Source: Candidatus Caldarchaeales archaeon (lineage in GTDB: Archaea; Thermoproteota; Nitrososphaeria_A; Caldarchaeales; Wolframiiraptoraceae). From it: DNA of 64,000 nt. The stretch is from positions 1 through 64,000 of the forward strand of contig JBCNVN010000002.1 in assembly GCA_039630055.1 (NCBI GenBank), in the 5' to 3' direction. Below are positions 1 through 64,000 of this stretch, in pieces. The stretch's first letter is position 1; each line of letters begins with the position of its first letter. The position numbers and the translations under genes were made by a program. The notes beneath the pieces are model-generated. The model saw only the letters and a list, made by a program, of their open reading frames with translations, did no database searches and was not told the DNA's origin.

Positions 1-78
1 ATACTCTTTTACATTTTTAACTGAATAACCTAGTATTAGGACATCCGTTCTTAGTCAGCTGATCCCATAGATGTGGAA

Positions 79-660
79 CTACTTTGATGTAACATAGGTT
101 ATTAACTGATTCTCTTCGAGAATGCGTTTCAACTTATAGACAGCATCATATACTTCTTTTTCGGTTTTCGCACCAGTACAAACTAGTTTACCGCTCGCAA
201 ACATAAGAATCACGACTTTAGGTTCAAACATTCTAAAGATTAAGCCTGGGAATTCTTCAGGTTCATACATCGTATTTTCGAGTTTGTTTGCTGTTTGTTC
301 TAGGTTTATGTTTCCGTGTAGGTCTATTGATGCTACTATGTTTTGTATTTGTATTTGTGGTTCTTCTGTTATTAGGAATCCTTCTTTTTTTAGTAGTTTT
401 ACTACTGTTTGTACTGCTTTTATTGATTCTTGTTCTGATTTTGCTCCTGTGCATACCATTTTTCCTGATGAGAAGATTAGTGTTGCTGTTTTTGGTTTTT
501 GTAGTCTGAAGACTAGTCCTGGGAATTGGGCTGGCTTATATTCTACGTCTGGGAATGTTTTCTGGATCTGGGCTAGGTCTAGCCTCTGGTTTATGGTTAC
601 GGATGCTACCACGTTCTGGATCTCTACAGATGGCTCAGGAGCCTTTATATATGATGACAT
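79..660 (-). CDS. tbp: TATA-box-binding protein
   Basis: Two TBP repeats: IQNVVAS...YKPAQFPGLVFRL...LIFSSGKMVCTGAKS and IQNIVAS...YEPEEFPGLIFRM...LMFASGKLVCTGAKT. Confidence 0.97.
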   Translation of the reverse strand: MSSYIKAPEPSVEIQNVVASVTINQRLDLAQIQKTFPDVEYKPAQFPGLVFRLQKPKTATLIFSSGKMVCTGAKSEQESIKAVQTVVKLLKKEGFLITEEPQIQIQNIVASIDLHGNINLEQTANKLENTMYEPEEFPGLIFRMFEPKVVILMFASGKLVCTGAKTEKEVYDAVYKLKRILEENQLITYVTSK

Positions 661-1596
661 ATTTATCTACCTTTTTAAACCCATATATAAGGAGGAGTAG
701 GGATTAATAAATCTTTATGGGAATAGGCTTTATTAAAGATACTCTTGGCTTGTCATATAGATCTTTTTAGGGTAAGGTAGGAAAGTGTGCGATAGGGTTG
801 TTGAGCAGGTTCTAGTTTATTTACTTTGATGTTGTATCCGACCACGGGTCACAGTGTTGTATGTTTTATAGAAGATTTTATTAAATTGTGAGTGATAAGT
901 GTTGGTCGACTTGAAAGCTTGTACGGTAAGTGTTAATGATGACAGCGGCATACTTAGTAAATTTTAGAATATAAATTTATGTGAAATTTGTTTATTTTGT
1001 TGGGACCCTGAATGGGAGAGAAGGGTGTGGAACCGAAGAGACGCTTTGAAATTAGACAATGGAGCGATAGTGTTTTAATGGCAGAGTTTGCTAGCAAATT
1101 ACAGTAAAACAGTTTAAATGTGAGGAGATTGTAATAAGATTCCCCCTTCCAAACGATACTTGGCCGTACAGAAAATTCTTGGCCCACATTTACAGAAGAT
1201 ATAGCAAGACCGACTGCCACAATCTCTCTATAGACGATGGAAAGAACTGTGATCGAGGCTGCTCCATAGGAAGAGGGGTGCCTAGTTTCGCTAAGGGTGG
1301 AAAAGTTAATGTGTGGAGTTTTTACTATCCATGTTATTCTTTAGGAGATGTGTGGACCAAGTTGCTGTTTGTTCTCCTTTTCTCGAGATCTATGATTCCC
1401 GAGATATCTTCGTAATTGATAGACATATTGATTGGACGACTGTTATGGTATCAAAATATTCTTAGAGATTTTATTGGGTAGTGGGAGGGATGTGTTAGAT
1501 ACTTGTGGTTCTGAGCATTAAGTGGTGTTTTGGTTTCAGTTTCCTGGATTACTTCTTATAGTTGATATCTAACTTATCTTTGTGGAGGTTTTTCTA

Positions 1597-2004
1597 TTAC
1601 TGTATTGGTTTCCAAACCCTGCCTACTCTGATATATGTCTTTTTTACCTTTTCTCTGAGCCGTGATACTCTTTCAGAAGAGAGTATGTGGATTCCTTCTA
1701 CTAATGCGCCTAGGATTAGTGGATTTGTTTTCCTACTCATTGATTCGATTTCGGAATATGTATAGCCTAAGGCTTGTACTTTGCCGACTTTAGCATTCTC
1801 CAGAATTTCCATTCTTATACAGAATGGCATGTCTTTGAAACTATCACTTATTACGATTACGTCAATATCACTTGTAGGTGTTGGGCCGCTTCTTGAGAGT
1901 GATCCGTGAACTATTAGGGCTTCTACTTGTATTATTTGTGTGAGCCTCTCTTTAAAGAGTTTTACAGCTTCAATCCAATCTCGTGTAGTTTCTTCTTCAC
2001 CCAA
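1597..2004 (-). CDS. Minimal nucleotidyltransferase (MNT, COG1708-like antitoxin); true start may be slightly downstream
   Basis: HGSLSRSGPTPTSDIDVIVI (GS-x10-DxD); overlaps the upstream HEPN gene. Confidence 0.85.
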   Translation of the reverse strand: MGEEETTRDWIEAVKLFKERLTQIIQVEALIVHGSLSRSGPTPTSDIDVIVISDSFKDMPFCIRMEILENAKVGKVQALGYTYSEIESMSRKTNPLILGALVEGIHILSSERVSRLREKVKKTYIRVGRVWKPIQ

Positions 2005-2378
2005 TTTAATATCTCCTCCGCATACGTTATAGAGCGTGCTGACACTTCCTCGTCATAGAATTGGCCTGGATATCCGGATTCGAATGCATTTGGGTATCTG
2101 CTTGGGATGTAGTGTCTATCGAGTTCACGGGCTTTTGAAAGAAACTGATATAGTTCTAAGCTGTAAATATCTCTTAAGGCTTCGAATAATTCTAAGACGC
2201 TATGACCCCATGCTCCTTTCCCATGAGCATGTAATAGTGCTTTAAGAGATTTTTCAGCAGATTGTTGGGCTTGAAATACGGCCCACTCGAAATTGCCTGC
2301 AGAATAGCTGTCTCTCGAGGCTTTAAGATCTCTAACGGCCTGTAGAAACCATCTCTTAGCCTCTTCAAAGCGCTCCAT
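1962..2378 (-). CDS. HEPN domain protein (COG2250-like), partner of MNT
   Basis: AKRWFLQAVRDL, FQAQQSAEKSLKA, GHSV, LDRHYIPSRYP motifs. Confidence 0.9.
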   Translation of the reverse strand: MERFEEAKRWFLQAVRDLKASRDSYSAGNFEWAVFQAQQSAEKSLKALLHAHGKGAWGHSVLELFEALRDIYSLELYQFLSKARELDRHYIPSRYPNAFESGYPGQFYDEEVSARSITYAEEILNWVKKKLHEIGLKL

Positions 2379-3060
2379 GCCACTATAAATTTATGTAATT
2401 CGGTTATTAAGCTTGGTCCTTATACTATTTTATTCAGATTACTCTCTGAGAAACATGGGGGACTAAACCTATTCCAGACGTATTTCCGCGTTTAAGGATT
2501 ATGCGGGTATCTATCGAAAAATAGGGAATATAATATCTTAAAGATCTCTGAAATTTCTGAAACATTGAAAGGATTCTTCATAGAAGCGGGAACACCAGAT
2601 GGAGATGTACTTTGTAAGGACTTTCTTACCACAGCGGTTTCCACGGCTCTTAGAGATATGCTTAACTAAACATTAGAAAACTATGGTCTTCAAAGTTGCT
2701 ATCTCTTATCGACCATCTCCTATAATTGAAGTTTAAAGAGGGGAAAACCTCACACATGTTAGAGAAAATTTTAAAATGCTTTCAGAGAGCTTGAAAATCT
2801 AAATTCTCAAGATTATTCTAAGAAAAGGACACTATCTTAACTCGATGGAGATTCTATGTGATGAAACAGAGGAATAATTTAGCTGATCATTTCTTTAATT
2901 GATAACTCCACCACTTAATTCTCTTTAAGAACTCGTTTCCAACTTCCTACTTATAACAATTTAACTAATAATTTGTTGAATACTATAACTATTCAATCTA
3001 ATATCATTTGGCTAAAGAAAATCAAGAAAATTAGGTCGAATAGCAAAAATTTCAGCAATA

Positions 3061-3465
3061 TTAACTATTTAGAGATTTTTGTTTCAAGTTCTTGGGAAAG
3101 ATCTTTAACATCTTATCTGACATGTATAGGATCTCTCCTTTTTCCAAGACTTCGGAGATAAATCTATTTTCTCTTCTAAACATTTCTAGAAATTCCTCCA
3201 AAGTATATCCTATTGGTTCTAGAGGTAGTTTTAACTGCTCGTTAAACTCTAACAGTAGCTTGATTCTATCGAGAAAAGATTGTTTGAAATCTGCAACGAC
3301 AAGTAGATCTACATCAGATCCCTCATTAAAATCTCTTTTAGCAAACGAGCCGAATAGTATTATCAAATCTGGCTTAAGCTTTTGAATAAGTATCTCTTTA
3401 TATTCTTCTATCTTTGAAAAAATTTCTTCACTTCTTTTAATATCGACTCTGCAGAGTTTAGACAT
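3061..3465 (-). CDS. Minimal nucleotidyltransferase (MNT)
   Basis: IILFGSFAKRDFNEGSDVDLLVV; IGYTLEEF C-terminal motif; overlaps HEPN. Confidence 0.9.
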   Translation of the reverse strand: MSKLCRVDIKRSEEIFSKIEEYKEILIQKLKPDLIILFGSFAKRDFNEGSDVDLLVVADFKQSFLDRIKLLLEFNEQLKLPLEPIGYTLEEFLEMFRRENRFISEVLEKGEILYMSDKMLKIFPKNLKQKSLNS

Positions 3466-3809
3466 GTGGAAGCCACCTCCTTAGTGTAGTATCTGTATGG
3501 AGCACCTGAAGGATAAAAATTTGGATATCTTGAAGCGATATAGTGTCTATCCAGTTCTCTACCATAATCTATAAACTTTTTTAGGTCTTCACTAAACTTT
3601 GAAGCTTCTTCAAGCAAATCCATGACAGAATGTGTAATAATCGCTCTATAACCTTTCAAGTACAAGAGACCTTTCAAAGCTTTTTCAGCTGATTGTTGTG
3701 AAAAAAATGCAGAAGCGTAATAATTTCCACTCTCTAGACAGTCCCTAGCTGTCTTTAGGTCGGCCTCGGCTTGGTCGAGCCACCTTAACCCTTCTTCAAA
3801 ATTCCCCAC
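3408..3809 (-). CDS. HEPN domain protein (COG2250-like)
   Basis: RWLDQAEADL, FFSQQSAEKALKG, THSV, LDRHYIASRYP; paralog of 1962-2378. Confidence 0.9.
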   Translation of the reverse strand: MGNFEEGLRWLDQAEADLKTARDCLESGNYYASAFFSQQSAEKALKGLLYLKGYRAIITHSVMDLLEEASKFSEDLKKFIDYGRELDRHYIASRYPNFYPSGAPYRYYTKEVASTCLNSAESILKEVKKFFQR

Positions 3810-4376
3810 CTAGAACCACCTTCATTCCTAGGACATAAATACGTGGTCAACTATATTGCTTTTCTTCCTCACTGGAACTAACGCATACATATGGCGTTCA
3901 CAGTACTAGTAAGATAGGATCTATTGCTTTCTCCTTTGGCAGTTTTCTCAGCTTGCGACTACCCTGCAACCAATCTGCTTAGGTCTTAACGTTAAGACAT
4001 AAATGAACTGTATGGGCTGCAAATATTCATTCTGATTAAAAGAACCTTGAGAACAAGCCTCGATTTCTTGAATGGGTATCTAGTTTATATGGTCCATAAG
4101 TAGTGAAGCAGATACTTTACACAGTCAAGTAGGTTTTTGACTTTTTCTCGGTTGAGAACATGAAGAATAGTACTTCAGCACCCATTCAGTAGGTGGAATC
4201 TCATTACAATCCATGATTAACCTAAAATGGTATGAGATGTGTGGCATATCCTCAAGTATGCGTGATACTTTTTCCACACATTGTATCTACTTAAGCTTAA
4301 AAGAAATGTTATTTGAGCTTGGATTCTACAGATCCTTTTCACTCTTTCTAAGATCGTAGACTGCTTGAGACTGGTA

Positions 4377-4736
4377 CTAAGTTTCATTCATTGCGATTTC
4401 TTCTAATTCTTGTATCCTATCAAGATACCATTTCGCTTCTTCAAGGTCAGTTATATGGAACTCAAATGGATGAGGAAGTGGGAGATCCGATAGTCAGTTC
4501 TTCTATCTTAACTCTTATCTTCATTCTTTCCAAACCACTTTTTGAAACATTTTTGAGACTATGAGTATATCAATACCGCTTTCACTTGTAGCCTCACCCT
4601 TTAGGATGCTTCCAAAAACGTATATGTGTGCGTCCAATAGAATAGATTTTGTAGCAGAGTAGATCTTAAGAATGTATTCTCTCCAATTTTTAATTATATC
4701 TACTCTCTTCAATAAAACGTCAAGATATCTCTCCAT
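4377..4736 (-). pseudogene. MNT pseudogene with two frameshifts
   Basis: YVFGSILKGEATSESGIDILIVS continues in shifted frames as KSGLERMKIRVKIEE and SDLPLPHPFEFHITDLEEAKWYLDRIQELEEI, stop at 4377-4379. Confidence 0.8.
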
Positions 4737-4800
4737 ATTTTAATATCTGCCTTGCTGGATTTACTAAGACTTCAGCCTCTTCTCTTGAATTGATCAGATT
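4720..4800 (-). pseudogene. C-terminal remnant of a HEPN gene
   Basis: SREEAEVLVNPARQILKYGEIS* overlaps the MNT pseudogene start, the same geometry as the intact HEPN-MNT pairs. Confidence 0.4.
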
Positions 4801-5272
4801 TTGAGGAGAAGCTCAACACTACGAGAATTCAAAACTATGGATGACCTGCTTAATGTCGGTGGCCAGAGAATAGAAGTAGGAAGCCGACTAGAGGTGGATA
4901 TCAATGCTAGAGTCTTGAGTCTCTCGCATCTATTCACTTGATTCTGGGTGTTCTTTTGTATATTTTATCGGTTGATATTATCGTGTAGTATTAAACTTGT
5001 TAAGCATATTGCATCGTAGTATACGTTGAACAATGACTAGGGTTTATATTGAAGATACCTCCGTCCAATAGCTATTGATCATAATTGGTGAAACATATGA
5101 TAGATTTCCCAAAGGCTTGTCGAGAGAGTTAGGAGGGTAGGTGTGTCTATCAAATACATGTGGAGATAAACACGGGCCCTCTGGCATCTATCATAGGAAG
5201 AGAAGAGATTGTGAGTTTTGTAAGATCTTTGAAGAAGAGTCTTTAACCGCTAGGCGTTAGTCAAATTGAGAT

Positions 5273-5606
5273 ATGGGCGTTCAGGTCAAAGTTTAAAATT
5301 TACCGAAAGAGTTAAAGGAAAAAAGCTTAGAGAGAAAATTAGTTAGACTCTGTCGGGAGAACAATATAATTTTCATGGCATTCTTTGGGTCTTTCGTTAA
5401 AAGGAAGCAAAAAAGAGAAGCGATATTGATATAGTGATTGAATTTGAGGAGAATAATGGAAAAACCTCTTTAGACTTAGTTAGGATAGAGGAGGAATTGA
5501 GTAAGATGTTTGGGGGGAAGAGTAGACCTTGGGATTTTTAATAGTCTGAGCTCTTATATGATTGAGGATGCGAATAGGGGTGCGGATTATCTATGAAAAG
5601 AGGTAA
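5273..5606 (+). pseudogene. MNT (COG1669-like) pseudogene
   Basis: MGVQVKV*NLPKE...MAFFGSFVKRKQ / SDIDIVIEFE..KTSLDLVRIEEELSKMFG / RVDLG.. / VRIIYEKR*, with an in-frame stop and frameshifts. Confidence 0.8.
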
Positions 5607-5650
5607 GATATACCTTAACATATCTTAAATGCAATAGTAAATATCAGGGT
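5593..5650 (+). pseudogene. N-terminal fragment of DUF86 (COG2361-like) HEPN gene
   Basis: ATG overlaps the MNT end; reads MKRGKIYL/HILNAIVNI, resembling DUF86 N-termini (MKRDxxxYLxHILxAI). Confidence 0.55.
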
Positions 5651-5740
5651 GTTTTGATTTTTGTCAAGGATTGAAACGGATGGAGACTTAGATGCGTTGA
5701 TAAAGTTCTTAAAATAGAAAAACACTCACCATCCTGAGGG

Positions 5741-7102
5741 GTGGAACCCTTGAATCTAATTATAAAAGACCTAGATCTGATCGTTACGATGGATGGATCA
5801 AACAGGATTATGAGGGAAGCATCTATTGCAATCTCAGAAAATAGGATTGTTGGGATAGGACCTTACAATCAAGTAGCCAAGGATTGGAGAGTGGATGAGA
5901 TTATTGATGGAAGAGGAAAGATTGCCTTACCGGGTTTAATAGACGTGCATGGGCATTCTACGCAAGCTGCTCTCAGAGGATTTATTGAGGATACGCCGCT
6001 CATGCCCTGGCTCAGCTATGTACAAGATTTCTCAATTAGGATGGGTGAGGAATTGGCAGAGATCGGTACTACTCTAACTTTTATTGAGAAGTTAAAATGT
6101 GGAGTAACAACAAGCGTCGATATGGAAGACGATGTGGATATGGTAGCGAGAGTAGTATCCAAATTGGGGTGTAGGGCGATAATAGCTGGAGCTCTATTAG
6201 ATACAGAAGAATTACCCTACTCTGGATTAAGAAAGGTCTCATCTGTCGAAGACGAGGTTAAAAAAGCTGATAACTGGTTCAGAAACTATCATGGTAAAGA
6301 TAATGGGAGAATAATGTTCTTCTACGGCCCGGTAGGGTTTCCTGCAAGCTCAGCTGAACTTTTAAGGGCTTCAGCAGAAAGGGCTAGAGAAGTCGGAACA
6401 CGTATACACACCCATGTGGCTGAAAGTTGGATTTCTAGTGAACTTTGTAAAAAAATACATGGACTTGGGGAAGTTGAATTGCTAGAGAAAATCGGTTTTC
6501 TAGGACCAGACACTCTACTAGCGCACTGCGTACACTTAAATCAAATTGACATCCATCTTATTTCTAAGTATAGAGCTTCAGTAGCACATTGTCCATCGAG
6601 TAATGCTAAATTGGGTAATGGAGTCTGCCCAGTGGTGGAATTAATTTGGCAAGACGTAAACGTGGGACTAGGTTGTGATGGGGCCGCCAGCAATAATAGC
6701 CAAGATCTTTTTATTGAAATGAAGATCGCTGCTCTTCTTCAAAAAGCTTTACATAAAAATTCTGCTATCCTGCCTACACTAACAGTATTAGAAATGTCGA
6801 CGAGAAGAGGGGCTAAAGCCATAGGCCTCGAGAACGAGATAGGTTCTATAGAAGTAGGGAAGAAAGCTGATATAATATTAATTGACCGTAAGAGACCTTA
6901 CCTAATACCTAAAGACAATATAATTTCCCATTTAGTATACACCGTTAAAGGTGATGCTGTCTCAACTGTTATCGTAGATGGAAAGGTAATAATTGAGAAC
7001 CATAAGTTTAGGGAGTTTGATGAAGAGAACTTTTTTGAATATGCGGAATCGAAATTATCAAAGCTCGTGAGAGAATATGAAAAGACTCATCATGATTTTT
7101 AG
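5741..7102 (+). CDS. Amidohydrolase, MTA/SAH-deaminase (MtaD/SsnA) family
   Basis: PGLIDVHGH, IHTHVAES, LAHCVH, HCPSSNAKLGNG, GLGCDGAASNN, GSIEVGKKADII. Confidence 0.88.
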   Translation: MEPLNLIIKDLDLIVTMDGSNRIMREASIAISENRIVGIGPYNQVAKDWRVDEIIDGRGKIALPGLIDVHGHSTQAALRGFIEDTPLMPWLSYVQDFSIRMGEELAEIGTTLTFIEKLKCGVTTSVDMEDDVDMVARVVSKLGCRAIIAGALLDTEELPYSGLRKVSSVEDEVKKADNWFRNYHGKDNGRIMFFYGPVGFPASSAELLRASAERAREVGTRIHTHVAESWISSELCKKIHGLGEVELLEKIGFLGPDTLLAHCVHLNQIDIHLISKYRASVAHCPSSNAKLGNGVCPVVELIWQDVNVGLGCDGAASNNSQDLFIEMKIAALLQKALHKNSAILPTLTVLEMSTRRGAKAIGLENEIGSIEVGKKADIILIDRKRPYLIPKDNIISHLVYTVKGDAVSTVIVDGKVIIENHKFREFDEENFFEYAESKLSKLVREYEKTHHDF

Positions 7103-7351
7103 AACGGTTTCCTCCTCTCGTAAATTTTAGAATACTCTTCTCAGTCTGCATTATGCCATCTCAAAATTAGGATAGACTTGGTAGCTGATCGTCTAGTATT
7201 AAATTGTTCTGTTATGAATAACATAAAATTTAATGTGATTGTTGTTCTCGTAGAAAAGCAGATATGAGATATGCTTTGCCTCTACGATGGACTCACATCG
7301 AGAGAGCTTATTCTATATCAAAAAATAAGAAAAGAAATATTAGGGGGCAAA

Positions 7352-8311
7352 ATGATCTTTGAAAGAGACATTATGAAGCGGAAAGTTATACTCGATATGG
7401 ATCCAGGAATAGATGATGCATTAGCAATTATACTTGCATGTAATTCTCCAGAGTTAGAAGTCTTAGGGATAACTATAGTCAGCGGGAATGTTCATGCCGA
7501 TAAAGGAGCTATAAATGCTCTAAGAACATTAGAATCAATAGATGGAATGAATGTACCCGTATATATTGGGCAGAAAAAGCCGCTGCTAAGAGAACTTTTA
7601 ACAGCAGAAGAAATACATGGCTCAGATGGGCTTGGGGACTCAGGAATTCCCATGCCTCGTAGAGAGCCGGAAAAAAAGAAGGGTGTCGAATTTATTATTG
7701 ATACTGTCATGTCCCATCCTCCCAAGGAGATAACCTTAATCGCCACTGGGCCTTTAACGAATATTGCATTGGCATTTTTACTCGAACCCGAAATAACTGC
7801 AAGAATACGTGATTTAATAATAATGGGTGGAGCCTACAACTTAACCCAATTCGGATTTGGGAATGCAACCCCCGTCTCAGAATTCAATATCTACTGCGAC
7901 CCCGAAGCGGCGAAGATTGTCTTTCATTCACAAGCAAATATAACTGCAGTTGGACTTGACGTCACTACCAATCCAAGTGCAATAATGAACAGAGATCTTT
8001 ACGATAGTATTAAAAAGATGAATACAAGATCAGCAGAATTTGTTGCGAAAATATGTAAAAGGTTGATCGAGTTTTTCGGTGAAGTACAACTACATGACCC
8101 GATGGCTGTTGCCTTCGCGATAGATGAGACTCTCTTCAAGACCACTATGTACGAAGTGAAGATAATCACCAGTGACGACATTACTAGAGGGCAGACGATA
8201 GTTGATAGAAGACCTTATCCATTCATAACTAAAGGAAAACCTAACGTTGATGTTGTATGTGATGTAGATGGGCCAAGATTCCTTCAGCTCTTCACGGACC
8301 GATTAAAGTAG
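7352..8311 (+). CDS. Inosine/uridine-preferring nucleoside hydrolase (IUNH/Rih family)
   Basis: ILDMDPGIDDA, IHGSDGLG, ATGPLTNIA, GNATPVSEFNIYCDPEAA, LHDPMAV. Start placed after GGGGG SD; 7373 is an alternative. Confidence 0.92.
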   Translation: MIFERDIMKRKVILDMDPGIDDALAIILACNSPELEVLGITIVSGNVHADKGAINALRTLESIDGMNVPVYIGQKKPLLRELLTAEEIHGSDGLGDSGIPMPRREPEKKKGVEFIIDTVMSHPPKEITLIATGPLTNIALAFLLEPEITARIRDLIIMGGAYNLTQFGFGNATPVSEFNIYCDPEAAKIVFHSQANITAVGLDVTTNPSAIMNRDLYDSIKKMNTRSAEFVAKICKRLIEFFGEVQLHDPMAVAFAIDETLFKTTMYEVKIITSDDITRGQTIVDRRPYPFITKGKPNVDVVCDVDGPRFLQLFTDRLK

Positions 8312-8440
8312 AGCTTTCAAGTTATTTAAAATAAATAGTATCAGCTGGAAACGTAATTGTTTTAAAATGGTTTCATTGAAAAGGTACATGAAAACTAACT
8401 CATGTATGCGAGATATATGGTCATGAACAGGATGACATCG

Positions 8441-8458
8441 GAGAAAACATTATATAAC
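8441..8458 (+). promoter_or_regulatory. Putative BRE-TATA promoter of the ECF genes (leaderless)
   Basis: GAGAAAACA followed by TTATATAA about 24 nt upstream of ATG 8482. Confidence 0.5.
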
Positions 8459-8481
8459 TCTAAGACAAATAACAATGATGT

Positions 8482-9102
8482 ATGTCCACAGTAAGTGAGG
8501 CTAAAGAGGGTAAAGAAGTAAAGGTTGTCCCTACCGCGGCTAAGGTGATAGCAGTTGTCATGGTCCCAGCGGTAGTCGCTCTAAATTATGTCGGCGGAGT
8601 GATAGTCGAAGTACTTAAACTGCCCATCTGGGGAGATACTTGGGCTACTATGTTAGGAACATTAATCTCAGGGTTCTGGGTAGGTGCTTTGGGAGGATTC
8701 TTATACAATATCGTTATGGCGTTAACGGTCTGGGGATTGCCAGCATGGGTTTGGGGAACCGCTAACATATTGATAGCAGTAATAACTTGGTTATCCATAA
8801 AAATGAAATGGATAAATCTCCGCAAACCTATAACACTGATACCTCCTTTCATAATACTCGGATTCATATACCCAATATATTGTACAGCATTATCGATAGC
8901 GTTATTCGGAGGAGGACCACTTTGGAAGCCCATCCCTGCAGCAATATACAGTGCAACATTAGCCTCAACGGGTAATTTCTGGCTGGCGAACTACGTCCAG
9001 AATGTCTCAACGGAGATACCCGACAAAATACTCTCTTTCATAATTGCGCTAATTATTGCCGGCAGAGTTCCAGAGAAATTCAAGCTTGTTAAGCTTAAAT
9101 AA
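8482..9102 (+). CDS. ECF transporter substrate-specific S component
   Basis: ~200 aa hydrophobic protein, ALNYVGG..LKLPIWGDTWAT, TEIPDK; directly upstream of ecfT/ecfA. Confidence 0.8.
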   Translation: MSTVSEAKEGKEVKVVPTAAKVIAVVMVPAVVALNYVGGVIVEVLKLPIWGDTWATMLGTLISGFWVGALGGFLYNIVMALTVWGLPAWVWGTANILIAVITWLSIKMKWINLRKPITLIPPFIILGFIYPIYCTALSIALFGGGPLWKPIPAAIYSATLASTGNFWLANYVQNVSTEIPDKILSFIIALIIAGRVPEKFKLVKLK

Positions 9103-9104
9103 CT

Positions 9105-9120
9105 ATTTTTTCTTATTTTT
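9105..9120 (+). terminator. T-rich putative partial terminator after the S-component gene
   Basis: TATTTTTTCTTATTTT immediately after the stop codon. Confidence 0.3.
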
Positions 9121-9137
9121 ATCAGTGAGGCTGCGCC

Positions 9138-9983
9138 ATGAGTTCTCTCATCACAAATCTATTAAAGAGAAAAGTGCAAGAACAAGATTCACCGATTCAT
9201 AGAATAGATCCACGTGTAAAATTTTTGTTCTTTTTGTGGATCTCAATCTGGGCATACATATTCCTTGACTATTACATTACGATCTTCTATCTTATCGGCA
9301 TACTGATCCTTTCATACATTGGTAAGACTCTTAAAAGGGTGGTAACAGCGCTCGTAATAGTCATCTTACCCTGGATAGCGGTTGCAGTACCAATCCTAGG
9401 GGTATTATTTCCATGGAACGAAACACCTATTCAGAAAATCCAGATCTTCTCATGGGAGTTTACACTATACTACGAGGGTGTCGCATGGGGAGTCGCTTTT
9501 CCCCTAAGAATTGCTGTCTGTCTCTCTTCAGCTCTCTTCTTTCTCTTCACAACTGAACCAGTTAAATTGATCGCTCTACTTTTCAAACTAAAACTACCTT
9601 TCAGATTTATCTATATGGTGGCAGGCTCGCTCCAATTAACAAGTATATTACTGGAGGAGTATCAGACAATACTCCAAGCACAGAAATCTAGAGGTCTAAG
9701 AACTGATGTAAATATTCTGAAGAGAATATTTACGTATGCTGCAATCCTCATACCGCTAACATTAAGCACTTTGAACAAGGTTCAGATAAGAGCGATCTCT
9801 CTCATGAGTAGAGGTTTTAGTGCACCTGTTGAGAAAACATGGCCATACGAATTAAACTTCAAGTGGCCGGACTACGTATTCATCGCTGGAATAATTCTTC
9901 TTACGATCGTATTTGGATATATCTATATTATGTTTGGGTTCTCACCATTAAGTGGTTTGAAATTCTACTTGGTTGTGGGGTGA
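9138..9983 (+). CDS. ecfT: ECF transporter transmembrane T component
   Basis: SPIHRIDPRVKF, AQKSRG and LMSRGF (XRX) motifs. Confidence 0.9.
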   Translation: MSSLITNLLKRKVQEQDSPIHRIDPRVKFLFFLWISIWAYIFLDYYITIFYLIGILILSYIGKTLKRVVTALVIVILPWIAVAVPILGVLFPWNETPIQKIQIFSWEFTLYYEGVAWGVAFPLRIAVCLSSALFFLFTTEPVKLIALLFKLKLPFRFIYMVAGSLQLTSILLEEYQTILQAQKSRGLRTDVNILKRIFTYAAILIPLTLSTLNKVQIRAISLMSRGFSAPVEKTWPYELNFKWPDYVFIAGIILLTIVFGYIYIMFGFSPLSGLKFYLVVG

Positions 9984-9990
9984 CCATGAG

Positions 9991-10851
9991 GTGAAGGAAC
10001 CGATAATAGTATTCGATCACTTTACCTATTCGTATCCTACAAAACAGAATGCAATAGTTGATGTGGATCTGAAGATATTTCCTGGAGAGACTATAGGTAT
10101 AATCGGGCCTAATGGGGCTGGAAAATCTACCTTGTGTAAATCATTAAACGGTTTAGTGCCACATTTCTATGGAGGAATTGTGAGGGGTAGAGTCTATGTA
10201 GCAGGGGTAGATACACTTGAAACTACTGTCGATAAACTATCATTGAAGGTCGGCTTGGTCTTTCAAGAGCCTGAAGCACAACTATCAGGTCTCGCAATTA
10301 CAGTAGAGGACGAAGTCGGCTTTGGATTATCGATGCTGGGTGTTGATCCGAGAATAATAAGAGAGAGGGTTAAGGAGGCTTTACGAATAGTTGGACTTGA
10401 AGGTTTCGAGAAGAGATCACCACTCGAACTTAGTGGAGGAGAACAACAGAGATTAGCGATAGCCACTGTTCTAGCTATGAAACCTGAAATAATAGTCTTA
10501 GATGAACCTGTAGCTCTGCTAGATCCAATAGGAAAATATCAGGTCTTGTCTACTGTTAGAAAGCTGGCGGTAGAAGAAGGATTAACTGTAATAATTGCTG
10601 AACATGAGATCGAAGAACTTGCTAGTATAGTTGATAAGATCATAGTCTTATATGAGGGGAAAATATTATCAGTAAACGATTCGAAAACTGTTTTAAGTGA
10701 GGTGGAGAAACTAAGAGCGATCGGTATTGATCCACCATCAATAACAGAGCTTATGTTCATGCTTAAAAATGAATTGAATATAGAGCTCAATGAACTTCCT
10801 ATAACATTATCCGAAGGATTAAGAATACTTCGAGAGATGATCATGCATTGA
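9991..10851 (+). CDS. ecfA: ECF transporter ATPase A1
   Basis: GPNGAGKST, LSGGEQQR, VLDEP; GTG start after GGGGTGA. Confidence 0.9.
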   Translation: MKEPIIVFDHFTYSYPTKQNAIVDVDLKIFPGETIGIIGPNGAGKSTLCKSLNGLVPHFYGGIVRGRVYVAGVDTLETTVDKLSLKVGLVFQEPEAQLSGLAITVEDEVGFGLSMLGVDPRIIRERVKEALRIVGLEGFEKRSPLELSGGEQQRLAIATVLAMKPEIIVLDEPVALLDPIGKYQVLSTVRKLAVEEGLTVIIAEHEIEELASIVDKIIVLYEGKILSVNDSKTVLSEVEKLRAIGIDPPSITELMFMLKNELNIELNELPITLSEGLRILREMIMH

Positions 10852-11699
10852 GCGAAACCATCATCGAGTTTAAGAATGTTTGGTTTACATATGATAAAGA
10901 AGTAACTGCACTTAGAGGTATAAACTTAAAGATCCAAAGAGGTGAAAGGATAGCGCTCATAGGTCAAAATGGCAGTGGGAAGACAACACTTGCAAAACAT
11001 ATGAACGGGTTACTCAAACCATCTACTGGTGATGTTATTGTTAAGAGATTTAATACTAAGACTACACCAACACATATCATAACAAATATCGTTGGATACG
11101 TCTTCCAAAACCCCGTTCACCAAATATTTATGAAAAGTGTTTATGAAGAGGTTTCGTACGGTCCTAAAAACCAAGGATTACCAGAAGATGAAGTTAATAG
11201 AAGGGTTAAGAATGCTCTAGAGATGGTAGGATTATCCGGTTACGAAAATTATCACCCACATGATCTTAATTATGGTCAGATGAAGTTATTGACGATTGCT
11301 ACAATAATTGCTATGGATCCAGAAGTATATGTTCTAGATGAGCCTACTAGTGGGCAAGATCATAGAGGTAGAAGAAAGATTATGAAGCTCATCGATACCA
11401 TCAGTAGAGAAGGGAAAACTATCATTATTATAACTCATGACATGCGTTTTGTAGCTGAAACAGTCGAGAGAACAATTTTAATGAGTAGGGGTGAAATAGT
11501 TGCAGATGGACCAACCAAAGAAGTATTTTTAGAAACGGAATTGCTTCAAAAAACTGCTATAAAGCCTCCCCAGATAGTTCAACTATGCAGCGAATTAAAA
11601 AGAGGTGGCTTGAACTTTGACTGTATCACCCTTCATGAAGCCTTCGATGAATTCGCAAAATACTTTAAAGAGGTCAAGCTCAAAGAGAAAAACTATTAA
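10848..11699 (+). CDS. ecfA: ECF transporter ATPase A2
   Basis: GQNGSGKTT, VFQNP, VLDEPTSGQD, ITHDM; signature degenerate (LNYGQ). Confidence 0.9.
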   Translation: MSETIIEFKNVWFTYDKEVTALRGINLKIQRGERIALIGQNGSGKTTLAKHMNGLLKPSTGDVIVKRFNTKTTPTHIITNIVGYVFQNPVHQIFMKSVYEEVSYGPKNQGLPEDEVNRRVKNALEMVGLSGYENYHPHDLNYGQMKLLTIATIIAMDPEVYVLDEPTSGQDHRGRRKIMKLIDTISREGKTIIIITHDMRFVAETVERTILMSRGEIVADGPTKEVFLETELLQKTAIKPPQIVQLCSELKRGGLNFDCITLHEAFDEFAKYFKEVKLKEKNY

Positions 11700-12002
11700 A
11701 ATCTCGATATCGTAAGTCGTTTACTATAAAAGTAGCCTAGAGTATAATGCTATTGCCACATAGATAATTCGAGACATTATACCCACTCTTAGTAGCTCTA
11801 AACTCGATTAGCTGATTCGGAGATAGATCGACAGTAGCTTGCTCTTATTGGAATACAGCAGAAGCATCCACTGCATTCGATAAACATCAAAGAAAACTTG
11901 GGTTAAATCCGGAAGAGAGTCTAAGTATGATGCTTAAAGAGCAGGAGCTTAGCCAGAGCGTAAAGCGTCATCCATCATCACAATCTATTCTGAGAGAAGT
12001 AA

Positions 12003-12198
12003 TATGCTATTTTAAGAGAGCTGGAAATAATCGGTAGAACAACAAAGAATACTAGAAGAGAATTGAAGAGGGGGACTCGATATTCCTTGGAAGGAGATCA
12101 CTGGTATGGGAGACAACTTATCCATGAATATCCCTGGTGTAAATATAGAGCTAGTTTGGGAAACTATTAAAAAGGAGGCTCCAAGATTTAAAAATTAA
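12003..12198 (+). pseudogene. C-terminal fragment of DUF86 (COG2361-like) HEPN gene
   Basis: YAILRELEIIGRTTKN..ELKR / DIPWKEITGMGD / LIHEY / GVNIELVWETIKKEAPRFKN* across frameshifts; the Rx4H Arg is lost. Confidence 0.8.
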
Positions 12199-12391
12199 GT
12201 TTCTTAGATTAAGCACATCATAATGAATGCTGTAAATTATTCAGCATCTTACTGAGTTTAAATTAAACCTACTTGCTGAGGCCTGTAAATCTTCTCATCT
12301 AGATGCTACTGCACCAACTAAGAGAAAAATTGATTATTTGTTAACGCTTCCCGCAATTTATTTTGACAAATATTTTTTGGAGAGTTTTGAA

Positions 12392-13233
12392 TTAGTTTAA
12401 GTTTACATTTTCTCTCTTTAGATAGTCTCTTATCTCTTCTCGTAGCCTTGGTATTATTTCTACTATGGTGTTCGCGCTATTCCATAGTTTTTCATAGTTT
12501 AATTCTCTGTATCTATGTACTAGACTGTGTCTAAGTGGTATCAGCTCTAGTATTTTTTCTGCCATCTCGTGGCTGATTACTCTTTTATCTCTACATATCT
12601 CGACATAGTCTTTATAATATTCTGCTATCCCAAGGTTCAGTCCAGATATTATATGTCTGAGTAGGTCGATAACCCCTTTTATCGAGGTCTGCATAACTCT
12701 TTCAAATGCTTTCGTTAAGTATCTATCCTGTAGCATCTCATCTAGCCCCTTACTTAGTAGAGTTTCAAGATCTTCAACATCCTCATTGAGCTGTATTAGG
12801 ATTCTCCTGATGGTTGATTCATCTAGAGGACTGCCCTTGAGCCATGTATAGAAACTTGACCTTTCACATTCAGCTACTTCCACTATTTCAGATTCAAAAC
12901 CTTTCCTCAGCTCTTCTTCATAAGTACCTCTATCCAATAGCTTTATCCCGCGGCTTAAGATCCTTAACTTAATACTTGGAGCAGCTTCACCGCAGCTTCA
13001 TCGATGTCTATTATTGAGATCTTCTCTTCAGGGATCTTCAGAGTCTTCGAGATCTCCGCCGTTAAATATGAAATAACTTTTCTATCTCTTGTTAAGATAG
13101 CTATATCGAGATCGCTTATAGGCATCTCCCGACCCTCAGCATAACTACCAAATAGATATGCAAGCCTGACATCGTCAAATCTCGATAACACCTTCTTAAG
13201 ATCACTAACCACTTCATCATTAGATCTTCCCAA
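12392..13233 (-). pseudogene. Fused MNT-HEPN (MntA-HepT-like) gene split by an 11-bp insertion
   Basis: LFGSYAEGREMPISDLDIA plus LRHSLVHRY (Rx4HxY). Deleting 11 bp at 12981-13000 gives continuous ...DIDEAAPSIKLRILSRGIKLLDRGTYEEE... Confidence 0.85.
12981..13000. repeat. 9-bp direct repeat separated by CC
   Basis: GCAGCTTCA-CC-GCAGCTTCA. Confidence 0.9.
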
Positions 13234-13685
13234 CTTCTCTCCACCTCACTAACTAATCTTCGTTACTACATGCTTTTAAATTTAGAAGGAAGCGATAACA
13301 TCTTAAGAGTTCTTTTATCAAGAGATACGAAGTTGCACAGCCTTTTACATAAACCATGTTACAAACATTTTCTATAAGATATGTCAAGGTAAGCGTCCTT
13401 CTAGTTAGAGCGCTCTTCCTTCTTTCTAAAGTTTTCTAGATACCAAGCAACTTATGCCGTAATCTTTAATGCAACCTTAACACCTCTTCGCTAATACTAT
13501 GTGGTTATCCGATTAATAAAAGCTCAACCTAATTCAAATGTAAACCTAAGAAAGAGTTAAACATTTAAAATGTTTATTGTTGAGTGCCGCTTTACGTTAG
13601 AATTGTTCTCACGACCTATAATGAAGCATTCCAATTACAATTTTGTGAGCATATTTTTCTTGGGTTCCTGTGCCCTATCTTTCCT

Positions 13686-14042
13686 TTACAAAGCTAGTAG
13701 TCCAATGTATTCTAGCTCTCCTGTGACTGGGTTTACTCTGTATCCCATGCTCTCTAATGCTACTACTCCTAGTACTGGCGTATCTCCTTCTTCAGCAACT
13801 ACAACTTCAACTATTGCTTCAGACTCACCGTATCTTATCTTTACGAAAGACACTTGACGCTCAATGACCTTGCCGTTAATAGTCTTGAACTTCTTCCTCC
13901 CAGTAGGTTCTGCTCCAATCTTCTCCAGAATCTTTCTAGGTATCCAAGGTAGCGTAGACCCAGTATCTACTAAGAGCTCTACTTCTTCTCTTAACAACTT
14001 TATAGGATTCTCCAGAACAATCTTTACATAAGTTAACCCCAT
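13686..14042 (-). CDS. Clan AA (retropepsin-like) aspartic protease
   Basis: MGLTYVKI..., LLVDTGSTL catalytic motif, PVLGVVALESMGYRVNPVTGEL. Confidence 0.88.
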   Translation of the reverse strand: MGLTYVKIVLENPIKLLREEVELLVDTGSTLPWIPRKILEKIGAEPTGRKKFKTINGKVIERQVSFVKIRYGESEAIVEVVVAEEGDTPVLGVVALESMGYRVNPVTGELEYIGLLAL

Positions 14043-14509
14043 ATACTTCTGTTCTACATGGTGTCCCAGCTTAGTATTAAGAGTTACCATTGGTCAGAAG
14101 ATAACGTTTTAGAAACGTCTTAATAATACAAATGTACAGCTATTGTAATCTTCATATTGAGAGGTACGGTTAATGTGAGCTGCTGAGTAAGTTACTAAAG
14201 ATCTGCTGTTTTTGATAACTCTCTTCTGCTTTATACCGATAAGAGTATGCATGAAGCTGTGGGGAATAATACATCACTTCCCATATAGCTCATATTAAGA
14301 ATGGAAGAGCTAATAATATGTAAAGTTTTTAGCTGAACGTTTATAGAAACCTTCTTTAATGAATAAAGAGCCTAAGGTATATTCCTAAACTTCTTCACGC
14401 TATATTGTAATGCCTTAAGATTAGTAGATGGATAGTTATACTTATCATGTCGCTATCTTTCTGTGCAATAAAACATATATTCTTGTTGCCTTATTATCAA
14501 GATTGCAAT

Positions 14510-14857
14510 ATGGGCTTGCTGGATGTTATAGTTCAGATTATTGTTGGATTTATAGTGGTTGCTCCAATATTGTGGGTTTCTGGAAGAATGTTGGTTGGGA
14601 AAGAGAAAGCAAAATTTACAGATGCTCTCTGGATAGTCTTCCTCGGAGTAGTCATCGGAGCTATCATTAACTATTTCTTGAGCGGCTTGATCGCAACTAT
14701 AATCGTTATCATAGTCTGGTTAGCATTGATTAAACATTTCTTCGATTGCGGATGGTTGAAAGCGTTTGCTATAGCAATTATAGCAACCATAATCTTTGTT
14801 GTGATAGCTATAATACTTACATTCCTTGGAATAGGAATGCTAACAACATGGATCTAG
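14510..14857 (+). CDS. Small integral membrane protein, unknown function
   Basis: About four hydrophobic segments, IKHFFDCGWLKA; T-run follows the stop. Confidence 0.7.
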   Translation: MGLLDVIVQIIVGFIVVAPILWVSGRMLVGKEKAKFTDALWIVFLGVVIGAIINYFLSGLIATIIVIIVWLALIKHFFDCGWLKAFAIAIIATIIFVVIAIILTFLGIGMLTTWI

Positions 14858-15355
14858 AATAATTTCTAATTCCTTCTATTTTTTGTAAATCTTAAACCTT
14901 ATAGTTTTAATCGCATCGCTTTTGCTATTCTATAATAATGAAATTTGAAGAGTCTAAGTATCCTGTAAACAAGGTAGTTGAAGAAATACACTACCATATG
15001 GAAAGAAACAAGCTATAAGCTTATCATAAAAAGAATAATGTAAAAGTTGATGTCATATCATAAGATAAGATTAGAAGAATGATGAATTCAATACATATTA
15101 TGTAGCGGTATCTAAAGATTGGAAAGGCTCATGTTGCTATTCATGCATAAGCATTGTGTTAAGTGAGGCTACAGTATAAATAATCGCTATCATTTTTATT
15201 ATTCTCAAGATGTGGCATAGGCTTCAGCCTAATCTTTAGGTTGACAGCTTTATCAAGTATTTCAAAATCATGTTGCCTCCCACTTCAGTTACAATATACA
15301 TGTGTATCCCAACAATGCTAATAGTTATAAAAGCATATATTAATGTAGAACGCAG

Positions 15356-17227
15356 ATGTTTAAGGATAGAAATATGATGGACCAAGCCTCGTTATATATT
15401 AAGGGTAAAGGAGAAGTTGTAGGCAATCTTATAGCTGCTAAATTAGGTGGGAAGGGTATAGAATCTTTTTCATATGGTGAGTATTTCGAGGCAGAGCCTC
15501 TGCTCAGTATAGTAGATCCTATTTTTGAAGTGAAGCGGCAAGTATGGGTTGATGGAGTTACATACAGAGATATATTGTTGGGAGGAGTGAGTTTAGTCGA
15601 TAAACTAGTAGCACATAAGGATACTCTAATCTACGAAGTTCATAACCCTTCAGAATGTACCGTTAGAATGAAGTTCGATGGACAGATACGAGTTTTCAGC
15701 TGGTTCTTGCCAGAATTGAGAAGCAAGGTAGCAGCGTTAGCAGGTACTAAATTTGAATGTCGAGAAGGGTTTTTACTCTGTTCATATAGTGATCGAGGCC
15801 CATTCATCTCTATAAAATCGGATAGAGAAATAAGCATTAAGAAGATTCAAGATGATAGCTTAAACTTCGGAGTTAGCGTATCGTTGGACTCGGGAGACGA
15901 TTTCATATTCGTGGTTGCTGGACACCAGTTATCGATAGAGGAATGTAAAAGAGATGTAATCACAGTATTATCAGACCCAAAAAGTGTAGAAGAGAGAAAG
16001 AAAAGAGAAGTAAGGAGGATGCTTATCAAGACTCCGGAGATAGATCCTTCAAAGAAGGATTATGAGCTTTTATGGAGGTATTTGTGGTACGTGATACTTT
16101 CTAATAGAGTTCGAGTTCTTAATCATTCTGTTCTTACTCGACCTTTTAATGTTCCCAGCAAATTTGGATTAAGACATCAATGGTTATGGGACTCTTCATT
16201 CCATGCTATAGTTTTAACAAATTACGACGTAAAGATAGCGGAAGAAGAAGTCCTCAATCTACTCAATGTCCAGAAGCCTAGTGGCCGGATACCGATGGAG
16301 ACGTTTCTCTCTGAAGAATTCTGCGAACTCCATTGGAATACAGATGATTATTCTAATTGGATGACGCAACCTCCAGTTCTTGCTATTGCAGTTGAGAAGA
16401 TAATGGAGAGAATAGTAGATAGAGAATTCATAGAGAAAGCATATAACTCGCTGGATAAGTATGATAGATGGTTTAGAAGACAAAGAGATATGGATAGAGA
16501 CCAGCTTATGGCTTATGTAGACCCCCTAGAGTCTGGATGGGATGACTCGGTGAGATGGGATGAGCCGCTCGCTCGATTTAGCGAAAACCCTGAGAGATAT
16601 AGGACGACCTATAGCCAGATCAGGATGCGAATAAGAATGGCGCCGGTAGAAGCTGTAGACCTAAACTGTTTAATCTACCTTCAGAGAAAGATCCTGTCTA
16701 AGATAGCAGATTATCTAGGTCTTGATGATGAGGCAGAAGAGTATCGTAAACTTGCAGAGGTAACATCAAATAAGGTTAGGGAGCTGATGTGGGATAGCGA
16801 GACAGGTTTCTACTATGACATACATGAAACAGAACATAAGATTATTAAGGTAAAGAGTCCAGCGGCTTTCCTCACATTATACTCAGGAATAGCAACTCAG
16901 CAACAAGCTGAAGAACTCGTTAAACATCTTTTTAACCCAAATGAATTTTGGACAACCTTCCCCCTACCGACTGTTAGCGCTGATGACCCCAAGTATAATC
17001 CAAGAGGATACTGGAGAGGAAGGACATGGATAAATATGGTCTGGTTCACATATCATGGATTAAGAAGATATGGGTTTGAAAAAGAAGCTACATCATTAGC
17101 AAAGAAGGTGATCGACTTTATGGCTCAAGGACCTACTTGTAATGAAAACTATGACAGCCAGACTGGAGAACCTTTAGGGGTACCAGATTTCGGATGGTCA
17201 ACCCTTGCTCTAGACTTGTTAACATAG
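15356..17227 (+). CDS. GH63/MGH1-like (alpha/alpha)6 glycoside hydrolase (mannosyl/glucosylglycerate hydrolase- or trehalase-like)
   Basis: QWLWDSSFH, TQPPVL, ESGWDDSVRWD, YWRGRTWIN, ENYD, FGWS. Confidence 0.85.
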   Translation: MFKDRNMMDQASLYIKGKGEVVGNLIAAKLGGKGIESFSYGEYFEAEPLLSIVDPIFEVKRQVWVDGVTYRDILLGGVSLVDKLVAHKDTLIYEVHNPSECTVRMKFDGQIRVFSWFLPELRSKVAALAGTKFECREGFLLCSYSDRGPFISIKSDREISIKKIQDDSLNFGVSVSLDSGDDFIFVVAGHQLSIEECKRDVITVLSDPKSVEERKKREVRRMLIKTPEIDPSKKDYELLWRYLWYVILSNRVRVLNHSVLTRPFNVPSKFGLRHQWLWDSSFHAIVLTNYDVKIAEEEVLNLLNVQKPSGRIPMETFLSEEFCELHWNTDDYSNWMTQPPVLAIAVEKIMERIVDREFIEKAYNSLDKYDRWFRRQRDMDRDQLMAYVDPLESGWDDSVRWDEPLARFSENPERYRTTYSQIRMRIRMAPVEAVDLNCLIYLQRKILSKIADYLGLDDEAEEYRKLAEVTSNKVRELMWDSETGFYYDIHETEHKIIKVKSPAAFLTLYSGIATQQQAEELVKHLFNPNEFWTTFPLPTVSADDPKYNPRGYWRGRTWINMVWFTYHGLRRYGFEKEATSLAKKVIDFMAQGPTCNENYDSQTGEPLGVPDFGWSTLALDLLT

Positions 17228-17261
17228 AATACTAATAATCTATATCTCTTGTTAAATTGTT

Positions 17262-17399
17262 TATAGTAGTATAAGAAATCGGCAGTATCTGGATAAGAAG
17301 CATGGAGAACTTAAAAAGAAGTTTAGAATAGCTTTAACAGATTGTTATGTTATAGCTATGGCGATAAAGCTTCGAGTAAGAGCTCTCATGACCATTTAG
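17262..17399 (+). pseudogene. PIN/VapC C-terminal remnant
   Basis: GELKKKFRIALTDCYVIAMAIKLRVRAL* resembles a VapC C-terminal half; no start codon. Confidence 0.55.
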
Positions 17400-17544
17400 T
17401 TGGAAAATATTAGAACAACACCTAAGACTATTTGAGATCTTATTGGCTTGTGGATTTGTACTAAAAACCCTGCTCTTCTGGTGGCGTACTCATTTTAAAT
17501 TCTTGATAGACTATCGTATGCTGGTTCTCGGTCTATGTTTATGA

Positions 17545-18759
17545 CTATCGTCCTTCTCTGAATGTCGCTCTATTTTTAGGGTTGAGGGGGCAGAGTGGGT
17601 CGGGAGAGAAAAGATCTCCAGTGTATGCGTATGCTCTTGCTCTACACCCTCCGCAGACTTCTCTATAACTACATCTACCGCAGACTCCTTTAAGATTCTC
17701 TCTATCTCTGAGCATATTGAATATGGGGCCACTCCATATTTCCTCGGAGGTCTTCTCTAGCAAGTTTCCAGCATTTATCGGTATGAATGGGCATGGCCAT
17801 ACGTCTCCATTAGGTTTTATATAGAACATTCCACGTCCAGCTATACATCCCTTGAAGACTATCGAGGCTAGTTTAAGGTTAAGATTATTCTTATGGATTA
17901 AATATGCAAAGTATTCTGGTAACCCTACTGGGATCACCATAGGGTTAATAGTCTCTTGAGATTCTTTTAAGAGGTCCATTACTTGGAGGAAGCCATCTTG
18001 ATCTAATATTTCATCTATTAGTTCCTCTCCTCTCCCTGACGGCATGAGCTGATACAATAGCACCACATGAGCTCCCAGTCTATCTGTCAAATTTAATAAT
18101 TGTTTAAGCTGGTCCACGTTTCTTCTTGATAGAGTTATGTTGATCTGCACGTATAATCCTTCTCTACGTACATTATCCAATCCTCTTATAGCTTTTTCAA
18201 AAGCTCCCTTAACACCTCTATATGAATCATGTTTAGCCGGGTCTACGAAATCGATGCTGACCGCTACACCTTCAACACCGTTCTCTCTCATCTTCCTTGA
18301 CACCTCTCTATCGATTAGTGTCGCATTTGTAGCTATGACTGTTCTGAATCCAAGATTATATGCATGTCTAGTGAGTTTAAATAGATCTTTTCTTACGAGA
18401 GGCTCTCCACCGGTAAAGACAAGCATACGGAAATCTTTAACATTGGCCAAGTTCTCTATCACCTTCATTGCCTCATCTGTATCCAGTTCTCTATATAGTC
18501 TCTCACCGCCATTAGCATGACAGTGTATACATCTTAGATTACAGTTAGAGGTGATCTCGAAGACTGGATGTATGGGATATCCGAAACATCCGAGACCTAT
18601 CGCTCCTGCAGCAACATTAATCAGCCTGTTAGCAGATTTAAGCCAGTATCCTAACCCTCTCCATCCTGTAATGTTTTTAAAGGTCATTAGAGTGGAGACC
18701 TGTTTTATGAGGAGCGATGGCGGGATGTAAGGTGGTAGAACTATCCTACCCATGCTCAT
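17545..18759 (-). CDS. Radical SAM/SPASM protein (NirJ/Ahb-like superfamily)
   Basis: CNLRCIHC, FTGGEPL, SPASM CIAG..GDVWPC..CGRCSYREVCGGCRARAY..DPLC. Confidence 0.9.
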   Translation of the reverse strand: MSMGRIVLPPYIPPSLLIKQVSTLMTFKNITGWRGLGYWLKSANRLINVAAGAIGLGCFGYPIHPVFEITSNCNLRCIHCHANGGERLYRELDTDEAMKVIENLANVKDFRMLVFTGGEPLVRKDLFKLTRHAYNLGFRTVIATNATLIDREVSRKMRENGVEGVAVSIDFVDPAKHDSYRGVKGAFEKAIRGLDNVRREGLYVQINITLSRRNVDQLKQLLNLTDRLGAHVVLLYQLMPSGRGEELIDEILDQDGFLQVMDLLKESQETINPMVIPVGLPEYFAYLIHKNNLNLKLASIVFKGCIAGRGMFYIKPNGDVWPCPFIPINAGNLLEKTSEEIWSGPIFNMLRDRENLKGVCGRCSYREVCGGCRARAYAYTGDLFSPDPLCPLNPKNRATFREGR

Positions 18760-18763
18760 ACTC

Positions 18764-19687
18764 CTACAGGATCGATGCTAGCATGTATGATGCAGCTAGA
18801 AGGAGAGTGGTCAACGTGAATGCTAGTATTGTTCCAGCCATCGCTGGCTTAAGTTTCTGTGATTCTTCATAATGTTTAACACATATGATAATGTTTCTAA
18901 TAATTATCGGCGCCGTTATCAATGTGATCAGACCTATTAGGGGGATAATGTTCATCAAGATGCCGGCTGCCAGCACGATATAAACCGGTAAGGTTAAGAA
19001 CAAGTATACTATTCTTGCTCTCTTCCTACCGATCCTGGCCACTAGATTATTTTTACCTACGGTCTTATCTGCATGATAGTCTGGGAACTCATTGATCCAG
19101 ATGACAGCCGTTATGAGTATTCCAGGTATCAGCGATGGTATGAGAAGTTCGATTAACGGTAATCTTCCCGTTTGGATATAATAGCTACCAAAAGTTATAA
19201 GTGGGCCATAGTTCAATCCGATGAGGGTTTCTCCTAAACCTCTATAAGCCCATCTAGCTGGTGGAGCTGTGTAAAATGCTCCACTTACTAAACCGATCCC
19301 ATAGATTATTAGGATTAGCGGTCCTACGATGAGGGTGAAGTATATAGCTACGCCTGTCGATACTATCCAGGATATTATACCTACCTTGAAAACACTTATT
19401 GGTTCAAGTAGTCCACTTGGAAGAACGCGGCTTCCAGCATTAAATGGAGTAACATCCTCCTTCCTTATTATTACATCTACACCACTACGATAATCATAGT
19501 ATTCATTGAATGTGTAGGTTCCGATCATCACGAAGATTATGCCTATGAGAGCTAGGAGAAAGTGGGAAAGGTCGATCTTTCCAAGATCTTGTAAGGCTAT
19601 TGAGGTTCCAAGTACAACTGGAGGTATACCAGCTAAGAAGAACTTCGTTCTTATAACCTCCATCCAGATCTTCAACTTATAAAACAT
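18764..19687 (-). CDS. menA: UbiA-family prenyltransferase, MenA-like
   Basis: NEYYDYRSGVD, FYTAPP..AYRGLGE, INEFPDYHADKTVGK; multiple TM segments. Confidence 0.75.
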   Translation of the reverse strand: MFYKLKIWMEVIRTKFFLAGIPPVVLGTSIALQDLGKIDLSHFLLALIGIIFVMIGTYTFNEYYDYRSGVDVIIRKEDVTPFNAGSRVLPSGLLEPISVFKVGIISWIVSTGVAIYFTLIVGPLILIIYGIGLVSGAFYTAPPARWAYRGLGETLIGLNYGPLITFGSYYIQTGRLPLIELLIPSLIPGILITAVIWINEFPDYHADKTVGKNNLVARIGRKRARIVYLFLTLPVYIVLAAGILMNIIPLIGLITLITAPIIIRNIIICVKHYEESQKLKPAMAGTILAFTLTTLLLAASYMLASIL

Positions 19688-20257
19688 ATTCCACGTCTAT
19701 GGATATAATTATAAGGGCCAGATTTATATCTACTCCACTTACTAAAAAGACTATCAACGTTTACATGAATTTATCTATATTTTCCATTGTTTATCATAAC
19801 TTCAAAAAAGATAAGACTATTCATTCTCGGTTGAATTCTTGCACAGATCGATATTTACCTGTGATAGGATGTAGATGTGTATGTTGATAAAAGTACATGA
19901 GGGGCTTCGTGATGGTCGATTATGGGAGAGGTTTGATTCGAGAGCAATCTAAAAATCACCATATTCAGCAACTGCTACTCTATATATGTAAGGTTAAGGT
20001 TATGCAATTCATTAATCTCCAACATAGAAGAATAAGTGCTCATCGATGAAAGGTTAGGAGGGGGCTAGGAATAGTTGTAAAGAGAATGGGATGATGAAGC
20101 TCCCTTCAAAAACAAGATATAATCATCTTCAATACTCTGGTCTTTCACATTTTCTTCTCTTATTTGGAGATTTGAAGATTCTTCTTTAATGAACTCATTT
20201 AAAGTTATCGAGTCGTAAAAGAATACTTAAATCTTCAAGGTTGAAACGTAATGATTA

Positions 20258-20830
20258 ATGCATAATCTTCCACCAAATCAAGTTCCTGCAAGACGTTGGA
20301 ATATCTATGGAGCCCTCGGCATACCAAGAATAGATCTAGATAATTGGAGGCTCAGAGTATCAGGAGAGGTGGAGAACCCCCTCCAACTAACCTATAATGA
20401 AGTTTTATCCATGGACATGACTACTGTTAAGGGTGGCTTTCACTGTGTTGAGGGTTGGAGCATCTTAGACGTCATATGGGAGGGTGTGAAGATCAAGAAT
20501 TTAGCAGAGAAGGCTAGATATATCTCTGATAGTAAATGGGTCATTTTTAAGAGTGTCGAAGGGTACACAGCTCCCGTACCTATAGAGTATGCTCTAGATG
20601 ATGAATCGATTATCGCTGTAAAACTCAACGGTAAACCTCTCCCATTAGAACATGGTTTTCCAGCCCGACCCATAATTCCTAAAGTATATGCATGGAAGAG
20701 TGTTAAATGGTTAACAGAAATCTTTTTCAGTAAAGATTATGTCGAAGGCTTTTGGGAGGCCAGAGGATATCATCCAAGAGGAGATGTGTGGCTTGAAGAG
20801 AGAATGAAGACTTTTAGACGTATAAAATAG
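20258..20830 (+). CDS. Sulfite-oxidase-family molybdopterin oxidoreductase (YuiH/MsrP-like)
   Basis: LPPNQ, FHCVEGWS, LPLEHGFPAR, YAWKSVKW, GFWEARGYH. Confidence 0.9.
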   Translation: MHNLPPNQVPARRWNIYGALGIPRIDLDNWRLRVSGEVENPLQLTYNEVLSMDMTTVKGGFHCVEGWSILDVIWEGVKIKNLAEKARYISDSKWVIFKSVEGYTAPVPIEYALDDESIIAVKLNGKPLPLEHGFPARPIIPKVYAWKSVKWLTEIFFSKDYVEGFWEARGYHPRGDVWLEERMKTFRRIK

Positions 20831-21187
20831 TAGAGTTCCTGAACTTAACATGGTCTGTATAACCTATTAAAAGATTGACCCTCTTCTGTAAATAGAGCTT
20901 GCTGCTTTCACCTCTTCTTTATCTACATATTTTGCGACAGTATCGTTCACAGCACCCTATCGATTCTGACGATCCCACAACATGATTTACAATAACTTCA
21001 CAATGTATATGTTAAATGAATGCCTCCAGATTTTCCAAATACTTCAAATCTACTATATTTTCTCGTAGACATAGTGAGATCAATTACTATGAATTTAAGA
21101 TCTGACTATATATTTCGATCTCATGGATTCCTTGGATTCTATTTTTGTTGAGTGGAGATAATTTATGGAATTATGGATGATTAATGC

Positions 21188-21562
21188 CTACTTTGTCTCC
21201 ATCATATCTAATATAGCTTTACCTTCACTTTCCTCTAGACTAAGACCCTTCCTCTCTAGGAAGGAGAACTTCTTAGAGGCTTCAGTAATCTTTGAGATGT
21301 TCTTCCATTCAACTTTAACTTGAGAAGGGTTTTTCCTCCCTAATGCATATGGATCGATGTTCATTATTCCTTCTGTCTCTGCATAAAATGGTCCATGAAG
21401 GGTGTCGGTATCGATATTGTGGAGAAAGATTATATCGCCTTTCTTGATCTCTTTAACCTCCTTCCATAATCTTGAGGGTGCTCCAACCAGCTTCTTCTGA
21501 AGACATTCCTCTTCCAATTCTCTAGTACATGTAAACTTCCAGAATCTAACCATCTCACCCAT
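21188..21562 (-). CDS. Stand-alone DCD (PUA/EVE-like) domain protein
   Basis: CTRELEEECLQKKLVG, GDIIFLHNIDTDTLHGPFYA, GIMNIDPYALG..PSQVKV match the DCD-domain pattern. Confidence 0.7.
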   Translation of the reverse strand: MGEMVRFWKFTCTRELEEECLQKKLVGAPSRLWKEVKEIKKGDIIFLHNIDTDTLHGPFYAETEGIMNIDPYALGRKNPSQVKVEWKNISKITEASKKFSFLERKGLSLEESEGKAILDMMETK

Positions 21563-22108
21563 CCTCTCAACCTCTACACTCTAGAGAGCGTATAAGATTT
21601 TAATAAGCAATCCTGTATAAAAATTCTACCTATAAATCGTTCCATCTATGCATGACTAGTAACATCTTAGTATCGATCTTATACTTTTAGACTTAATCTA
21701 TAGGTTATCAATGGGTTAACATCAATTGATGCCGTGGACTTTTAAGTTTAGAGTCTTCACAAATTCTATCATTGTCAGTATAGATATCTCGAGAACATTC
21801 ATATGCTCTTAATGAATTATATTCGTATTCAACTAAACTTCTTCACTCTTGAATATAGAACCTGTGAAGAGTCGACCCTTCTATAAGGATGACCTTAAGG
21901 TTAGAATGATTCTCTCATATAATTTGGTTCGGCTTAGCCTTTAGTATAGTGGTCTTGCCATTATATGAGAGAGTCTAGAACCATGATCTATAATGTTACA
22001 TGACTGAAAGCCTGATGGGCTGTACTTCATCATTCTGTTAATGAAGATAACATATCTTTTCCAGATTTGAGTACAATGTTTATATGGGGGGATAATTATG
22101 ACTATGGC

Positions 22109-22408
22109 ATGAGTAGAGAATTATCTCTAGAGGAATTTAAAGAAGCTTGGAAGGAGCTTGAAGTAAGAGAAGCTAAGGAAGGATTCATAGCACATTTAAT
22201 TGCTTATATTGTTGTAAATGCTTTTATAGCATTCATAAATTTATGGGCTTCACCTAGAGAGATATGGTTTGTATGGCCTCTAGCAGCCTGGGGGATAGGG
22301 CTGGTTTTTCACTATGCATACAGTAGACCTAGATACGTAGTTGATAGTGTAGAAAAGAAGACAGCGGTTATTGAGTCTCTAGCAAAGAAGTTGAGAGAAC
22401 AAAAATAA
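22109..22408 (+). CDS. 2TM domain protein
   Basis: GFIAHLIAYIVVNAFIAFINL..WFVWPLAAWGIGLVFH. Confidence 0.8.
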   Translation: MSRELSLEEFKEAWKELEVREAKEGFIAHLIAYIVVNAFIAFINLWASPREIWFVWPLAAWGIGLVFHYAYSRPRYVVDSVEKKTAVIESLAKKLREQK

Positions 22409-22520
22409 TCTCTACGTTTAAATAGAGATTTTAGATAAGTCATCGAGTTATTGGATCTTCGATGATCTACTGTTTAATACATAGATGTAGGATCATTGTT
22501 AAAGCAAGAATGTAGTAATG

Positions 22521-23912
22521 CTATAATCCATATTCTTCATGTATTGCTCTAACCGCCTCAGGACCATCTTCTTCTTTTACAACAAATGAGATATTGAGCT
22601 CTGAAGATCCTTGAGCAATCATCCTGATGTTTATTCCTCTTTTAGCTACTGCTCCGAAGACTTTGCTCGCTACACCTGGAGTTCCTTTCATCCCCTCACC
22701 TACTACTGCGACGACGCTTACATCGTCTTCAACTTCTATATTTTCTATTAGACCACTACCGAGAAGTGCTGTCTCAAGCCTACTCAACGCCCTATTTAAT
22801 GAGCTTCTCCTAATTACTAGAGATACACTAGACTCAGAGATACTCTGAGAGATCATCATAACGTTTATGTTCTCTTTAGCTAGTGTTTCAAGTATCTTGA
22901 CCACTGTTCCAGGTCTTCCAACCATACTGGCACCTCTTATACTCAGCATCCCAACATCTTTTACCAAGAGCACAGCCTTCACAAGAGTGTTACTCTTCTC
23001 AGGCTTAGAGATTATAAGAGTGCCGGGAGCCGTCGGGTTAAAGGTATTCCTTATCCTAACTTTTATATCCGATTTCATAGCTGGCTCAAGAGCTTTTGGA
23101 TGTAGACCCTTGGCCCCGAAGATAGCCATCTCTATCGCTTCATTGAATGAGATAGTGGGGAGTACATGTGAATTCTTGACTATCCGGGGGTCGGCTGTCA
23201 TCAAACCATCTACATCGCTCCAGAGCCAGACTTCATCAGCGTCTAGACATTGTCCAAGTATTGTCGCAGTATAATCGCTTCCACCTCTACCAAGAGTTGT
23301 AATAACACCCTCTTCATTTACTGCGATATATCCTGTTACTATGGGGGTTACACCTTTATCTAGAAGTGGGCCTACCCTTCTTTTAACCTCCAACTTTGTA
23401 ATCTCCATTAATGGATTTGCCTCTCCAAAGTTTGAGTCGGTTACTATACCCGCATCTCCACCATCAAGATACTTACAGTTCTCTCCCATCTCTGTTAAGA
23501 CTCCCCACATGATTCTCGTCGAGAGCCTTTCACCAAAAGAGACTACATAATCTCTAGATCTAGGGGTTGCTTCTCTTAGATAGAGGATGCTTTTAACAGC
23601 TCTCTCCAAGTCTTCGATCAGCTCTTCCACCATGCTTCTAACCTCAGCTCTTACTCCATTATCTTCTATTCCTTCTTCTACAGCCTTCATATGTCTATCT
23701 CTAAGCTCGTTCAATAAAGTCTCAACATCTCTTACCCTACCTCTTGATGCTTTATCTACTAGCGAGAATAGTTTATCTGTTACCCCAGCCATCGCTGAGC
23801 AAACTACTATAATCTCGTTATCATCGAGATAACTCTTCACAATCTTTGCAGCATTCTTTATCTTTTCACCATCTCCAAGAGAGGTCCCACCAAACTTCAT
23901 CACGATCCTCAT
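22521..23912 (-). CDS. lysC: Aspartate kinase
   Basis: VMKFGGTS, VVCSAMAGVTD, SFGERLS, TTLGRGGSDYTA, C-terminal ACT domains. Confidence 0.95.
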   Translation of the reverse strand: MRIVMKFGGTSLGDGEKIKNAAKIVKSYLDDNEIIVVCSAMAGVTDKLFSLVDKASRGRVRDVETLLNELRDRHMKAVEEGIEDNGVRAEVRSMVEELIEDLERAVKSILYLREATPRSRDYVVSFGERLSTRIMWGVLTEMGENCKYLDGGDAGIVTDSNFGEANPLMEITKLEVKRRVGPLLDKGVTPIVTGYIAVNEEGVITTLGRGGSDYTATILGQCLDADEVWLWSDVDGLMTADPRIVKNSHVLPTISFNEAIEMAIFGAKGLHPKALEPAMKSDIKVRIRNTFNPTAPGTLIISKPEKSNTLVKAVLLVKDVGMLSIRGASMVGRPGTVVKILETLAKENINVMMISQSISESSVSLVIRRSSLNRALSRLETALLGSGLIENIEVEDDVSVVAVVGEGMKGTPGVASKVFGAVAKRGINIRMIAQGSSELNISFVVKEEDGPEAVRAIHEEYGL

Positions 23913-23915
23913 CTG

Positions 23916-24932
23916 TTAGCTCACCTCAATTAATCTCTTCTTTATCTCGATCAAGTCTCTTATAATTGCTGTGGCCGTCTCTCTTCCTCCCGCCCCTCTG
24001 CCGAGGATTATGTGGCGTCCAGAGTTCATAGCTGTAAATGAGACAGCGTTAAGAGAGTATCTAACAGCTAATGGATCTCCAAGATTAATCTTAACGGGTT
24101 TAACCTCAAGTCCACCATCAACTCTGCCTATCAATCTATATGTCTCACCCGACCGTATCGATTCTTCCAAATCTCTTCTAGTCAAGTCTTCTATTCCCTG
24201 AATACTGACATCTCTTATCGTTACTCTTAACCCTAGTACTTCATTTGCTAATATTGTGAGCTTGGCTGCAGTGTCCAGTCCCATGATATCGAGGCTTGGA
24301 TCTTTCTCGGCGTAACCTTTCTCTTGAGCTTCCGCTAATGCTTCATGGAATTCTAAGCCATCCTCCATCCTAGTTATGATATAGTTTGTAGTTCCATTGA
24401 GTACGCCTTCAACTTTAATTATCTTATCTCCCTTAGCACATTCTCTCGCAAACTCTATGACTGGTAGACCTCCACCAACAGATCCGCTAAACTTGAATAG
24501 AACACCTTTATACTGGGCCAGCTCCTTCAATGCAGGTAATGCTAGGGCCAGCGGCCCCTTGTTTACTGTAACGACATGGATTCTCTGCGTTAATGCTTTC
24601 TTGATGTATGTGTAGCTTGGTTCACCATCTTTTAGATTCGTTGGGGTTGTATCTACTAGAACATCGGCTTCAACCTCATCTAGTAAGTCTTCAACAGACT
24701 CTCCAGGTCTTCCCAGATCACTATGAGATGAGATAGAGCCATACCTTTTCTTCACCCTCAGCATTTCTTCCAGGTCTAGCCCCTTCTCATCTACAGCTGC
24801 TCCACCACTATCTACAATTGCTACTATCCGCGTGTTTAATCCTTCCATCATCCTAAGCTCTTCGCTAAGCTCTATCAATACTTCTGCAAGGCTTCTTCCA
24901 ACTACACCGAAGCCTGCCATAATTATCCTAAT
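23916..24932 (-). CDS. hom: Homoserine dehydrogenase (probable ATT start; ATG alternative at 24920)
   Basis: GFGVVG, VVTVNKGPLA, SVGGGLP, GVLNGTTNYI, GRGAGGRETA; SD GGAGGTGAT precedes ATT AGG ATA ATT ATG. Confidence 0.93.
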   Translation of the reverse strand: MRIIMAGFGVVGRSLAEVLIELSEELRMMEGLNTRIVAIVDSGGAAVDEKGLDLEEMLRVKKRYGSISSHSDLGRPGESVEDLLDEVEADVLVDTTPTNLKDGEPSYTYIKKALTQRIHVVTVNKGPLALALPALKELAQYKGVLFKFSGSVGGGLPVIEFARECAKGDKIIKVEGVLNGTTNYIITRMEDGLEFHEALAEAQEKGYAEKDPSLDIMGLDTAAKLTILANEVLGLRVTIRDVSIQGIEDLTRRDLEESIRSGETYRLIGRVDGGLEVKPVKINLGDPLAVRYSLNAVSFTAMNSGRHIILGRGAGGRETATAIIRDLIEIKKRLIEVS

Positions 24933-25115
24933 GGTCGATCACCTCCAAAATGATGTTTGATCGTAAGGTTTCTCGAGAGATCTGGGATAGAGTGTCTAAG
25001 GTATGGTTTGATAATCCCCTTTCATCACACCTTCATTTATCTGGTCGAGGGATATTATTTAAGGATTTCTTTGTAGAAAAAGTCATTTACTCCTTAAATT
25101 AATCTTATTCAAGAT

Positions 25116-25937
25116 ATGTTTGATGGATTACTTCTGGGGTTCTTATCTGGACTGGTCCAAGGAATTACTGAGTGGCTTCCGATAAGTAGTAAGACCCTAT
25201 TGTTCTTCATCTATTATGCATGGGGAGTATCAGCAGTCGATTCATATATCTTAAGCATAGTTCTCAATGGATCGACAGGCATCGCTCCAATAATCTATTT
25301 TAAGAAAGAGCTATCGAGGATGGTGAAGAAGTTTCCCGAGATATTCTCGGGAAGGGAGGATGGTGACTTAAAAGTTGTCAAGTTTCTATTATTTTCCAGT
25401 ATCGTTACAGGATTGGTAGGGGTGCCTTTATCTCTGATCCCCTTGAGCATACTGACCAATCTAAGTGCTAGAAGCACTTTAATCATGATAGGTACCCTCT
25501 TACTTTTAACCGCTCTATTAAATCTCTGGAGGATGAATATAGATAAAGAAGAGAGAAGATTTTACGATGTAAGGATGAAAGATGCCTTGATAGTAGGCTT
25601 CTCTCAAGCATTCTCTGTACTTCCAGGGATCAGTAGGAGCGGTATAACCATCTTAACACTAGTATTACTCGGCTTCAAGGTCGAGGACTCATTAATCTTA
25701 TCCTTTCTAATGAGTATACCAGTTACTCTGGGAGGCAGTCTATACATGTACTTGGCCTCGCCGAGGGTCTTGGGATCGCTCCAACCGTACGAGTTGCTGA
25801 TACCCATAATAACCGCATTAACCATCTCGATACCCGTAATATCATTCTTGATAAAACTATCGAAAAGATTTAAAGCCCACATATTCTTATTCGGATTATC
25901 TATTTTAACAATCTTATCTGGATTGTTCTCCACCTAA
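25116..25937 (+). CDS. uppP: Undecaprenyl/polyprenyl-diphosphate phosphatase
   Basis: VQGITEWLPISS, PGISRSGIT, SFLMSIP. Confidence 0.9.
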   Translation: MFDGLLLGFLSGLVQGITEWLPISSKTLLFFIYYAWGVSAVDSYILSIVLNGSTGIAPIIYFKKELSRMVKKFPEIFSGREDGDLKVVKFLLFSSIVTGLVGVPLSLIPLSILTNLSARSTLIMIGTLLLLTALLNLWRMNIDKEERRFYDVRMKDALIVGFSQAFSVLPGISRSGITILTLVLLGFKVEDSLILSFLMSIPVTLGGSLYMYLASPRVLGSLQPYELLIPIITALTISIPVISFLIKLSKRFKAHIFLFGLSILTILSGLFST

Positions 25938-26019
25938 TATTATCTCATTTACACGTCTTAGAGTAGATCTTGAGAATTTCGGCAATAATATTGGAGAAAA
26001 AAATGATGGAGATAACGAT

Positions 26020-27075
26020 CTATGGCTTTACATAGATCTTGGGAGCTCCTATCTTCATCATTCTCCTAATCTTCGATAATACTTGCTCTCTCCCACCTAC
26101 GAAACCTACCAGTTCATATTCTATAGTTGAGAAAGCTTTTCCACCTAGATTCATTGCTGGAATAAGCTGGAGTTCGATCTCACCAAATCTAACATCAGGA
26201 AAAGCTTCTGGACCAGAGTTATATGATTGAATAGCTCCTCTTAATCCTTCTGGATTAAGTCTAGGAACATCTAAACAATCTTCTTGTCTTACTGGTATAT
26301 CTCTAGTCGAGAGCATGAGCATATACCATCTCCTCGAACCGATCTTTGTAACGTAACTTATCATAGCCGTATTAGGGTCTCTGAAATCTTCGGGCTTAAC
26401 ACCTATCTTGGAAGCAAGACCACCATCGATCTTAAATGCTATATGATCTGATTTCACTGTTAATCTCTCTCGAGGGATTTCAATGAAGTAGTGGATAGGT
26501 TGAGCTTCAGGTTTAACCGGGATTAATACTGTTCCAACACCTGCATCAGTTATCGGTACTTGTGCTAGAACCCATAAATTAATAAGTGATGGATAATCGA
26601 CTATCAATCCTTCTCGGATCCTTATCTTAACCATGTCCCTATATGTTTCTAGGAGTTCGATCTCCTTCTTTATATATCCTCTTAAATCTATGTTATGAAG
26701 CATATCATGTGCCGAAATCTCTCCTTCTAAAACAACCTTACTATCTTTAAACTCTACAATTCTATAGACTCCTGGATCGAGAGTAGGAGGGCAGAACCAT
26801 TCCCTGAAGTTCTCTGGATCTCTATAGAAGAAGTTTCTTTCAGGAGAGATCCAGGTTCTTAATCCACCTTGATTCCACTCACCTGTTCTGAGAATCCTTC
26901 CAATATCTGGATGAACCCATAGAAGATTCGGACTCTCTGCAATCGATATCCATATGACTCTCCCCCCTCTCTCCTCCACTATAACCTTTACATCTTTCTT
27001 CTCAAGTACAACAGTTTTCGTAAAATTATTCAAAGTCTCAGACAACTCTTCAAATTTCATCATACTTACATTCAA
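26020..27075 (-). CDS. Conserved hypothetical protein (possibly DUF6786/mutarotase-like beta fold)
   Basis: Long ORF with host-like codons; WNQGGLRTWISPE, QSYNSG..FGEIE; T-run after stop on the minus strand. Confidence 0.6.
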   Translation of the reverse strand: MNVSMMKFEELSETLNNFTKTVVLEKKDVKVIVEERGGRVIWISIAESPNLLWVHPDIGRILRTGEWNQGGLRTWISPERNFFYRDPENFREWFCPPTLDPGVYRIVEFKDSKVVLEGEISAHDMLHNIDLRGYIKKEIELLETYRDMVKIRIREGLIVDYPSLINLWVLAQVPITDAGVGTVLIPVKPEAQPIHYFIEIPRERLTVKSDHIAFKIDGGLASKIGVKPEDFRDPNTAMISYVTKIGSRRWYMLMLSTRDIPVRQEDCLDVPRLNPEGLRGAIQSYNSGPEAFPDVRFGEIELQLIPAMNLGGKAFSTIEYELVGFVGGREQVLSKIRRMMKIGAPKIYVKP

Positions 27076-28032
27076 AGCTATGCATTTAAAAGTTTTTAGT
27101 CCAACTATAATCCTGGGAAAGATCCATTAAATTATAGTATAAAACAAACTCTATTCAGGGTATCGTCGTTGATGCTGCCTTTGGCTGTTAAGAGAGATAG
27201 AGGTGAGGAATCATCTACACCTTGGAAGATTTCCGTAAGTTTTTTATAGTCTGGAGAAACAGTAGATTTATCAAGAATCTGAAAAGATGGTTGAGGATAG
27301 GATTCTCGAGGGATCATTAGGAGACTAGCTTCACGTTATCCAACTCCGGAGTTTCTCTATATATTACCATATATCATGATACTAAATTGGCTATGATAGT
27401 ATATTAATAAAGATGGCTGATGGGGTTCATGCCGGCTGACTCCTGTCCAGAGGAAATTGCGATACCATCCTCTAAATAATTTTTCATAAAGTTTTTGAAC
27501 TCTTCTCATACCTACTGTTTTTCCTACTCTAATAGACCTATTTCCAACGTTTTGTAACATCATCTCTTCAAGAAATTCGAATAGAGGATCTAATTCCAAA
27601 TCTTCTATGGATGAGCTTATAGTTGTAATCGTATACATATATGTGCCTATAAAGTTGTTCTATCTTAAAATTCCTTACCCGGTAGAGTGATAGAAGATAT
27701 AGCTGTTTTACTCCTTGTATAATCCGCTAACACATTCTAAACCTCTACTATAGATGAAATTTCTCAGCGTTAAAGTTGGATGGTTATTCTCTAGTCAGAG
27801 GCCGATAGATTTTTCAACTCTTTTTCAGATTCCACTACATCGATCTATCAAACTCCTATACCATTCTTTATTCTATTTCTTGAGAAGTTCTAGAACCCAG
27901 CTCATTAATCCTCTGGATATAACCTCTTCTATCCTCCTCCATAAAACTATTCAAATTGTTCAACGCCAGATTTTTAGCAATAGCCTATACGTAAAGTTTT
28001 ATATGCTTTGTAGTATCTCTATTATGATGTAG

Positions 28033-28287
28033 ATGAGTATCTTAACCTTGACCAGAATAATCTCTCGCATGGGTGTACGGCTGACCAGACCGGAGATCGA
28101 AGAACTATATTATGAATTGTTAACATATTTTGGATTGATTGGTGCAAGAGATGAGTGTCAGGCTTTAGAGAGTGCATGGAATGATCCATATAATAGACGT
28201 TTAATAGAAGAATTTATAGAAGCATGGTTGAAGAAGAGGAAGAAAAGAGAAGCAGTATTCAAGTATGCGGGAAGTTATCATCGATAA
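28033..28287 (+). CDS. Small hypothetical protein
   Basis: 84-aa ORF preceded by TATA-like TTTTATAT at ~27997; protein-like composition. Confidence 0.55.
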   Translation: MSILTLTRIISRMGVRLTRPEIEELYYELLTYFGLIGARDECQALESAWNDPYNRRLIEEFIEAWLKKRKKREAVFKYAGSYHR

Positions 28288-28333
28288 ATATTTATCGACT
28301 AGTTAGATTGGATTAACTTCGTGGAAACTCTTC

Positions 28334-28468
28334 CTAAAGTATTCTATGAGATTTGTATATTGAATCTAGAAGTGGATACAGCTGGTCTCCTGGTACTCCA
28401 AAAACATATCTTACACCTTCTTGAACTAAGCACCTCTTTAATACTTCTCCACCTGTTAAACGAGCCAT
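28334..28468 (-). pseudogene. Truncated thiamine-diphosphate enzyme (IlvB/acetolactate-synthase-like N-terminus)
   Basis: MARLTGGEVLKRCLVQEGVRYVFGVPGDQLYPLLDSIYKSHRIL* (44 aa; absent from the ORF track). Confidence 0.8.
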
Positions 28469-28587
28469 AATTCTTCAACTAATATTTTCATTTCGTATGT
28501 ATTAGGATTTTTATCTGTAGATTAGATAATACTGGAGGACAGCATCTTTTAAAAGATTTTTAAATTATCTCAAGTTATTTTTATAGT

Positions 28588-29292
28588 TCACGCTCCTCTA
28601 AGTATTCTCATAACTTCTTGATCGGCTAATAATTCATTCGGGCCTCCTTTAAAGATTATTTCACCTCTTTCTAAAACATAGAGTTTCTCTGCTATTCTCG
28701 TTGCTATCATAACATTAGATTCAGCGATGATAACTCCTATCCCTTGCTTCTTTATCATATCGATTGCATTCTTGAATCTTTCTACAACTATTGGTGCTAA
28801 TCCTTCCAGTGCTTCATCTAAGAGAAGATATTTCGGTAATGTTGCTAAACTTCTAGCTATAGCAAGCATCTTCTTCTCTCCTCCACTTAAATAGAAGCCT
28901 TCCCTATCTAGAAACTGTTTTATCTCTGGAAAGATCGTTAAGATCATGTCCATTATATCATCAAGTTTATTTAGATTTTTAGATAGATATGCTGCTAGAT
29001 AGATGTTCTCCTTTGTAGTTAGCCATGGAAAGATCCTCATATCTTCTGGAACATATCCTAAACCATTCATTACTCTTTTATATGAAGGCAGTCTTGTAAT
29101 ATCGTGATCTTCTATCAATATTCTTCCTTTCAATGGTTTATATATTCCTATAATGGATTTAAATGTACTTGATTTACCTGCTCCATTCCTACCAACGATG
29201 GCTACAACCTCATCTCTTCCAGCTTCAATAGAGACCCCTCTCAAGATATCGTTGTTTGATATTCTTAAGAATAAGTCTTCTACCTTAAGCAT
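28588..29292 (-). CDS. livF: Branched-chain amino acid-type ABC transporter ATPase
   Basis: GRNGAGKSS, LSGGEKKML, LLDEALEGLAP. Confidence 0.9.
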   Translation of the reverse strand: MLKVEDLFLRISNNDILRGVSIEAGRDEVVAIVGRNGAGKSSTFKSIIGIYKPLKGRILIEDHDITRLPSYKRVMNGLGYVPEDMRIFPWLTTKENIYLAAYLSKNLNKLDDIMDMILTIFPEIKQFLDREGFYLSGGEKKMLAIARSLATLPKYLLLDEALEGLAPIVVERFKNAIDMIKKQGIGVIIAESNVMIATRIAEKLYVLERGEIIFKGGPNELLADQEVMRILRGA

Positions 29293-30037
29293 AGACTCCA
29301 CCTAGAAGTACTTTCCTAACTTCTTCATTTTTCTTGATTTCTCCTGCTTCTCCATCAGCAATTATTCTTCCTTGATGCATAACTATTATCCTTTTTCCAT
29401 ATCTGAAGACGATGTCCATATCATGTTCAATTATTATACTAGTTACTCCAGTTTTCTTAATTACATCTAATATCTTCTCCATGATGTAATCTTTATCTTT
29501 TGTTGCCACACCACTAGTCGGTTCATCTAACATTATTAACTTTGGATTCAGCGCAAAAGAGATAGCTACATCTACGAGTTTTCTATCACCGTATGAGATA
29601 TTAATGATGTTTTCATCAGCTTTATTACTTAACTCGAAGAGTTTTAAAATATTCTCTGCCTCTTCTAATGCATCTGCGTAATTATCTAATATTTTTCCGA
29701 ATCTGTATTGATACTTCTTCCTAGAGAGTATAGATATCAATATATTCTCGTAAACTGATAATCTATTAAATGTGTTTACGAGCTGGAAACTTCTTACAAT
29801 TCCTTTACTAACCCTCTCCAATGGAGGAGAACGAGTGATATCTTCGTTTATATATATAACTCTTCCATCATCTGGGTAGAGATAACCACTTATAACATTT
29901 ACTAGAGTCGTCTTACCTGCACCATTTGGTCCAATAATCATTACAACCTCTCCTTCATGGAGTAGGGTTGAGATGTTATCTAAAGCTTTAACACCTCCAA
30001 AGCTTTTTCTTAAGTTTAATAATTTTAATACTTCCAT
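29285..30037 (-). CDS. livG: Branched-chain amino acid-type ABC transporter ATPase
   Basis: FGGVKAL, GPNGAGKTT, RSFQ, LDEPTSG, IEHDM. Confidence 0.9.
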   Translation of the reverse strand: MEVLKLLNLRKSFGGVKALDNISTLLHEGEVVMIIGPNGAGKTTLVNVISGYLYPDDGRVIYINEDITRSPPLERVSKGIVRSFQLVNTFNRLSVYENILISILSRKKYQYRFGKILDNYADALEEAENILKLFELSNKADENIINISYGDRKLVDVAISFALNPKLIMLDEPTSGVATKDKDYIMEKILDVIKKTGVTSIIIEHDMDIVFRYGKRIIVMHQGRIIADGEAGEIKKNEEVRKVLLGGVYA

Positions 30038-30039
30038 AT

Positions 30040-31041
30040 CTATCCACCTATTCTTCTACGAGAACTACCTATAGATTCTACTACTGTTCTTATTACTTGA
30101 GTGACTCCGCCGGGCATTAATATAACTATAGCGATAATGAATACCCCCATAACCAATTGCCAGTAAATGAACCTCATCGCAAAGCTTTCTATTACATGGA
30201 AGACAAAAGACCCTATTATTGGTCCGATAAATATTCGTGCTCCACCTAGTAATGTTGCAAATACAACTTTTCCAGATGTAGTCCAATAAGCAATATCTGG
30301 GGTAACTAATCTATGGTGATCTGTGGTTAACGCACCTGTAATGCTTGCGTATATAGCTGAGATAACAAAAGCGTAAAGTCTTGCTTTGTATATATCTATC
30401 CCTATAAATTTCGCTCTTACTTCATTATCTCTAATCGATTTAAGTGTGAGACCGAATGGGGAGTTTACGATTCTCCACATTATGTAAACTAAGATCAAGG
30501 TTATGCATGTAACAAAGTAGAAGTATATGTGATGATAAGTCGCAAAATCTAGACCTTCTAAAGAAATTCCTAGAATTGAGAACCTTGCAACTTTTATCCC
30601 ATCTGTCCCTCCCGTAACCCAGTAAAACTTATAATATAAGCTCCAGAATATCTGAGCTATTGCTAACATAAAGATGGCAAAGAATATTCTAGTATATCTA
30701 ACTACTATGGGGCCGATGAGCAGAGCAAGTATTGTAGAAGATAGAACACCGCCTAAGATATGTAGCTCAATGTTATTTATTCCTAGATACTTATACATGA
30801 ACCCTGAACTGTATGCCCCTATTCCTAGGAACAATGCATGTCCAAAGCTTAGCAGTCCAGTGTATCCAAATAGGAGATTGAACCCTATTAATGCGCTTAC
30901 CCATGTTATTCCATGACCTAAAATTACACCCCAACCTGGCGAGATCGTATAGACTATTGGATAGATAATGGCAACGAGCATTAACAAGATAAAGTTTGTT
31001 TTTATATCATCTCCGAAAAATCTTTTTAATCTTTCTACCAT
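30040..31041 (-). CDS. livM: Branched-chain amino acid-type ABC transporter permease
   Basis: GYTGLLSFGHA, TGGTDG, SPFGLTLKSIRDNE, LLGG..FIGPIIG. Confidence 0.9.
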   Translation of the reverse strand: MVERLKRFFGDDIKTNFILLMLVAIIYPIVYTISPGWGVILGHGITWVSALIGFNLLFGYTGLLSFGHALFLGIGAYSSGFMYKYLGINNIELHILGGVLSSTILALLIGPIVVRYTRIFFAIFMLAIAQIFWSLYYKFYWVTGGTDGIKVARFSILGISLEGLDFATYHHIYFYFVTCITLILVYIMWRIVNSPFGLTLKSIRDNEVRAKFIGIDIYKARLYAFVISAIYASITGALTTDHHRLVTPDIAYWTTSGKVVFATLLGGARIFIGPIIGSFVFHVIESFAMRFIYWQLVMGVFIIAIVILMPGGVTQVIRTVVESIGSSRRRIGG

Positions 31042-31934
31042 TTCTTTCCACCTCCTAGCCCCTCTGGTTTCAATGTGAGTATAATTATAGCGACTATGTA
31101 GATTAATGCGAGTTCGAGTTCTGGGAATAGAATTAGAGTTATCGTTCTTAGTATGCTTACGATGAAGGCTCCTATAAGAGATCCGAGGAAACTACCTAAT
31201 CCACCTATTACTACAACTACAAATGCTAAAACTAGAAGTTCTACAGACATACCTAACATTGCGGAAGTAGATGGTATGAAGAGCCCTCCACCCAACCCTG
31301 CTAAAAAGCTTGCAAGTAATACTGTTACCAATAATACTTTTCTAATATTAGCACCTAAAGCTGCTGCCATCTCTATATCCATTGATGAAGCTCTGACGAG
31401 CAGTCCGATTCTAGTCTTAAATAAGAATACCCATAGAGCTAGAGCGATAATCAATGCTGAGAAGATTACATAGATATTGTAAAGTGGGACAAGATACTCA
31501 CCTATAGATGAGGAGCCCGCTAATTCATATGGTTGCGAAGCTCTAAGAGGCTCGGAACCCCATACTACTCTGAAAGCATCTTCAAATATTAAGAGAAGCC
31601 CATAAGTTATAAGAAGCTGTACTTCATCGCCTTTCCCACTCATAAATAGAAATAGTGGAAAAATGAGTAGTGAAGAAACTGCTACTATTAATGCTGCAAA
31701 AAGTGGAGGCGTTATGAGAAGCGGTATGAGAGAAGAACCGAATATGTTTATTATTATCCCCATGCCTAGTCCTGCAATAGTATAGCAACCTAGTACAAAG
31801 AATGCTGGATGTGCTAGATTTACAATCTTCATTACACCGTAGATAATGTTCAACCCTACTGCTATCAAGAATAGTATCGAGGCGCCGAAAAAAATATTGT
31901 AAATTCTTATTAGTATATCTGCTATCTCTATCAT
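31035..31934 (-). CDS. livH: Branched-chain amino acid-type ABC transporter permease
   Basis: IAVGLNIIYGVMKIVNLAH, TRIGLLVRA, FVVVVIGGLGS, KPEGL. Confidence 0.9.
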   Translation of the reverse strand: MIEIADILIRIYNIFFGASILFLIAVGLNIIYGVMKIVNLAHPAFFVLGCYTIAGLGMGIIINIFGSSLIPLLITPPLFAALIVAVSSLLIFPLFLFMSGKGDEVQLLITYGLLLIFEDAFRVVWGSEPLRASQPYELAGSSSIGEYLVPLYNIYVIFSALIIALALWVFLFKTRIGLLVRASSMDIEMAAALGANIRKVLLVTVLLASFLAGLGGGLFIPSTSAMLGMSVELLVLAFVVVVIGGLGSFLGSLIGAFIVSILRTITLILFPELELALIYIVAIIILTLKPEGLGGGKKW

Positions 31935-31972
31935 AAGCTATCGTGCCTCTCGACCTGCTGAATTATTTTTGC

Positions 31973-33382
31973 TTATACTGGTAATTCGCCTTCTCTCCAC
32001 GTTTGGTTAATCCAACTATAGGCGAGCGTCCCCGCTTTTGGATCTGGTGCCCCTTCCCATCCTTCTGGAACAGTAATCTTTGATATGGGTATTGTTATCG
32101 GGTTTGCTAATATGCTAAATCCATATCGTGGATCGTATTTAGAGATCCCTACTATCCCGTCTTTATAGCATTGATGTTTATTCGGTTTCCTAGCTCTTAC
32201 ATGTATAGGACCAGCTGGACCATAGATAGTCATACCTTCTAATGCCTTTATTATATCGTCTACTTCAGGCCATTTTCCAAGCATTGCATATGCTTTCTCA
32301 ACAGCATTCTTATACATGTACACAGCAACGTAAGCGCCTTCTGAAGGACTATCTGGATATGTTCCCCATCTACGATAATAATTTTCTACGAATGCTTTGT
32401 TTATGGGATACTTATCCCATTCAGGATACAAGAAGAAGTAATTAGAATGTACTCCTGCAATATGTCCATCTGGAAAGTCTTTAACAGCTTCAGCTGGACT
32501 TGCTGCATGCGCTATACATGATACGTATTTTGTCTTTTCGAATAGTCCATAACCCATAGCTTGTTTATAGAAGTTTATAAGGTCAGCTCCCCATAATGAT
32601 GAAGCCACGATATCTGGTCTGCTAGCAATGATTTCAGTAATGTAAGGTGAGAAATCAGTAACTTTAAAGAGACCTGGAAAAGCTTCATAAACGACTTCAA
32701 CCCTATCTTTACCTAATACTTTTTCAAGTGTTATCTGTATATGAGCATGGGCGTTCCTTCCATAGGCGTAGTCTGGATGTATATGGGCTACCCTTACTCT
32801 ATCTTTCTCCATTAAATCGAGCAGCTTGATTGCTCCGATTGCAGCTGCAATACCATCTGCCGATTGAATATTCGTAATCCTAAAACAGAATCTCGGATCT
32901 GGAATAACTGATTCAAATAAAAAGTCTGTGCAACCATCTACAAAGAATGTTAAGGTTTGAAGTTCTTCAGCTACTGGACCTACTGCTGGAGTATTTGAAG
33001 AAGATATACATCCCACGTAAAAATCTATTTTTTCATCAAGTACAAGAGTTCTATACTCTCTAACAGTCTCTTCAGGCGCTGTCTCTGATTTTACAACATA
33101 ATTTATCTTTCTTCCTAAGATCCCTCCACGCTCATTTATTTCTTCAATAGCTAATACAGCTCCTTGCATCATCGGCTTACCCCATATTGCTCCTCCTCCA
33201 GTAAGATATGCTTGGATGCCTGCTTTTAGTGGTGTTGTAGGTATTTCTTCTTTAACGGGTGGTGGAGGAGGAGCAATTACACCTCTATACAATTCTGTTC
33301 CAGCTACTCCAGCAACTCCTCCTACAACAAGTCCACTTATCAATCCTTTAAGAAAATCTCTTCTACCAGTTTTTCCGCTCAT
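31973..33382 (-). CDS. LivK-family ABC substrate-binding protein with Tat signal
   Basis: GRRDFLK twin-arginine motif plus TM; AIEEINERGGILGRKI; PDYAYG. Confidence 0.88.
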   Translation of the reverse strand: MSGKTGRRDFLKGLISGLVVGGVAGVAGTELYRGVIAPPPPPVKEEIPTTPLKAGIQAYLTGGGAIWGKPMMQGAVLAIEEINERGGILGRKINYVVKSETAPEETVREYRTLVLDEKIDFYVGCISSSNTPAVGPVAEELQTLTFFVDGCTDFLFESVIPDPRFCFRITNIQSADGIAAAIGAIKLLDLMEKDRVRVAHIHPDYAYGRNAHAHIQITLEKVLGKDRVEVVYEAFPGLFKVTDFSPYITEIIASRPDIVASSLWGADLINFYKQAMGYGLFEKTKYVSCIAHAASPAEAVKDFPDGHIAGVHSNYFFLYPEWDKYPINKAFVENYYRRWGTYPDSPSEGAYVAVYMYKNAVEKAYAMLGKWPEVDDIIKALEGMTIYGPAGPIHVRARKPNKHQCYKDGIVGISKYDPRYGFSILANPITIPISKITVPEGWEGAPDPKAGTLAYSWINQTWREGELPV

Positions 33383-33405
33383 AAATGAAATATAATCCTT
33401 GACCT

Positions 33406-33420
33406 ATATAAAAGTTTAGC
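33406..33420 (-). promoter_or_regulatory. Putative TATA promoter of the Liv-type operon (leaderless)
   Basis: GCTAAAC-TTTTATAT ending about 24 nt upstream of ATG 33382. Confidence 0.5.
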
Positions 33421-33611
33421 AGTAAATTATTATATTTAAGAAGATTTAGATAAAAGATTATTGAGGAGCGAACTTTATCCAAATCCTTCCAGAGGTTTCT
33501 ACTTAAAGATAGAGTATGTAAAATCTTCCATAGACTTTCTTCTAGTATTGTGATAAACTTCTTTATGCTTAAAAGATTAAAAGCATAAATCAATGTTAAC
33601 AGATTATTTAT

Positions 33612-34846
33612 TTGATGTTTAAGCTTAGAAGAGAGTGGTGTATACTAGTTACTACATTCCTAGTTGTTAGTATACTTCTCCCTCAAGCCTCTGCACTTAA
33701 TACTTCAGCTCTATGTCTAGATTATGGAAAACCGCTTAGAGAATTTTCAAGATTTCTTGAAGTTGAATTCATTGGAGATAGTCTTAAAAAACGATTCAGT
33801 GGATTAGATACAATATACTTAGCTCAGCTTCCAAGTGGTACTTACGAGGTTACTGCTAGATGGATGAGCGTAGAAGTCGGTAGATGGGTTGTAGAGCTTA
33901 GTGAAAAGAATATTGCATTAAATCTTGAACTAGCTTTAACAGATGTTAGCTTCGAGGTTAGAGATCTTGAAGATAAACCCTTAAGAGATATAGTAGTTGA
34001 GATATCACCTGCGATCTTCGGTAGATTAAATATTACTGAGAACATAATCTCGATAAGAGTTATTCCAACAACTTTAAATTATCTCTTAAAGATCTACTGG
34101 AAGTCGCCAATCTATAAACAATCTATAAATCATATTCTTCAACAACTATAACATTTACTCCATCTAAATTAGAAGCATCTAGAACTCTTAGGCTCTCCGT
34201 CAGTAGTGTTGAGTTGAAGATAATCAATAATCTTGGTAGACCATTACCAGCTGCTACTATCTTATTCGCTGGAGTAGAGGTTAAGACGGATGATTTAGGT
34301 AGAGCTGTTTTTGAGCAAGTTCCATTAGAAGTTAATGGTATGCCAATAGAATATGAAGTTAAAGTTCTCAAAGATTCAGAGGCTCTATATTCTGGAGTGA
34401 TCAAGTTCTCAAGAGCTAAGACTACGGAGACTATTGTAGCCGAGTTATATGATTTGAAGATCAAGGTTTAAGGCTCTGCTAACCAGCCTCTCCCATACTC
34501 TGAGGTTACTATTAAGAAGGGGGAAACTGTAATCGGTAATTACTTAACAGATGAAAGTGGAAGCTTAATTATTGAGAGGGTTCTATTAAACTACTATACA
34601 GTTGAAGTTGATTGGAAGGGGTTTAAAGGCTCAGCCATCGTCACGAAAGAAGACTTAAAGATGAATAGGATAATAGTTATCGAGCTTCCGCCCTACACAG
34701 AGATTTTAGGAATACCATTAACATTCTATATGTTCATAGGATTAGTAGTTGGAGCAGTATTTCTAGCATTAGCTATAACTATACTCTTAATTGAGTATAT
34801 TCTCTGGAGGGGTAAGAAGCTTGGAATATATCCTCCGAAAAAGTAG
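33612..34846 (+). pseudogene. Secreted, C-terminally membrane-anchored surface protein (carboxypeptidase-regulatory/Ig-like repeats), disrupted
   Basis: Signal peptide; repeats DKPLRDIVVEI / GRPLPAATI..KTDDLGRAVF / NQPLPYSEV..LTDESGSL; C-terminal TM plus basic tail. 11-bp duplication frameshift at 34108-34129 and in-frame TAA at 34469-34471. Confidence 0.8.
34108..34129. repeat. Perfect 11-bp tandem duplication
   Basis: CAATCTATAAA x2. Confidence 0.9.
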
Positions 34847-34981
34847 GCTGGTAAAAGACTATAGATCGTAAAGATTGGATACTTGAACACAAATCTTTAC
34901 TTTAGCGAGATTGAGAGACCTTAATTTAAGAGAGCATGCTGTTAAGCTTCTTGCTAGGATCTCTTGAAAATATTTACCTAT

Positions 34982-36307
34982 TCATGTTGAGGGTCGATCT
35001 TCTACTTCTTCTCCAACTGGTTCAACTATTAATATATCACCAGACCTTCCAACTACTTTTATCCTCTCTCCAGCTCTTACTTCTACTCTAGATGTAGCTT
35101 TCCAAAGTTCTCCAGAGAGTCTAACATATCCTTCTCTTCCAGATGCTAGATAATCTACTGCTCTACCATACTCGCTAGGTATATCTCCTAGATAGGGCTT
35201 ACTTCTAACTGCTCGTATAGCTTTGTAGATCAAGAAGCTGAAGAAGATGGCTATTACTAGCATAGCTAATGAGATACTCCAGATCATCTCGTTGAACCAT
35301 ATTTGAGAAACGTATTGAGGTCTTGGAGGTGATCCTGCCATTAATATTATCCCCAAGCTTAAAGATAGAATACCTCCTATAGCTACGGCTCCAAAAGTAT
35401 GTGTAAATACTTCATAGATTAGTAGTGCAGCACCGATACCTACGAGGAGAAGTCCTACTAGATTTACATTGAATCCTTGACCCAGTAAACCTATTAAGAT
35501 GAGAATACCTCCAGCTACTTCTGCACCCCATCCAGGTGAGGCGAAACCAAGTATAAGGGTCATGACCCCGACTGCTAATAAGATAGATGATATTAAAGGG
35601 TCTGTCAAGAACTCCATAAAGAATATCTTTAAAGGTTTATCTACCTCCACTAACAAGCTCTTCTTAGTATTTAGTATTATCGATCTACCACTGACTATAA
35701 CTTCTCTTCCATCCACCTTATCTAAAAACTCTTTAGGGTCTCTAGCTATAACTTCTATCACACCTTTATTGAGTGCTTCTTCAGAGCTTAAGACTAAGTT
35801 TTTAGTTACAAAGTATCTTGCAATAGTATCATTTCTATTATTCATCCTTGCTAATGAAGCGATCTCTTCAGAGAGGAAATTGATGAGTTTAGTATCATTA
35901 CTCGGTATACCTCCTACTACAGGTTGACCTGCTCCTATCAATGTGTAAGGTGCCATCCCAGAGATCTTACATGCCATTAAGATATATGTTCCCGCAGACA
36001 TAGCGTTTGCTCCTTCAGGATAGACTAAGCATAAGACTGGCTTACTAGACCTCTGTATCAACTTAATTATCTCTAGAGTAGAACTTGCATCTCCACCTAA
36101 AGTATCTAGAGTTATCAAGACTGCTTCATACTCTCTTGAATTATCTGAGAGAACTATCTTAACATACTCAGTAGTAGAAGGAGAGATGTATCCAGTAATC
36201 TTTAACCAAGCTATCCTACTCTGTTCCTGGTTCTCAACTGTAGATAACTGTACAATAGTTATCAGTAGGAATGATATGAGGAAGACCATTACATAAGTTT
36301 TCCTCAT
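34982..36307 (-). CDS. nfeD: NfeD membrane-bound serine protease (ClpP class)
   Basis: LDTLGG, AMSAGTYI, IGAGQPV, TM bundle, C-terminal GYVRLSGELWKA OB domain. Confidence 0.92.
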   Translation of the reverse strand: MRKTYVMVFLISFLLITIVQLSTVENQEQSRIAWLKITGYISPSTTEYVKIVLSDNSREYEAVLITLDTLGGDASSTLEIIKLIQRSSKPVLCLVYPEGANAMSAGTYILMACKISGMAPYTLIGAGQPVVGGIPSNDTKLINFLSEEIASLARMNNRNDTIARYFVTKNLVLSSEEALNKGVIEVIARDPKEFLDKVDGREVIVSGRSIILNTKKSLLVEVDKPLKIFFMEFLTDPLISSILLAVGVMTLILGFASPGWGAEVAGGILILIGLLGQGFNVNLVGLLLVGIGAALLIYEVFTHTFGAVAIGGILSLSLGIILMAGSPPRPQYVSQIWFNEMIWSISLAMLVIAIFFSFLIYKAIRAVRSKPYLGDIPSEYGRAVDYLASGREGYVRLSGELWKATSRVEVRAGERIKVVGRSGDILIVEPVGEEVEDRPST

Positions 36308-37089
36308 TCTTTCTTCTCACTCTTGATCAATCCGAGTAATGTTCCAAGTTGAGATGAAGTACTCTCAGTTACAACGATCATATTCTTCTCTCTCGCTATC
36401 TCACTCCAAGTTTGGAGCTCTCTTAATCTTAATGCTATAGGGCTTTTAGCGTAATGCTCTGCCGCCTCAGACATCTTCTTTGCAGCTTCCAGCTCTCCTT
36501 CAGCCATGATAACTCTACTCCTCCTCTCTCTTTCAGCTTCTGCTTGCTTGGCCATAGCTCTCTGCATAGCTTCAGGTATCACGACATCTCTAATTGCTAC
36601 AGCAGTAACTTTAACACCCCAAGCCTCAGTAGCTTCATCGAGCATCCCCTGAATCCTCTTACTTAATTCTTCTCTCTTACTAAGTAGCTCATCTAGTTCT
36701 ACTTGACCTATAACATCTCTAAGAGTTGTCTGTGCAAGTAGGTTTGAAGCCATTATATAGTCTTTTACTTTTACAGCAGCAGCGATAGGGTCGCTTACTC
36801 TAAAGTATACTACTGCATCAACATCTACTGTAACATTATCTTTCGTTATTATCCTCTGTTTTGGGACGTCGAATGTAAGCAATCTTAGATCAATTATCCT
36901 TCTTTTATCTATTATTGGGAGTATAACTACTAGTCCAGGACCTTTAGCACCTTTCAATCTACCAACTCTGAATATTACTACTCTTTCATATTCTGTAACT
37001 ATTTTTAAGGATGATGCAATAACTATAATTATGAAGATCAGTATAAAGAATCCGAGGAATAGTGTTGTTGGTTGGATCTGACCAATCAT
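36304..37089 (-). CDS. Stomatin/slipin (SPFH, band 7) protein
   Basis: EYERVVIFRVGR, ITKDNVTVDVDAVVYFRV, AQTTLRDVIG, AKQAEAERERR, LRLRELQT. Confidence 0.95.
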   Translation of the reverse strand: MIGQIQPTTLFLGFFILIFIIIVIASSLKIVTEYERVVIFRVGRLKGAKGPGLVVILPIIDKRRIIDLRLLTFDVPKQRIITKDNVTVDVDAVVYFRVSDPIAAAVKVKDYIMASNLLAQTTLRDVIGQVELDELLSKREELSKRIQGMLDEATEAWGVKVTAVAIRDVVIPEAMQRAMAKQAEAERERRSRVIMAEGELEAAKKMSEAAEHYAKSPIALRLRELQTWSEIAREKNMIVVTESTSSQLGTLLGLIKSEKKE

Positions 37090-37612
37090 AACTATACACT
37101 ATTGCGATCATACAATAACAACAATAAATATTTTACATATAGACACTCTCAGATATTTTACAGACCTCAACGAAATCAAAAGGTTGAAAATTTTTGTAAA
37201 ATCTAGTTAAATTATCTGTATAGACTGGATGCTTGGCTCCTATCCACTGGGCCACATTCAAGAGTTCTATCTTTTAACTTAATACTTTGCTAGCAGTATT
37301 TAAGTTCTACCCAAAATGTTGGATGGAGAGAACAACCAATTTATAGTTAAGATTTTCATGTATGTGAACCTCGCGACTATTGATTAAGATTTGGGCTTAC
37401 TTGATGATGTGATGAGAATTGATGTAAGAGCGTTGATGCCTACTCTATAAAAAGTGGCTGAGGGCAGATGGATTGACAATATCATAACAGGTATAGGTTC
37501 TACTGGATATAGTATGAGATAGTAAATGAATAATTATATAGATTGTGATAATGATGGCCTCTTCTTCTAAATAAGATATAATTATCCGAGAATACTCTTG
37601 AGACATGGAAGC

Positions 37613-38317
37613 ATGGGTATATTTCGTGTAGGTACTTCTGGATATAGTTACTTCTGGAATCCGGATAGACGGAACCCATTTAAATGGTATGTTATGCAAG
37701 GTTTTAAGACTGTTGAGATAAATGCTTCATTCTATTCTTTTCCTAGAGAAACCTGGGTGGAGACCTGGTCTAGAAACTCTCCCGAAGGATTCGATTTCAG
37801 TATTAAAGTTCATAGAAGTATTACCCATCTATCTAGAATGGGTCCGAAGTCTATCGATATTTGGGAGAAGTTTTATCAAGTTTTAAAGCCTATAGAAGGA
37901 AAAATATCTTTCTGGCTTTTCCAGTTCCCAGAGTATTTTAAACCAATCCATGAAAATCTTTTGAGAATTAAAGTATTCTTGAATGAGACAGGTCTTGGAG
38001 ATATGGCTGTATTCGAGTTCCGCGATCCTAGATGGTGGGAGATGACTGATTATATAGAAAGATTGGGTGCAGTCTTCTGTTCAGTAGATGCACCGGGACT
38101 TCCAAGAAAGATCTCTTCTTCAAATAACTATGTATATCTCAGATTACATGGAAGAACAGACTGGTATGCATATAATTACAGTGATAAGGAACTTGAAGAG
38201 ATAGTCAGAGAACTTTTAAAATTAGATCCAGGAAAGAGCTATGTGTATTTTAATAATGATCATGGGATGCTTGAGAATGCTTTAAAGATGAGGAAGATGC
38301 TGGAGGAGAAGATTTGA
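37613..38317 (+). CDS. DUF72 (YecE) family protein
   Basis: VGTSGYSY, TVEINASFY, FSIKVHRSITH, FEFRD, YLRLHGR, YVYFNND. Confidence 0.92.
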   Translation: MGIFRVGTSGYSYFWNPDRRNPFKWYVMQGFKTVEINASFYSFPRETWVETWSRNSPEGFDFSIKVHRSITHLSRMGPKSIDIWEKFYQVLKPIEGKISFWLFQFPEYFKPIHENLLRIKVFLNETGLGDMAVFEFRDPRWWEMTDYIERLGAVFCSVDAPGLPRKISSSNNYVYLRLHGRTDWYAYNYSDKELEEIVRELLKLDPGKSYVYFNNDHGMLENALKMRKMLEEKI

Positions 38318-39132
38318 AGATAGCTATAGACCCATACATCCCTGAACAGATACTAGATTACTTCGAACCTATATCGGGACTAAAAGCAGCTGTCCACGAG
38401 AAATATCTAATATACTTTAACTCAGAGACGATGGTTATAGTAGGATACCCAATAAAAGGAGAGTATAGAGAAGAAGACCTAATAAAAATCATCAATGAAT
38501 ATCGAGAGAAATATGTACTGGGACGGATTGTAGTCATAGCTCCTAGTCTGCCTTCAAGTTTGAGATTTGAAGATGTCAAGGTTGATGAATACTATAGATT
38601 GAGTTTGCCTATAAAGCCTCTAAGCAAGAGGTTAAGATACATGGTCTCGAGAGCTGAAAGAGATGTTACGGTAGATGTTAGCGGAGACCTTAAAAGAGAT
38701 CATATCGATCTGATTAGAGATTTCTTAAAGAGAGAAAATGTTGAAGAGTATATGAGATATATCTGCAACCGTTTAGATAGATATATTTCAAGATCTAAAA
38801 ATGTTAGAATAATTGATGCATATGATAGGAACGGGAGGCTGGTGGGCTTTGACATACTAGATCTCTCATCAACCAAGTATTCATTTTACATGTTTAATTT
38901 TATCAGTAGAGAGAGTAGATATATTCCAGGAGTCTCAGACTTGCTTCTATACAATCTCTTAAAGATATCACAAGAATATGGTAAAGTATATGTGAATATG
39001 GGTCTTGGAATAGATGAGGGTGTTAGGCGGTTCAAGTTGAAGTGGGGTGCAGAATCATTCTTACCATATAATTATGCTGTATTAAAGTCTGAGACCTTTT
39101 CAGAGTTATCAGGACTCTTCTCTAAGCTATAG
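38314..39132 (+). CDS. Uncharacterised GNAT-fold protein (FemAB/DUF2156-like C-terminus)
   Basis: PGVSDLLL..YVNMGLGIDEGVRRFKLKWGA; overlaps the DUF72 stop. Confidence 0.55.
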   Translation: MKIAIDPYIPEQILDYFEPISGLKAAVHEKYLIYFNSETMVIVGYPIKGEYREEDLIKIINEYREKYVLGRIVVIAPSLPSSLRFEDVKVDEYYRLSLPIKPLSKRLRYMVSRAERDVTVDVSGDLKRDHIDLIRDFLKRENVEEYMRYICNRLDRYISRSKNVRIIDAYDRNGRLVGFDILDLSSTKYSFYMFNFISRESRYIPGVSDLLLYNLLKISQEYGKVYVNMGLGIDEGVRRFKLKWGAESFLPYNYAVLKSETFSELSGLFSKL

Positions 39133-39171
39133 GCGGTCACAGTGCTTATAATAGAGGTCTAGGTAAGGTTG

Positions 39172-39357
39172 CTAACCTTTCCTCTCAAAAGTCTTGAACT
39201 GTGTAAAATGACAGTTTCCACAGTAGAATCTATCTTCATGCTCCGCCATTATGTATCCATTTCCACATCTTGGACAGAAGACCGAGTTCTTTACGAGTAC
39301 TCCATCTTTTAAAGAGTATTTTCTCCAAAGATTAACTTTCTTTCCCACCTTTCCCAC
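39172..39357 (-). CDS. rps27ae: 30S ribosomal protein S27ae (eS31)
   Basis: CPRCG..MAEHEDRFYCGNC zinc ribbon; follows rps24e. Confidence 0.93.
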   Translation of the reverse strand: MGKVGKKVNLWRKYSLKDGVLVKNSVFCPRCGNGYIMAEHEDRFYCGNCHFTQFKTFERKG

Positions 39358-39646
39358 CCTCAGTCTGGATTAGAGGATGTTTCTTCAGTATATGTTTTCT
39401 CTCGAATCTCTTTGCATACTCTACATCATCATAGAGATGTATATGAACTCTTGCTTTCAAAGAACCGTAGAAGCTCTCCATCTTCTTTAGTATTACCCTC
39501 TCAGGAGATATATCAAAATATTCTGAGATGAATTTTACAACTTCTTCTCGTTTGGGTAAAGATGATTCATAAGATATGATCAGCTCGAGTTCTCTTCTAT
39601 TTAGAAGCTTATTATACCAATCTCTTGAGAACTTCTCTATCTGCAT
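39332..39646 (-). CDS. rps24e: 30S ribosomal protein S24e
   Basis: NKLLNRREL, PKREEV, FYGS, IHLYDD..AKRFE. Confidence 0.9.
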   Translation of the reverse strand: MQIEKFSRDWYNKLLNRRELELIISYESSLPKREEVVKFISEYFDISPERVILKKMESFYGSLKARVHIHLYDDVEYAKRFERKHILKKHPLIQTEGGKGGKES

Positions 39647-39651
39647 TTAGT

Positions 39652-40095
39652 CTAACCCTCCTTTACTTCTTCTTTCGTAGAGGTCTTATAGGGTATGAGG
39701 ATAGCGTTTATCTGGGCTATTTCATCGCTTATCACATTTCCTCTAATCATCTTCCTTCTCCTAAGACCTTCTTTCCTTCTCCTTAATCTTCTCTTCTTTC
39801 TCTTCGATGCAGGCTTCTCTTTAGACTTAAAACCAACTCCACCAGACAATAATATTCTTACTTTTCTTGGTCCGCTGACATCTGGACGCATCGGGAAGCC
39901 ATCTCTATCTGTACCACCAGTAATTTTTATCTTATGTCCCTTGAGCCCGATTATCGATCCATCTAGTTCATCTCCAATCTTCTTTCCCCAGAATAGTTGG
40001 AATATTCTAGAGTCAAGTTGTATCGTCTTCGCTGTACCATCTGATGGATTTGATAGTACTAGCTTTGGAGTTGCACCCTTTGCCGACATCTTCAA
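39652..40095 (-). CDS. rps6e: 30S ribosomal protein S6e
   Basis: GKKIGDELDG, KITGGTDRDGFPMRPDV, GLRRRKMIRGN, QIN. Confidence 0.95.
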   Translation of the reverse strand: MKMSAKGATPKLVLSNPSDGTAKTIQLDSRIFQLFWGKKIGDELDGSIIGLKGHKIKITGGTDRDGFPMRPDVSGPRKVRILLSGGVGFKSKEKPASKRKKRRLRRRKEGLRRRKMIRGNVISDEIAQINAILIPYKTSTKEEVKEG

Positions 40096-40163
40096 GATTC
40101 TTTGAGATTAATCTAATATATAAATTAGAGAGGTCTTGGTTGATATCTATTGGTAAATTTTTT

Positions 40164-41951
40164 CTATCGAGCCCATAGAGGATCCGAGATACGTTTTATC
40201 TCTACTATCTCGTGGAGAACCTTTTTAGAATCCTCGTCTAGCATATCATAGTATTCTTTTAAGAGCATCCTTGCATCTTGTTCTGGAATAGAGATGTAAA
40301 GTACCTCTCCCTCTCTTATATGTCTACCAACCACTGGTTCTTTCATAGAGATGGCTACTTTAGATCCAGCTCCAGCTTCATGTATACTCTGACCTCTATC
40401 TTGTATCTGGGATATTGCTCCAACGATCTTGCCTCTAGAATTCATCAACGGATGCTTGGGTTTGATTACTCCAGCCAGTACCTCAACTCCCACGATAGCC
40501 GGCTCGCTTCTTCTAAAGACATATCCCTCCATTATCTTTATCTTGGCAGGTTTTATGAGGGATTCGAATGCTTTTAGCTTCCGGTTAGAGGTTTCTTTCT
40601 CAACCCACTCAATGTAGGAGTTAACCAATCTGAATAAGATCGAGTCTTTAAATATCCTTATCCCTTTATTATTTGCTTCAATCTCCAAGTCTGAATCCAC
40701 TTTTACATTGAAAGCTAGTATCACCCCCATCAGTTCATCTTTTAGCCTAACTACCTCTGCCTCGACTACATCCCTCTTACTAACTTCTCCTATATCTGCT
40801 CTTCTAACAGATATGCCTTTCTCATGAAGATATAGTGTGGCGGCTTCCAGAGAGCCTAAGGTATCTGCCTTCAAAACTACGCCGATCTTATCGGTGGTTA
40901 TCCTGAATTCTCCAATCTCATTCTTTATCCTCTGAAGAATATCTTTCTCAACTTCTGGAACTGGAATCACGTAAAGAGGTGAACCCGCTAAGCATTTTTC
41001 AAGGTCTTCTGCAACTATCTTTACTCCTACCGCTGACTCAACCTCATCGACCCTCCTAAACCTATCTCTAGGATCCCTCATCTCATCGAGAGGTTTAGGC
41101 ATCAGCAGAGCTTTCACACGTGTAGAAAAAGGTTCATTTATCCCCATCAACCCTATTCTATCTCCAACCCTCAATACTCCATCGCTTAAGATCACGTTTA
41201 TAGTATGCCCTATCCCAACTTCCTCCATAACTTCTAATACCACGCCCTCCGCTGGACCTGTAGATGTAAGTAGTTTGTCTTGCAGAAAAGATTGAGCCAA
41301 GCCTAATAGGACGAGGAGGAGGTCTGGGATGCCTTCACCAGTCTTCGCGCTAACAGGGATTATTGAAAGAGTCTTGGTGAAGTCTCTTATCCTCGTGTAT
41401 AGATCTGCTTTAAAACCAAAGAATGATAGATCTCCTATCAGCTCATATATTCTCCTATCTAATTCTTCTTGGACATGTCTACTCTGAGATTCAAATGCTT
41501 TTTTGAAGGGTGTTTCTCCACTCGGTTTCCATCCCGGTATGAGATCTATCTTATTTGCTGCAACTACGAATGGCGTCTTTCTCGATCTCAATAGTTGGAT
41601 AGATTCTCTTGTCTGTTCTTGAACTCCGTTTATTATATCTATGACTAGAATTGCTAGATCCGCTACAGATCCACCCCTCTTCCTCAAGTTTGCAAAGGCT
41701 GCATGTCCAGGGGTATCGATGAATAGTAATCCAGGAACCTTGAGTTTCTCGACCTTAACCTCTCCTAAGAGGGCTCTACATGTCTCTATCACGGCTTCTA
41801 GGGGGAAGAGGCTTGCACCTATATGTTGAGTTATCCCTCCAGCTTCTCTAACCGCTACGATCGTCCCTCTCATTTTATCGAGTAATGATGTCTTACCATG
41901 GTCTACATGGCCCAAGACTGCTACGATCGGCTGTCGGAGTCTAACGCTCAA
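40164..41951 (-). CDS. infB: Translation initiation factor 2 (aIF5B)
   Basis: LRQPIVAVLGHVDHGKT, EAGGITQHIGA, IDTPGH, NKID; SD GGAGG before the TTG start. Confidence 0.97.
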   Translation of the reverse strand: MSVRLRQPIVAVLGHVDHGKTSLLDKMRGTIVAVREAGGITQHIGASLFPLEAVIETCRALLGEVKVEKLKVPGLLFIDTPGHAAFANLRKRGGSVADLAILVIDIINGVQEQTRESIQLLRSRKTPFVVAANKIDLIPGWKPSGETPFKKAFESQSRHVQEELDRRIYELIGDLSFFGFKADLYTRIRDFTKTLSIIPVSAKTGEGIPDLLLVLLGLAQSFLQDKLLTSTGPAEGVVLEVMEEVGIGHTINVILSDGVLRVGDRIGLMGINEPFSTRVKALLMPKPLDEMRDPRDRFRRVDEVESAVGVKIVAEDLEKCLAGSPLYVIPVPEVEKDILQRIKNEIGEFRITTDKIGVVLKADTLGSLEAATLYLHEKGISVRRADIGEVSKRDVVEAEVVRLKDELMGVILAFNVKVDSDLEIEANNKGIRIFKDSILFRLVNSYIEWVEKETSNRKLKAFESLIKPAKIKIMEGYVFRRSEPAIVGVEVLAGVIKPKHPLMNSRGKIVGAISQIQDRGQSIHEAGAGSKVAISMKEPVVGRHIREGEVLYISIPEQDARMLLKEYYDMLDEDSKKVLHEIVEIKRISDPLWAR

Positions 41952-42046
41952 CTGTCAACCTCCTAGATAACATGTCTAAAACTATGTTAAAACCGTTATT
42001 CTGATATCTATAAAAATATCGATGGATCTAGGTTCTATGGTATTAT

Positions 42047-43078
42047 CTACTGAATCTTTAAGATATCCTTATACGTTTTCTCATCATATACGATAGATAT
42101 ATCATTCGATGGCTTCAGGTTTGGAGGTTTGAAGAATGGTTCTCTAAGTCTAACTGCCTGGATGAATATTCTTTCAAGCTCTTCATCTGATGCACCATTC
42201 CTCATAGGCGTTATAAAGTCTACGAGGTTATCATCTCTCAATAAGCATGGCTTAAATTTTCCGTCATGGGTTATCCTAATCCTATCGTTATTCATGCAGA
42301 AATCATAATTATTGTTTGGTCTAACCAACTCTACCCAAACACCATTAGGTAGTAGATACTGCTTTCTCATCTGGAAGCTTCTAGTAACGATCTTTACAGC
42401 CTCTTTCTCAAATCTCTCTTCAACCTCTTTTAAACTATAGTAATACTTTTCATAGAATTCTCTGTTTGCAGATCCTTCTTCTATAAGTTCTATTAATTGT
42501 AGGATGACATGGTCTCCGAACTCTGATGCAAAATCTATGAGTTCCTCTATCTCATCATCATTCACATTTTTCATAACTACAACGTTAAGTTTTACAGGTT
42601 TCAATCCAGCTTCTATAGCTGATTTAATAGCATCTATAACATATTCATGTCTAGTTCTCCCATCCCCTCTATCTTTCGTCCCAGTGATCAAGCAGTACTT
42701 ATCTCTGTTAACGGTATGTAGGCTGATGTTTACTCTCATCAATCCTGCATCCTTCAACTTCTTGGCCATAGAGATCAACCTCGTCCCATTGGTGGTCATA
42801 CTAAGATCCCTCAAACCCAGTTTACCTAGACGATGCACTATATCTAGGATATCTCTACGGAGCATCGGCTCTCCACCAGTCAATTTAACCTTATCAACAC
42901 CATACTTCATCATTATTTTTACGATCCTCTCGATCTCCATGGGTGAGATGAGGTTGTCTGAACCCTTGACAACCCCCTCCATATGGCAGAAGATACATCT
43001 GAAATTACAGGTATAGCTAGGGTTTATAGATATTCTAACACCTTTAAGAGGTCTTCCAAAGCAGTCGACTAGATGCAA
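42047..43078 (-). CDS. moaA: GTP 3',8-cyclase (Mo/W-pterin biosynthesis)
   Basis: DCFGRP, CNFRCIFCHMEG, LTGGEP, MTTNG, FCMN.DRIRITHDGKFKPCL. Confidence 0.93.
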   Translation of the reverse strand: MHLVDCFGRPLKGVRISINPSYTCNFRCIFCHMEGVVKGSDNLISPMEIERIVKIMMKYGVDKVKLTGGEPMLRRDILDIVHRLGKLGLRDLSMTTNGTRLISMAKKLKDAGLMRVNISLHTVNRDKYCLITGTKDRGDGRTRHEYVIDAIKSAIEAGLKPVKLNVVVMKNVNDDEIEELIDFASEFGDHVILQLIELIEEGSANREFYEKYYYSLKEVEERFEKEAVKIVTRSFQMRKQYLLPNGVWVELVRPNNNYDFCMNNDRIRITHDGKFKPCLLRDDNLVDFITPMRNGASDEELERIFIQAVRLREPFFKPPNLKPSNDISIVYDEKTYKDILKIQ

Positions 43079-43173
43079 TTTTAAGTATCCTCCACGACTG
43101 ATCTATAATGCTATTCTAGAGAATATAAACTATTTTAATATTAACGAATTGGGGTTAATGGGTAGGGTCTAGG

Positions 43174-44169
43174 TTGAGTAGAGGAGATATCATCGTTCTT
43201 GGAATAGAGTCTACAGCCCATACATTCGGCGTAGGCGTAGCCACCGCTTCAGGCAGAATATTAGCCAATATCTATGAGGTTTACAGTCCTAGGTCTGGAG
43301 GTATTCATCCTAGAGAAGCCGCTCAACATCATACTCTAGTAGCCCCTGATACGATCAGAAGGGCAATAGAATACTCTAACATATCTCCTTCACAGATAAG
43401 TGGGGTTGCTTTCTCATCTGGACCTGGAATGGGGCCATGTCTTAGAGTTGGTGCAACAGTTGCTAGAACACTATCATTAAAACTCAAAGTTCCACTAATA
43501 GCCGTCAACCATGGAGTAGCCCATATAGAGATAGGAAGGCTGACTACTGGATGTAGAGACCCGGTTGTCTTATATGTTGCTGGTGGGAACACACTAATCA
43601 CAGCATATCGAGATGGGAAATACCGGATCTTCGGAGAGACGCTTGATATCGCTGCTGGAAACTGTCTAGATGTATTTGGATTAAAGACTGGCATCGGCCC
43701 TATGCCAAACCCTGAGATAAGAGCAAGAGATGGAGAAAAACTCTATCCTCTACCATATAGAGTTAAAGGCATGGATGTTTCTTTTTCAGGAATATTGACA
43801 GCTGCATTAAGGCTTGTTAAAGATGGTGTTAGGTTAGAGGATGTCTGCTACAGCCTTATAGAAACAGTTTATAGTATGTTGACAGAGGTAACTGAGAGAG
43901 CACTAGCATTTACAGAGAAGAGAGAAGTATTGATAGTTGGAGGGTTATCGAGAAGTGTAAGATTAAAAGAGATGATGAATGAGATGGTTAAAATACATGA
44001 TGCAAAAAGTTTCCATGTTCCAGAAGAATATGCAGGGGATAATGGTGCAATGATAGCGTGGACTGGAGCATTACAGCTCTTGACAGGACAAGTAGTCTCT
44101 ATAGAAGAAAGCAAAGTTAGACCTAGATATCGGATAGATGAAGTAGATATAAAATGGTTTCACTATTGA
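43174..44169 (+). CDS. kae1: tRNA N6-threonylcarbamoyltransferase (KEOPS Kae1)
   Basis: LGIESTAHT, GGIHPREAA, GPGMGPCL, VNHGVAHIE, GETLDIA, DNGAMIA. Confidence 0.96.
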   Translation: MSRGDIIVLGIESTAHTFGVGVATASGRILANIYEVYSPRSGGIHPREAAQHHTLVAPDTIRRAIEYSNISPSQISGVAFSSGPGMGPCLRVGATVARTLSLKLKVPLIAVNHGVAHIEIGRLTTGCRDPVVLYVAGGNTLITAYRDGKYRIFGETLDIAAGNCLDVFGLKTGIGPMPNPEIRARDGEKLYPLPYRVKGMDVSFSGILTAALRLVKDGVRLEDVCYSLIETVYSMLTEVTERALAFTEKREVLIVGGLSRSVRLKEMMNEMVKIHDAKSFHVPEEYAGDNGAMIAWTGALQLLTGQVVSIEESKVRPRYRIDEVDIKWFHY

Positions 44170-44248
44170 TGTGGAGTCCAAGTTGGATGATATTAGGAAA
44201 AAATTTTAATTCATATTCTTCTAATTTAGGGATCTATGATAGAGGCTG

Positions 44249-45478
44249 TTAAGCCATTCTTATTATATCTTCTAGAGCAGAGGTCAAAAGATCTATATCT
44301 TCAATGGTGTTGTATATGTAGTAGCTTGCTCTAACCGCTCCATCTATCTTTAATCTTTCATATAGTAAGTGAGCACAATGCTTGCCGGTTCTTACAGCAA
44401 CACCATATCCATCAAGTAGTGTACCCACTATATTTGGGTCCATACCTCTGATGTTAAAAGGTATTATCCCGCATCTTTCAGAAACATTTCTAGGACCGTA
44501 GACTACTACAGAGTCACCCAATTCTTTAAATCTCTTCAATGTATACTCTGTCAATTCTTCTTCATGTCTCTTCACATTCATCATACCGATCTTCATCAAG
44601 TATTCAGCTGCTACACCGAGACCTATCGCTCCTGATATATTTGGAGTCCCCGCCTCATATCTATGTGGAGAACCAAGTAAACTATGACTCTCGATACCGA
44701 CTTCTCTTACAGCTCCACCTCCGAGACGTAGAGGTGGAAGATCATCAAGTAGTTCACTCCTAACCCATAATACACCTATACCTGTCGGTCCCAGCATCTT
44801 GTGGCCACTAAATGCTAGAAAATCTATTCCAAGGTCTTTCACGTCTATCATTATGTGGGGTACAGATTGGGCGCCGTCAACTACAAGTACTCCTCCAACC
44901 TCGTGAACCCTCTTCGCAACCTCTTTTATATCTATAATCGTTCCAACCACGTTTGATACATGAGTAAATGAGGCTATCTTCGTTCTTTTACTTAAATTTT
45001 CATCAAGATCAGAATAATCCAATCTTCCATCATCCATTATGTTGACATATTTTATCTTCGCTCCTTTGAGAGATGCAACCGCCCGCCATGGAAGTATGTT
45101 GCTATGATGTTCTAAGACTGTTAAAAGTATTTCATCATCTCTATGTAAATGTTTTAGTCCATAAGCATACGCAACCATGTTTAGTGAGTCTGTTGTACCA
45201 TAAGTAAAGATTACCTCATCTGTACTATTAGCATTTATCAGCTTACCTATTTTTTCTCTTGCTTCTTCATATCTTTGTGTTGCCTGCAGACTTAGAGTAT
45301 GAACCCCTCTATGAATATTACTATACTCATATAGTTCAAATTGTTTAACAGCTTCGACGACTGGGACAGGTTTAAGTGAGGATGCAGCGCTATCCAGATA
45401 AACGAGTCTTCTACCTCTTATCTTCTTTTCTAGAATTGGGAAATCTTTTAAGATCTCATCAACTTTGAGACAGGACAT
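44249..45478 (-). CDS. sufS: Cysteine desulfurase, SufS/group II
   Basis: YLDSAASSLKP, NIHRGVH, EHHSN, DGAQSVPH, FSGHKMLGPTG, VRTGKHCA. Confidence 0.9.
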   Translation of the reverse strand: MSCLKVDEILKDFPILEKKIRGRRLVYLDSAASSLKPVPVVEAVKQFELYEYSNIHRGVHTLSLQATQRYEEAREKIGKLINANSTDEVIFTYGTTDSLNMVAYAYGLKHLHRDDEILLTVLEHHSNILPWRAVASLKGAKIKYVNIMDDGRLDYSDLDENLSKRTKIASFTHVSNVVGTIIDIKEVAKRVHEVGGVLVVDGAQSVPHIMIDVKDLGIDFLAFSGHKMLGPTGIGVLWVRSELLDDLPPLRLGGGAVREVGIESHSLLGSPHRYEAGTPNISGAIGLGVAAEYLMKIGMMNVKRHEEELTEYTLKRFKELGDSVVVYGPRNVSERCGIIPFNIRGMDPNIVGTLLDGYGVAVRTGKHCAHLLYERLKIDGAVRASYYIYNTIEDIDLLTSALEDIIRMA

Positions 45479-45531
45479 TTCTAAAAAATATATAGAAATT
45501 TCTAATATATAATTAATGATATTTCTATTGA

Positions 45532-45771
45532 TTACCTTGTGTAGACTACCGTTATCTTCGTTCCATCTCTTTCAACTAACTCGATTTTCAGACTCCGCTT
45601 CCTCGCAAGCATCTCTAATACTTTGAATGGTATCTCTCTCTCATCTGAAACAACTTTTAATGATCCTCTACCTTCCTCTACTCTTGACAATAGCTGGGTT
45701 AATCTTATCACTGGGTTCTCGGTGCATCCAGGCTTCTTCTCTGTAAGATCTATAAGGTATACCTCGCTCAA
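45532..45771 (-). CDS. Small TusA/SirA-like protein (divergent)
   Basis: 79 aa, IDLT..PGCTENP..LKVVSD pattern; overlaps iscU. Confidence 0.5.
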   Translation of the reverse strand: MSEVYLIDLTEKKPGCTENPVIRLTQLLSRVEEGRGSLKVVSDEREIPFKVLEMLARKRSLKIELVERDGTKITVVYTR

Positions 45772-46265
45772 GGAACTCTACCAAACTTCTTATACATTCT
45801 CTCTATTAATTCTTCTTCCTCCAGGGCTTGCCTCTCTTCTTTACTCAAGTCTGCTGGTAACCAGTCTGGATGCTCTCTACCGGTTTCTTCAAAATATTTT
45901 CTGATAGCCCTCTTCAATCCTCCAACCGCCAGTACACTACAATGGTATTTTATCGTTGGAAGACCTCCAAGCTCTTCAGCCACCTTTTCCCAAGATATCT
46001 CCCATGCTTCCTTCAAGGTCTTCCCCTTAACCATCTCGGTCAATATGCTTGCAGCCGCAATGTTTGCCGCACATCCATAGCTCTCAAAAGATGCATTCAA
46101 TATCCTTCCCTCATCTATCTTTAAGTAGATCCTGATAACATCTCCACATGCTGGGCTTCCAGCTTGAGATACTACATCTGCATCGTGCATCACTCCTAAA
46201 TTTTTAGGATTCTTAAATAGTTCTAGAATCTTTGGAGAGTATATTAGTGGTGTTCTCGTACTCAT
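45768..46265 (-). CDS. iscU: Fe-S cluster scaffold IscU/NifU-N
   Basis: YSPKILELFKNPKNLG, SPACGD, YGCAA, LPTIKYHCS. Confidence 0.93.
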   Translation of the reverse strand: MSTRTPLIYSPKILELFKNPKNLGVMHDADVVSQAGSPACGDVIRIYLKIDEGRILNASFESYGCAANIAAASILTEMVKGKTLKEAWEISWEKVAEELGGLPTIKYHCSVLAVGGLKRAIRKYFEETGREHPDWLPADLSKEERQALEEEELIERMYKKFGRVP

Positions 46266-47512
46266 CAGTCAACCGCCTCCTCTAGAACTTCTTTATACTC
46301 TTTACCTAATGGACTGATAGTTCTAAGCCTCTGGATTGCTGGAGGTATCTGGCTTAGAGCATACTCTACATCTTCTCTAGTATTATAGCGTGACAATTTG
46401 AAGAGGATGCTCCCATGAGCTTCTACATGCCTTCTACCTATAGCTAAGATGACGTGGCTCGGCTCGAGAACTCTACTGGTGCATGCGCTACCACTAGAAA
46501 CATAGACCCCCCTAGTGCTTAGTTCAATCGTTATCGATTCTCCCTCTACATGGAGAAAGCTTACGTTAACATTGTCTGGAGCTCTCCTCTCTCCTCTAGG
46601 ACCATTCAAGAGTACATCTGGAACATTCTCTATTATCCCATCCAATAATTTATCTCTTAAGATCTTCATCTTCTCCACGTTCTTGTCGAAGTCTGTGAAT
46701 GCAAGTTCTACAGCCTTCCTAAATCCAGCTATAGATGGAACGTTCTCAACCCCTGGCCACAATCTTTGAGTACTCAAAGCTCCATCTAGCACAGATTTTA
46801 TCTTAACCCCTGGACCGACATATAATATGCCTACACCCTTAGGTCCATGTATCTTGTGGCTACTTAACGTTAACATATCGAGACCAAGCTTCTTCACATC
46901 CATCCTAATCCTACCATAAGCATCTGAAGCATCTGTATGGAATATTATTTTTTCATCTACATCTTTAACTATTTTAACCAACTTCTCCAATTCTTGCACG
47001 GTTCCAATCTCATGATTAACTGCTTGAATGCTAACCATGAATGTCTTATCATCTAGTACTGCTTCAAGCATATCCGGGTCTACGAATCCTTCTTCATCTA
47101 CCGGTAGAGTAACAAGCTTGAAGCCACGTTCCTCTAATGTTCTAGCAGGAAAGAGTACACTTGGATGTTCTATAGCGGATGTTATTATCTTCTTTCTCTC
47201 ACTATCCATATTTGCTAGAGCAGTTCCTTTAATAGCTAGGTTGTTAGACTCTGTACCGCTATGGGTTATTACAAGCTCACCATCTCCAATATTCAATGTT
47301 TTGCCTACGAGATCGAGGGTTGACTCTAATACTTCGTAAGCTTCCCATCCAGGACGATTCGTTATGGATGGGTGACCATAACCTCTCTGATTAAAATATG
47401 GAAGCATTTCTTCAACTACTTCTGGTGGCACCCATCCTGAATTCTCATGGTCGAAATATGCTTCTCTAGGTGGCTTACCATGTTCTTGCAAAAACTCATA
47501 TACCTTCCTCAT
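46265..47512 (-). CDS. iscS: Cysteine desulfurase, IscS/NifS group I
   Basis: SGTESNN, IEHPSV, NHEIGTVQ, SSHKIHGPKG, VSSGSACTS. Confidence 0.92.
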   Translation of the reverse strand: MRKVYEFLQEHGKPPREAYFDHENSGWVPPEVVEEMLPYFNQRGYGHPSITNRPGWEAYEVLESTLDLVGKTLNIGDGELVITHSGTESNNLAIKGTALANMDSERKKIITSAIEHPSVLFPARTLEERGFKLVTLPVDEEGFVDPDMLEAVLDDKTFMVSIQAVNHEIGTVQELEKLVKIVKDVDEKIIFHTDASDAYGRIRMDVKKLGLDMLTLSSHKIHGPKGVGILYVGPGVKIKSVLDGALSTQRLWPGVENVPSIAGFRKAVELAFTDFDKNVEKMKILRDKLLDGIIENVPDVLLNGPRGERRAPDNVNVSFLHVEGESITIELSTRGVYVSSGSACTSRVLEPSHVILAIGRRHVEAHGSILFKLSRYNTREDVEYALSQIPPAIQRLRTISPLGKEYKEVLEEAVD

Positions 47513-47624
47513 ATCACTATAACTACGTTATAAAACGTTGAATATAAATTATTCCATTTGCTTGAGAAGACTTATATAAGTGAAGAGGTAACGATGTTTT
47601 TACACAATTTGAGAGGATTGAATC

Positions 47625-48314
47625 TTACTTAAGGTGCACCTGGAATGTAAGCAGTAAAAACAATAGCCCCAGAGAGACCATTACTATTCCCAATGATAGT
47701 TTAAACTTATCCTTATTCATCTGATGCCATCGTCGGATACTTATCATAATCTTCTTAGTAGAGGTTATGTAGAGTATGAAAGCTAGAGGTGCTATGAACA
47801 GGATGTTATATGTGGACAAGAGTAGTGTAGGGTAGGGAGCATCTGTTATCATCGAGATAAATGTTGGGTAGACTCCTCCAGTACACACATATGGAAAATT
47901 GTGTAATCCAAAGAGAATACCTGCTGTTAGGGAAGACCCGTAACCAATCCTCTTCATTTGCATTATCGCTCTCTCCCTACGTATTGAAGACCTGTTAAGC
48001 GGCAAGACTTCTAAACCGAGATATGATAGTATATTAGCTATTCCAACAAACATCATGATCGAAATGCTTACCCATTTAGAGAGATGTGGAAAGGTTGAAA
48101 TGCTTAGCGAAATAGTTAACAACCCTAATCCTACCAACATATACGATGAGAACACTCCTATGATATATGATATTCCTAAGATTAAGACGGTCAACCTGTT
48201 AGCGCCTGCAGAATATGTAGGTGATATGAAGAGAGCTAGGAGGCTTAAGTTACATATATTTAAACCATCTAAGATCCCTAAGAACAAAATGTATGGATTA
48301 TCCATGTCTCCCAC
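47625..48314 (-). CDS. CcdA/DsbD-like membrane protein, possibly degenerate
   Basis: LDGLNIC and VCTGGVY resemble the two Cys motifs of CcdA-type proteins but lack the usual Pro; about six TM. Confidence 0.55.
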   Translation of the reverse strand: MGDMDNPYILFLGILDGLNICNLSLLALFISPTYSAGANRLTVLILGISYIIGVFSSYMLVGLGLLTISLSISTFPHLSKWVSISIMMFVGIANILSYLGLEVLPLNRSSIRRERAIMQMKRIGYGSSLTAGILFGLHNFPYVCTGGVYPTFISMITDAPYPTLLLSTYNILFIAPLAFILYITSTKKIMISIRRWHQMNKDKFKLSLGIVMVSLGLLFLLLTFQVHLK

Positions 48315-48487
48315 CTAGAATCTGTAGACGACCGCTTTTGTATTATTAAGTAGCTCGATTTCCACTTTATCACCTGGAGATAGTCATGGCTCTTTAACCA
48401 TGTTATGAGTATATCTAAAATGAACTATTTCTCCAGACTCCATTATAATTACTACTCTACATGTAAACTCAACTATCTCGGTTTAGC

Positions 48488-49201
48488 CTACTCTTCTAAT
48501 TCTAGTTCTTGGATAAAGTCACCGTGCCAAGAATGGTACCAGACCGCTCCTGTAAACTCGTTAACGCTTAGCATACTATGTATCTGTCCATTAAGCTTAT
48601 AATCCATAGTATAATAGCCGTAGAATTTTGTTGGCTCTTCTACTTCTATTCTTCCAGGATAAATACGTGAAAGATAATCATATGCTATCTGCTTAGCTTC
48701 ATCCTCTGTTATTATAGTGCTGAAAGGCGCTGGGGTTCGAGGGCCTATCACAGGCCCCATTCTATAATGCATTCCATACTTTATATTCCACATCATGTTA
48801 GGCCCAGGCTCAGGCGTTATCTGTCCAGTATAGGGGTTTACAAGAACCTCGAAAGCTCCCATACCTGTATCTTTTTCCATTATTATAGCGTAGAAATTGT
48901 TCGTAAACTCCATGATCTCTTTAATAGAGAAGCCTCGACCCAGGGTGTAGACATACGATTCTAAAATAGATTTAACAGAGTTTATGTCAAGTCTTTGATT
49001 GGGAATTGTTGGATACCACCATCCATACATTGGACACATTGGAGACCCTCTTACATACCACCACCCCCAATTACCTGGAGCCGTGGGTGCATTGCTTGAT
49101 GTAGTGTTCGCAGAAACTACTAAGAAGCCTGCTACAGTGGCGGCTATTGCCAAGAGGATTAATCCAATTATCAAGATGGGAGAATTTTTCAATCGGCTCA
49201 T
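48488..49201 (-). CDS. Secreted Met/Gly/aromatic-rich protein with PepSY-like repeat
   Basis: N-terminal TM; EIMEFTNNFYA, PEPGPNMMWNIKYGM, FYGYYTMD, MLSVNEFTGAVWYHSWHG. Confidence 0.6.
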   Translation of the reverse strand: MSRLKNSPILIIGLILLAIAATVAGFLVVSANTTSSNAPTAPGNWGWWYVRGSPMCPMYGWWYPTIPNQRLDINSVKSILESYVYTLGRGFSIKEIMEFTNNFYAIIMEKDTGMGAFEVLVNPYTGQITPEPGPNMMWNIKYGMHYRMGPVIGPRTPAPFSTIITEDEAKQIAYDYLSRIYPGRIEVEEPTKFYGYYTMDYKLNGQIHSMLSVNEFTGAVWYHSWHGDFIQELELEE

Positions 49202-49209
49202 ATTATCAC

Positions 49210-49422
49210 CTAGCAGCAACGTGTGTCATGAGAATGCGATGTAATTCTAGAAGGATGAGCAGCGTATCCTTCAGGATTCTTCTCGAACTCTGTTTTACAG
49301 TATTCTGAACAGAAGTAGTAGGTTTCTCCAAGATATGTACTTTTGAAACTATTTTCCATCTTCACCATCATACCACATACAGGATCTACTAATTCTTTTC
49401 TCTTAAACATCGGATCACTCAA
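49210..49422 (-). CDS. YHS/TRASH domain metal-binding protein
   Basis: [27 protein letters not shown]; His/Cys tail SHSHDTRCC. Confidence 0.9.
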
Positions 49423-49578
49423 ATCTTATATATGCCTAGAGAATATAAGCAGTGCGTATCTTTTATAACTTTTTGTAATATTCTGTAGTTATTAAGTGGA
49501 AAGATTTAGTCTATAGGATATAGGTGAAGTTCAAGTGAAATCCCGGTTAATCACTTCGTATTATTTTTCCGGTTATAT

Positions 49579-50124
49579 CTAGAGGTCTATATTCTTTAGT
49601 TCAATGGTTACAGCGTGATCACTTAGAGAGAAATAGGCATCTACTCCTATCCTTTCAAATATCGGCTGGATGTAGTGGGCTATGAAGAGAGAGCCTTTTG
49701 AGCCTAGAGAATGTGTAAGCGTGATAATGATCTTGTCCTCTTTTATAACTTCATTATAACTGAAGAAGTTTGCATATTTTGAAAGAGTTTTGAGATAACT
49801 GAACACAGCTTCAATTGATAGTGATCCTTCTTTTGCAATTATGAATGTTTCCGAAATATCTTTACCTGCAGTATAACTTGCTTTTATCAATAGCTCTTCT
49901 GGAAAAGCTTCTAGCAGATTCTTAAAAGCTAGTGTCATCAATTTAATTACACCAAGCTTTTCTGCATATCTATCGAAGTTTACGTATGAGAGGAAGATCT
50001 GATTTACAAGCGTATTCACGCTGACATTATGTCTTTGAGCATCTTCTTGAAGTATCTTTAAAACTACCTCGCTTATCCTAAACGATCTAGTTACAGTCTT
50101 TTCAAACTCCATCAATACTACCAA
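49579..50124 (-). CDS. Putative ribbon-helix-helix transcriptional regulator
   Basis: TVTRSFRISEVVLKILQEDA..VSVNTLVNQI RHH-like N-terminus. Confidence 0.6.
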   Translation of the reverse strand: MVVLMEFEKTVTRSFRISEVVLKILQEDAQRHNVSVNTLVNQIFLSYVNFDRYAEKLGVIKLMTLAFKNLLEAFPEELLIKASYTAGKDISETFIIAKEGSLSIEAVFSYLKTLSKYANFFSYNEVIKEDKIIITLTHSLGSKGSLFIAHYIQPIFERIGVDAYFSLSDHAVTIELKNIDL

Positions 50125-50210
50125 ACCTAATATTATCCGGATAATAAATTTGTCTTCTCAAATCTTAGAAAACTTTAAGAACCCAGAGTATAAGCTAATC
50201 TTGAAGCTGT

Positions 50211-50354
50211 ATGGCTAAGGATCCGGTTTGCGGAATGATGGTAGATGAGAAGAAGGCGAAGTATATTTTCGAATACAAATCTAGAAGATACTACTTCTGT
50301 TCTGAAGCTTGTAGAAACATATTTAAGAATAATCCAGAGAAATACATAAAATAG
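50211..50354 (+). CDS. YHS/TRASH domain protein (47 aa, missed by the ORF track)
   Basis: [47 protein letters not shown]. Confidence 0.9.
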   Translation: MAKDPVCGMMVDEKKAKYIFEYKSRRYYFCSEACRNIFKNNPEKYIK

Positions 50355-50387
50355 TCATCTTTCGTAATCTAATAATATGCTGATAAT

Positions 50388-50681
50388 TTAATGTTGATCA
50401 TCTTTTTGTACGGTCTTCTTTATAACTATCTTCCATAATGCTTCTTCTAGGCGTTCTACGCTCAAAACCTTGTGACCTCTCTCGACAGCTACGTCTTGAA
50501 TAGTTTTAGTAGATGGCTGGTTATCGAATATTATCTCCAGTATCTCATCTTCTTTGATCTTCTCCAATGTTTTAATAGTGTATAAGGTGGGATATGGACA
50601 TGGTAGCCCTAAAACCTTTAATACATATCTGCCAGGTTCAACCTCGCTTACCTCTATATTCATGACTGAGGTCACCTCCAT
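50388..50681 (-). CDS. TusA/SirA sulfur carrier
   Basis: LGLPCPYP motif, LEIIFDNQPS, WKIVIKK; overlaps the sulfite reductase end. Confidence 0.85.
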   Translation of the reverse strand: MEVTSVMNIEVSEVEPGRYVLKVLGLPCPYPTLYTIKTLEKIKEDEILEIIFDNQPSTKTIQDVAVERGHKVLSVERLEEALWKIVIKKTVQKDDQH

Positions 50682-52158
50682 TCTCGATTGTCTCCTCTAA
50701 AAGCTTATCCGCAAATTGATGAAAATCTCTTAAACCACTATTAATAAACTTCTTTAAAATATCTTCAATTACTTGATTTACATGATCTTCAGGAATATTT
50801 TTGATAAATAATTTGGAGAGCTTCGAGCCGGTGCCCATTATGTAGAGGTTGAAACACGGTATCGAGATTCCATCTTTTTTGATTGTTGTTGATTGTAAAC
50901 CTATGTCTGAGACTAGATGATGTGCGCAAGAATTTGGGCATCCACTAATAGAGATGCTTATATCAAGCTTTTCAAGATCTCTACCAAGTTTATCAACTAG
51001 ATAGTCTAATAGTATGCCTGCTCTCCTCTTACTGCTTTCAAGACTCTTACCGCAGAAATTACTTGGACAAGCTCTTGTCCTAATTTTTATTAATGGTTGT
51101 CTTGGATCCAGTCCAATCATCTTCAGTTCCTCTACAACTCTTGTCAATTCCTTCTCAGGAATGTGTATTAATACTAGCTTCTGAGCTGGAGAAACCCTAA
51201 TCTCATCACTATATCTTTCAGCTATCTCAATTATCTTCTTGAATTGATGAACGTTTAAGAGACCTGTGAAAATTGGCACAATCAGAGAGTATAATCCATT
51301 CTCCTTCTCATGCGATACAACATCATGGTCTCCCCATTCTAAATTTAGCTTACTGCAATCTAGATACTGAAAGTTTTTACCCATGTTTTCTTCAATTAAC
51401 TCTCTCAATCTACTCAACCCCTTCTCCTTAATTAACCATTTAAACCTCGCAGTGCTCTTCCTATCCCTAAGCCCATGATCTCTATAGATCTCGACCACCG
51501 TTCTTATGAATTCTAATGATTCAGATACTGGTACAAAGATGTTTAATGGTTGAGCAAGAAATGGTGGAAAGCCTAAGCTTCCTCCAACCAGAGGTGTAAA
51601 ACCTATTCCATACTCCGATTTTACAGCTACTAATGCTAAATCGTTTATCTCAGGTTTTATACAGTTTATCTTACATGAAGATATTCCTATCTTAAATTTT
51701 CTAGGCAGGTCTAAAAACTCCTTATTTCCTGTAAACATCTCTACGGCTCTCTTAACTATTGAGCTAGTTTCAATTATCTCATCGGTTTGAATTCCTGTCA
51801 AGGGGCATGTAACAATATTTCTTATTTCTAACATCTCCATATCCAGCTTTTGGATAATGCTGCCCACACATATCTGTGAATAGCTCAGCCTCTTCAAGCT
51901 TAGAAAAGATGTCTAGTGAGTCTACATCTCTAATCCAATGTAGTTGTATATCTTGCCTAGTTGTTACCTCAAGATATCCTCTTCCATATCTTTCTGATAG
52001 TTCGGCAATAGTCCTAGCTTGATCTATTCTTAGAATTCCCGCAACTATTTTTATCCTTAGAAAGTGTATTGACCCTTCTCCTTGTTCTGAGCCTAGAGCA
52101 TATCTTCCAACGTACTTATTGAGAACTTCTACTTCTTCTAGTTCTAGTCTATTTTCAC
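50638..52158 (-). pseudogene. Ferredoxin-type sulfite/nitrite reductase (siroheme), frameshifted
   Basis: N-half FLRIKIVAG..YGRGYLEVTTRQDIQLHWI..GDVRN is out of frame with RNIVTCP, LPRKFKIGIS, RACPSNFC, SISGCPNSC. 7-bp duplication at 51816-51829 and a probable 5-bp insertion after GTG 52158. Confidence 0.85.
51816..51829. repeat. Perfect 7-bp tandem duplication
   Basis: TATTTCT x2 (AGAAATA x2 on the coding strand). Confidence 0.85.
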
Positions 52159-52271
52159 CTTCAGTTCAATTTATAACGCCGTCATATAAATATTTCAAAT
52201 CTACCCGACCATCAAGAAAAATCTAACATTAATAAGGGGTAAAAAATAATTATCATTATAAGAGTAGGATT

Positions 52272-53417
52272 ATGTCTACTGGCCTTCCCGTCGAAAAGTT
52301 GTTAGAAGAGGTTAATGGGTATTGGTTGAGGCCTGTTAAAAGCAAGACGATCGAATTGGATAACGGAAGCTCTATCATCGTAAAGTTGGAGTATCCTGAA
52401 GATTTCTTGAAGGACCCTTTAAGAACCATCAAGAGAAAACCTGCAACGATGCTTTTTGAAGACCTATTCTTTAAAGGCTTCATAAAGCAGGGTAAGATAA
52501 TTATTACCGCCTCCTCTGGAAACTTCTTGAGAGAGTTAGCATTAATTGCATTAAGACGTGGATTCAAGATCATTGGAGTAACCCCTCCAAGAATCCCATA
52601 TGAAAATCTAAGGATACTGAAAACTCTAGGAGTAAACATAATCCACATAACAGAAGAGTATGATCTATGTCCTAGAGAGACAACCGTATTCTATACAAGG
52701 TCTCTAGCTGAGAACAATAGATACATGCTTGTAAACGTTGACCAGTACATTAGCTGGCAGAATGTCATGTCTCATGTTTATACGACTTGGAGGGAGATAA
52801 AAGAGATCGGAGAGATAGATTATGCATGCATACCGCTTGGAAGCACCGGTACATTCATGGGGATATCACTTGCCTCAAGTCTAGAGAAGGAGAAGATCAA
52901 TCTTATCGGAGTCCAGCCTACAAGATACCATAATATTCCCGGTGTCCACTATATCGTTGGAGGATGTGAGTGGAGTCCAGAGATATTCTCACCTCTAATA
53001 AGCAATAGGATTGTTACAGTGGATGATGTAGATGCTTACGCTGGTTTAATAATGCTTTGGGAGAAGGGAATATACGCTGGACCATCGACCGGCATGGTGT
53101 TTATCCAAGCATTGAAATTAGCAGGAGAAATTAAGGATGGCCGAATCCTAATAATCTCACCGGACAGCATCTTCTCTTACAGAGATTATGTATTGAACAT
53201 CTTGAAAGAGATACAAGCTCAGATCTTCTCAAGGTATCCACATCTAAGAGAACCCTATCTGAGATATGTTGAGTGGCTTAGGAGACTTCCAGAGATAGAG
53301 GAGAGAGTCGAACATATAAGGAAGGTATATGGAACAGGTGAAGAGGGCAGGTTATATAGATTCGATGATGTTGGAGATTTGTTAGAGAATATTAAGACGC
53401 TGTATACTATTACATGA
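52272..53417 (+). CDS. PLP-dependent cysteine-synthase-like enzyme (CysK/CysM family, divergent)
   Basis: VKLE..DPLRTIKRKPA, ASSGNF, LGSTGTFMG, IGVQP, GIYAGPSTG, ISPD. Confidence 0.75.
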   Translation: MSTGLPVEKLLEEVNGYWLRPVKSKTIELDNGSSIIVKLEYPEDFLKDPLRTIKRKPATMLFEDLFFKGFIKQGKIIITASSGNFLRELALIALRRGFKIIGVTPPRIPYENLRILKTLGVNIIHITEEYDLCPRETTVFYTRSLAENNRYMLVNVDQYISWQNVMSHVYTTWREIKEIGEIDYACIPLGSTGTFMGISLASSLEKEKINLIGVQPTRYHNIPGVHYIVGGCEWSPEIFSPLISNRIVTVDDVDAYAGLIMLWEKGIYAGPSTGMVFIQALKLAGEIKDGRILIISPDSIFSYRDYVLNILKEIQAQIFSRYPHLREPYLRYVEWLRRLPEIEERVEHIRKVYGTGEEGRLYRFDDVGDLLENIKTLYTIT

Positions 53418-53514
53418 TATTTAAAAATATTGTTGGTATGGTTGAAATGGTTAAGCGGAAAGCTTATTAGAGAGAACATTCCATGAAAATTCAAGTAAGG
53501 GGGGTAAATCGGAA

Positions 53515-54750
53515 CTCAGCAAAGAGATATGTTTAAAATGTAGAGATTGTGGTGTTGAGTATCCTCCTACAATTCAGTACGTCTGTCCAAGATGTTTCGG
53601 TGCATTAGATGTAGTCTATAAAGACTTGGATAAAATAGATCTTAATCCTGAAAAGATCTCTAAGAGAGGAAGAGATCTCTGGAGATATATTGAACTATTA
53701 CCAATTAAGGATCCTTTAAACATAGTATCACTTGGCGCTGGATTCACATCTCTAATCAAGTCAAGTAAACTCTCCAAGTCGATAAACTTGAAAAAACTAT
53801 ACTTGAAAGAAGATATTACAAATCCAACCCATTCTTTCAAAGATAGAGCTGCGAGCGTTGCAGTATCGAAAGCCTTAGAGTTTAAGCTAAATGCAGTAGG
53901 ATGCGCATCTACGGGAAATCTAGCAGCAGCTACAGCTGCTCATGCTGCAAGAGCTGGACTACCATGCTATATCTTTGCTCCAGTAGGAGTTGAGAGGGAG
54001 AAGCTATCCCATGCATCATCTTATGGAGCGAGAATAGTATTGGTGGAGGGAACCTATGATGAGGCCAACTGGATTGCTTCTAGATTTGCCGAAGAAGGAA
54101 ATGTAGGTATAGTAAATGTTAACATTAGACCATACTATGTTGAGGGATCTAAAACTTTAGCATTCGAGATATGTGAACAGCTTGGATGGAGAGCTCCAGA
54201 ACATATAATAATTCCTATGGCAAGTGGTGCTCTCCTGAACGCTGTATACAAAGGTATAAGTGAGCTGAAGAACATAGGATTGATAGATGGAGATGTAAAG
54301 ATTTCTGGTGTCCAGCCTGAAGGCTGCTCTCCAATAATTACAGCATACAAAGAGAATAGAGACTACATTAAACCGGTACGAGATATAAATACTATAGCGG
54401 TTAGTTTAGCTATTGGAAACCCTGGAGATGGGGTATATGCTTTAAGGACTATACGTAGAACTGGAGGTACAGCGGTTTCAGTTACCGACCGAGAGATACT
54501 TGAGGCGATTAGAGACCTTGCTCGGCTGGAGGGATTGTTCATCGAGCCTGGTGGAGCTGTAACGATAGCAGGACTTAAAAAGATGGTGGATGAAGGTATC
54601 GTAGATAGGGATGAAGAGGTGGTCTGTCTACTGACTGGTAGCGGTCTAAAGACTCCTCACATAATTCAGGAACAAGTTCTCCAGCCTATAGTTATAAAAC
54701 CATCTCATACCGAGCTTGTAAAGATTCTAGAGGTTGAGAAGGTTGCCTAG
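53515..54750 (+). CDS. thrC: Threonine synthase (start uncertain; first canonical start TTG 53626)
   Basis: In-frame N-terminal zinc ribbon LKCRDCGVEY..CPRCFGALDVVY; NPTHSFKDR, CASTGNLAAA, EGSKTLAFE, LLTGSGLK. Confidence 0.88.
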   Translation, partial: LSKEICLKCRDCGVEYPPTIQYVCPRCFGALDVVYKDLDKIDLNPEKISKRGRDLWRYIELLPIKDPLNIVSLGAGFTSLIKSSKLSKSINLKKLYLKEDITNPTHSFKDRAASVAVSKALEFKLNAVGCASTGNLAAATAAHAARAGLPCYIFAPVGVEREKLSHASSYGARIVLVEGTYDEANWIASRFAEEGNVGIVNVNIRPYYVEGSKTLAFEICEQLGWRAPEHIIIPMASGALLNAVYKGISELKNIGLIDGDVKISGVQPEGCSPIITAYKENRDYIKPVRDINTIAVSLAIGNPGDGVYALRTIRRTGGTAVSVTDREILEAIRDLARLEGLFIEPGGAVTIAGLKKMVDEGIVDRDEEVVCLLTGSGLKTPHIIQEQVLQPIVIKPSHTELVKILEVEKVA

Positions 54751-55015
54751 AGTGAGATTGGTTCTTCCATCGATAATAGCTGGTGGAGGAGATAAAGTTC
54801 GCGAGATTGAAGCATCAACATTAAAAGATATAGTAGAATATCTCTGCAATCTGAAACCTGAAGTAAGAGATAGAATAATCTCACCTGATGGAGAACTCAA
54901 TAGATCTTTCAACTTCTATGTAAATGGTGTAAATGCATACTTTATTAAAGGGGTAGATACTGAACTTAAGGATGGTGATGAGGTCTCAGTTATACCTGCT
55001 CTAGGAGGTGGATAG
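54734..55015 (+). CDS. MoaD/ThiS/SAMP ubiquitin-like sulfur carrier
   Basis: NFYVNG..DTELKDGDEVSVIPALGGG C-terminal di-glycine. Confidence 0.92.
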   Translation: MRRLPRVRLVLPSIIAGGGDKVREIEASTLKDIVEYLCNLKPEVRDRIISPDGELNRSFNFYVNGVNAYFIKGVDTELKDGDEVSVIPALGGG

Positions 55016-56096
55016 AGGAATGGTTGAAGAATTTACAGATGAAGAGTTCGAGATGTACTCTAGACAGATCGTCTTGAACGATATCGGATATAAAGGTCAG
55101 GAGAGGTTGAAGAAAGGTAAAGTAGCAGTGGTAGGGGTGGGCGGGCTCGGATGTCCAGCCGCAACACTCTTAGCCGCCATGGGAGTAGGATACATAAGAT
55201 TGATAGATAGAGATATTGTAGAGAGATCGAATCTCCACAGACAACATCTGTATACATATAAAGACATTGGATACCCAAAAGTCGAGATAGCTGCTAAGAG
55301 ACTTAAAGAACTAAATCCATATATTGAGATCGATCCACTACCTGTATCGATAGATGAATCTACCGCAATAGATGTATTAAGAGATGTGGATGTAGTGGTG
55401 GATGGGTTGGATAGTTTTAAAGCTAGGAGAGCAGTCAATAATGCTTGTTATAAGTTATCGATACCATATGTTTATGCGTCAGCTATAGAGACCTATGGAG
55501 CTATTATGACCATAGTCCCTGAGAAAGGACCTTGTCTAGAATGTTTGTTCCCAAATGTATCTGATTCAGAGCTGCCCACGTGTGCTATAGTAGGAGTCCA
55601 TCCTTCAGTGCTCCAGATACTATCTGGGATAGAAGTATACGAGGCGGTCAACATCTTAACCGGTAAGACTCCACATCTACTTGGAAAGCTACTCCTATAC
55701 GATCTAGTCGATCTATCTTCAAGCCTTATAGATGTAGCCAAGTCGAGACATTGTCCAGTATGTGGAGGGTTAGGATTAGAGAAAGAAGAAGTAGAGTATC
55801 CTGTTGTTGAAGAAGTCTGTGCGAGAGAAGGATTACCAACATATATCATCAATCCTGGAGGGATTAAATCATTAGATCTAGAAGATGTAGTTAATAGATT
55901 GAATGATCCAAGCTATAAGTTGGTTACAAGCAGTAGACTTGGGATCACTTTACAGATAGATCGTAAGGTTAAGCTTAGTCTTCTAAAAACAGGTATAGCA
56001 GTGATAGAAGGGGTGAGATCTAGAGAGGAGGCTCTCAAGATATATAAGAGTATAATGGAAAGAATTATAAATAAAGAAGCCCTGCCTATTCTATGA
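55008..56096 (+). CDS. E1-like MoeB/ThiF/UbaA adenylyltransferase
   Basis: YSRQI, VGVGGLG, DRDIVERSNLHRQ, DGLD, PCLECLF, CPVC. Confidence 0.92.
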   Translation: MDRGMVEEFTDEEFEMYSRQIVLNDIGYKGQERLKKGKVAVVGVGGLGCPAATLLAAMGVGYIRLIDRDIVERSNLHRQHLYTYKDIGYPKVEIAAKRLKELNPYIEIDPLPVSIDESTAIDVLRDVDVVVDGLDSFKARRAVNNACYKLSIPYVYASAIETYGAIMTIVPEKGPCLECLFPNVSDSELPTCAIVGVHPSVLQILSGIEVYEAVNILTGKTPHLLGKLLLYDLVDLSSSLIDVAKSRHCPVCGGLGLEKEEVEYPVVEEVCAREGLPTYIINPGGIKSLDLEDVVNRLNDPSYKLVTSSRLGITLQIDRKVKLSLLKTGIAVIEGVRSREEALKIYKSIMERIINKEALPIL

Positions 56097-57904
56097 CGGT
56101 TATGTACTGTTATACGGGTAGAGCCTTAAGAATAAATCTAACCACTAACAGTTACAGGATTGAAGAAGCTAGAAAAGACTTTATCGATAGATATATAGGT
56201 GGTAAAGGGCTAGGAATTAGATACCTGTTAGAAGAAGTCCCGCCAAGGATAGATCCCCTATCACCTGAAAACAAGATAATAATCGCTACGGGTCCTCTTA
56301 CCGGTACCATCGCACCTCTCTCTGGAAGATTTCCTATAGTAACCAAGTCTCCCTTGAGTAACACGGTATGCGATAGTTATAGTGGGTCATTTTTCGCTGT
56401 AAGAATGAAGTATGCTGGATACGATCTACTCATCGTTGAGGGTAGAGCGAATAATCCTGTATACGTTGAGGTTACAGAGAATGGGGCAGAGATAAGAGAT
56501 GCATCCCATCTATGGGGTCTCGGAACTCTAGAGACATCTAAAACTCTTAAAGAAGAGTTGAGAGATGAACATGCAAGTGTCTTGACTATCGGTCCTGCTG
56601 GAGAGAATCTTGTAAGATTTGCATGTGTTGTTGATAGTGGGTTATGGGTTCATGGTAGAGGTGGGGTTGGAGCAGTATTCGGCTCAAAGAAATTGAAAGC
56701 TTTAGCTATCAAGAACTATAAGGGAGAGGTTAAACTATATGACCCCGATAGTTTTAAGAATACTGTAGTCGAATTAACTAGGAGTAGGGTCAAGACAGCT
56801 GAGAATCTATGGGCTCAGACAGACGGTACACCTATAATAATCGACCTATCACATAATGCAGGCGTCCTACCATCATACGGTTTTAGATCAGGTTCATTCG
56901 AATACCATGACAAGATCAATACTGAGAGAGTAAAAGAGGCCACAGCTAAGAAGTATGCTTGCCCATACTGTCCACTAGCATGTAAGAGAATACTCAAATT
57001 CGATAATAGATTGGTAAAATCTCCTGAGTATGAGACTCTTAGCATGATGGGGTCAAATCTAGGAATAAGAAATCTTAAAGATATCTCTGATGCTGCTGAG
57101 GTTGCAACAGATTTAGGAATGGATACGATATCTCTAGGAAGCGTCCTCGGATTTATAGTAACAATCTATGAGAAGAAACTGTTATCTGAAAAAGATCTGA
57201 ATGGCCTGAAGCCTTCATGGGACAATCTAGACTATATTATTGGGATGAGCAAGATGATAGCATATAGAAAAGCTATCGGTGACATAATGGCTGAAGGATT
57301 AAAGAGGGCTGTTCAAAAGATTGGGGGAGAAGCTGAGAAGGAGAGGCTAGATGTAAAAGGACTAGAGCTTCCAGCATATGATCCTAGAGGAACCTATGGA
57401 ATGGCCCTCGCTTACGCAACCGCAGATAGGGGTGGATGCCATCTAAGAGCATGGGCGGTTGCAAACGATGCATTCGGAGAGATGGATCCATACAGCTTCA
57501 CTGGGAAAGCGAAGCTCGTTAAAGATCTTCAAGACTTGAATAGTATAAAGTGGTCTCTAATAATATGTGATTTCTGGTTATCTAGTTATGAGGATATGAG
57601 TAGACTTTTGAAGCCTGCTCTCGGCAGAGATTATAGCATTGAAGAGCTCAGGCTTATTGGTGAGAGAATCTGGAATCTTACTAGATTATTCAATCAGAGA
57701 GAAGGTTTTAGGAGGGTAGACGATAATCTACCTTCTAAGATGTTTGATCAACCTCTAAAAGGTGGGAAGACAGATGGAAGAGTAGTTTTGAAGAATGAGT
57801 TTGAAGATTCTCTTACCGAGTATTATAGACTACGAGGATGGGATGAAGAGACTGGCACCGTCAAAGAAGAAACATTGAAGAGAGTAGGTTTAGATGTATC
57901 TTAG
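56093..57904 (+). CDS. aor: Tungsten-type aldehyde:ferredoxin oxidoreductase family
   Basis: IGGKGLG, TKSPL, IGPAGENLVRFA, GRGGVGAVFGSKKLKA, CPYCPLAC, PEYET, GMDTIS, KGLELPAYDPR, RGGCH, EYYRLRGWD. Confidence 0.93.
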   Translation: MTVMYCYTGRALRINLTTNSYRIEEARKDFIDRYIGGKGLGIRYLLEEVPPRIDPLSPENKIIIATGPLTGTIAPLSGRFPIVTKSPLSNTVCDSYSGSFFAVRMKYAGYDLLIVEGRANNPVYVEVTENGAEIRDASHLWGLGTLETSKTLKEELRDEHASVLTIGPAGENLVRFACVVDSGLWVHGRGGVGAVFGSKKLKALAIKNYKGEVKLYDPDSFKNTVVELTRSRVKTAENLWAQTDGTPIIIDLSHNAGVLPSYGFRSGSFEYHDKINTERVKEATAKKYACPYCPLACKRILKFDNRLVKSPEYETLSMMGSNLGIRNLKDISDAAEVATDLGMDTISLGSVLGFIVTIYEKKLLSEKDLNGLKPSWDNLDYIIGMSKMIAYRKAIGDIMAEGLKRAVQKIGGEAEKERLDVKGLELPAYDPRGTYGMALAYATADRGGCHLRAWAVANDAFGEMDPYSFTGKAKLVKDLQDLNSIKWSLIICDFWLSSYEDMSRLLKPALGRDYSIEELRLIGERIWNLTRLFNQREGFRRVDDNLPSKMFDQPLKGGKTDGRVVLKNEFEDSLTEYYRLRGWDEETGTVKEETLKRVGLDVS

Positions 57905-59013
57905 ATTTCTGACTCTGAAATATTCATCCTCGCAACATTGAGGCTTCCACCTACGCTTGGAGATACATATATTTTATCTGGAAATCTTATAGCCAGGCTA
58001 TTGAATACATCATGAATCATAGATAAGTTTGCATATTGTCTCTTCTCAACGAGCAGTAGTGATGTAATCTTCTCCAAGTAATCTAATCTTATCTGGCTAA
58101 GCCCACATCTCTCAAGTCTTGAATAAGCCTCGATCAAAGTCTTCGAGATCTCATATCTTCCAGCATTCTTCAGATAGCCAAACATTATCTTCGATATCTC
58201 TTCAAAGAGATATTCCTCAAATTTATGTTGACTAATCTTAGAGATCTTCATGATCTTATCTACATATCGTAGTATTTGTTCATGTATAGAATATTTTCCT
58301 CTACCATCTCTTCTTAGTAGCCCTATATCGACAAGCCATTCAAGTCTAGGGGGTGCGATATGCCTATACTTTGAATACAAGCTAGTTCTTATCCACTCGG
58401 TCTTGTCAACTATTGACGTTCTCTTCTCTCTAAACTTCTCAGCCTCAACTATCTCTGACTCTATATTCTTTCTCCTAGATTCTGGAAGAGTATTAAGGAT
58501 CTTCTTAAGAGAGGCGGGATATATCTCTTCCATTATATAGTTCATAGCTTCTTGCCTTGTAAATCTCTCTTTCTCCACTGCCCAGGCTATTATCAACTGT
58601 ATAAATGGATAATCTGATGTTGAGATGATCCAGAGAAAGTATAGCTTTTCAGCATCTGATAGGTTTATCAAATCTCTTAAAGAGGGTGGAGTTCTACCTT
58701 CAACAAATTCTCTGATATTCTCACTAGAATTGAGAACTAGATAGATCTTTCCAAACAATCCTAGTTTCTGTATCTTCCGATCAATAATACCCATCTCACC
58801 GGCGAGTGTTACATAGTTCCTAGCATTCACCGGCCGTGTGATTAACCCTATCATACTCTGTGTGGAAGATCTCAGATCTCCGACATCCCTAACTACTTCA
58901 TAAAGTATGCTGGAGATGAAGTCGAGGCTTCTAGGTTCTTCATCCTCCATTATACATGGTATTATTCTAAGGTAGCCAAGTCTACACGTATCACCATGAG
59001 TTTCAAGTATCAT
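57901..59013 (-). CDS. Hypothetical protein, probably tandem winged-helix; coupled to the methyltransferase
   Basis: 370-aa ORF with ATGA overlap to the MTase; NYVTLAGEMGII and PRLEWLVDIGLLRRDGRGKYSI look like wHTH recognition helix plus wing. Confidence 0.6.
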   Translation of the reverse strand: MILETHGDTCRLGYLRIIPCIMEDEEPRSLDFISSILYEVVRDVGDLRSSTQSMIGLITRPVNARNYVTLAGEMGIIDRKIQKLGLFGKIYLVLNSSENIREFVEGRTPPSLRDLINLSDAEKLYFLWIISTSDYPFIQLIIAWAVEKERFTRQEAMNYIMEEIYPASLKKILNTLPESRRKNIESEIVEAEKFREKRTSIVDKTEWIRTSLYSKYRHIAPPRLEWLVDIGLLRRDGRGKYSIHEQILRYVDKIMKISKISQHKFEEYLFEEISKIMFGYLKNAGRYEISKTLIEAYSRLERCGLSQIRLDYLEKITSLLLVEKRQYANLSMIHDVFNSLAIRFPDKIYVSPSVGGSLNVARMNISESEI

Positions 59014-60233
59014 GAGGCTATCACTTCTTCAATATCTCTTATCAGCGATGTTGGTTTTGCGATACTCCAATCAATCCGAACATTATAAGGGGTGAAGTCA
59101 CCCTTGCTGAGAACTAGTATTACCTCTCTGCTTACACCTTGCTCCTCATCCAAATACCAGAGATATTTATTGGATTTGGGAACACCATCAGAGATCACGA
59201 ACTTGATATCGAAACCTATCTCCTCTGCTATAGGACCTACCTCCTCAGCCATGTTCACGATTCTTTCTCCTAGCTTGACTGTGCCTAGAACTATTATCGC
59301 AGCTTTATCCCATCTTAATACTCTAAATATCTCTCGTAAACACTCTCTAATGAAGATCTTGAACTTTTTTAGAGAGTTGGTTTGGAAGAGCTTCTCTCTT
59401 ACTTCTTCATACCTATACCCTAGAAACCATAATCTTAACCAGTTATCCCAAGCATATGTCTGCATATTGAAGTATGGTGGAGAGGTAATAACTAGGTCTA
59501 CACTCTCATCATCAATCGGTATATTTCTAGCATCAACCATGAATGCTTTTCCATTAACTGCTGGTATACCATCTCTGAGAACTCTCTCAGCCTTTATTTT
59601 CAAACATTTCAATACATCTCTATTTGGTTTCCTTATACCATTCTTCTTTATGTATTGTTTAACATAGTTTGGAGACATGGAGAATGAGTGTGAACTCTTT
59701 ATGCTTAGATGGATCTTGGAGGGGCCATGTAGTATGCCGAGTGTCAATGCCTTCAAGAAATAGGATAGATCTTTATCTTCCTCTTCTAGTCTATCTAATA
59801 GGTCTCTAACCGCCAGTATCTGCCTCAATGTATAGTCGCTATAGAATACTCTTACATTCTCGTCTACTTTATCTACATCATATTCTATGGGATTTATTCT
59901 AGACTTAGCCCATTCAATCCACTCTAATACTCTGCGAATTCTAACTGGTCTAACTTTAGCTCTCGTCAAAACATGTGCTTCAGGTGCTAAATCATTTCCC
60001 AATCCCACTCTATCGTTTAGACATGCTTCTAATGGGGCCGTACCTTTACCACTGAAAGGATCTAGAACTATGTCTCCAGGTCTAGAATACTTGATTATAA
60101 AGTAGTAGGCGAGTGCAGGGGGGAATGAACCTGTTCTAGAGCAGATTCTATGCAGGCTAATTCCCCATCCATTCTCTGCATACTTCCAGGAATCACATAT
60201 TCTGTAGCTTTGAATATATCTGATCCGCTTCAA
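59010..60233 (-). CDS. Amino-DNA methyltransferase, likely N4-cytosine (motif I before motif IV)
   Basis: SFPPALA, VLDPFSGKGT (SAM binding), VITSPPY (catalytic), LREIFRVLR. Confidence 0.85.
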   Translation of the reverse strand: MKRIRYIQSYRICDSWKYAENGWGISLHRICSRTGSFPPALAYYFIIKYSRPGDIVLDPFSGKGTAPLEACLNDRVGLGNDLAPEAHVLTRAKVRPVRIRRVLEWIEWAKSRINPIEYDVDKVDENVRVFYSDYTLRQILAVRDLLDRLEEEDKDLSYFLKALTLGILHGPSKIHLSIKSSHSFSMSPNYVKQYIKKNGIRKPNRDVLKCLKIKAERVLRDGIPAVNGKAFMVDARNIPIDDESVDLVITSPPYFNMQTYAWDNWLRLWFLGYRYEEVREKLFQTNSLKKFKIFIRECLREIFRVLRWDKAAIIVLGTVKLGERIVNMAEEVGPIAEEIGFDIKFVISDGVPKSNKYLWYLDEEQGVSREVILVLSKGDFTPYNVRIDWSIAKPTSLIRDIEEVIAS

Positions 60234-60703
60234 TGCGAATTGGGTTCTAACAACAATAGTTTTAATCGTTAGTTTTTCTAAGAGTTAAAATAATTTGTCT
60301 AATAAGTTTCTAGTATAAACATGAGAGTATGGAAAACTCAGATTGGAAATTCTCGAGGATTAGATGTGGTGCAACATACATCTGTTAAATCAACTTTATA
60401 GATGTTCAAGTCTTCACAGATTAGATTATTATCGATGGTTTTAATCGAGATACTAGCATCTGCTCAGGTTATGTATCCACAGAATACATTCACCCCTATG
60501 TAACTATTCTCGATTATTATCCTACCAAAACATGAAATTTCTCGAGAGATAGAATAGAATTCTTCAAGAAAAAAATTCTGTAACCACCTATATCATGTTA
60601 GGATAAGAGATATAATGATGACTATTGATATAATCCTGAGTATTACTGGGAATGTTTAATTACTACTTATATGAATCTTCATATTGTTCAATGGGTGTTC
60701 GGC

Positions 60704-61276
60704 TTGGGAGAGATAGTATTCGAACAATATACTGGTCAAGAGTATTATGAGTTGAATATTCAAGGGTTTAAGAGAAGATTGCCCATGGTTCAAGTTGATG
60801 AAGATCTATGGATCGCATACTTTGATAGTCTTGGCGATAGAGAGTTTATAAGCCATTGCGCCAACATACTCATAAACTATCTCAAAGATGTAGATGTCTT
60901 GATGACTGCTGAGAGTAAAGGCATAGCGTTGGTTCATGAAATCTCTCAGAGACTGGGACATCCATATTATATAGTATGTAGGAAAGAGGTGAAGCCTTTC
61001 ATGAAGGATCCCATTGTGGTAAAGTATAAGCCTATAACCAGCAAGCAAGAGCTGGTCCTCTGTATAGATGGAAGATATAGAGATAGGATAAGAGGGAAAA
61101 AGGTTGGGATAGTTGATGATATAGTAAGTACTGGTGAAACCATAAAGGGTATGAAGACTATAGTTGAAAAAGCTGGGGGCATAGTTGTGAAGACTGTCGC
61201 TATTCTCGTAGAAGGAGAGTATAGAAGAGATGTACAACATCTGGGGATACTACCGCTATTTAAAAAGGGAAAATAA
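60704..61276 (+). CDS. Type I phosphoribosyltransferase (adenine-PRT-like)
   Basis: MTAESKGIAL, VCRK, VGIVDDIVSTGET. Confidence 0.85.
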   Translation: MGEIVFEQYTGQEYYELNIQGFKRRLPMVQVDEDLWIAYFDSLGDREFISHCANILINYLKDVDVLMTAESKGIALVHEISQRLGHPYYIVCRKEVKPFMKDPIVVKYKPITSKQELVLCIDGRYRDRIRGKKVGIVDDIVSTGETIKGMKTIVEKAGGIVVKTVAILVEGEYRRDVQHLGILPLFKKGK

Positions 61277-61334
61277 TGTTTAGACCATGATATAAAAAAC
61301 AGCAATGTCAGACAAGCATTACACTCGTACAGGA

Positions 61335-61375
61335 TAAGGCTTAGAGGGAAACCATACCTTAGAGATTAAGCCTTA
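61335..61375. other. Intergenic inverted repeat (hairpin or operator)
   Basis: TAAGGCTTA-23 nt-TAAGCCTTA, perfect 9-bp arms. Confidence 0.45.
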
Positions 61376-61450
61376 AAGTAAATCATGAATATATCACCAA
61401 GAAGTTTAGAGCTAGATCATTTTAAATACTTCTTAGACCTAAAAAAGGAC

Positions 61451-62125
61451 ATGGGAAGGGGTTATAGGTGGTTAGGCGGAATCGGCTACATACTCTCATT
61501 GATACCATTCGTAAATATTGTTGGGTCGATCCTGGTTGGGATAGGTTGGATAATGGCTGGGAACGATACGAGAAACGGGATCTTTAAAGCTACTGGAATA
61601 GTATTATTAGTAACCTTAATCTTGGGGATAGGTCTAATAGGGATCTTATTCCCATTTATAGGAGGAGTTCTAATGAGTGGTTTCATGGGTTTAGAACCAG
61701 AATTCTCACCCAGATTATTCTCCAACCTCCTGCAATCTCTAGGTCTCTTCATCACACTTATCTCAGGTATTGCAGTATTAGCGATAGTTGGATGGGTGCT
61801 TGAACTTATATCCCACTTTAGAGCATCTAAAGTGTATAATGTTAAATGGTTTGGAAGAGCAGGATGGATGAGGATAATCTCATTAATAGTAGCGATAATA
61901 ATTGTTGTGTTTCTTGTAACTCAGATATCCGGCTTGTTGGGGACACTATCCTTCACGGATCCTAGAACGATACTCAACACAGTCTTCACATCCCTATCCA
62001 TCCTAATCATCCCAGTTATACTAAACTTGATAGCGATAATCTTCTCAGCCATATCATTCTTCACTATTCCGGAAACACCTGTAGAAGAATCTAGAAAGCC
62101 TCCGGAGCTCCCTCCACCACCTTGA
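61451..62125 (+). CDS. DUF996/DUF973-like membrane protein
   Basis: LGGIGYILSLIPFVNIVG, several TM segments, AISFFTIPE and Pro-rich tail. Confidence 0.65.
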   Translation: MGRGYRWLGGIGYILSLIPFVNIVGSILVGIGWIMAGNDTRNGIFKATGIVLLVTLILGIGLIGILFPFIGGVLMSGFMGLEPEFSPRLFSNLLQSLGLFITLISGIAVLAIVGWVLELISHFRASKVYNVKWFGRAGWMRIISLIVAIIIVVFLVTQISGLLGTLSFTDPRTILNTVFTSLSILIIPVILNLIAIIFSAISFFTIPETPVEESRKPPELPPPP

Positions 62126-62170
62126 TAATCCTCTAATAATTCTTTCAAAATCGATGACTGTGAGAGACCT

Positions 62171-62800
62171 ATGGTAGATGTTGAGATAGATAAAGACCTA
62201 GTGGAGGTCTTCCCCGAGATCTATCTCTCTACTAGGGAGGTTGAGACCGTCGTCAGACCGTCGATAGGGCTTGAAGATCAAGTCTCAAAAATAAGAGCAG
62301 GTATCCATTATAGTTTGGAGAGCTTAAAGGATAACCCTATCATCAGGGCTTTCAGAGATTTCTATTGGAGGATAGGGATAGATCCGACGAAGATTAGACC
62401 TGCAAGCGAGGCATTGGTTAGGAGGATCTTATCCGGCTCATCTTTACCGGCGATAAATAATGTTGTAGATGCTGGAAACCTAGCATCTGCTGAGACACTG
62501 ATACCTATAGGATTATATGATCTAGATAAGATAGTTGGGAGACTAGTTCTTAGATTCGCTAGAATTGGAGAAGAATTTACCGATATAACTGGAAAGGTGA
62601 AGAAGCTTGAAGGAAATACGATAGTTTTATCAGATGATCTGGGAATAGTCCATATATTTCCACATAGAGATAGTCTTAGAACGATGATAGGATGGGATAC
62701 GAGAAGAGTCTTGATAATAGGGTGTGGAGTGAAAAATATTCCGAGAGAATTGGTAGACAAGGCAGTCGATAGAGTCATAGACTATTTGAAGATCTTGTAA
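62171..62800 (+). CDS. Stand-alone B3/B4 domain (PheRS-beta editing-like) protein
   Basis: IRAFRDFYWRIGIDPTKIRPASEALVRR, INNVVDAGN, IGLYDLD, RDS. Confidence 0.9.
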   Translation: MVDVEIDKDLVEVFPEIYLSTREVETVVRPSIGLEDQVSKIRAGIHYSLESLKDNPIIRAFRDFYWRIGIDPTKIRPASEALVRRILSGSSLPAINNVVDAGNLASAETLIPIGLYDLDKIVGRLVLRFARIGEEFTDITGKVKKLEGNTIVLSDDLGIVHIFPHRDSLRTMIGWDTRRVLIIGCGVKNIPRELVDKAVDRVIDYLKIL

Positions 62801-62884
62801 TGTCAGCAAGAAGATAAACCTTAATATCTATTTATGAGATGAAATAACTTATTTTACTTCGTTTATTGATTATTATCAGGAAGG

Positions 62885-64000
62885 ATGATGGTCTTCAACC
62901 TGGAGGAGCACACTATATCAAGTAGAGAGATGATGATTGTCGATGAGAATTCTGAGTGGCTTGGCGTCCCTAGGATCCTTCTCATGGAGAATGCTGGCGC
63001 AGCTGTTGCTAGAGCGGCTCACTTCTGGATTGGAACATTGAGAGGAGTAGACGTAGTCGTATTCTGCGGTGTGGGGAATAATGGTGGAGATGGGATGGTT
63101 GCAGCTAGACACCTGGTCTCTATGGGTGCAAATGTAACCGTCATACTATTGGGTTCTATAGAGAAGGTTAGAACGTATGAGGCGAGATTAAACATGGATG
63201 CATTGAGATCTATGAAGGAGAGCATATCATTTATCGTTGTAGAGAATGTTGACGATCTATTGAGATTAAAACGATCCGTTGAGAAAGCTGAGGTCGTGGT
63301 GGATGCTATATTCGGGACAGGCATAAGAGGTAAGATAAAAGACCCTTGGAGGACTGCTATAGAGATGATAAATTCAACTAAAGCCTTCAAGCTCTCAGTC
63401 GATATTCCTTCTGGAATCAATCCAGACACGGGAGAAATAGAAGATATAGCCGTCAACGCGGACATGACTGTAACATTTCATAAAGTTAAGAGAGGAATCC
63501 CGGCCGCAGCAGAATACTGTGGAGAAGTTGTCGTCGAATCCATAGGTATACCACCTGAGGCTGAGATCGTGATGGGACCTGGAGACTTAAAAGATGTCTT
63601 GATGGATATTTCTCTGGAAACGAGAAAAGTTGCTTTAATAAATCCGAGAAGAGAGATTGTAGATATTCTAAGAAGGGTAAAGGTTGATTTTAAGATTGAT
63701 GATTACTCTGACTGTCCAATCGTATATATTGGTGAAGACGTCAAGGAATCGTATACACCTCCATCTAGAACTCTTATTGTTTCCGAAGGGTTAAGAAAGG
63801 GGTCTGATATCTCTCTAGTCAGGGATAGTAAACCTTCTAATAGAAAGGTCTTAGATCTATGCAAGGATGCTAGAGATCTTGTAGTAGAATCTGGTAAGAT
63901 CGTCTACATGGAATCAGATGTTGATATTGTCACTGATGGATCTAGATGTAAAGCTTCGTGGCGTTCTAGACCTTTGAAAGAGATTGGTTCAGCTACATTG
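62885..64000 (+). CDS. nnrE: NAD(P)H-hydrate epimerase (YjeF-N), runs off the window end
   Basis: LMENAG, GNNGGDG, VDAIFGTG, SVDIPSG, TVTFH, SIGIP; frame stays open to 64000. Confidence 0.9.
   Translation, partial: MMVFNLEEHTISSREMMIVDENSEWLGVPRILLMENAGAAVARAAHFWIGTLRGVDVVVFCGVGNNGGDGMVAARHLVSMGANVTVILLGSIEKVRTYEARLNMDALRSMKESISFIVVENVDDLLRLKRSVEKAEVVVDAIFGTGIRGKIKDPWRTAIEMINSTKAFKLSVDIPSGINPDTGEIEDIAVNADMTVTFHKVKRGIPAAAEYCGEVVVESIGIPPEAEIVMGPGDLKDVLMDISLETRKVALINPRREIVDILRRVKVDFKIDDYSDCPIVYIGEDVKESYTPPSRTLIVSEGLRKGSDISLVRDSKPSNRKVLDLCKDARDLVVESGKIVYMESDVDIVTDGSRCKASWRSRPLKEIGSATL

Follow-up and report, generated by a model that had tools for sequence, protein, structure and literature searches.

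The window analyzed here, a 64,000-nucleotide stretch of a Candidatus Caldarchaeales genome (G000, a hot-spring archaeon; contig C12, positions 1–64000), raises the question of why a long run of codons in an essential core gene should end in only two of the four bases. The product of the gene contains two TBP-fold repeats (PF00352) and therefore qualifies as a TBP; the gene is single-copy, the search for other copies suggested in the initial annotation having returned one match in its own genome. Codons 43–128 had been described as ending exclusively in A or C except for Met68, and recounting bore this out: the third positions of the 85 non-Met codons comprise 70 A, 15 C, no G and no T (85/85 A/C). 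At four-fold sites we counted 38 A and 3 C, at two-fold pyrimidine sites C in 11 of 11 cases, and at two-fold purine sites A in 25 of 25. The codon set amounts to a single codon for each amino acid: NNA if the code permits it, NNC if not. Leu is encoded by CTA eight times, by CTC once and never by TTR, showing that synonymous first positions are shifted too. Towards the 5' end of the gene the bias fades, the A/C fraction being 0.75 in codons 26–45 and 0.55 in codons 6–25, and T-ending codons are, as had been remarked, nearly absent from codon 12 on, with tat41 as the only one in codons 12–128. The abrupt return to other endings at the 3' side was likewise found where it had been reported (Table 1).

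Table 1. Features of the TBP locus in the window (positions of the window; sense strand of TBP is −).
Feature	Position	Strand	Description
Stub past TBP stop codon	1..78	.	contig end; window = C12:1–64000
TBP gene	79..660	−	193 aa/codons; Pfam PF00352, 211 bits, E 1.6e-63, two stretches
TBP codons 135–193	79..258	−	A/C endings 28/53 in G000, unbiased
Boundary, codons 129–134	259..276	−	aat acg atg tat gaa cct; tract stops abruptly; A/C 0.20
Saturated tract, codons 43–128	277..534	−	synonymous sites all A or C on the sense strand
Fading part, codons 12–42	535..627	−	hardly any T-ending codons, some G-ending remain
Upstream stretch, 936 nt	661..1596	.	without long ORF; keto-rich on + in two blocks
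Variable flank	1597..3809	−	two nucleotidyltransferase/HEPN toxin-antitoxin-type pairs; Pfam NTP_transf_2/Polbeta + HEPN
Toxin-antitoxin-type pair 1	1597–2004 with 1962–2378	−	
Toxin-antitoxin-type pair 2	3061–3465 with 3408–3809	−	

On the + strand, positions 277–534 contain 129 T, 58 G, 38 A and 33 C (keto fraction 0.725). The keto fraction of first and second codon positions is 0.41 in the tract versus 0.43–0.48 in four non-tract genes measured, and the protein is 93% identical to that of the closest relative. The tract measures 258 bp in its saturated part and 371 bp by a 120-nt window criterion. Non-coding DNA upstream of the gene is also keto-rich on the + strand (0.62 in 661–1000 and 0.67 in 1285–1611), in agreement with the initial annotation, and 1285–1611 ranks within the eight most extreme keto windows of the G000 genome. 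The skewed zone extends to about 1.3 kb only if these weaker, interrupted blocks are counted, and it is confined to less than 1.6 kb. No Rfam family matched 661–1596 in a search of window positions 1–6000 with E up to 1. When 200–700 and 661–1600 were compared by blastn with the whole G000 genome, they matched only themselves, with no second copy.

Logan contigs from two runs of one study span position 277, one covering 60–798 with no differences and the other covering 76–2288 with seven, although the runs may be the source sample and are therefore not independent of the assembly. The contigs part from the window at positions 60 and 76. Three variants in the second run lie inside the tract, and all of them are exchanges between G and T on the + strand, that is, between A and C on the sense strand. 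The tract does not originate from a chimeric assembly at position 277, a possibility that had been raised, and the 85/85 A/C tract in codons 43–128 of TBP is confirmed as real.

To place the tract within its genome, keto fractions and codon endings were compared along all 1.54 Mb. In this sliding-window check, proposed in the initial annotation, 277–534 has the highest keto fraction of all 258-nt windows (mean 0.500, S.D. 0.034). A period-3 scan of the genome for runs in which 57 or more of 60 positions belong to the keto or to the amino class returned only the TBP tract. The best 85-codon window for A/C endings scores 84 in TBP and at most 67 elsewhere among 1147 ORFs of at least 150 aa. The genome-wide third-position A+C fraction is 0.498 (gene-level S.D. 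0.042; 1147 ORFs), and with p = 0.5 the chance of 85/85 would be 2.6e-26. There was no skew along the length of the ORFs either, third positions being 0.50 keto throughout the 1147 genes, and a general transcription skew was dropped as an explanation on these grounds.

The use of a single codon per amino acid would be expected from translational selection for NNA and NNC codons, read by U34 and G34 tRNAs. Such a reading is refuted and retains next to no probability, since no other one of the 1147 ORFs comes near the tract in codon endings, highly expressed genes included, and the bias is confined to part of one gene. Moreover, the first positions of Leu codons and the non-coding flanks are affected too, and other genes of relatives display the opposite codon set.

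We then examined the TBP genes of other genomes. In codons 43–128, saturation was found in G000 (85/85) and in three other species of its family, G012 (85/85), G022 (85/85), and G043 (84/85); the count is high in G001 (74/85) and intermediate in G017 (67/84), G011 (64/85), and G050 (61/84). The tract is absent in 11 other family genomes (36–53 of 85 A/C), and it was not found in 80 TBP genes of other lineages. In the tract-bearing relatives it ends at codons 127–139, in the same place within about six codons, so that other species and other genera of the family have both the tract and its 3' boundary in common, and the idea of a recent local accident did not hold. Saturated genomes have an A/C fraction of 1.00 in codons 46–105, 0.99 in codons 106–128, and 0.72 at the 5' end; intermediate genomes have 0.93 in codons 106–128 and 0.55–0.79 further upstream. 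Past the boundary the fraction is down to 0.36–0.42. In three genomes the endings flip there to the opposite class, with A/C in only 9/53 (G012), 16/53 (G001), and 20/53 (G043) of codons 135–193; the flip in G012 is located between codons 134 and 135. Two codons, cag25 and aag42, are kept in every tract-bearing TBP gene. The non-coding DNA upstream of TBP shows the same direction of skew, with a sequence that is not conserved: homology with the relatives ends approximately 50 nt before the start codon. The flanks of TBP are not syntenic within the family, and the nucleotidyltransferase/HEPN pairs have no counterpart beside TBP among the relatives' loci.

The abrupt borders, the mobile DNA around TBP, and the near identity of the tract DNA of G000, G012, and G022 wherever their proteins are identical could reflect the import of a segment from a donor of extreme skew, or an assembly join at about position 277. 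The amino acids argue otherwise. Residues in the tract vary with the genus, with Q54, K91, and Q102 in the genus of the window versus A54, E91, and I102 in genus g2, and they are genus-typical at the 13 tract positions separating G000 from G012. Taken separately, the two halves of the G000 protein each cluster with G003. Since the amino acids of the tract follow the genus, the recoding took place in situ. Together with the bridging contigs and the lack of a second genomic copy, these findings make the import or join very improbable, and it is largely refuted.

The initial annotation had also proposed that the + strand lost A and C and gained G and T by deamination of single-stranded DNA. Of this, the strand-specific shift stands: relatives carry mirror-image, G/T-ending codons on coding strands, and the shift in the TBP tract, Leu first positions included, is therefore strand-specific and occurs at the level of the DNA and not of codon preference. 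The changes, on the other hand, do not appear to be simply C to T plus A to G. Differences from G003 are mostly G to A and T to C on the sense strand; there are also atc to ata (four times), gcc to gca, ctc to cta, and gtt to gta, i.e. C to A and T to A changes, and four-fold sites are nearly all A. Parsimony assigned A-to-G ‘losses’ to G003 and G008, an assignment in which loss and parallel gain are inseparable, and it cannot polarize the changes because the relatives share the tract.

Of the 76 genomes of the order, 56 carry patches of a similar kind, in both gene orientations; G009 and the f14 genomes are rich in them. At loci other than TBP they occur in both orientations relative to the genes and also in non-coding, non-conserved DNA. 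In a family genome other than G000, the sharp flips are situated between divergently oriented genes or beside a tRNA gene; two such flips of G009 separate divergent ORFs, each coding strand being keto-rich at its 5' end. In G000, 23 of 26 detected tRNA genes have a higher sense-strand A+C content upstream (mean 0.553) than downstream (0.472; paired t-test, p = 1.8e-6), the value for DNA upstream of 443 protein genes being 0.502, and a patch in contig C36 of G000 abuts a CRISPR repeat. A stringent scan for two-sided flips yielded two events in the family loci examined, each passing from amino to keto; G000 had none, and the numbers are too small for statistics.

Strand specificity as opposed to a codon preference, origin in situ, a common anchor, a gradient with distance, and recurrence in related species are observed features of the tract. 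The explanation we favor, and consider probable by a narrow measure, is that the tract forms one arm of a strand-specific compositional patch anchored at a point, which has arisen and been maintained in place through a repair or recombination process acting on one strand. A process treating the two strands differently would start, or be stopped, at a fixed point around codons 128–138, and its intensity would drop toward and past the 5' end of TBP. Weakly constrained sites would be pushed to A or C on the sense strand and to T or G on the antisense strand, while purifying selection would hold the protein constant. We suggest a recurrent DNA transaction on one strand, be it repair synthesis, recombination synthesis, or strand displacement.

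The tie to a recombination junction is suggested by the nature of the anchor, at which unique host DNA borders on a TBP 3' segment also found circulating in partial copies beside mobile toxin-antitoxin cassettes. Stray TBP 3' fragments starting at codons 135–147 were detected in G048, G046 (two fragments), G011, and G001. In G050, TBP pieces from codon 151 are located at a contig start, and a contig stops at TBP codon 127. Most of the stray fragments adjoin MazE/PIN genes, which mark mobile cassettes; two genera whose TBP genes are approximately 77% identical share one of these cassettes with 91% identity over 1007 nt. The partial 3' copies of other family genomes do not include the tract and have 75–82% identity, and a putative mini-intron, an insert of 28 nt in the TBP gene of a sister family, coincides with the boundary. 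All five genomes with at least 74/85 A/C, and none of the 11 tract-free genomes counted, have a contig end no more than 1.7 kb downstream of TBP (Fisher's exact test, 1/4368; 1.6e-4 with 12 tract-free genomes), but the relatives are not independent, and strain variation could have produced the association as a by-product. No stray TBP fragments were found in the assemblies of G000, G012, G022, and G043, and in G003 an ORF that reads as transposase-like lies upstream of TBP, yet there is no tract. The DNA downstream of TBP contains nothing common to the tract-bearing genomes; that of G001 contains a 215-nt repeat with 12 places.

The flips at divergent and tRNA genes, and the polarity around the tRNA genes of G000, point to transcription and not to recombination. 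Transcription-associated mutational asymmetry is known as an excess of G+T on the non-template strand, and it resembles the present case in its keto-versus-amino axis and in its polarity around tRNA genes and divergent gene pairs. However, the coding strand of TBP is the A/C-rich one, so the TBP mRNA does not conform, and an antisense transcript would be needed. The possibility exists that an untranslated antisense transcript starts at approximately codon 130, crosses the 5' part of TBP, and continues upstream of the gene, and that the + strand, displaced in an R-loop and single-stranded at about 80 °C, gains C-to-T, A-to-G, and G-to-T changes and becomes G/T-rich. This would agree with a keto-rich strand running 5' to 3' away from a fixed start, with the tRNA genes and divergent ORFs described above, with the patch beside the CRISPR repeat, and with a TTTATA read in G012 at codons 141–142, approximately 20–25 nt from the flip on the antisense strand. 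We nevertheless regard it as unlikely. The tract-free genomes G007 and G006 share ggc tta atc ttt aga atg with G000 in codons 135–147, G008 has the att tat agg of G012 and no tract, and the boundary varies by about six codons. Deamination of adenine is much slower than that of cytosine, yet both the C and the A classes are saturated; the nearly uniform A at four-fold sites means that purine/pyrimidine class is not preserved, and protein genes in general have no skew along their length. Polarity alone cannot separate repair synthesis, D-loops, and R-loops. An internal promoter motif was rejected separately, as tract-bearing and tract-free genes show no sequence difference at codons 135–147, and no tRNA genes were found beside TBP in 10 loci.

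The polarity of the flip is also that of the skew switch at bacterial and archaeal replication origins, where the keto-rich strand runs 5' to 3' away from a point on both sides over megabase distances. A nearby origin had been proposed, but the TBP contig carries no orc1/cdc6 gene, and Cdc6_C matches were obtained only on C8 and C34, one copy on each. The skew extends over less than 1.5 kb around the flip (less than 1.6 kb for the whole zone) without replichore extent, and relatives have many such points per genome, for which reasons an origin switch was rejected.

The degree of saturation raises a further point. Silent sites are 100% saturated in TBP versus 60–80% in the neighboring non-coding DNA, so a model of pure mutation pressure would need turnover of the flank, and selection or conversion limited to conserved sequence would be simpler. 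Conversion could act through mismatch specificity: if heteroduplex formed repeatedly on one side, always with the same strand, an EndoMS/NucS-like enzyme with activity on keto-keto mismatches (G/T, G/G, T/T) but none on amino-amino ones (A/C, A/A, C/C) would let only A/C alleles survive on that strand. The mismatch specificity of EndoMS, in the parts of the two reports available to us (PMC4838380, PMC6159521), fits this scheme. G000 encodes a NucS_C domain (81 bits, C5:19262–19597), and the scheme would account for the K-to-M transversions, for the A/C polymorphism, and for 100% saturation limited to conserved, recombinable sequence. At least 10 windows matching the pattern were found in 37 of 56 genomes of the order with NucS (at least 60 bits) and in 4 of 20 without it (Fisher, 5e-4; at the genus level 10/11 versus 1/4, p = 0.03), these genomes being related and not independent; genus g4, in which NucS is missing or weak, has no TBP tract. 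At the phylum level, there was no consistent association: in family f5 NucS is present in 3 of 37 genomes and the pattern in 36, in f11 the numbers are 2 and 19 of 22, and the NucS-bearing families f25, f21, and f12 match the pattern in 0/3, 0/2, and 2/6 genomes, although the pattern also matches Pro/Thr-rich repeats, which blurs such counts in both directions. Patches without NucS matches occur in G014 and G018. We therefore judge strand-biased conversion of this type to be improbable as the cause of the tract.

Selection on the composition of the nucleic acid itself could also reach full saturation. It might favor an unstructured, A/C-rich TBP mRNA, a G/U-rich antisense RNA, or the avoidance of pairing or cleavage motifs. 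Saturation above that of the neighboring non-coding DNA, variants that stay within the A/C class, and the fact that G000, G012, and G043 have TBP as their principal or sole strong patch agree with this, and the retention of cag25 and aag42 suggests site-specific constraints. Close relatives with the same protein nevertheless lack the tract, such patches are found in either orientation and also where the DNA is non-coding and not conserved, and three genomes have the opposite class past the boundary. A hydrophobic antisense ORF of 73 aa (288–509) has no counterpart among the ORFs of at least 90 aa in G012 or G022; it is an automatic result of T/G at its second codon positions and was rejected as a candidate. 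No Rfam family matched at the gathering score in the TBP loci of seven relatives. Selection of this type is accordingly quite improbable. A long antisense ORF in another frame is open in all genomes with or without the tract and is thus uninformative. Divergence of the two TBP repeats to suppress recombination was also rejected, since even in tract-free genes most silent sites differ between the repeats, and reverse-transcriptase recoding, by a DGR or cDNA conversion, was dropped because PF00078 was found in none of 35 family genomes, the control genomes being positive.

Returning to the favored one-strand repair or recombination process, we compared the tract with known compositional asymmetries. 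In vertebrate mtDNA the sense strand is A/C-rich at silent sites, with G nearly absent, and the gradient is attributed to the time spent single-stranded; that asymmetry is genome-wide and tied to a known mode of replication. The TBP tract resembles it in its A/C-rich silent sites and gradient of strength, but occupies a few hundred chromosomal bases and is far more extreme, with 0 G and 0 T at 85 sites. This is the cleanest possible two-letter silent-site code in a core single-copy gene.

Judging from the accessible text of the original description, the closest case in print is GRINS (Nivina et al. 2021, PMC8256042), defined there as duplicates of more than 500 bp and more than 80% identity within a gene cluster, with mean absolute GC and TA skews above 0.15, and described in polyketide synthase genes of bacteria and some eukaryotes as well as in bacterial genomes. 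According to the same text, GRINS share with the TBP tract strong GC and TA skews that agree in sign (G+T versus C+A on one strand), the strongest effect at third positions with the protein kept, abrupt changes with sign switches within 1 kb, and a link to recombination or gene conversion, their cause being unknown. Both skews of the TBP tract are positive on the + strand and exceed the threshold (GC 0.27 and TA 0.54 in 277–534; 0.24 and 0.48 in 237–607). The tract differs by the repeat and length criteria, being single-copy and 258–371 bp long, and also in its location in a core archaeal transcription gene with one conserved anchor common to orthologues across genera. The discussion of that paper mentions single-copy skewed regions. 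The terms ‘archaea’, ‘NucS’, ‘EndoMS’, ‘mismatch’, and ‘MutS’ do not occur in its text as retrieved, and literature searches combining GRINS with archaea and NucS with GRINS returned only unrelated papers. GRINS are described there as most widespread in Streptomyces, an actinobacterium, and NucS as highly conserved in Actinobacteria (PMC8228993, in part), which agrees with mismatch-dependent conversion; GRINS are also reported from phyla with MutS/L (PMC8256042), which does not.

A broader reading would make codons 128–138 a fixed recombination start for mobile cassettes carrying the TBP 3' end, and amino/keto patches of archaea, bacteria, and phages in general the footprints of biased repair. 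Heteroduplex, or the newly made strand, would be repaired with a strand bias beside recombination starts, and the direction might come from mismatch enzymes that, like EndoMS/NucS, recognize keto-keto and not amino-amino pairs. We find this distinctly unlikely; if true, silent-site skew would map recombination starts in uncultured microbes, and GRINS would be explained.

Even under a narrower recombination- or repair-linked cause, silent-site skew could map such events in unculturable organisms, and studies of codon usage, dN/dS, and gene transfer in archaeal genomes would have in it a strong and so far ignored confounder. Sister species in which the same protein is encoded without the recoding serve as natural controls, and together with the anchor common across genera they render an unexplained phenomenon testable. 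In the TBP case the skew has a polarity, a gradient, and a defined start, which coincides with both a mobile-DNA junction and a putative intron site.

When the codon endings of the TBP gene were counted, 85 of the 86 codons of the tract, Met68 excepted, ended in A (70) or C (15), and G and T endings were absent. Four-fold sites carried A in 38 cases and C in 3, pyrimidine two-fold sites carried C in 11 of 11 and purine two-fold sites A in 25 of 25. Synonymous first positions were shifted too, since leucine was encoded by CTA (8) or CTC (1) and never by TTR. Codons 12–128 contained a single T-ending codon, and ordinary usage returned sharply at codon 129 (aat acg atg tat gaa cct), codons 135–189 being unbiased (28/53 A/C). 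The + strand composition of the tract was T129 G58 A38 C33, a keto (G/T) fraction of 0.725. The initial annotation had described the A/C-only endings, the leucine codons, the near absence of T endings from codon 12 and the abrupt reversion; the counts bore out all four, and the tract is real and exceeds what had been stated.

Features of the TBP gene, its relatives and other skewed DNA (G, genome, G000 being that of the window; C, contig; L, extracted locus; fractions are A/C endings in codons 43–128)
Feature	Location	Strand	Description
TBP gene	window 79–660	minus	193 aa; Pfam TBP, 211 bits, two repeats
A/C-only tract	window 277–534	minus	codons 43–128 of TBP
Saturated tract	G000, G012, G022, G043		85/85, 85/85, 85/85, 84/85
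High tract	G001		74/85; window's own genus
Intermediate tract	G017, G011, G050		67/84, 64/85, 61/84
Without tract	G003, G004, G006, G007, G008, six of genus g4		11 genomes, 36–53 of 85
Stray TBP 3' fragment	G048:C1:38844–39023		starts codon 135/136; upstream sequence common with G046 fragment
Stray TBP 3' fragments	G046:C5:2347–2517; G046:C36:4547–4705		start codon 135/136 and ~140–144
Stray TBP 3' fragment	G011:C26:2005–2139		starts ~codons 140–144; upstream sequence common with G046 fragment
Stray TBP 3' fragment	G001:C129:3307–3420		starts ~codon 146
TBP insert	L030 (G029:C24), about 1880–1910 of locus		starts TAA; perfect 9-bp hairpin
215-nt repeat	L165 (G001:C21:1–216)		245 nt downstream of TBP
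Stretch lacking a long ORF	window 661–1596		936 nt
Large patch	L121 (G014:C9:47878–50998)		>2 kb over two large ORFs; A/C-rich coding strand
A/C-rich patch	G000:C36:6365–6689		non-coding; adjoins CRISPR repeat at contig end
A/C-rich stretch	G000:C1:223595–224072		non-coding, 480 nt; G 46/478

In the window's genome (1.54 Mb, 80 contigs, 39% G+C), the sliding-window check of keto skew that had been proposed placed the tract at the maximum of all 258-nt windows (mean 0.500, S.D. 0.034), the sole higher value being an artefact from a run of N. A period-3 scan with 60-codon windows reached at least 57/60 of the keto or amino (A/C) class only at C12:268–561, on the window's contig. Among 1147 ORFs of at least 150 aa, the best 85-codon window was that of TBP with 84 A/C endings and all others had at most 67, which does not agree with A/C endings shared by highly expressed genes. 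Gene-level third-position A+C was 0.498 (S.D. 0.042), with TBP ranking first at 0.736, and third-position keto along the whole gene length was 0.50. A chimeric join at position 277 was not found either: contigs of two read runs, both from one study that may include the source sample, span it (60–798 with 0 differences; 76–2288 with 7 differences). Three variants of the second run lay inside the tract, all of them G<->T on the + strand, and one pair changed aac (Asn117) to aca (Thr117).

The TBP genes of relatives were read codon by codon, G041 being left out of the counts owing to a gapped alignment. The nearest named locus was that of a Candidatus Geocrenenecus arthurdayi MAG (91% protein identity); the abstract of the only paper found with this genus name concerns the Caldarchaeales (syn. 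Aigarchaeota) (PMC9246946). Two of the saturated genes (G012 and G022) belong to another genus than the window's. Twelve TBP genes from three other families of the order had ordinary codon endings and no tract, and in 80 from other lineages (Bathyarchaeia, Nitrososphaerales, others) any 40-codon window held at most 34 A/C or 36 G/T endings. The 3' boundary, at codons 127–139, was common to all tract-bearing genes; the 5' reach differed, from codon 5 in G022 to about codon 105 in G011. Genomes with an intermediate tract had their highest A/C fraction (0.93) in codons 106–128 and lower values upstream. Beyond the boundary, codons 135–189 flipped to G/T endings in G012 (44/53), G001 (37/53) and G043 (33/53).

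Import of the tract from elsewhere, including the recombination with a skewed donor suggested initially, was judged very unlikely: (i) residues inside the tract track the genus (Q54, V87, K91 and Q102 in the window's genome, as in the rest of its genus; A54, I87, E91 and I102 in G012 and G022), (ii) both halves of the protein group with the tract-free G003 (F145, Y171, Q185), and (iii) no second copy was found in the genome. In the codon alignment, the third-position differences from G003 to the window's gene comprised 30 G->A, and further changes were six of C->A type (ctc->cta, atc->ata four times, gcc->gca), gtt->gta and cat->cac. Since the C->A-type changes and gtt->gta are among them, the end state is 'A where allowed, else C' and not a pure transition product. 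By parsimony, many A->G changes fell on the branches of the tract-free G003 and G008, a pattern shared by loss of an ancestral tract and parallel gain under lasting pressure. The proposal of deamination stood in its strand specificity but appears not to hold in its spectrum, which includes non-transition changes, nor in its age or its uniqueness, as relatives carry the tract and similar patches.

The skew also ran 300–550 nt into upstream non-coding DNA in G012, G022 and G043. In the window, the blocks 661–1000 and 1285–1611 had + strand keto fractions of 0.62 and 0.67, in keeping with the G/T-rich intergenic DNA remarked on earlier; the upstream flanks compared among genomes had no common sequence. 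The stretch between TBP and the next long ORF had no Rfam match or second copy and is unusually long for such a compact genome.

Runs of 41 A/C letters at every third position, with at most one mismatch, occurred at many loci in 25 of the family's 35 genomes and in 56 of the order's 76. TBP was the sole such match in the window's genome and the main or almost only one in G012 and G043. The A/C-rich strand was either the coding strand or its complement, as in a G011 gene with 45 successive G/T-ending codons; because patches occur in both orientations relative to genes, the tract is not a codon preference. Among patches elsewhere, the one of more than 2 kb in G014 lies in a genome without a NucS match, and some genomes of family f14 in a phylum sample (e.g. 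G284, G214, G264, G244) had thousands of pattern windows (10,547 in G284), far exceeding those of the window's order. About 20 short contigs of the window's genome (C48–C76) include many CRISPR arrays with the same repeat as that beside the C36 patch. The C1 stretch adjoins a putative tRNA 3' half (by eye) and might derive from a former integration site.

Where amino and keto blocks meet, their 5'->3' order on either strand was amino then keto (TBP of three genomes, three sites in G009, and 2/2 events of a stringent scan), which, on these small numbers, is how a process spreading outward from one place would be oriented. The main rival explanation is R-loop damage, which at TBP would need an antisense start near codon 130. 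It fits the sense-strand A+C around 26 tRNA genes (ARAGORN) of the window's genome, 0.553 upstream and 0.472 downstream, the latter side being G+T-rich (23/26; paired t, p = 1.8e-6), a shift absent upstream of 443 protein genes (0.502). The flips in G009 lay between divergent ORFs (two) and at a putative tRNA gene (one, by eye). Of 16 skew patches in the window's genome, 2 lay upstream of a tRNA gene at a distance of at most 100 nt. These observations fit a keto-rich strand that is the non-template strand of untranslated transcripts. However, the sequence near codon 130 is alike in genomes with and without the tract.

The mismatch enzyme EndoMS/NucS would offer an exact keto versus amino split, since it cuts G/T, G/G and T/T mismatches, whereas C/C, A/C and A/A are cut barely or not at all (PMC4838380; for a Corynebacterium enzyme of the same specificity, PMC6159521). 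NucS was found in the window's genome, and within the order at least 10 pattern-matching windows occurred in 37 of 56 genomes with NucS (at least 60 bits) vs 4 of 20 without it (10/11 vs 1/4 genera). Against this, in 251 genomes of the phylum, where the raw pattern also matches Pro/Thr-rich repeats, two NucS-poor families had matches in 36/37 and 19/22 genomes and several NucS-bearing families had few, and we regard this enzyme as a low-probability cause.

The closest published description is that of GRINS, in which GC and TA skews are correlated, exceed 0.15 and peak at third positions; they show abrupt sign switches and proteins that stay functional, are tied to gene conversion, and lack an established mechanism (PMC8256042). 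The TBP tract exceeds the skew threshold (GC 0.27, TA 0.54), but is shorter than the 500 bp and lacks the duplication at >80% identity by which GRINS are defined. The text of that paper makes no mention of archaea, NucS or mismatch repair, and a search for later GRINS work mentioning them found none. The best-supported reading is a substitution bias in TBP that is strand-specific, in place and anchored at one point, with purifying selection acting on the gene; it is probably linked to repair or recombination where TBP adjoins mobile DNA.

Of the 35 family assemblies, 13 yielded no copy of the essential TBP gene, including several that are 91–97% complete, and three more contained pieces only, suggesting that the locus often escapes assembly or binning. 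In G050 one contig stops at codon 127 of TBP, and pieces that begin with codon 151 lie at the start of a contig. A contig end lay within 1.7 kb downstream of TBP in 5/5 genomes with at least 74/85 and in 0/11 counted tract-free genomes, the relatives not being independent. Stray fragments included two junction types, each common to two genomes, and most adjoined MazE-type antitoxin and PIN genes (Pfam for the G046 cases; inspection for G011 and G001). A cassette of this kind had 91% identity over 1007 nt across two genera whose TBP genes have ~77%, and thus moves between lineages. TBP flanks were non-syntenic across the family, with two nucleotidyltransferase/HEPN pairs upstream in the window's genome and cas4-cas2-cas1 downstream in G022 (cas4 and cas1 by Pfam, cas2 by reading). 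The G001 repeat occurs in 12 places and resembles the end of a transposase gene; as a partial inverted copy lies ~4.1 kb off on the same contig, TBP sits between two copies there.

In three genomes of a sister family (G029, G026, G032), a 28-nt insert separates Q137 from I138 (YEPEQ/IPGL). The exon bases on either side pair with each other (RNAfold, -27 kcal/mol over 73 nt), and the insert resembles a mini-intron of the bulge-helix-bulge type in a protein-coding gene. Its site coincides with the skew boundary of the window's family.
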